A DNA stretch of 17,812 nt from Candidatus Eiseniibacteriota bacterium (GTDB lineage: Bacteria; Eisenbacteria; RBG-16-71-46): positions 1-17,812 of the forward strand of contig JBBTLZ010000109.1 of assembly GCA_038068435.1 (NCBI GenBank), given 5' to 3'. How positions within the stretch are numbered: the first letter of the stretch is position 1; each line of letters starts with the position of its first letter. The notes below the pieces were generated by a model. The model was not told the DNA's origin, did not search any database, and worked only from the letters and a program-made list of their open reading frames with translations. The position numbers and the translations under genes were made by a program. Positions 1-17,812 of the stretch are shown piece after piece.

Positions 1-198
1 TGCGAGGCGCTCGATCGGGTGCTCAATAAAGGCGCCGTGGTCGTCGGAGAGGTCACGATCTCGGTGGCCGACATCGACCTGATCTATCTGGGGCTCCAGG
101 TGGTGCTCACGTCCATCGAGACCGGGCGTCGGCTGGCCATCGGCCCCTGCGGGAAGGCGGACAGCGCCATCACGGAGGCGACCGATGGGCGCCGTTGA
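1..198 (+). CDS. Gas vesicle structural protein, GvpA/GvpJ/GvpM family (5'-truncated by window edge; most GvpM/S-like)
   Basis: Frame 1 translates to ...EALDRVLNKGAVVVGEVTISVADIDLIYLGLQVVLTSIETGRR..., ending at TGA 196-198. The LDRVLdKG-x-V motif and the amphipathic beta-hairpin core (VADIxLlGlxL) are the GvpA-family signature. GC3 is very high, as in the other genes here. Confidence 0.7.
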   Translation, partial: CEALDRVLNKGAVVVGEVTISVADIDLIYLGLQVVLTSIETGRRLAIGPCGKADSAITEATDGRR

Positions 199-223
199 GA
201 GACCGGCGGTAGAGTCCCGGGCG

Positions 224-538
224 ATGAGCGAGTTCGCCAGGGTGATGGAGACCCGCGCGGGGCTCGGGGTGCGGCCGGGCCGACTGAACGTCAAGCAGGA
301 CGACGTGAAGAACGGGCTGGGACAGCTCGTGCTGACGCTGGTCAAGCTGCTCCACGAGCTGCTGGAAAAGCAGGCGATCCGCCGCATCGAGGCCGGGTCC
401 CTGACCGAGACCGAGATCGAGCGGCTCGGCATGACGCTGATGAGGCAGGCCCAGGAGATCGACACGCTCAGGAGGGCATTCAACCTGGAGGACGAGGACC
501 TGAATATGGACCTCGGCCCCCTCGGGAGACTCCTGTAG
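224..538 (+). CDS. gvpK: Gas vesicle protein GvpK
   Basis: The translation contains GLGQLVLTLVKLLHELLEKQAIRRIEAGSLTETEIERLG...LNMDLGPLGRLL, which is the characteristic GvpK core (GLxQLVLTLxELLRELxERQAxRR...LDLGPLGxLL). An alternative start at ATG 185 overlaps the upstream gvp gene by 14 nt. Stop is TAG 536-538. Confidence 0.75.
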   Translation: MSEFARVMETRAGLGVRPGRLNVKQDDVKNGLGQLVLTLVKLLHELLEKQAIRRIEAGSLTETEIERLGMTLMRQAQEIDTLRRAFNLEDEDLNMDLGPLGRLL

Positions 539-550
539 AAGGGGGGTGAC

Positions 551-1012
551 ATGACCATCCAGCGCGCCATCACGCAATCGACGCAGAGCGCCACTCTGGC
601 GGACCTGCTCGAGCGGATCCTCGACAAGGGGATCGTCATCGCCGGCGACATCAAGATCAAGCTCGTGGAGGTCGAGCTGCTGACCATCCAGATCCGCCTC
701 GTGATCTGTTCCGTGGACAAGGCGAAGGAGATGGGGATGGACTGGTGGGTGAACAACCCGGCGTTCAGCCCCCACGCTAGGCGGGAACTCAACGGGGATC
801 ACCTGGGCGAGCTTGAAAAACGGCTGGCCGCGCTGGAGGTGGCCTCGACGCGGGGGCCGGCGCCCGGGACGCGTGCACGAGAAGCTTTTTGTGAGACTGA
901 GCGCGGTCAGGACACGATTCGTGCCTGGGTAGGGAGCCTCCAGAAGGAGTCGAGTAGTGAGCCAGCTGCCCGCAGGCGCACCGTACCTGAGGCCCGGCGT
1001 AAACGGCGTTGA
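551..1012 (+). CDS. gvpJ: Gas vesicle protein GvpJ (GvpA-family minor structural protein)
   Basis: Strong RBS GAAGGGGGG lies 5 nt before ATG 551. The N-terminus SATLADLLERILDKGIVIAGDIKIKLVEVELLTIQIRLVICSVDKAKEMGMDWW matches the GvpJ consensus (ILDKGvVIAGDI...VELLTIkIRL..ASVDKAkE.GMDWW). A C-terminal low-complexity tail is typical of GvpJ. Confidence 0.75.
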   Translation: MTIQRAITQSTQSATLADLLERILDKGIVIAGDIKIKLVEVELLTIQIRLVICSVDKAKEMGMDWWVNNPAFSPHARRELNGDHLGELEKRLAALEVASTRGPAPGTRAREAFCETERGQDTIRAWVGSLQKESSSEPAARRRTVPEARRKRR

Positions 1013-1497
1013 GCTGCTGCTCCAAGAGCCAAGCCGTCGCGCGCAGTACCAGGCACCGGAGCGCGACCTCCAGCCTCCCGGAATCCAGCGCATCGGCGGC
1101 TCCGGCGGCTACTTGGAGTTGACACGGCTCTCGTAGACAGTCTCGTGAGTGTGACCCCGCGCCGCCTGCGTGGTTTCGCGCAGCGCGGCCTCTCCTGAGG
1201 CGCCGCCAGGGTGCTCACGGCGCGGGGCCGCGCGCGCCTGGTTCCGCCGGTTCCGGCATCAGAGTCGGTGTCGGGCTCGATTGGATTGGCTGGCCCGACC
1301 CGCCGGAACGAAGCGCAGCGCCGACGGGGCTTCTTGATGGCTGCCTGGACGTTCGCTCCGCCCGATTCGCTCCAGCAGCCTCAACACAAGCGTGACGACG
1401 GAAGACGCGACAACGCCCTCAAGGGCCAGGATGACCGCGTTGATGCGATGGATTCCGAGAAGCGTCACGGGAGCACCAGCGCCGACGTCCGGCTCGA

Positions 1498-2136
1498 TCA
1501 CGCTGAGATGATCCCGTTGCGCACCGCATAGCGCACCAACTCGCTCACCGAATGCAGGTCGAGCTTGCGCATGACATTCGAGCGGTGCGCCTCCACCGTC
1601 TTGGGACTTATCGAGAGTTCAGCGGCGACCCCGCGCGCCGTGCGACCCTCGGCCAGCCGCTGGACGATCTCGCGCTCGCGCGAGGTCAGTATCGACCTCA
1701 CCGGACGGGTGGTCTCGGCGGACTTGAGGCAGGCGGAGTGCACCGTACTCGAGATCTTGCCGGTGAAGAACGGCCGCCCCTGTCTCACCGCCTCGATGGC
1801 CGCGAGCAGATCGTGGCCGGCGTCCGACTTGAGGACGAAGGCACGGGCCCCCGCCTCCAGCACCTGCCGCACATACTGTTCTGATTCGTGCATCGTGAGG
1901 ATTACGACCTCGGTCCTGGGCGCGGCTGCGAGCACGCCACGCGTCGCCTCGAGGCCGTTGAGCACCGGCATCGCCAGGTCGAGGACCACCACGTCGGGTT
2001 GGAGCTGTGCGGCCAGCTGGATCGCCTCGCGACCGTCCGAGGCCTCGCCGCACACCTCCCAGCCGGGCTTGGACTCGAGGAGCGTCCGCAGCCCCTGCCG
2101 CACCACCTCATGGTCGTCCGCGACGAGGATTCGCAC
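1498..2136 (-). CDS. Two-component response regulator, NarL/FixJ family (REC + LuxR/GerE HTH)
   Basis: N-terminal REC domain: (M/V)RILVADDHEVVRQGL...DVVVLDLAMP...KSD with the phospho-acceptor Asp context. C-terminal GerE HTH: LTSREREIVQRLAEGRTARGVAAELSISPKTVEAHRSNVMRKL. The start is GTG at 2136-2134. Stop is 8 nt downstream of the kinase stop. Confidence 0.85.
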   Translation of the reverse strand: MRILVADDHEVVRQGLRTLLESKPGWEVCGEASDGREAIQLAAQLQPDVVVLDLAMPVLNGLEATRGVLAAAPRTEVVILTMHESEQYVRQVLEAGARAFVLKSDAGHDLLAAIEAVRQGRPFFTGKISSTVHSACLKSAETTRPVRSILTSREREIVQRLAEGRTARGVAAELSISPKTVEAHRSNVMRKLDLHSVSELVRYAVRNGIISA

Positions 2137-2144
2137 GATGGTCT

Positions 2145-3578
2145 TCAGCGTGTGGGACTGAGTGGGATGATGGCCACAACTGTCGTCCCTCTGGGGCTGG
2201 TGAGGATTTCGAGTTCGCCGGCGAGCTGGCAGACGCGCTCGCGCATCCCGGTGATGCCCACGCCCAATCCCGTGATTTCATCGGGGGCATCGCCGCTCCG
2301 CTCCGGCAATCCGCGCCCCTGGTCGGCCACCTTGAGCGTCACGTGGCCCGCCGCCGAACCGAGGTGCACGAGAGCGGTCGGGCTGCACGAGTGGCGGTTG
2401 ATGTTGCTCAGGCATTCCTGCACGATGCGGAACAGCGCGGTCGCAACATCGGGGTCCAGCCGTGGGAAATCGGGCGCGACCTCGAAGGTCGCCGCGATCC
2501 GGCTGCGCTCTGCGAAGCCCTGCACGTAGCGGCGCAGCGCCGGCACCAAGCCGCCTTTATCGGGCAATGGCGGGTGGAGCAGGTAGGTAATGGTGCGGAT
2601 GGAATTCGCGCACTGGTCGAGCTGCTCATGACACCGCGTGAGCGCCTGGCGAGCGCGCGGGTCGCGGGACACGTCCACGCCGTCGAGCACAGCGAGGTTG
2701 AGCGAGAGAGCCGTGATGTACTGGGCGGTCTGGTCGTGCAGCTCACGCGCGATGCGGCGTCGCTCCTCGTCTCGGAGCTTGAAGAGCCGCGCGGAGAGGC
2801 TACTCAGGGTCGCCTCGGCCTCCCGGAGGCGTGTAATGTCGCGCAACACGGCGAGGTGTACGCCGCGCTGGATGTCGGCGACCACCGTGCACTCAACCAT
2901 GATTCGGTGGCCGTTCTTGCACGCCAACTCCATCTCGCCGTACCATTGACCGTCGGAGCATAACTGGGCGCACATCTCCGTGGACAGCTCAAGGCGGCCC
3001 GGGCGCACGATGTCGGTCGGGTCGAGGCGAAGCAGTTCCCCGCGCGTGTAGCCGAGCATCGTGGTAGTCGCCTGATTGGCATCGACACAATGCCCCTGCT
3101 CGTCAATGATCACGAAGGCGTCGGGCGCGCCGTCGAAGAGTGCCTTGAACCACCGCTGGCTATCCCGCGCCGCGCGCTCGGCCTGCAGACGTCCGGCGAT
3201 GTCCCGAGCGCACACGAGGAGGACTTGCCGCCCCTCGAGCGGAAGTAGGCAGGAGGACATCTGGACGTCGATGGTCGTTCCGTCCCTGCGCTGGTAGCCC
3301 CTCACGATCAAGGCCAGGCGGGATCCGTCGGTTGCGGAGGTCTGCCAGGGCAGGGAGCCGAACGGCGCCGGCACACCGTCGGAGGAACCGACATCGAAGA
3401 GTGTCATGCGCAGGAGCTCCTGATGCGTGTACCCGAGTAACTGGGCTGCCTGGTCGTTCGCCGCCAGGAAAGCCATGGTTCTGGGATCAAAGACCCAAGC
3501 GACGAAGGGGAGTCGATCGACAAGCGATTGGATCGAAAGCGAAACCTGCTGCTGTGTCTGATTAGGACCTGAGACCAT
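2145..3578 (-). CDS. Sensor histidine kinase, multi-PAS, HisKA_3/NarX-class with HATPase_c
   Basis: At least two PAS-like repeats are visible (..FLAANDQAAQLLGYTHQELL.., ..HCVDANQATTTMLGYTRGELL..). H-box: EERRRIARELHDQTAQ (HisKA_3). ATP-binding region: N-box/G-boxes ADQGRGLP...GLGVGITGMRERV. ATG 3578 is preferred over TTG 3605, because RBS GGGAGGTGG lies upstream of the ATG. It forms an operon with the downstream response regulator. Confidence 0.8.
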   Translation of the reverse strand: MVSGPNQTQQQVSLSIQSLVDRLPFVAWVFDPRTMAFLAANDQAAQLLGYTHQELLRMTLFDVGSSDGVPAPFGSLPWQTSATDGSRLALIVRGYQRRDGTTIDVQMSSCLLPLEGRQVLLVCARDIAGRLQAERAARDSQRWFKALFDGAPDAFVIIDEQGHCVDANQATTTMLGYTRGELLRLDPTDIVRPGRLELSTEMCAQLCSDGQWYGEMELACKNGHRIMVECTVVADIQRGVHLAVLRDITRLREAEATLSSLSARLFKLRDEERRRIARELHDQTAQYITALSLNLAVLDGVDVSRDPRARQALTRCHEQLDQCANSIRTITYLLHPPLPDKGGLVPALRRYVQGFAERSRIAATFEVAPDFPRLDPDVATALFRIVQECLSNINRHSCSPTALVHLGSAAGHVTLKVADQGRGLPERSGDAPDEITGLGVGITGMRERVCQLAGELEILTSPRGTTVVAIIPLSPTR

Positions 3579-4148
3579 GCGGCCCCCCCCACCTCCCTGT
3601 AGCAACTCAACTCACGATAGCTCGATAGTCTTTGATGCATCCCCGACTGTAATACAAGAGAATTAAGTCGAACGCTGGGTAACGAGCCGGGACTCGAGAA
3701 TGGTTCAGGTAGTCTCGGTAGGTGAACTGCCCTAAATCACTGGCCTGATTATGAATTGCCCGCGGTAACCGGTTGCAAGTCGTGAGACCTGCCTGCCTTT
3801 GGAGACCGTGGTCGTGGTGCTGGGCAACCCCCGGCTCCGCGAGGAGTGCATGGCCGAAGTAGAGGCTTGGATCAAAGCCAACCTCCATTCAGTGCCGCCG
3901 GGGGATTTGAGGGCTACGAGCAGGAAAACCAGCGGCCTCAGTGGTCCCAGTGGATCTTGAGCGAGGCCAGTCACCCCCTTGATTGGCGGCCAGCCTTCGT
4001 CCCCGCACCGCTGGCTACCGCGCCCGGAAGCCCACAGGTCTTGGTTCAGCCGCGCTCCCCTCCGTCCGATAAGAAGAGGACAGGTCACCCCGGTGGCCGG
4101 GCCGCCGCATGGCCCGTCCCCGGCCCCCCACGGATGAGGGACCTCACC

Positions 4149-5429
4149 ATGTCTCAGCACCGCACCGCGGAGCAGATCCAGCAGTCGTGGGCCTGCGACC
4201 CGCGCTGGCAGGGCATTCACCGCAGCTACTCCGCGGAAGACGTCGTGCGCCTGCGCGGCACCGTGCATGTCGAGCACTCGCTCGCGCGCATGGGGGCGGA
4301 GCGGCTCTGGCACCTGATGACGACGCAGCCGCCGGTGCGCGCCCTCGGCGCCCTCACGGGCAACCAGGCGGTGCAGCAGGTGGCGGCGGGGCTGACCGGT
4401 ATCTACCTCAGCGGCTGGCAGGTGGCGGCCGACGCCAACAGCGCCGGGCAGATGTATCCGGACCAGAGCCTCTATCCGGTGGACAGTGTCCCGGCGGTGG
4501 CGCGGCGCATCAACCACGCCCTCCAGCGCGCCGACCAGATCGATCAGATGGAAGGCCGCGGCGGGAAGACGCAATGGTTCGCGCCCATCGTCGCCGACGC
4601 CGAGGCCGGCTTCGGCGGCGACCTCAACGCCTTCGAGCTGATGAAGGCGATGATCGAGGCGGGGGCGGCGGGGGTGCACTTCGAGGACCAGCTCGCCTCG
4701 GCCAAGAAGTGCGGCCACATGGGGGGCAAGGTGCTGGTGCCGACGCAGGAGTTCGTCCGCAAGCTGTGCGCCGCGCGGCTCGCGGCCGACATCCTCGACG
4801 TGCCGACGGTGCTGGTGGCGCGCACCGACGCCGGCAGCGCCAAGCTCCTCACCACCGACTTCGATCCCCGCGACCGCGAGTTCCTCACCGGCGAGCGCAC
4901 CGCCGAGGGATTCTTCGGTGTGCGGGGCGGGCTCGAGGCGGCGATCGCGCGCGGCCTCGCCTACGCCCCCTACGCCGACCTCATTTGGGGCGAGACCTCG
5001 ACCCCCGATCTCGACGAGGCGCGCCGGTTCGCCGAGGGGATGCGCGCGAAGTTCCCGGGCAAGATGCTCGCCTACAACTGCTCGCCTTCGTTCAACTGGT
5101 CCAAGCACCTCGACACGGCCACCATCGCCAAGTTCCAGCGCGAGCTGGCGGCGATGGGCTACGCCTTCCAGTTCGTGACGCTGGCGGGATTCCACGCGCT
5201 CAACCTGAGCATGTTCGAGCTGGCGAGCGCCTACCGCGACGAGGGCATGGCGGCCTACGCGCGGCTCCAGGACCGCGAGTTCGCGCTCCAGAACCCGCAC
5301 GGCTACGCGGCGGTCAAGCACCAGAGCTTCGTCGGCACCGGTTACTTCGACGAGGTCGCCCGCACCATCGCCGACGGGCAGATCTCCACCGCCGGGCTCA
5401 AGGACTCGACGGAAGAGCATCAGTTCTGA
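4149..5429 (+). CDS. aceA: Isocitrate lyase
   Basis: Diagnostic ICL signature [13 protein letters not shown] is present, together with a conserved N-terminus ([26 protein letters not shown]) and C-terminal region. RBS GAGGGA lies 8 nt upstream of ATG 4149. The ORF-track upstream extension to 3846 has low GC3 and is not coding. Confidence 0.9.
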
Positions 5430-5477
5430 TATGGGACGACCGGTCCGCGGCCAGGCGTGCGGTATCCTCCACGCGCC

Positions 5478-6356
5478 ATGGCCGACCCCCGACCCGCCGA
5501 CGCCTTCAAGGCCTTCGAACACGAAGGCTGGGAGCGTGTCGCGCTCCCCTACCGCGACGCGTTCTCGTCGCTGACCACCCAGGCGATCCCGTCGCTCCTC
5601 GCTGCCGTCGGCGCCGGTCCCGGCGTACGCGTGCTCGACGTGGCGTGCGGGCCCGGCGACGCGGTCGCGGCCGCCGCGAAGCGCGGCGCGCAGGCGACCG
5701 GCGTCGACTTCGCCACCGCGATGGTGGCGCAGGCGTCGCGCCTTTATCCCGGCTTCGCGTTCCGCGTCGGTGACGCCGAGGCGCTGCCCTTCCCGGACTC
5801 CGCCTTCGACGCGGTGGTCATCAACTTCGGCGTGCTGCACTTCGCCGACCCCGACCGCGCACTCGCCGAAGCGCACCGCGTGCTGAGACCGGGGGGCAGG
5901 CTTGCCTTCACGGTGTGGGCGCCGCCCGAGCGGGCGGTCGGCTTCGCGATCGTGCTCAAGGCGATCGAGAGGCACGGGCGCATGGACGTGCCGCTGCCCG
6001 AGGGCCCGCCATTCTTCCGCTTCGCCGACCCGGACGAGAGCCGGCGCGTGCTCTCCGTCGCGGGGTTCGCCCGCGCGCAGGTCCGCGAGTTGCCGCTGCG
6101 CTGGCGACTGCCCGCCCCCGATGCGCTCCTCGATGCGTTCCTGGAGGGAGGCGTGCGCACGCGCGGCCTGTTGCGCGCGCAGACGCCGGCGGCGCTCACC
6201 GCCGTCCGCGAGACGATCCGTGTGGCGACATTGCGCCACGCGCACACGGGCGGCGTGGAGCTGCCGATGCCGGCGGTGATGTCGGCGGCGGAGAAGGGCG
6301 GAGGAGAAGGGATGAGCGGCCGTAGCCGCCGATGCTACACTGCGGCCCTCCTGTGA
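5478..6356 (+). CDS. Class I SAM-dependent methyltransferase (Methyltransf_11/25-like)
   Basis: Motif I VLDVACGPGD, post-I acidic residue and motif II/III (AFDAVVINFGVLHF ... LRPGGRLAFTVW) are present. Start taken at the ATG giving MADPRPAD. Substrate is unknown. Confidence 0.7.
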   Translation: MADPRPADAFKAFEHEGWERVALPYRDAFSSLTTQAIPSLLAAVGAGPGVRVLDVACGPGDAVAAAAKRGAQATGVDFATAMVAQASRLYPGFAFRVGDAEALPFPDSAFDAVVINFGVLHFADPDRALAEAHRVLRPGGRLAFTVWAPPERAVGFAIVLKAIERHGRMDVPLPEGPPFFRFADPDESRRVLSVAGFARAQVRELPLRWRLPAPDALLDAFLEGGVRTRGLLRAQTPAALTAVRETIRVATLRHAHTGGVELPMPAVMSAAEKGGGEGMSGRSRRCYTAALL

Positions 6357-6418
6357 CCTGCGGCCCGTGAGCCGCCCGACTCCTGCCGGGATCGTTCGTC
6401 CCCGGCACCGAGGTGTTC

Positions 6419-7786
6419 ATGGCTGATCTCTCCATCGACTTCGCCGGCATCAAGAGCCCGAACCCATTCTGGCTCGCCAGCGCCCCGCCCACCAACAGTG
6501 GCGACCAGGTCATGCGCGCCTTTGACCTCGGCTGGGGTGGGGCGGTGTGGAAGACGCTCGGCGATCCGATCGTCGACACGTCGAGCCGCTTCGGCTCGCT
6601 CGACGTCAACGGCACGCGCATGGTGGGCTTCAACAACATCGAGCTCATCACCGACCGGCCGCTCGAGGTGAACCTACGCGAGATCCGCGAGGTCAAGCGC
6701 AGGTACGCGGACCGCGCGGTCCTCGTCTCGCTGATGGTGGAGTCCAAGGAGGACTGGCGCGACATCATCAAGGCCTCGATCGACACCGGCTGCGACGGAC
6801 TCGAGCTCAACTTCGGCTGCCCGCACGGCATGTGCGAGCGCGGCATGGGCTCGGCGGTGGGGTCGGAGCCCGAGGTGCTGAAGACGGTCGCGGGATGGGC
6901 GGTCGAGTACTCGACCGTGCCGGTGCTCATCAAGCTCACGCCCAACATCGGCGACATCCTCGAGGCCGGCGTGCCGGCGGTCGAAGCCGGCGTGCACGGG
7001 CTCTCGCTCATCAACACCATCAAGAGCCTGATCGGCGTGGACCTCGACCGGTTCGTGCCCTACCCGGTGGTGGGCAATCGCTCGACCAACGGCGGCTACT
7101 GCGGACCGGCGGTCAAGCCGATCGCGCTCCACATGGTGGCGGCACTCGCCCGCGACCCGCGCATCACCGTGCCGATCTCGGGCGTCGGCGGCATCGCCAC
7201 CTGGCGCGACGCGGCCGAGTTCATCGCCCTCGGCGCCACCAGCGTGCAGGTGTGCACCGCCGCCATGCACTACGGCTTCCGCATCGTCGAGGACATGATC
7301 GACGGCCTCGGCGCCTACCTCGACGACAAGGGGATGAAGTCGGTGAAGGAGCTCCACCGCAAGGCGCTGCCGGCGTTCCGGGAGTGGGGTGACCTCGATC
7401 TCAACTACAAGGTCATCGCCCACGTCGATGCCGAGAAGTGCATCGGCTGCAACCTGTGCTACGTGGCCTGTCGCGACACCGCGGTCCACTGCATCCACAA
7501 CGCCGGCGAGCCGCTCCAGCCCGGCCACCGTGCGACGACGCGCGAGGCGGCCATCACCGCCGCAAGGGCGAAGGACGTGCACATCGTCTGGGTGGACGAG
7601 AGCGAGTGCATCGGCTGCAACCTGTGCGCGGCGGTCTGCCCGGTGCCGGGCTGCATCACCATGAAGGACGAGACCAACGGCGCGCCCTTCGAGTCGTGGA
7701 ACGATCGCATCGCGAAGGGCACCGCGAAGGTGCCGGGCGGGCTCGCCGACTACCGTGCTAGGCACGGCGCGCGGGCGAGGAGCTGA
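6419..7786 (+). CDS. preA: PreA-type NAD-dependent dihydropyrimidine dehydrogenase subunit (dihydroorotate-dehydrogenase-like TIM barrel + 2x[4Fe-4S] ferredoxin domain)
   Basis: DHOD/DPD fold motifs are present (GLELNFGCPHGM, ISGVGGI). The C-terminus carries two CxxCxxC...CP ferredoxin motifs (CIGCNLCYVAC...; CIGCNLCAAVCPVPGC). RBS AGGTG precedes the ATG. No preT/gltD-like partner is adjacent. Confidence 0.8.
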   Translation: MADLSIDFAGIKSPNPFWLASAPPTNSGDQVMRAFDLGWGGAVWKTLGDPIVDTSSRFGSLDVNGTRMVGFNNIELITDRPLEVNLREIREVKRRYADRAVLVSLMVESKEDWRDIIKASIDTGCDGLELNFGCPHGMCERGMGSAVGSEPEVLKTVAGWAVEYSTVPVLIKLTPNIGDILEAGVPAVEAGVHGLSLINTIKSLIGVDLDRFVPYPVVGNRSTNGGYCGPAVKPIALHMVAALARDPRITVPISGVGGIATWRDAAEFIALGATSVQVCTAAMHYGFRIVEDMIDGLGAYLDDKGMKSVKELHRKALPAFREWGDLDLNYKVIAHVDAEKCIGCNLCYVACRDTAVHCIHNAGEPLQPGHRATTREAAITAARAKDVHIVWVDESECIGCNLCAAVCPVPGCITMKDETNGAPFESWNDRIAKGTAKVPGGLADYRARHGARARS

Positions 7787-7791
7787 GCGCG

Positions 7792-8010
7792 ATGAAGGGG
7801 CTCGGCGCAGCGCTCGTAATCCTCGGGTTCCTCGGCCTGCTGTTCGGCGGGATCCCCTACCGGAAGACCGAGACCGTCGCCCAGATCGGCGACTTCAAGA
7901 TGCGCGCGACCGCCGATCGCCAGCTGCCGCTGCCACCGGTCGTGTGCGGCTTCGCCATCCTGGTCGGCGCCGCGATCTGGTTCGGCGCGGGCCGCAAGCC
8001 GTCGGCCTGA
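7792..8010 (+). CDS. Small two-TM membrane protein (DUF3185-like)
   Basis: 72 aa, starting 6 nt after the preA stop, with high GC3. There are two hydrophobic helices (GLGAALVILGFLGLLFGG; VVCGFAILVGAAIWFGAG) separated by a polar loop, and the protein ends GRK, as DUF3185-family proteins do. Confidence 0.5.
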   Translation: MKGLGAALVILGFLGLLFGGIPYRKTETVAQIGDFKMRATADRQLPLPPVVCGFAILVGAAIWFGAGRKPSA

Positions 8011-8049
8011 CCCACGGGGCCGCCGACCCCACCCCACGAGGAGGTTCGC

Positions 8050-9540
<1,491 letters not shown>

Positions 9541-9541
9541 C

Positions 9542-9569
9542 CCCGGCCCCACCCCTCAGGGGCCGGAGC
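9542..9569 (+). terminator. GC-rich hairpin immediately after the transporter stop (candidate terminator)
   Basis: CCGGCCCC-accccctca-GGGGCCGG is a perfect 8-bp inverted repeat 2 nt after the TAG. A second short hairpin, CCGACC-gt-GGTCGG, follows. There is no U-tract, which is typical for high-GC genomes. Confidence 0.45.
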
Positions 9570-9686
9570 CGACCGTGGTCGGGGATGGCCCCCTGGCTGG
9601 CTGACTCCCGGTTCAGAACTCGATGCGCGCCAGTGGCTTGGCCAGACGTTCGGGACTGCAGCTTCCGAAGTCCATCCGATCGCCTG

Positions 9687-9725
9687 TTGACCCACATTGA
9701 CAAACTATTGATAGACAAGTAGGTT
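9687..9725 (+). promoter_or_regulatory. Candidate sigma70-like promoter for the regulator-suf operon in a locally AT-rich patch
   Basis: TTGACA (9697-9702) is followed by a 17-nt spacer and then TAGGTT (9720-9725), about 30 nt upstream of the regulator start. An overlapping TTGACC lies at 9687. Repeated TTGACA/TTGATA half-sites lie within the patch. Confidence 0.35.
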
Positions 9726-9767
9726 CCGGGCCGAATCTAACTCTCGCGTAAGGGTTTGGAACCCATC

Positions 9768-10322
9768 ATGTCAACGACCCCTGAAGCCACCCAACTCCTC
9801 CGTATCGGCGACCTTGCCCGCCTGACGGGCAAGACCGTCCGGGCGATTCATCTCTACGATGAACTGGGGCTGCTCCACCCGGCGACGCGCTCGAGCGGCG
9901 GGTTCCGACTCTACGAGCGCTCGGCGGTCGAGCGCATGCGCTGGATCGATCTCCTCCACGGCATGGGCTTCTCGCTCCAGGACATGAGCGAAGTGCTGCG
10001 GTCCTGGTGGAGCGCCGACCTGGGGCCAGACGCGATGGAAGGCCTGCGGCGGCTCTTCGCGCGCAAGCTCGCGGAGACCCGCGTCGCGCTGCAGCGACAC
10101 CAGCAGCTCGAGCGCGAGCTCACCCAGGGGTTGGCCTACCTCGAGACCTGCCGTGAGTGCGCCACGCCGGGGGTGCCGGTGAAGGCCTGCGTCCGCTGCG
10201 GGCAGGACCACGGGATGTCGCACGAGCCCGCCCTGGTGGCGGGCATCACCTCGACGCCGGAGCGTTCACGCCGCGGCGCGCGCGGCGGTCTGCTGAGCGT
10301 GGCTGAACCGGAGCCTCGATGA
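9768..10322 (+). CDS. MerR-family transcriptional regulator with C-terminal CxxC-x10-CxxC cysteine cluster
   Basis: N-terminal MerR HTH: LRIGDLARLTGKTVRAIHLYDELGLLHPATRSSGGFRLY. A coiled-coil dimerisation region follows. The C-terminus reads CRECATPGVPVKACVRCGQDHG (nt 10149-10199). The stop TGA overlaps the sufA ATG (ATGA). An alternative start is TTG 9756. Confidence 0.75.
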   Translation: MSTTPEATQLLRIGDLARLTGKTVRAIHLYDELGLLHPATRSSGGFRLYERSAVERMRWIDLLHGMGFSLQDMSEVLRSWWSADLGPDAMEGLRRLFARKLAETRVALQRHQQLERELTQGLAYLETCRECATPGVPVKACVRCGQDHGMSHEPALVAGITSTPERSRRGARGGLLSVAEPEPR

Positions 10323-10720
10323 CGGCGAAGATCCCGGCGGAGTCGATCACCATGGAATCGACGAACGATGGAGAGACGAAAGGAGCCGGCGTCACGATGA
10401 TCACCCTCACCCCGGTGGCCGCTGAGAAGGTCAAGGATCTCCTCGCCAATCGCGGCAACCCGCAGACCGGGCTGCGCATCGGCGTGCGCGGCGGCGGCTG
10501 TTCGGGCAACTCGTACTTCATGGAGTTCTGCGACGCCGAGTCGCCGGGCGATCAGGTGATGGAGTCGAACGGTGTGCGGCTGGTCGTGGATTCCCGCAGC
10601 GCCACGCTCCTCGGCGGGACCGAGTTGGACTACGTCGAGGGCCTGATGGGCACCGGCTTCAAGTTCAACAACCCGAACGTGCGGCACAACTGCGCGTGCG
10701 GGGAGAGCTTCTCGGTCTGA
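10319..10720 (+). CDS. sufA: A-type Fe-S cluster carrier (SufA/IscA/HesB family)
   Basis: The three conserved Cys are present (GGGCSG ... CACGESF at the C-terminus), with a core [18 protein letters not shown] 10319 overlaps the regulator stop. Internal alternative starts at 10352/10397 would give a more typical 108-122 aa protein. Confidence 0.8.
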
Positions 10721-10838
10721 GCGGACCGGGAGCGGCGAGCAGCCACCGAGCATCGCCCGCGCGCCCCGGATGGGGTGGCAGGGGAGCGGTGCTCCAGAAG
10801 CGGCCGGGATCCAGGGCCGCGCGAAAGAACGCGACCAC

Positions 10839-11642
10839 ATGAGCCATGCGCCGGAACTGGTGATCAAGGATCTCCACGTGGCGATCGAGGGCAAGGAGAT
10901 CCTCAAGGGTCTCAGCCTCGAGGTCCGCAAGGGGGAGATGCATGCCCTGATGGGCCCCAACGGCTCGGGCAAGAGCACATTCGCCAACACCCTGATGGGA
11001 CACCCGAAGTACGAGGTCACCTCGGGCGACATCCTGTTCAAGGGCGAGAGCATCCTCGAGCTGGAGCCCGACCAGCGCTCGCGCGCCGGGTTGTTCATGG
11101 CCTTCCAGTACCCGGTCGCCATCCCCGGGGTGACGGTCGCCAACTTCCTGCGCACCGCGCTCAACACGCGGCTGGCGCCGCCGGACACCAACGGCTCGGG
11201 CGCCATGCCACAGCAGCGGGGGATCGCCCCGAAGGAGTTCCGCGCCCTGCTGCGCGAGAAGATGGCCCTGCTCAAGATGGACGAATCGTTCGCGGGGCGC
11301 TACCTCAACGACGGATTCTCGGGGGGCGAGAAGAAGCGCACCGAGATCCTGCAGATGGCGGTGCTCAAGCCCGAGATGGCGGTCATGGACGAGACCGACT
11401 CAGGGCTCGACATCGACGCGCTGCGCATCGTCGCCGACGGCGTGAACGCGCTCGCCGGCCCCGGGATGGGTGTGCTCGTCATCACGCACTACCAGCGCAT
11501 CCTGAACTACATCAAGCCGGACAAGGTCCACGTGATGGTCGACGGGAAGATCGAGGTGTCCGGCGGTCCGGAACTCGCGCTCAAGCTCGAGAGCAGGGGC
11601 TACGACTGGGTGCGGGAAGGGAAGGAAGTGACCGCGCCATGA
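10839..11642 (+). CDS. sufC: Fe-S cluster assembly ATPase SufC
   Basis: Walker [13 protein letters not shown] signature FSGGEKKR, Walker [11 protein letters not shown] and H-loop ITHYQR are present. The N-terminus ELVIKDLHV matches SufC. Its stop overlaps the sufB ATG. Confidence 0.9.
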
Positions 11643-14125
11643 GCACGACGCCCAATCTCGACCTGCGCGAGAGCTACACCGAGAAGTACGGCTTCCACGA
11701 CACGGATCAATTCGTCTTCAAGAGCCGCCGGGGGCTCGACCGCGAGATCGTTGCCCAGATCTCGGACATGAAGGGCGAGCCGCGGTGGATGCGGGACTAT
11801 CGCCTCAAGGCGCTCGAGATCTTCGAGAAGAAGCCCATGCCCACCTGGGGCCCCGATCTCTCGACCATCGACTTCCAGAACATCTACTACTACGTGAAGC
11901 CGACGTCCGAAGAGGCCAAGTCGTGGGAGGACGTGCCCGCCGACATGAAGCGCACCTTCGACAAGCTCGGCATCCCGGAGGCGGAGCAGAAGTTCCTCTC
12001 GGGCGTGGGCGCCCAGTACGACTCCGAGGTGGTCTACCACAAGATCAAGGAACACCTCGAGCAGCAGGGCGTTGTCTTTCTTTCCTGTGACCATGCGCTC
12101 AAGGAGCACGAGGCGCTCTTCAAGGAGTACTTCGGCACGGTGATCCCGTCGACGGACAACAAATTCGCCGCGCTCAATTCCGCGGTGTGGTCGGGTGGCT
12201 CGTTCATCTACGTGCCGAAGGGCGTCAAGGTCGACGTGCCGCTGCAGGCCTACTTCCGGATCAACACCAAGGACATGGGCCAGTTCGAGCGCACGCTCAT
12301 CATCGTCGACGAGGGCGCGTTCGTGCACTACGTCGAGGGGTGTCTGCCGGCGGGGGAGCAGGTCAGTGTCGGCGACCACTGGGTGAACATCGAGAGCGTC
12401 AGCCGCGGCGACGTGGTCATGGACTCCGACGGCGAGGAGTCCGTCGTCGCCAGTACCCGCGTGCTGCCGTTCAAGGGCGACCTCGTCCGCCTGGTCCCGA
12501 TCTCGCGGGCCAACGCCTTTCAGGTCACGCCGGAGCATCCGGTGCTGGTGGTGAGGCGGCGCGACGTGGCGACGAGCCGCCCCCAGCGCGGGAACTGGCT
12601 GCTGGAGGTGAACGGCGAGAAGCTCCGCACGGCGAAGCCGGAGTTCATCCCGGCCGGTAAGCTCGAACGCGGTGACTTCATGGTGTTCCCAATCAGCAAG
12701 ATCACGCGGCCGAATCCGGAGTTCACGCCGGGGATCATGCGACTCCTCGGCTACTACCTGGCCGAGGGCTCCACCTACGTGCACAACAAGCTGAAGGTGC
12801 CGGTCGTCGCTTTCAGTTTCAGCGAGCGGGAGCGCGAGACCATCGACGAAGTGAAGGCGCTGATCCTGGCTTTCACGGGCGAGAAGGCGATGGAGATCCA
12901 CAGCCCCAGTCGCCACGGCATCGAAGTGCGCGTCTACTCGCGCGAGCTGATGGACCTGTGTCTCCTCCACTGCAACAAGCACGCAGCGGAGAAGCGGCTG
13001 AGCAAGGTCGTGATGGAGCTGCCGCCGGGACTCCAGGCGGAACTGCTCGAGACCTACCTCAAGGGCGATGGCAGCGTCTATCGCAAGCGCCAGCACACCA
13101 TGGTGCGCGCGGCGACGGCCTCACCGGCGCTCGCCTGGCAGCTGCAGGAGCTGATCGCCAGGCAGGGTCACTACGCCACGGTCAGCGTCCGGAAGGGCGG
13201 ACCCGACACGATCCTGGGCCGCAGGATCACCCGACACGACCAGTACATCCTCTATTTCTCTCCCGACAAGGAGAAGAGCGAAGTGCGGCGCGGCGACGGC
13301 TGCTTCCTCGTGCCGATCAAGCGCATCGAGCGGACCCCGTACGACGGGCCGGTGTTCAACTTCGAGCTGGCGCGCGCGCCGAACGCCTACGTGACGCGCG
13401 GATTCGCCGTGCACAACTGTACCGCCCCGACCTACTCCAGCGATTCGCTGCACTCCGCGGTGGTCGAGATCATCGTCAAGCCGGGTGCTCGCTGCCGCTA
13501 CACGACCATCCAGAACTGGTCCAACAACGTGTACAACCTGGTGACCAAGCGCGCGGTCGCCTATCGCGACGCGACCATGGAGTGGGTGGACGGGAATCTC
13601 GGCTCCAAGATCACCGTAAAATACCCGAGCGTGTACATGATGGAGCCCGGTGCGCACGGCGAGATTCTCTCGATCGCCTTCGCGGGCCGCGGCCAGCACA
13701 CGGACGCGGGCGGAAAGGTGGTCCACTGCGCGCCAAACACGACGAGCAAGATCATCTCCAAGTCCATCAGCAAGGACGGCGGCCGCGCGGGCTACCGCGG
13801 GCTGGTCAAGGTGCAGAAGGGCGCGGTGGACTCGCGCAGCAACGTCAACTGCGACGCGCTGATCCTCGACGAGAAGTCGCGCTCGGACACCTACCCCACC
13901 ATGGAGATCGAGGAGGACCGGGTCTCGATCGGCCACGAGGCGACGGTGTCCAAGATCGGCGACGAGCAGCTCTTCTATCTGCAGTCACGCGGTATCAACA
14001 AGGAGGAGGCGGCGGCCATGATCGTTTCCGGCTTCATCGAGCCGATCGTGAAGGAGCTGCCGATGGAATACGCGGTCGAGATGAACCGGCTCATCCAGCT
14101 CCAGATGGAGGGCTCGGTCGGATGA
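11639..14125 (+). CDS. sufB: SufB precursor containing a 359-aa intein (mature SufB ~469 aa)
   Basis: RBS GGGAAGGGAAGGAAG precedes the ATG. ATGA overlaps link it to sufC and to sufD. The extein sequence (..[19 protein letters not shown] | [20 protein letters not shown]..) is continuous SufB sequence interrupted by the intein. C-terminal SufB motifs are present. Confidence 0.9.
12341..13417 (+). mobile_element. Intein with LAGLIDADG homing-endonuclease domain inserted in sufB
   Basis: The element is in frame and 1077 nt long (359 aa). Cys1 (TGT 12341) starts block A ([14 protein letters not shown]...). Block B has TxxH (VTPEHPV). Two LAGLIDADG motifs are present: [10 protein letters not shown] (~12744-12773) and [11 protein letters not shown] (~13044-13076). 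The terminal ...FAVHN is followed by the Cys+1 of the C-extein (TGT 13418). Confidence 0.85.
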
Positions 14126-15462
14126 CGCCCTCGACGACGACGACGGCGATTGATCTCGCCGCCTGGGAGACCGGCGCGCTGCAGCGCGCGGCGAAGCAGG
14201 ATGAGCCGGCCTGGGTCATCGACCAGCGCCGGGTCGCGGCGGGCCACGCGCGCGCACTCGGCTTGCCGAGCCGGGATCACGAGTTGTGGCGCCGGATCGA
14301 CTTCCGCACCCTCGAGCAGGCGTTGCCGTCGCTCGATCCGTTCCGGGAGACGGCGGCCACCCGCGATTTGGGCGACCTGCCGGCCGCGCTGCTCGAGCGG
14401 CTGGGGGGCGAGTCGGGCCGCGTGGGACTCGTCGTGCAGCGCGACAGCGGCGTCGTCATCGCGCAGACGGCGTCCGAGCTGGCCCGGCAGGGCGTCATCG
14501 TGTGCCCGCTCGGACGCGCGCTCGTCGAGCACGGCAACCTGCTGCGCGAACGGCTGGGCGCCCTGATCGAGCCGGACTACGACGGCTATGCCGCACTCGG
14601 TGCGGCACTGCGCTCGGGCGGCGCATTCGTCTACGTGCCCGACGGGGTGGAGGCGGCGGTCCCAATCCGGCTTTTCGACTGGCTGGATGGGGTCGGCGCG
14701 CTGGCCGCGCCGCGCACCGTCATCGTGCTCGGGAAGAACGCGCGGGCGACCATCGTGCATGAGCAGCTCTCGGAGTCCGCCGAAGGGATCGCATTCCACC
14801 TGGGCGGCACCGAGGTGTTCCTCGGCCAGGACGCGAAGCTGGTCTACGGCACGCTCCAGGAGTGGGGTCGCCACGTCTACCACTACTCGAACCAGCGAGT
14901 GCAGGTCGGGCGCGGGGCCGAGCTGCAGTGGATCCAGACCATCCTCGGCGGCCGGATGGTGAAGACCAACTCGTATTTCAACATGATCGGGCCGGGTGCG
15001 CAGGTCTTCGTGCACGGGTTCATGTTCGGCGACGGCCGGCAGCAGTTCCATCTCCACACGCTGCAGCGGCACCTGGCCGACCACTGCACCAGCGACCTGC
15101 TCATCAAGGGCTGCCTCAAGGATCGGGCACGCAGCATCTACCAGGGCCTGATCCAGGTCGCCGAGGGCGCCCAGCGCACCGACGCCTATCAGGCCAACCG
15201 GAACCTGTTGCTCTCGGACACCGCGCGCGCCGACAGCATCCCCGGCCTGGAGATCCTGGCCAACGATGTGCGCTGTACGCACGGCGCCACCATCGGCAGC
15301 GTGGACCCGGAGCAGATGTACTACCTCATGTCCCGCGGACTCCCGCGCAACACGGCGCAGCGGCTCATCGTCGAGGGGTTCTTCGCGCCGGTGATCGACC
15401 GCATCCCGCTCGAGGGCATCCGGGAGCATCTGCGCCAGGTGATCCAGCGGAAGATCGGATAG
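14122..15462 (+). CDS. sufD: Fe-S cluster assembly protein SufD
   Basis: A SufB/SufD-family beta-helix core is visible (..AFVYVPDGVEAAVPIRL..; ..LLLSDTARADSIPGLEILANDVRCTHGATIG..). ATG 14122 overlaps the sufB stop (ATGA). The protein is 446 aa. Confidence 0.85.
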   Translation: MTPSTTTTAIDLAAWETGALQRAAKQDEPAWVIDQRRVAAGHARALGLPSRDHELWRRIDFRTLEQALPSLDPFRETAATRDLGDLPAALLERLGGESGRVGLVVQRDSGVVIAQTASELARQGVIVCPLGRALVEHGNLLRERLGALIEPDYDGYAALGAALRSGGAFVYVPDGVEAAVPIRLFDWLDGVGALAAPRTVIVLGKNARATIVHEQLSESAEGIAFHLGGTEVFLGQDAKLVYGTLQEWGRHVYHYSNQRVQVGRGAELQWIQTILGGRMVKTNSYFNMIGPGAQVFVHGFMFGDGRQQFHLHTLQRHLADHCTSDLLIKGCLKDRARSIYQGLIQVAEGAQRTDAYQANRNLLLSDTARADSIPGLEILANDVRCTHGATIGSVDPEQMYYLMSRGLPRNTAQRLIVEGFFAPVIDRIPLEGIREHLRQVIQRKIG

Positions 15463-15467
15463 GGCAG

Positions 15468-16772
15468 ATGGCGCTCCGTCACGGCAGCGCGGGCGCGGTC
15501 CGGGCCACCCCCGGAGCGGCGGCGGACGCCCCGTCCCCGGCGCGCCCGGCCTTCGATCCCCACGAGGTCCGGCAGCAGTTCCCGATCTTCCGCACCGCCC
15601 GCGCCAAGCCGCTCTGCTACCTCGACAGCGCTGCGACCAGCCAGAAGCCCGACGCAGTGCTGGCAGCGATGGACCGCTACTACGCGACCTGCAACGCCAA
15701 CATCCATCGCGGCATCTACGCGATCGCCGAGGAGGCGACGGCGGCCTACGAGGATGCGCGCCGGCGCGTGGCGCGGTTCGTCAACGCGCGCTCGCCGCGC
15801 GAGCTGATCTTCACCCGCAACAGCACCGAGGCCATCAACCTGGTGGCCTACGCATGGGGCCGCTCGCAGCTCAAGTCCGGCGACGCGATCGTGCTGACCG
15901 AGATGGAGCACCACTCGAACCTGGTGCCGTGGCAGATCCTCGCCCACGAGCGCGGCCTCGCGCTGCGCTTCATCCCGATCACCGGGGATGGCGAGCTGGA
16001 TCTCGCGGTATTGCCCGGGCTGCTCGCCGACGGGCGGGCCAAGCTGGTGGGCGTGGTGCACATCTCGAACGTGCTCGGCACCGTGAACCCGGTGGCCGAG
16101 CTCGCGCGGCAGGCGCACGCCGCCGGCGCGCTCATGCTGCTCGACGCCTCGCAGAGCGTGCCGCACTGCCCGGTGGACGTGCAGGCGCTGGGCTGCGACT
16201 TCATGGCATTCACCAGCCACAAGATGCTCGGGCCCACCGGCATCGGCGCGTTGTGGGCGCGCCGCGAGTTGCTCGAGGCGATGCCGCCCTTCCTCGGCGG
16301 CGGCGAGATGATTCGCGAGGTGAGTCTGACCGAATCGAAGTGGAACGAGCTGCCGTGGAAGTTCGAGGCCGGCACGATGGCAATCGCCGAGGCGGTGGGC
16401 TTCGGTGCGGCGGTCGACTATCTCGAGGCGCTCGGCATGGACCGGGTGTTCGCCCACGACCGCGCGCTGGTCGCTTCGACCATGGAGCGCCTGCGCGAGG
16501 TGCCGGAGCTCACCATCCTGGGCCCGCCGGCCGAGCGCCGCGGCGGCGTCATCGCCTTCACCCTCGACGAGCTCCATCCGCACGACGTGGCCACGGTGCT
16601 CGACGACGAGGGCGTGGCGGTGCGCGCGGGCCACCACTGCGCGATGCCGCTGCACGAGAAGCTCGGCGTGCCGGCGAGCGCGCGGGCTTCGTTCTACTGC
16701 TACACGGTGCCGGAGGAGATCGACGCGCTGGTGCGCGGGCTCCACCGCACGCGCAAGGTGTTCGCGCGATGA
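15468..16772 (+). CDS. sufS: Cysteine desulfurase SufS (class II aminotransferase class V)
   Basis: The PLP-lysine context SHKMLGPTGIGAL is present, and the catalytic Cys lies in RAGHHCAMPL. The N-terminus FPIF..KPLCYLDSAATSQKP matches SufS. The ATG lies 5 nt after the sufD stop. The ~25-aa Ala/Pro-rich N-terminal extension may instead reflect a later non-ATG start. Confidence 0.85.
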   Translation: MALRHGSAGAVRATPGAAADAPSPARPAFDPHEVRQQFPIFRTARAKPLCYLDSAATSQKPDAVLAAMDRYYATCNANIHRGIYAIAEEATAAYEDARRRVARFVNARSPRELIFTRNSTEAINLVAYAWGRSQLKSGDAIVLTEMEHHSNLVPWQILAHERGLALRFIPITGDGELDLAVLPGLLADGRAKLVGVVHISNVLGTVNPVAELARQAHAAGALMLLDASQSVPHCPVDVQALGCDFMAFTSHKMLGPTGIGALWARRELLEAMPPFLGGGEMIREVSLTESKWNELPWKFEAGTMAIAEAVGFGAAVDYLEALGMDRVFAHDRALVASTMERLREVPELTILGPPAERRGGVIAFTLDELHPHDVATVLDDEGVAVRAGHHCAMPLHEKLGVPASARASFYCYTVPEEIDALVRGLHRTRKVFAR

Positions 16773-17167
16773 GCGGGTTGGAGGATCTGTTCCGCGAGAA
16801 CATCCTCGACCACTACCAGCACCCGCGGAATCACGGGACGCTCGAGCACCCGGACATCACCTACGAGGACGCGAATCCGCTGTGCGGCGACCGGATCCGG
16901 ATCGACGTCAACGTGAAGGACGGACGCATCGAGCAGGTTCGGTTCTCGGGGGTCGGCTGCTCGATCAGCCGGGCGGCCGCCTCGATGCTGTGCGAGGCGG
17001 TCGAGGGCAAGACGCTCGAAGAGGTCAAGACGCTGTCGCGTGACGACGTCCTCGAGATGCTGGGCATCGCGCTGGGTCCGGTGCGGCTCAAGTGCGGGAT
17101 GCTGGCGCTCAAGACGCTGAAGGCCGGGGTCTACGGCATCCATCAGTGGCCCGGCGAGGACGAGTGA
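16769..17167 (+). CDS. sufU: SufU (NifU/IscU-like zinc-dependent sulfur-transfer protein)
   Basis: The N-terminus has the SufU hallmark NHGTL; three conserved Cys are present (NPLCGD, GVGCSIS, LKCGML). An ATGA overlap links it to sufS. The protein is 132 aa. Confidence 0.85.
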   Translation: MSGLEDLFRENILDHYQHPRNHGTLEHPDITYEDANPLCGDRIRIDVNVKDGRIEQVRFSGVGCSISRAAASMLCEAVEGKTLEEVKTLSRDDVLEMLGIALGPVRLKCGMLALKTLKAGVYGIHQWPGEDE

Positions 17168-17181
17168 CGGGAGGGGACGTG

Positions 17182-17508
17182 ATGAGCGATATCCAGGCCG
17201 GGAGGTTCGTGACGGTGGCGAAGGTGGGCGAGATCCCACCGGGCGGGGTCAAGGTCGTGCGCCTCGACGACCAGGAGATCGCCGTGTTCAACCTCGCGGG
17301 CGCGTACTACGCGATCGACGACGTGTGCACGCACGACGGTGGCCCGCTCGCCGAGGGCCTGATCGACGGCGACGCGATCGAATGCCCCCGTCACGGCGCG
17401 CGCTTCGACATCCGCACGGGGAGGGTGCTGGCGATGCCGGCGACCGTGCCGGTGCCGACCTACGCCGTTCGCGTGGAGGGCGAGGAGATCCAGGTGGGAT
17501 GGTCATGA
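17182..17508 (+). CDS. Small Rieske [2Fe-2S] ferredoxin
   Basis: Rieske motifs CTHDGGPL (CxH) and CPRHGARF (CxxH) are separated by 16 residues. RBS GGGAGGGGA lies 5 nt before the ATG. The stop overlaps the sufT ATG (ATGA). Confidence 0.8.
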   Translation: MSDIQAGRFVTVAKVGEIPPGGVKVVRLDDQEIAVFNLAGAYYAIDDVCTHDGGPLAEGLIDGDAIECPRHGARFDIRTGRVLAMPATVPVPTYAVRVEGEEIQVGWS

Positions 17509-17812
17509 GCGACGAGAGCAAGGACCTCCCGGCGCCCGCGGCGGCCCCGTCCCAGCAGGAGCTGGCGGTCCGCTCGGCGCTCGAGACCGTCATGGACCCG
17601 GAGATCAACCTCTCGGTGATCGACCTGGGGCTGATCCGCGAGGTCCGGTTCCTTGAGCCGCCGAAGACGCTGATCCGGATGATGCTCACCACCCCGTTCT
17701 GCCCCTACGCCCCGCAGATGATCGAGGATGTGAAGCAGGCGGTGACCAGCGTGGTGCCGCAGGAGTGCGAGGTGGAGATCATGCCCGACCCCTGGAGCCC
17801 GGACCTGATGCC
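17505..17812 (+). CDS. sufT: SufT / DUF59 (MIP18-family) Fe-S assembly protein, 3'-truncated by window edge
   Basis: The translation MSDESKDLPAP...VRSALETVMDPEINLSVIDLGLIREV...TTPFCPYAPQMIEDVKQAV carries the DUF59 signature (DPE..lsivdLGLi..v, conserved Cys). It is in frame to the window end. Confidence 0.75.
   Translation, partial: MSDESKDLPAPAAAPSQQELAVRSALETVMDPEINLSVIDLGLIREVRFLEPPKTLIRMMLTTPFCPYAPQMIEDVKQAVTSVVPQECEVEIMPDPWSPDLM

Follow-up and report, generated by a model that had tools for sequence, protein, structure and literature searches.

The stretch of DNA analyzed here (the window; 17,812 nt of contig JBBTLZ010000109.1 from a Candidatus Eiseniibacteriota bacterium) contains a gene for a MerR-family protein with four clustered cysteines, followed on the same strand by sufA, sufC, an intein-containing sufB (junctions EG/C...VHN/C), sufD, sufS, sufU, and a gene for a Rieske-type ferredoxin (Table 1). 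This gene order bears out an initial annotation that had placed the regulator gene at the head of a suf operon. No terminator-like site was found in the window between the regulator gene and sufA, and the two are likely to be cotranscribed. Of the two candidate start codons of the regulator gene, TTG occupies the position at which an ATG abuts the operator dyad (described below) in 36 relatives, and the other is the first ATG of the reading frame.

Table 1. Features of the regulator gene, its upstream region, and the downstream suf genes in the window
Feature	Position (nt)	Strand	Basis or remarks
-35 element TTGACA of the operon promoter	9697..9702	+	TTGAC conserved, with constant spacing to the dyad, in 70 nonredundant SUF-type loci
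-10 element TAGGTT (consensus TAnnTT), 17 bp past the -35 element	9720..9725	+	T, A, and TT conserved at fixed positions
Putative operator, 22-bp imperfect dyad AATCTAAC-TCTCGC-GTAAGGGT	9734..9755		Family consensus ACyCTwAC-N6-GTwAGrGT
MerR-family Cys4 regulator gene	9756..10322	+	Start TTG 9756 or ATG 9768 (184 aa); stop TGA 10320-10322
Pfam MerR_1 region, residues 12-79	9798..10007	+	AF2 pLDDT 95-98
Long dimerization (coiled-coil) helix, residues 86-127	10023..10148	+	AF2 pLDDT 89-96
Cys4 motif C128-x2-C131-x9-C141-x2-C144	10149..10199	+	Invariant in three homologue alignments; 170/171 loci
Conserved His148, four residues past the last Cys	10209..10211	+	Nearly invariant in a homologue alignment
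Conserved P-x-L-V-A-G segment and short helix, residues 154-161	10227..10250	+	Conservation; AF2 helix 155-161
sufA Shine-Dalgarno sequence GAAAGGAG	10378..10385	+	Conserved; in most Eisenbacteria loci the MITLTP start follows 8-12 nt later
sufA, A-type carrier, 107 aa	10397..10720	+	Pfam Fe-S_biosyn, NCBIfam TIGR00049; extendable to ATG 10319
sufC, ABC ATPase	10839..11642	+	ORF, Pfam, synteny
sufB with 359-aa LAGLIDADG intein (nt 12341-13417)	11639..14125	+	Pfam SUFBD_core in two stretches and LAGLIDADG_3
sufD	14122..15462	+	ORF, Pfam, synteny
sufS, cysteine desulfurase	15468..16772	+	ORF and tblastn synteny; homologues carry Aminotran_5
sufU (NifU_N)	16769..17167	+	Pfam
Rieske-type ferredoxin, last cluster gene within the window	17182..17508	+	Pfam Rieske; same position in relatives

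The initial annotation had also read an ATGA at positions 10319 to 10322 as an overlap of the regulator stop codon with the sufA start, and hence as translational coupling. The ATGA string exists and is in frame with sufA, but it is probably not the sufA start. Neither the sequence nor the length of the N-terminal extension that it would create is conserved, several relatives lack any in-frame start upstream of sufA, and overlapping in-frame NTGA starts occur in about 13 of about 55 relatives, near a rough chance estimate of ~15 to 20%. What is conserved instead is the Shine-Dalgarno sequence followed by ATG-ATC-ACC (MITLTP), which marks a start at 10397 and leaves a gap of 74 nt from the regulator gene. 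Because the extension is unconserved and the overlaps are near chance frequency, translational coupling is not supported and was rejected.

The regulator matches the Pfam models MerR_1 (E = 4.6e-13; 49.5 bits against a cutoff of 21.6) and MerR (E = 1.6e-11; 44.3 bits against a cutoff of 28.2), and scores slightly under the cutoff of MerR-DNA-bind. An AF2 model contains helices at residues 13 to 20, 24 to 32, 52 to 65, 70 to 82, and 86 to 127. Foldseek matches it to CueR, CadR, SoxR, NmlR, and BmrR, each with a probability of 1.00, and the first four of these are also matched by the dimerization helix. Because Pfam, the predicted fold, and a PDB sequence search agree, the protein is a member of the MerR family, as annotated initially, with an N-terminal winged helix-turn-helix and a long antiparallel coiled-coil helix. 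Invariant residues of the family include G14, R25, Y30, R41, and R47 in the MerR_1 region and, after the cysteine loop, P154 and L156, with G159 almost so. Judged from these alignments, the regulator belongs to a large, uncharacterized MerR subfamily with four invariant cysteines. By sequence, its closest characterized relatives are the heavy-metal sensors MerR, PbrR, CadR, CueR, and ZntR, an observation that goes against the interpretation favored below.

The four cysteines lie directly C-terminal to the dimerization helix, at the position of the metal-binding loop in metal-sensing MerR proteins. The initial annotation located them correctly and gave their arrangement as CxxC-x10-CxxC, but the inner spacing counts to nine residues, making the motif CxxC-x9-CxxC (CRECATPGVPVKACVRC). 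All four are invariant in an alignment of 43 diverse cluster representatives (43/43; 31 to 62% identity) and in a second, more distant set of homologues. The pattern C-x2/3-C-x7-9-C-x2-C is found in 170 of 171 homologues encoded at the loci described below, such that the conservation on which the annotation depended is upheld. The first pair is either CxxC or CxxxC, and long inserts separate the two pairs in a few members. A histidine follows within 8 residues of the last cysteine in 161 of 170 homologues, and His148 is a possible additional or alternative ligand. A PDB sequence search suggests that C131 and C141 align with the Cys-x8-Cys loop of PbrR. Homologue alignments contain no conserved cysteine near residues 80 to 90, at the start of the dimerization helix. 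The confidence of the AF2 monomer is low at the Cys4 loop (pLDDT 58 to 79 at residues 128 to 154), and PDB sequence and fold searches found no solved MerR protein with the same loop. Zn(Cys)4 and rubredoxin-type iron sites typically have paired CxxC motifs as well, which runs against reading the motif as an Fe-S cluster site.

Homologues of the regulator are encoded almost exclusively beside Fe-S assembly genes. A 12-sequence regulator alignment served for the locus search. Of 172 fetched loci, 163 have SUF or ISC genes directly downstream of the regulator gene on the same strand. Seven loci end within 130 nt of the regulator gene, so that the association proposed from the single window holds in 163 of the 165 informative (uncut) loci. 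The remaining two encode the most divergent Cys4 relatives (33 to 35% identity) and sit away from Fe-S genes, an exception that weighs against the interpretation favored below. The operon type follows lineage. In Eisenbacteria it is SUF, and all of the ~60 loci have the regulator gene followed by sufA-sufCBDSU. Polyangia-type Myxococcota and others have iscS-iscU-iscA-hscBA-fdx: the regulator gene precedes iscS-iscU-iscA in ~22 loci from Myxococcota and Oligoflexia, and full iscSUA-hscBA-fdx operons stand behind it in some ISC-type loci. Among 80 distant metagenome loci, ISC or SUF genes are directly downstream in 74, and the other 6 end within ~130 nt of the gene. Only about two transfers of the regulator between ISC and SUF operons appear to have occurred, with both the motif and the operator retained.

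Comparison of regions upstream of the regulator gene brought out a conserved 22-bp dyad. In the window, a search for inverted repeats at positions 9600 to 9800 returned no match because the dyad is imperfect. The window copy is the sole match within the 17,812 nt, with 1 mismatch, where 0.03 matches are expected by chance. Among the first 88 loci (873 kb), nearly every one has a dyad matching at 13 or more of 16 positions a short way ahead of the regulator gene, and no copy occurs elsewhere; in a second set (458 kb), 70 of 76 eligible loci have the dyad, again with no copy elsewhere. Conserved across phyla, the dyad stands ahead of the regulator gene as one copy or in tandem and is absent from the rest of the ~1.3 Mb, and the start codon of the regulator lies 0 to 12 nt past it in most SUF-type loci. 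A matrix built from 138 distinct sites has ten near-invariant positions and lacks compensatory changes, a pattern that suits a site bound by protein and not an RNA stem. Reading the dyad as an RNA hairpin was rejected: pair 6-17 is noncomplementary in 111 of the 138 sites and pair 2-21 in 64, whereas the sequence itself is conserved. TTGACA/TTGATA repeats within positions 9687 to 9755 had been put forward as the binding region. Such repeats (TTGACC/TTGACA/TTGATA) do exist at 9687 to 9713, but only the TTGACA at 9697 to 9702 is conserved, and it is the -35 element; the repeats were therefore rejected as the operator, for which the dyad is the candidate.

In SUF-type loci, the dyad holds a fixed position relative to a conserved promoter. 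In 70 such loci (nonredundant), the layout is TTGAC, TAnnTT, an 8-bp gap, and the dyad. Among 82 loci, 53 have a 17-bp spacer and 13 an 18-bp spacer, and in 43 loci the dyad begins exactly 8 bp past the -10 element. The top promoter call in the window is TTGACA-17-TAGGTT; a single-sequence consensus scan of the window reported no promoter because this -10 element shares only 3 of 6 positions with TATAAT. With the promoter placed by conservation, the window dyad would extend from about +2 to +23, and the classic layout of MerR activators, in which the dyad is centered in a 19- to 20-bp spacer, is not seen. This geometry suggests that the regulator acts in Eisenbacteria as a repressor rather than as a classic MerR activator. 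The distance between the dyad and a recognizable promoter is not fixed in ISC-type loci, which weighs against the interpretation favored below, and the dyad there overlaps or follows the best -10 candidate.

From these features we infer that the regulator binds the dyad, represses rather than activates, and carries an Fe-S cluster as its cofactor. The gene would thus encode a dedicated, autoregulated transcription factor of its Fe-S assembly operon, with a cluster bound by the four cysteines and autorepression as the outcome, a reading to which we assign a probability of roughly 0.55. Its parts differ in strength: it is very likely that the regulator is dedicated to the operon and acts at the dyad, repression is probable, and an Fe-S cluster is slightly favored as the ligand of the four cysteines. 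Because the regulator gene directly precedes a SUF or ISC operon in 163 of 165 informative loci and lies behind its own conserved operator, the protein probably takes the role that IscR and SufR have in other bacteria.

The proposed mechanism is a feedback circuit. A MerR-type dimer would bind the dyad and, given its position past the -10 element of an ordinary 17-bp-spacer promoter, would cover the transcription start and the short leader, blocking transcription of the regulator gene and of sufA-sufCBDSU-Rieske. The four cysteines, possibly together with His148, would carry an Fe-S cluster that comes from the SUF machinery (from ISC in other lineages), within the loop at which CueR, ZntR, MerR, and SoxR bind a metal or cluster. 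When clusters are plentiful, the holo-protein would repress; upon iron or sulfur shortage, or loss of the cluster to oxidants, the apo- or oxidized protein would release the DNA or change shape and the operon would be derepressed. The logic would be that of IscR at isc, SufR at suf, and RisR in Myxococcus, with a different protein scaffold. According to the literature, most metal- and redox-sensing MerR proteins are DNA-untwisting activators that stay bound in both states, which speaks against this interpretation and would make release of the DNA unusual for the family.

A close counterpart within the MerR family is SoxR, with which the regulator shares the scaffold of a winged helix-turn-helix and a long dimerization helix, as well as four cysteines of one subunit in a loop after that helix, which in SoxR hold the sensory Fe-S cluster. 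The motifs differ, being CxxC-x8/9-CxxC here (CX2CX9CX2C in the window) and CIGCGCLSxxC (CX2CXCX5C) in SoxR, and the SoxR model TIGR01950 scores 37.7 bits against a cutoff of 116.9, matching the helix-turn-helix alone. SoxR activates soxS from a promoter with a 19- to 20-bp spacer, whereas the operator here lies past the -10 element of a 17-bp-spacer promoter and the predicted target is the Fe-S assembly operon to which the regulator gene belongs.

In position and predicted function, the regulator resembles IscR, RisR, and SufR. The classical isc operon begins with the gene for IscR, and the Cys4 regulator gene holds this place in both ISC and SUF operons. Published work shows that RisR, an Rrf2 protein encoded by the first gene of the Myxococcus xanthus suf operon, represses isc and suf in its holo-form from sites overlapping the promoters, and that Rrf2 regulators switched between ISC and SUF clusters in evolution, as the Cys4 family appears to have done about twice. 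Nevertheless, the regulator has no match to Rrf2 (PF02082) at E below 0.01, its four cysteines form CxxC pairs rather than three cysteines with one other ligand, and its operator is ACyCTwAC-N6-GTwAGrGT rather than the motif of IscR or that of RisR (GAC-N7-GTC); the Myxococcus protein was rejected as a relative. SufR (COG2345), the [4Fe-4S] repressor of suf described in cyanobacteria and actinobacteria, is likewise encoded first in, or adjoining, the suf operon and is an autoregulated repressor that senses through a cysteine-ligated Fe-S cluster. It belongs to an unrelated protein family, with a different cysteine spacing and DNA site, and the regulator matches only MerR-family models of Pfam and NCBIfam. 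MliR, an iron-responsive MerR-like regulator, was considered and rejected, as it has neither an effector domain nor cysteines. Standing outside the SufR, IscR/Rrf2, SoxR, and CueR/ZntR families, the regulator merits the term "noncanonical" that the initial annotation gave to this form of suf control.

The cysteines could instead hold structural Zn(II), or form a metal-free dithiol, such that oxidants would generate disulfides, as in RsrA and Hsp33, altering DNA binding and inducing the Fe-S genes; the protein would then sense oxidation and not cluster supply. The resemblance of CxxC-x8/9-CxxC to zinc-knuckle and rubredoxin knuckles favors such a switch, a zinc site would tolerate both the CxxC/CxxxC variation and the long inserts between the pairs, and many bacteria have SUF as their stress-adapted system. 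We consider it unlikely, given that the regulator gene also heads housekeeping ISC operons, where a supply-and-demand signal fits better than one responding to oxidants only, that the characterized regulators at the same operon position (IscR, SufR, and RisR) all sense through Fe-S clusters, and that the only known four-cysteine MerR loop, that of SoxR, binds [2Fe-2S].

Very unlikely is a mononuclear metal sensor, in which the four cysteines would bind rubredoxin-like Fe(II) or a toxic, thiophilic metal that attacks Fe-S clusters (Cd, Zn, Cu, or Co), tuning assembly to iron availability or metal stress. The best sequence matches of the regulator are indeed MerR-family sensors of Hg, Pb, Cd, Cu, and Zn (the structure matches point to the same CueR/ZntR/MerR/PbrR/CadR group), the inner pair C131-x9-C141 seems to correspond to the metal-binding pair of PbrR, and homologues bear the names of "copper efflux" or "zntA" regulators in source databases. 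These names, however, come from automatic transfer, and all NCBIfam equivalogs of metal sensors score far under their cutoffs (CueR, 54.4 against 147.4 bits; ZntR, 46.4 against 168; CadR-PbrR, 44.1 against 151; MerR, 40.2 against 151). Unlike heavy-metal sensors, the family has two extra invariant cysteines and is missing the helix-start cysteine of MerR, ZntR, and PbrR, and the 19- to 20-bp spacer found in metal-responsive MerR promoters is absent from its promoter. Among the loci for which called genes are listed, none has an efflux or detoxification gene adjoining the regulator gene, and the remaining loci have an Fe-S assembly operon directly downstream.

Least probable is a canonical MerR activator that stays bound and untwists DNA at a second, weak promoter whose -10 element lies in the right half-site (TAAGGG), leaving TTGACA-17-TAGGTT constitutive or irrelevant: this is how most metal- and redox-sensing MerR proteins work, and upstream sequences of several loci can be read as having a TTGCGG-like hexamer 19 bp before TAAGGG, but that hexamer is unconserved (TTCCGG in the window), the dyad would sit ~5 bp off center in the spacer and cover the -10 element, the conserved signal is a promoter with a 17- or 18-bp spacer that ends 8 bp before the dyad, and at ISC-type loci the best -10 candidate either overlaps the dyad or precedes it.

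Regulation of Fe-S assembly is understood in only a few lineages, through IscR, SufR, RisR, RirA, and Fur/OxyR. In a 2026 review, IscR and SufR are the only sensors of Fe-S status named, and a literature search found no publication on a MerR-Cys4 family of this kind. Thousands of database entries for such proteins carry the name "copper efflux regulator" or "zntA regulator," a label that is very probably wrong. For Eisenbacteria, a group without a cultured model, and for Myxococcota of the Polyangia branch, the family provides a testable candidate regulator, encoded at the first-gene position that belongs to IscR in classical isc operons and to SufR in some suf operons. Its small size, defined operator, and invariant cysteine ligands make the protein suited to direct experiment. 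We tentatively suggest, at somewhat less than even odds, that the family constitutes a third, independently evolved class of Fe-S-sensing regulators of Fe-S biogenesis, after Rrf2 (IscR/RisR) and SufR, built on a MerR scaffold, serving ISC or SUF according to lineage, and repressing at the transcription start without DNA-untwisting activation. If true, it would be a second Fe-S type of MerR protein beside SoxR and of opposite logic, in which a sensor-type MerR protein acts from the position of a repressor.

Homologs of the window's MerR-family regulator are almost always encoded by the first gene of an Fe-S assembly operon. Over a tally of 172 loci (169 distinct), such an operon adjoins the regulator gene in 163 (80 SUF, 75 ISC, and 8 truncated SUF-like), in agreement with the synteny check proposed in the initial annotation; 7 loci are cut off no more than 130 nt from the gene, and 2 are true exceptions. 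A scan of species-representative genomes confirmed 519 loci, and the best 80 were retained. Within these 80, all of the approximately 60 Eisenbacteria loci have the order regulator, sufA, sufC, sufB, sufD, sufS, sufU, and Rieske ferredoxin, with upstream neighbors that vary. Approximately 22 loci (45 to 54% identity; Polyangiaceae, Sandaracinaceae, Nannocystaceae, Byssovorax, and one Oligoflexia) from Myxococcota/Oligoflexia have the order regulator, iscS, iscU, and iscA. On longer contigs, the regulator is the first gene, followed by iscS-iscU-iscA-hscB-hscA-fdx; a CxxxC variant heads the same iscS-to-fdx arrangement, and another variant lies ahead of a desulfurase and an A-type carrier. A metagenome scan seeded with the most distant members added 80 loci, 74 in which the regulator gene is immediately followed by an ISC or SUF operon and 6 ending approximately 130 nt or less from the regulator gene. 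A neighbor-joining tree groups the SUF-linked regulators in a single clade of 85, apart from one singleton, implying about two ISC/SUF switches. Three loci (L017, L023, and L026), on contigs of MAGs bearing the names Saccharimonadaceae, Acidiferrales, and Limnocylindria, encode proteins 66 to 70% identical to the Eisenbacteria regulator with the same suf synteny, and these contigs are probably binning errors.

Features of the regulator locus and its surroundings in the window
Feature	Position	Strand	Remarks
NarL-type response regulator	1498-2136	-	Upstream; not a conserved neighbor
PAS histidine kinase	2145-3605	-	Upstream; not a conserved neighbor
PreA-like dihydroorotate/dihydropyrimidine dehydrogenase	6413-7786		4Fe-4S dicluster domain; upstream; not a conserved neighbor
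NCS1 cytosine/uracil-type permease	8050-9540		Upstream; not a conserved neighbor
-35 element TTGACA	9697-9702		Predicted from conservation
-10 element TAGGTT	9720-9725		Predicted from conservation
Predicted operator dyad AATCTAACTCTCGCGTAAGGGT	9734-9755		Single copy; one mismatch; 0.03 expected by chance
MerR-family Cys4 regulator	9756 (TTG) or 9768 (first ATG) to TGA 10320-10322	+	ORF, Pfam
His148	10209-10211		Conserved His after fourth Cys
sufA Shine-Dalgarno	10378-10385		Ahead of sufA ATG 10397; conserved in most loci
sufA	10397-10720	+
sufC	10839-11642	+
sufB	11639-14125	+	359-aa LAGLIDADG intein at 12341-13417
sufD	14122-15462	+
sufS	15468-16772	+
sufU	16769-17167	+
Rieske ferredoxin	17182-17508	+

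As first proposed, the regulator gene heads the suf operon, with genes from sufA to sufU and the Rieske gene following on the same strand. No terminator-like site was found between it and sufA in the window, and the two are likely cotranscribed across the 74-nt gap. Translational coupling through an overlapping ATGA (10319-10322), also proposed initially, is unsupported, since in-frame starts overlapping the TGA stop occur in approximately 13 of approximately 55 loci against a chance expectation of roughly 15 to 20%. The ATGA is indeed in frame with sufA, but the 26-residue extension that it would add is kept only in the nearest relative; elsewhere, its length and sequence differ, or stop codons close it. 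In most loci, the start is marked instead by a conserved GAAAGGAG that precedes ATG-ATC-ACC (MITLTP) by 8 to 12 nt. The SufB intein has the junctions YVEG/CLPAG...FAVHN/CTAP; inteins number none, one, or two in relatives, whose SufB proteins include one of 469 aa (locus L001) and one of 1166 aa with two LAGLIDADG matches (locus L003). The small Rieske-type ferredoxin gene, the last of the suf cluster inside the window, keeps its position in Eisenbacteria loci and is followed in L001 by a DUF59/FeS_assembly_P (SufT-like) gene.

The regulator is a MerR family member (Pfam MerR_1 and MerR) with an invariant four-cysteine site. No NCBIfam equivalog reaches its cutoff (CueR, 54 bits versus 147; ZntR, 46 versus 168; SoxR, 38 versus 117); scores below cutoff rule out SoxR, CueR, ZntR, MerR, and CadR, and the Pfam matches rule out an Rrf2 protein or SufR. 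The "copper efflux" or "zntA" labels given to homologs in source databases most likely reflect automatic transfer. The cysteines are residues 128, 131, 141, and 144 (from ATG 9768); the motif had been placed correctly at nt 10149-10199, but its spacing is CxxC-x9-CxxC rather than x10. Among 1.84 billion cluster representatives, 572 clusters match at E < 1e-10, most over residues 7-162. The pattern CxxC-x(5-20)-CxxC occurs in 83 of the best 150, the remaining full-length representatives mostly having CxxxC as their first pair or a long stretch inserted between the two pairs. Only G14, R25, Y30, L70, and the four cysteines are invariant among 43 aligned representatives (31 to 62% identity), with the same outcome for the cysteines in a more distant set, and C-x2/3-C-x7-9(12)-C-x2-C is found in 170 of 171 locus-encoded homologs, upholding the expected cysteine conservation. 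In 161 of these 170, a histidine follows the fourth cysteine within 8 residues, at a distance of three to five (His148 here), and could serve as a fifth or alternative ligand.

The AF2 model (mean pLDDT, 83.7) is confident for the winged HTH and helix 86-127, and poorly defined over residues 128-154 (pLDDT, 58 to 79), and it includes a short helix at 155-161. Foldseek matches are ordinary MerR proteins (such as CueR, CadR, SoxR, NmlR, and BmrR), and the best profile matches among PDB sequences (B. megaterium MerR, PbrR, CadR, and CueR) have no comparable Cys4 loop. Aligned with PbrR, C131 and C141 appear to coincide with its Cys-x8-Cys metal loop, and the motif thus takes the MerR-family metal-binding-loop position, as an enlarged loop with two extra flanking cysteines. 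The family lacks the cysteine that MerR, ZntR, and PbrR use at the start of the dimerization helix. We infer that the site holds an Fe-S cluster built by the machinery under the regulator's control. A Zn-thiolate or disulfide redox switch at the same cysteines is an unlikely alternative, and a sensor of mononuclear Fe(II) or a thiophilic metal is less probable still.

A predicted operator accompanies the family at the regulator's own promoter. Upstream regions lined up on the conserved regulator N terminus revealed a 22-bp dyad, scored against ACyCTwAC-N6-GTwAGrGT (at least 13 of 16 positions). In the first set of loci, nearly every regulator gene has it just upstream, as one copy or sometimes two in tandem, and the 873 kb scanned contain no other match; of the 76 eligible loci in the later set, 70 have it, again with no further match in 458 kb. 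Across 138 distinct sites, the near-invariant positions are 1, 4, 5, 7, 8, 15, 16, 18, 19, and 22; in 111 sites, pair 6-17 is noncomplementary, and no compensatory variation occurs, which marks a DNA site rather than an RNA stem. A second operator-like dyad lies 30 to 130 bp upstream of the main one in some loci (L049, 5849; L058, 1982; L069, 5815; L076, 1412/1443; L086, 6915/6950), which suggests tandem binding in these lineages.

The consensus of 70 nonredundant SUF-type loci is TTGaC.AA.t...t.gaAtCC..TA..TTcCgg.c.g, then the dyad, and then atG. The spacer between the -35 element and the TAnnTT -10 element is 17 bp in 53 loci and 18 bp in 13, and the -10 element is separated from the dyad by 8 bp (exactly so in 43 loci), putting the dyad at about +2 to +23. 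The dyad of ISC-type loci has no fixed distance to the best -10 candidate, which it overlaps or follows. The promoter is predicted from conservation only, since a single-sequence scan of the window reported none. An in-frame ATG directly abuts the final dyad base in 36 of 77 SUF-type loci; this codon is TTG (9756) in the window and GTG in one other locus, and the start lies 0 to 12 nt past the dyad in most SUF-type loci with the fixed promoter layout. At very short spacing, a ribosome-binding site may also be provided by the right half-site, GTAAGGGT, and the true start may be either 9756 or 9768.

MerR, CueR, ZntR, and SoxR activate through promoters with 19- to 20-bp spacers, whereas the window's promoter has a 17-bp spacer with the dyad past the -10 element, a placement suggestive of a repressor. 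That the regulator is a classic MerR activator at a cryptic downstream promoter is improbable. Under cluster-dependent repression, a regulator dimer would bind the dyad and repress the operon, and loss of the cluster would lift repression, as happens with holo-IscR on isc, SufR on suf, and RisR on both operons.

In recent reviews, the sensors listed for Fe-S status are IscR and SufR, and the MerR protein listed as binding an Fe-S cluster is SoxR. Full-text searches of open-access papers turned up no description of a MerR-type regulator of isc or suf, although a comparative-genomics mention may exist in other papers or in curated regulon databases. MliR, the sole iron-linked MerR-like regulator found, lacks both cysteines and an effector domain. 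Cluster-sensing feedback logic and the MerR scaffold, with SoxR as its Fe-S precedent, are known; their combination and the promoter geometry are new relative to the papers searched. The two exceptional loci encode the most divergent proteins (33 to 35% identity; L170, 7001-7561, and L171, 7001-7528), one preceding a sigma-70-family gene and tonB, with a dyad-like site 20 nt upstream, and the other preceding batA/VWA, with no dyad; the Cys4-MerR sensor module may have been co-opted into different regulons.

Follow-up and report, generated by a model that had tools for sequence, protein, structure and literature searches.

A LAGLIDADG intein in the sufB gene of an Eisenbacteria-like bacterium, at the insertion site of the Mycobacterium tuberculosis SufB intein

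The sufB gene of an uncultured Eisenbacteria-like bacterium is interrupted by what is, with good confidence, a canonical class-1 intein with a two-motif LAGLIDADG endonuclease, belonging to the allele known from M. tuberculosis SufB (Pps1). Being one and the same intein as its mycobacterial counterpart, inserted at one and the same site, the element is real but ordinary. It is probably splicing-competent, and its endonuclease is probably still homing. The insert boundaries, the catalytic residues, the fold, the homology, the sporadic distribution and the purifying selection are observed, and from these we infer splicing and DNA cleavage.

In the window, by which we mean the whole 17,812-nt stretch of DNA that was analyzed, sufB occupies positions 11639-14125 of the forward strand. 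It reads from the ATG at 11639 to the stop codon at 14123-14125 without interruption and encodes an 828-aa precursor. The gene overlaps with both neighbors, with the sufC stop at its start (ATGA) and with the sufD start at its stop. The parts of the gene are listed below; the border between the N-terminal splicing and endonuclease domains was set by analogy with Table S2 for the M. tuberculosis intein.

11639..12340, forward strand: SufB N-extein, 234 aa, ending FVHYVEG; TIGR01980 (sufB) match of 709 bits; aligns to E. coli SufB 33-253
12341..13417, forward strand: intein, 359 aa, 40.4 kDa, pI 9.3; exact gap relative to intein-less orthologues; same-site homologues
12341..12691, forward strand: N-terminal splicing (Hint) region, intein aa 1-117; mostly beta strand in the AF2 model
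12341-12343, forward strand: block A Cys1; invariant in 80 homologues
12527-12538, forward strand: block B TPEH (T63-P-E-H66); T63 and H66 invariant in 80 homologues
12692..13300, forward strand: LAGLIDADG homing-endonuclease domain, intein aa 118-320; Pfam LAGLIDADG_3; Foldseek matches I-DmoI and I-Tsp061I
12743-12772, forward strand: LAGLIDADG motif 1, LLGYYLAE142G, aa 135-144, catalytic E142
12992-12994, forward strand: codon of the block D lysine, K218; Lys in 80/80 homologues
13046-13078, forward strand: LAGLIDADG motif 2, LETYLKGD243G, aa 236-246, catalytic D243; D243 in 79/80 homologues
13301..13417, forward strand: C-terminal splicing region (blocks F and G), intein aa 321-359; H358 and N359 invariant in 80 homologues
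13409-13417, forward strand: VHN (V-H358-N359), aa 357-359
13418-13420, forward strand: Cys+1, equivalent to E. coli SufB C254
13418..14125, forward strand: SufB C-extein of 235 aa and a stop codon; Cys+1 is its first residue; the alignment with 5AWF restarts at C254

The translated insert (CLPAGEQ...GFAVHN, 359 aa) stands between FVHYVEG and CTAPTYSS. When the precursor is aligned globally to three orthologues that lack the intein (P0027, P0028 and P0037, 470 aa each and 92-94% identical to the spliced extein), only residues 1-234 and 594-828 align. Hence, the unaligned part is exactly residues 235-593, or nucleotides 12341-13417, precisely the gap that the original prediction had given. The boundaries were taken from pairwise global alignment; a MAFFT alignment that included proteins with an intein at a second SufB site misaligned the two inteins. 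With the insert excised, SufB becomes contiguous and shares 94% identity with the intein-less orthologues. E. coli SufB (PDB 5AWF) likewise aligns to the extein in two pieces, which abut at G253/C254 (here and below, a slash marks the junction), and C254 is the persulfide acceptor of the E. coli protein (PMC13485665).

All the splicing residues that had been proposed (Cys1, the TxxH of block B, the terminal His-Asn and Cys+1) are present and show the invariance among 80 homologues given above. Cys+1 is also invariant in the homologues compared, and the His-Asn/Cys pattern was found at 76 of 76 SufB loci. E142 is conserved in 80/80 homologues; this figure is in part built in, since the scan of genomes searched for [RE]L[LA]GYYLAE, a pattern that spans this residue. 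On the extein side, the histidine at position -5 is conserved, and position -38 is a lysine.

The gene lies within a suf operon, whose members were identified by Pfam scans:

9756..17508, forward strand: surrounding suf operon
9756-10322, forward strand: MerR-family regulator
10319-10720, forward strand: SufA-like protein
10770-11642, forward strand: SufC
14122-15462, forward strand: SufD
15468-16772, forward strand: SufS, start read from the sequence
about 16790-17167, forward strand: SufU/NifU_N
17092-17508, forward strand: Rieske protein

A contig from an Eisenbacteria metagenome-assembled genome (L037) is colinear with this operon at 83% nucleotide identity. An orthologous operon with the same gene order (L081) is free of the intein, and its empty sufB site, GAGGGCGCGTTCGTGCACTACGTCGAGGGC/TGCACGGCGCCCACCTACTCGAGCGACTCG, matches the spliced junction of the window at 53 of 60 nucleotides. 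Rfam and tRNA scans of the window gave no matches.

The similarity signals (Pfam, homologous inteins, BLASTP and Foldseek) are far beyond chance. Pfam LAGLIDADG_3 (PF14528) matches the insert with 49.2 bits against a cutoff of 22.5 (E 6.6e-13), and the sequence search found homologous inteins with E-values down to 5e-132. The PDB sequence search yielded no solved SufB intein structure, its one match being the endonuclease domain of PI-PkoII (E 1.3e-4). The AF2 model of the intein has a pLDDT of 92.3 and a pTM of 0.89. Its top Foldseek matches are full intein-endonucleases, namely TliVMA (7qsu, E 2.9e-18, TM 0.71), PI-SceI, PhoVMA, PI-PkoII and PI-PfuI. With TM values of about 0.7 to these crystal structures of full-length inteins, the splicing domain is predicted to have the Hint fold. 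The endonuclease half matches I-DmoI, I-Tsp061I and I-SceI with E-values of 3e-6 to 3e-5. In the model, beta hairpins follow both helix 130-142 and helix 229-243, an arrangement that fits the pseudo-dimeric alpha-beta-beta-alpha-beta-beta-alpha fold. The LAGLIDADG_3 match, the acidic residues of both motifs and the AF2 and Foldseek results thus bear out the expectation of an intact-looking two-motif endonuclease.

The known structures TliVMA/PhoVMA (7qsu, 7qss, 7qst), PI-SceI (1vde, 1lws), PI-PkoII (2cw7) and PI-PfuI (1dq3) share with the window intein a two-domain fold in which a Hint horseshoe is joined to a pseudo-dimeric LAGLIDADG core (Foldseek E 1e-13 to 3e-18, TM 0.6-0.7). However, they are only 9-15% identical to it and reside in other hosts (V-ATPase, DNA polymerase, RNR). 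The window intein is smaller and, judging by its length, appears to be without the extra DNA-recognition region of PI-SceI.

Sequence profiles of the Hint domain, in turn, are weak. Pfam Intein_splicing (PF14890), whose gathering score is 35.8, gives 15.3 bits (E 0.017), although a precomputed PF14890 match is present in some of the homologues. Vint reaches an E-value of 0.065, the N-terminal intein profile TIGR01445 has no match in the intein, and TIGR01443 (intein_Cterm), with Cys+1 included, barely exceeds its cutoff (16.8 bits against 15.6). Read against the textbook consensus, the alignment suggests that the canonical aspartate of block F appears to be replaced by Asn340 in the window-intein family. 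The same asparagine occurs in the M. tuberculosis SufB intein, which still splices. The 'Block-F Asp77' described for the latter matches no conserved column here and was left unused.

These weak profiles could be taken as a sign that the insert is non-functional, the result of an assembly chimera, a pseudogenized sufB or a non-splicing bacterial intein-like (BIL) insertion. In addition, the window probably derives from a metagenome assembly, and an exact-protein look-up found the precursor in no database record. Nevertheless, we give this reading next to no credence. The reading frame is uninterrupted, the same SufB architecture recurs at 76 independent genome loci, and several independent intein-bearing contigs are colinear with the window. 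Furthermore, the insert has the His-Asn and Cys+1 in which typical BIL domains differ, and its predicted fold is confident. With a contiguous SufB after excision, a Hint fold in the AF2 model and an open frame throughout, the assignment as an intein stands.

The closest experimentally characterized relative is the SufB (Pps1, Rv1461) intein of M. tuberculosis. It interrupts the same host protein at the identical site (YVHYVEG/CLPAGE...GFAVHN/CTAPIY), is also 359 aa long and is likewise composed of an N-terminal splicing region, a two-motif LAGLIDADG domain and a C-terminal splicing region. The two inteins align end to end in BLASTP (residues 1-359 against 1-354, E 6e-58) with 34% identity, a value that is approximate because the M. 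tuberculosis sequence, of which 354 of 359 residues were recovered, had been read by machine from a supplement. The splicing parts are more similar (41% identity) than the endonuclease part (29%). Cys1, the block B T..H, His-Asn, Cys+1 and the extein His-5 are common to both. In M. tuberculosis, the extein residues His-5 and His-38 have been reported to assist N-cleavage; position -38 is a lysine in the window. The pair of histidines is a trait described for M. tuberculosis and does not define the allele. The hosts also differ, one being an actinobacterium and the other an uncultured Eisenbacteria-like bacterium. The M. tuberculosis intein splices in vitro. Because the window intein is homologous to it over its full length and at the identical site, the window intein is, as the original prediction had it, probably splicing-competent.

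A different SufB intein is found in the close relatives P0040, P0044 and P0106 (VDGNLG/C...VVHN/SK). It too is a LAGLIDADG intein, about 340 aa long, but it is inserted 61 residues further downstream, has Ser at +1 and shows no detectable close similarity to the window intein. This second-site intein is absent from the window.

If the intein functions as its residues suggest, sufB would be translated into a 93-kDa precursor in which the insert splits the SufB beta-helix core. Cys1 would make the N-S acyl shift with the assistance of Thr63 and His66 of block B, and Cys+1, which later serves as the sulfur-acceptor cysteine, would attack the thioester. Asn359 would then cyclize with the help of His358, and an S-N shift would produce the 52.7-kDa SufB and a free, basic 40.4-kDa intein. 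The free intein would cut intein-less sufB alleles site-specifically around ...CACTACGTCGAGGG/TGYACC..., and repair templated by the intein-bearing copy would spread the intein. The Pps1 intein of M. gastri is reportedly an active endonuclease, which we do not count as evidence here; a literature search for PI-MgaI/Pps1 endonuclease assays gave nothing useful.

The distribution of the intein was examined in a genome scan. Relatives of the window intein turned up in 247 GTDB species representatives, and the best 80 loci carry more than 15 phylum labels, archaea included, so that the earlier description of SufB inteins as known from mycobacteria and a few other lineages was too narrow. In the extein tree of the host clade, which contains 127 alleles, the 10 that bear an intein are dispersed among 117 that do not. 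The endonuclease domain is under purifying selection. Its dN/dS of 0.16-0.26 is not above that of the N-terminal splicing region (0.21-0.31) and is similar to the values for SufC and SufD. This low dN/dS, the scatter of the intein among intein-less alleles and the empty site in the orthologous operon lend indirect support to the suggestion that the element may still be mobile.

The same scatter could, however, reflect repeated precise loss instead of current homing. In that case splicing has been kept and DNA cutting lost, with the domain retained for fold stability or another role, and the intein descends from an ancient gain. Several observations are consistent with this. The intein is fully ameliorated, having a GC3 of 0.91 next to 0.92-0.95 in the host genes and a dS close to that of the neighboring genes. 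The ten Eisenbacteria-type inteins are monophyletic (78% bootstrap) and broadly track their exteins in neighbor-joining trees. From the host-like GC3 and dS and the monophyly it follows that the intein is a long-term resident. The homologue search and the genome scan found no near-identical copy elsewhere, the nearest being 81-84% identical, and an acidic residue has been lost in some family members, such as P0004, where motif 2 reads AGNGN. Against this, the window intein retains its two catalytic acidic residues as well as the block D lysine, close relatives have empty target sites, and the dN/dS of the endonuclease is as low as, or below, that of the splicing domain. According to the homing-cycle theory of Goddard and Burt, such a low value is reportedly unexpected once nuclease function is dispensable. 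We therefore consider a loss of cutting unlikely, and a homing endonuclease in a splicing intein remains the preferred interpretation.

Three further signals were pursued and given up. The window intein is 73% identical to Chloroflexota inteins and 69% to some inteins of its own clade, while the corresponding extein values are 70% and 92%, a pattern that might point to recent cross-phylum transfer. This candidate was dropped on the monophyly of the Eisenbacteria-type inteins and on the sister position of the window and L037 sequences in both trees, and therefore no recent inter-phylum transfer into the window genome is claimed. Only the intein of L012 (Armatimonadetes) nests among Chloroflexota inteins (99% bootstrap). 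Compositional foreignness gave no signal, the GC and GC3 of the intein being host-like. Intein replacement was sought in dS, which relative to L037 is 0.67, the maximum of the operon (others 0.33-0.60), but relative to L047 and L015 lies within or near the range.

In addition to being an intein, the element might have been co-opted as a conditional-splicing switch, in which oxidation of Cys1 and Cys+1 blocks splicing and holds back SufB maturation under oxidative or nitrosative stress. Such a redox checkpoint, as originally proposed for this organism, is an extrapolation from the work on M. tuberculosis, and the accompanying statement that SUF is the organism's only Fe-S assembly system extrapolates from a 17.8-kb window. 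A passage in a review (PMC8529194, citing Topilina 2015) describes an H2O2-induced Cys1-Cys+1 disulfide and inhibition of splicing for that SufB intein. The window intein shares insertion site and Cys1/Cys+1 chemistry with it, the cysteine at +1 is the one on the scaffold that accepts persulfide sulfur, and the allele has persisted over many phyla. However, very many inteins have a Cys1/Cys+1 pair, and the extein His-38 that reportedly aids N-cleavage in M. tuberculosis is a lysine here. Most close relatives (117 of 127 alleles) manage without the intein, making an important regulatory role in the host clade less likely. On balance, we find the switch rather doubtful.

In a broader version of this idea, the intein clade would go beyond a selfish existence and form a pan-phylum element specialized for cysteines that are central to Fe-S biogenesis and to Fe-S proteins, with maturation of each host protein depending on thiol redox state. 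Besides the persulfide-acceptor Cys of SufB, which the window intein uses as its +1 residue, relatives use a conserved Cys of IscU/SufU and one of the 2-oxoacid:ferredoxin oxidoreductase beta subunit. If true, SufB splicing would be a post-translational redox gate on Fe-S assembly that recurs in bacteria and archaea; we regard this as quite improbable.

For annotation, the region should be read as one sufB gene with an intein and not as a fusion or two genes. Many of the relatives in the databases are truncated or were called from starts inside the intein.

The finding makes no long-standing question newly testable; for the redox-switch idea, mycobacteria already offer a test system. It adds an Eisenbacteria-like lineage to the hosts of an intein allele that was first described in mycobacteria, spans many bacterial and archaeal phyla and always splits SufB directly before the sulfur-acceptor cysteine. 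As a divergent, GC-rich and apparently intact orthologue, the window intein could serve as a comparison point for work on conditional splicing and endonuclease specificity.

The window holds a suf operon whose sufB gene is read as one uninterrupted frame.

Features of the window
551-1012, forward strand: gas vesicle protein gene (PF00741, E 6e-17)
1498-2136, reverse strand: adjoining LuxR-type response regulator
2145-3605, reverse strand: adjoining PAS/HisKA_3 histidine kinase
3846-5429, forward strand: isocitrate lyase
5457-6356, forward strand: methyltransferase
6413-7786, forward strand: PreA-like DHODH/4Fe-4S protein
8050-9540, forward strand: cytosine/purine permease
Forward strand: suf operon (MerR-family regulator, SufA-like carrier, SufC, SufB, SufD, SufS, SufU, Rieske protein)
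11639 (ATG) to 14125 (stop), forward strand: sufB, 828 aa
12341-13417, forward strand: intein insert, 359 aa, CLPAGEQ...GFAVHN

Four long reverse-strand ORFs (3732-6245, 6674-7765, 8350-9552 and 11600-13096; the longest reaches 837 aa) were rejected as genes: they lie opposite real genes, lack any family match and arise as artefacts of a GC content of 61-75%.

In translation, the insert stands between FVHYVEG on its N-terminal side and CTAPTYSS on its C-terminal side. When the precursor was globally aligned with three intein-less orthologues, the unaligned part was exactly residues 235-593 (nt 12341-13417), and E. coli SufB (5AWF) aligned as two blocks that meet at the G253/C254 junction, leaving a contiguous SufB once the insert is removed. 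Hence, the coordinates and motifs of the original prediction, an intein within SufB, are correct to the base. The conceptually spliced 469-aa SufB matched thousands of SufB proteins, the best of which are 468-471 aa long and 87-94% identical at 100% query coverage.

LAGLIDADG_3 was found within a split SUFBD_core (Pfam; E 6.6e-13, 49 bits vs a cutoff of 22.5), whereas the Hint splicing-domain match was weak (PF14890, 15.3 bits vs 35.8). In NCBIfam, the whole precursor is SufB by TIGR01980 (709 bits), and intein_Cterm slightly exceeded its cutoff once Cys+1 was included. Because the Hint profiles were weak, the fold was tested by structure prediction. The AlphaFold2 model, calculated from a nine-sequence alignment, has a pLDDT of 92.3 and a pTM of 0.89. 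Its top Foldseek matches in the PDB are full-length intein/endonuclease structures, led by TliVMA (7qsu, E 2.9e-18, TM 0.71) and including PI-SceI, PhoVMA, PI-PkoII and PI-PfuI. The middle domain also resembles LAGLIDADG enzymes that stand alone, among them I-DmoI and I-Tsp061I. Across 80 homologues (the best 80 of 247 loci), C1, T63, H66, H358 and N359 are invariant, as is the block D lysine K218 (80/80), and D243 is kept in 79. E142 is also invariant, but this count is not independent because the first LAGLIDADG motif was the search pattern of the genome scan. That the insert is an intein is thus practically beyond doubt, and the core of the original prediction was both real and correctly interpreted.

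The Mycobacterium tuberculosis (Mtu) SufB precursor has an N-extein ending in YVHYVEG, an intein CLPAGEL...GFAVHN and a C-extein starting with CTAPIY (PMC8891592, with the domains in its supplement). The two inteins share the length of 359 aa and are 34% identical over their full length (BLASTP, E 6e-58, with a machine-read Mtu text of 354/359 residues). Judged by site, length and full-length homology, the window intein is therefore the same allele as the Mtu SufB/Pps1 intein and an orthologue of this well-studied element.

Inteins typically insert at functional sites of this kind. In the alignment to 5AWF, Cys+1 is the equivalent of E. coli SufB C254, which reportedly accepts persulfide from SufE and is needed for cluster assembly (PMC13485665). 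By sequence, the intein therefore splits the scaffold immediately before a catalytic residue and recruits the same residue as its own nucleophile. A second SufB site, VDGNLG/C...VVHN/SK, lies 61 residues downstream (P0040, P0044, P0106, P0012; L010, L019, L026, L031, L044). In some Eisenbacteria-type SufBs that do not carry the window's intein it is filled by an unrelated LAGLIDADG intein of ~340 aa; P0040, P0044 and P0106 are close relatives of the window SufB. Some genomes have two or three inteins per sufB, in frames of 1240-1650 aa.

The occurrence of SufB inteins in "mycobacteria and a few other lineages" was too narrow an estimate. When one genome of each GTDB species was scanned, relatives turned up at 247 loci, and in 76 of the best 80 the intein sits in SufB at the identical xEG/C...HN/CTAP site. 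The bacterial labels of these loci include Eisenbacteria, Chloroflexota, Planctomycetota, Armatimonadota, Acidobacteriota, Cyanobacteria, Latescibacterota, Actinomycetota, Proteobacteria, Clostridia, Bacteroidota, Bipolaricaulia and CPR phyla; the archaeal ones include Nitrososphaerota and Thermoplasmata. In a library of 1.84 billion representatives, 53 clusters match the intein at E <= 1e-30, and the number rises to 1157 when the threshold is E <= 1e-10. Many database homologues (P0001, P0002, P0006, P0009-P0011 and others) are fragments or start at a Met within the intein, for example a protein starting [12 protein letters not shown]; metagenome annotation seems frequently to truncate or mis-call sufB genes that carry an intein.

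Relatives also occupy other proteins. One, 36-37% identical over all 359 aa, interrupts an IscU/NifU_N protein (L076 frame aa 78-434, P0013, P0017) of an Iainarchaeum archaeon and CPR Microgenomates at ...FG/C[intein]HN/CVAAIATSS, where the next residue is once more a conserved Cys; after splicing, the extein matches PF01592 (E 3e-41). Our literature search found no paper pairing "intein" with "IscU". Another, 37-38% identical, lies in the 2-oxoacid:ferredoxin oxidoreductase beta subunit of DPANN-type archaea (L075 frame aa 58-415, L080, L074) at ...VSGIG/C[intein]HN/CGSKTPH, with a spliced extein matching TPP_enzyme_C and PFO_beta_C; the L074 frame has a second, different intein upstream. On sequence grounds, a single intein clade thus occupies three Fe-S-related host proteins.

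Over 7.7 kb, the window is colinear at 83% nt identity with L037, a MAG contig of Candidatus Eisenbacteria. Other contigs, 76-81% identical, are mostly labelled Eisenbacteria, as are the closest named exteins; the different labels of a few bins may be binning noise. The intein is host-like in GC and GC3, ten Eisenbacteria-type inteins form one clade (78% bootstrap), and the window sequence pairs with L037 in the intein tree as well as in the extein tree, all of which counts against a recent arrival.

Other data fit the suggestion that the intein may still be mobile. Against the three nearest inteins, the endonuclease domain has a dN/dS of 0.16-0.20, below the 0.21-0.31 of the N-terminal splicing region and above the 0.07-0.13 of the exteins; over the five nearest, the endonuclease value is 0.16-0.26, comparable to SufC and SufD. 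Identity to close relatives is 80-82% in the endonuclease domain, not below the 74-79% of the splicing parts. In the clade's extein NJ tree, which has no bootstrap and limited resolution for such similar sequences, the 10 alleles with the intein are dispersed among 117 without it, and the smallest clade uniting the window and L037 includes 10 intein-less sequences. The intein-less allele P0028 sits in the same MerR-sufA-C-B-D-S-U-Rieske operon, its empty site matching the spliced junction of the window at 53/60 nt. On L081, a contig with an intein-less orthologous operon, a PMT_2 (glycosyltransferase-like) gene (494-1966, reverse strand) separates the permease from the MerR regulator; it is absent from the window (9540-9756). 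Alternatively, the intein may have been lost precisely several times, which would also leave a scattered distribution. Low dN/dS, scattered alleles and an empty site together form the pattern that would be expected for a homing-cycle element, and we lean towards an active endonuclease.

The Mtu precursor splices in vitro, and two N-extein histidines, -5 and -38, are said to assist its N-cleavage; the window keeps the equivalent of His-5, whereas position -38 is Lys. According to a review (PMC8529194, which cites Huet 2006 and Topilina 2015), unspliced Mtu SufB reportedly binds neither SufC nor SufD, and oxidants reportedly inhibit splicing via a Cys1-Cys+1 disulfide. A regulatory redox role in this organism is possible, its sole support being this analogy, but most close relatives lack the intein, which speaks against such a role.

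By the same analogy, the window intein is likely to be splicing-competent. Translation of sufB would yield a 93.1-kDa precursor that follows the class-1 pathway via Cys1, Thr63/His66, Cys+1 and His358/Asn359. Splicing would free a basic 40.4-kDa intein (pI 9.3), a putative LAGLIDADG endonuclease acting on empty sufB alleles, and would release a 52.7-kDa SufB able to assemble with SufC and SufD.
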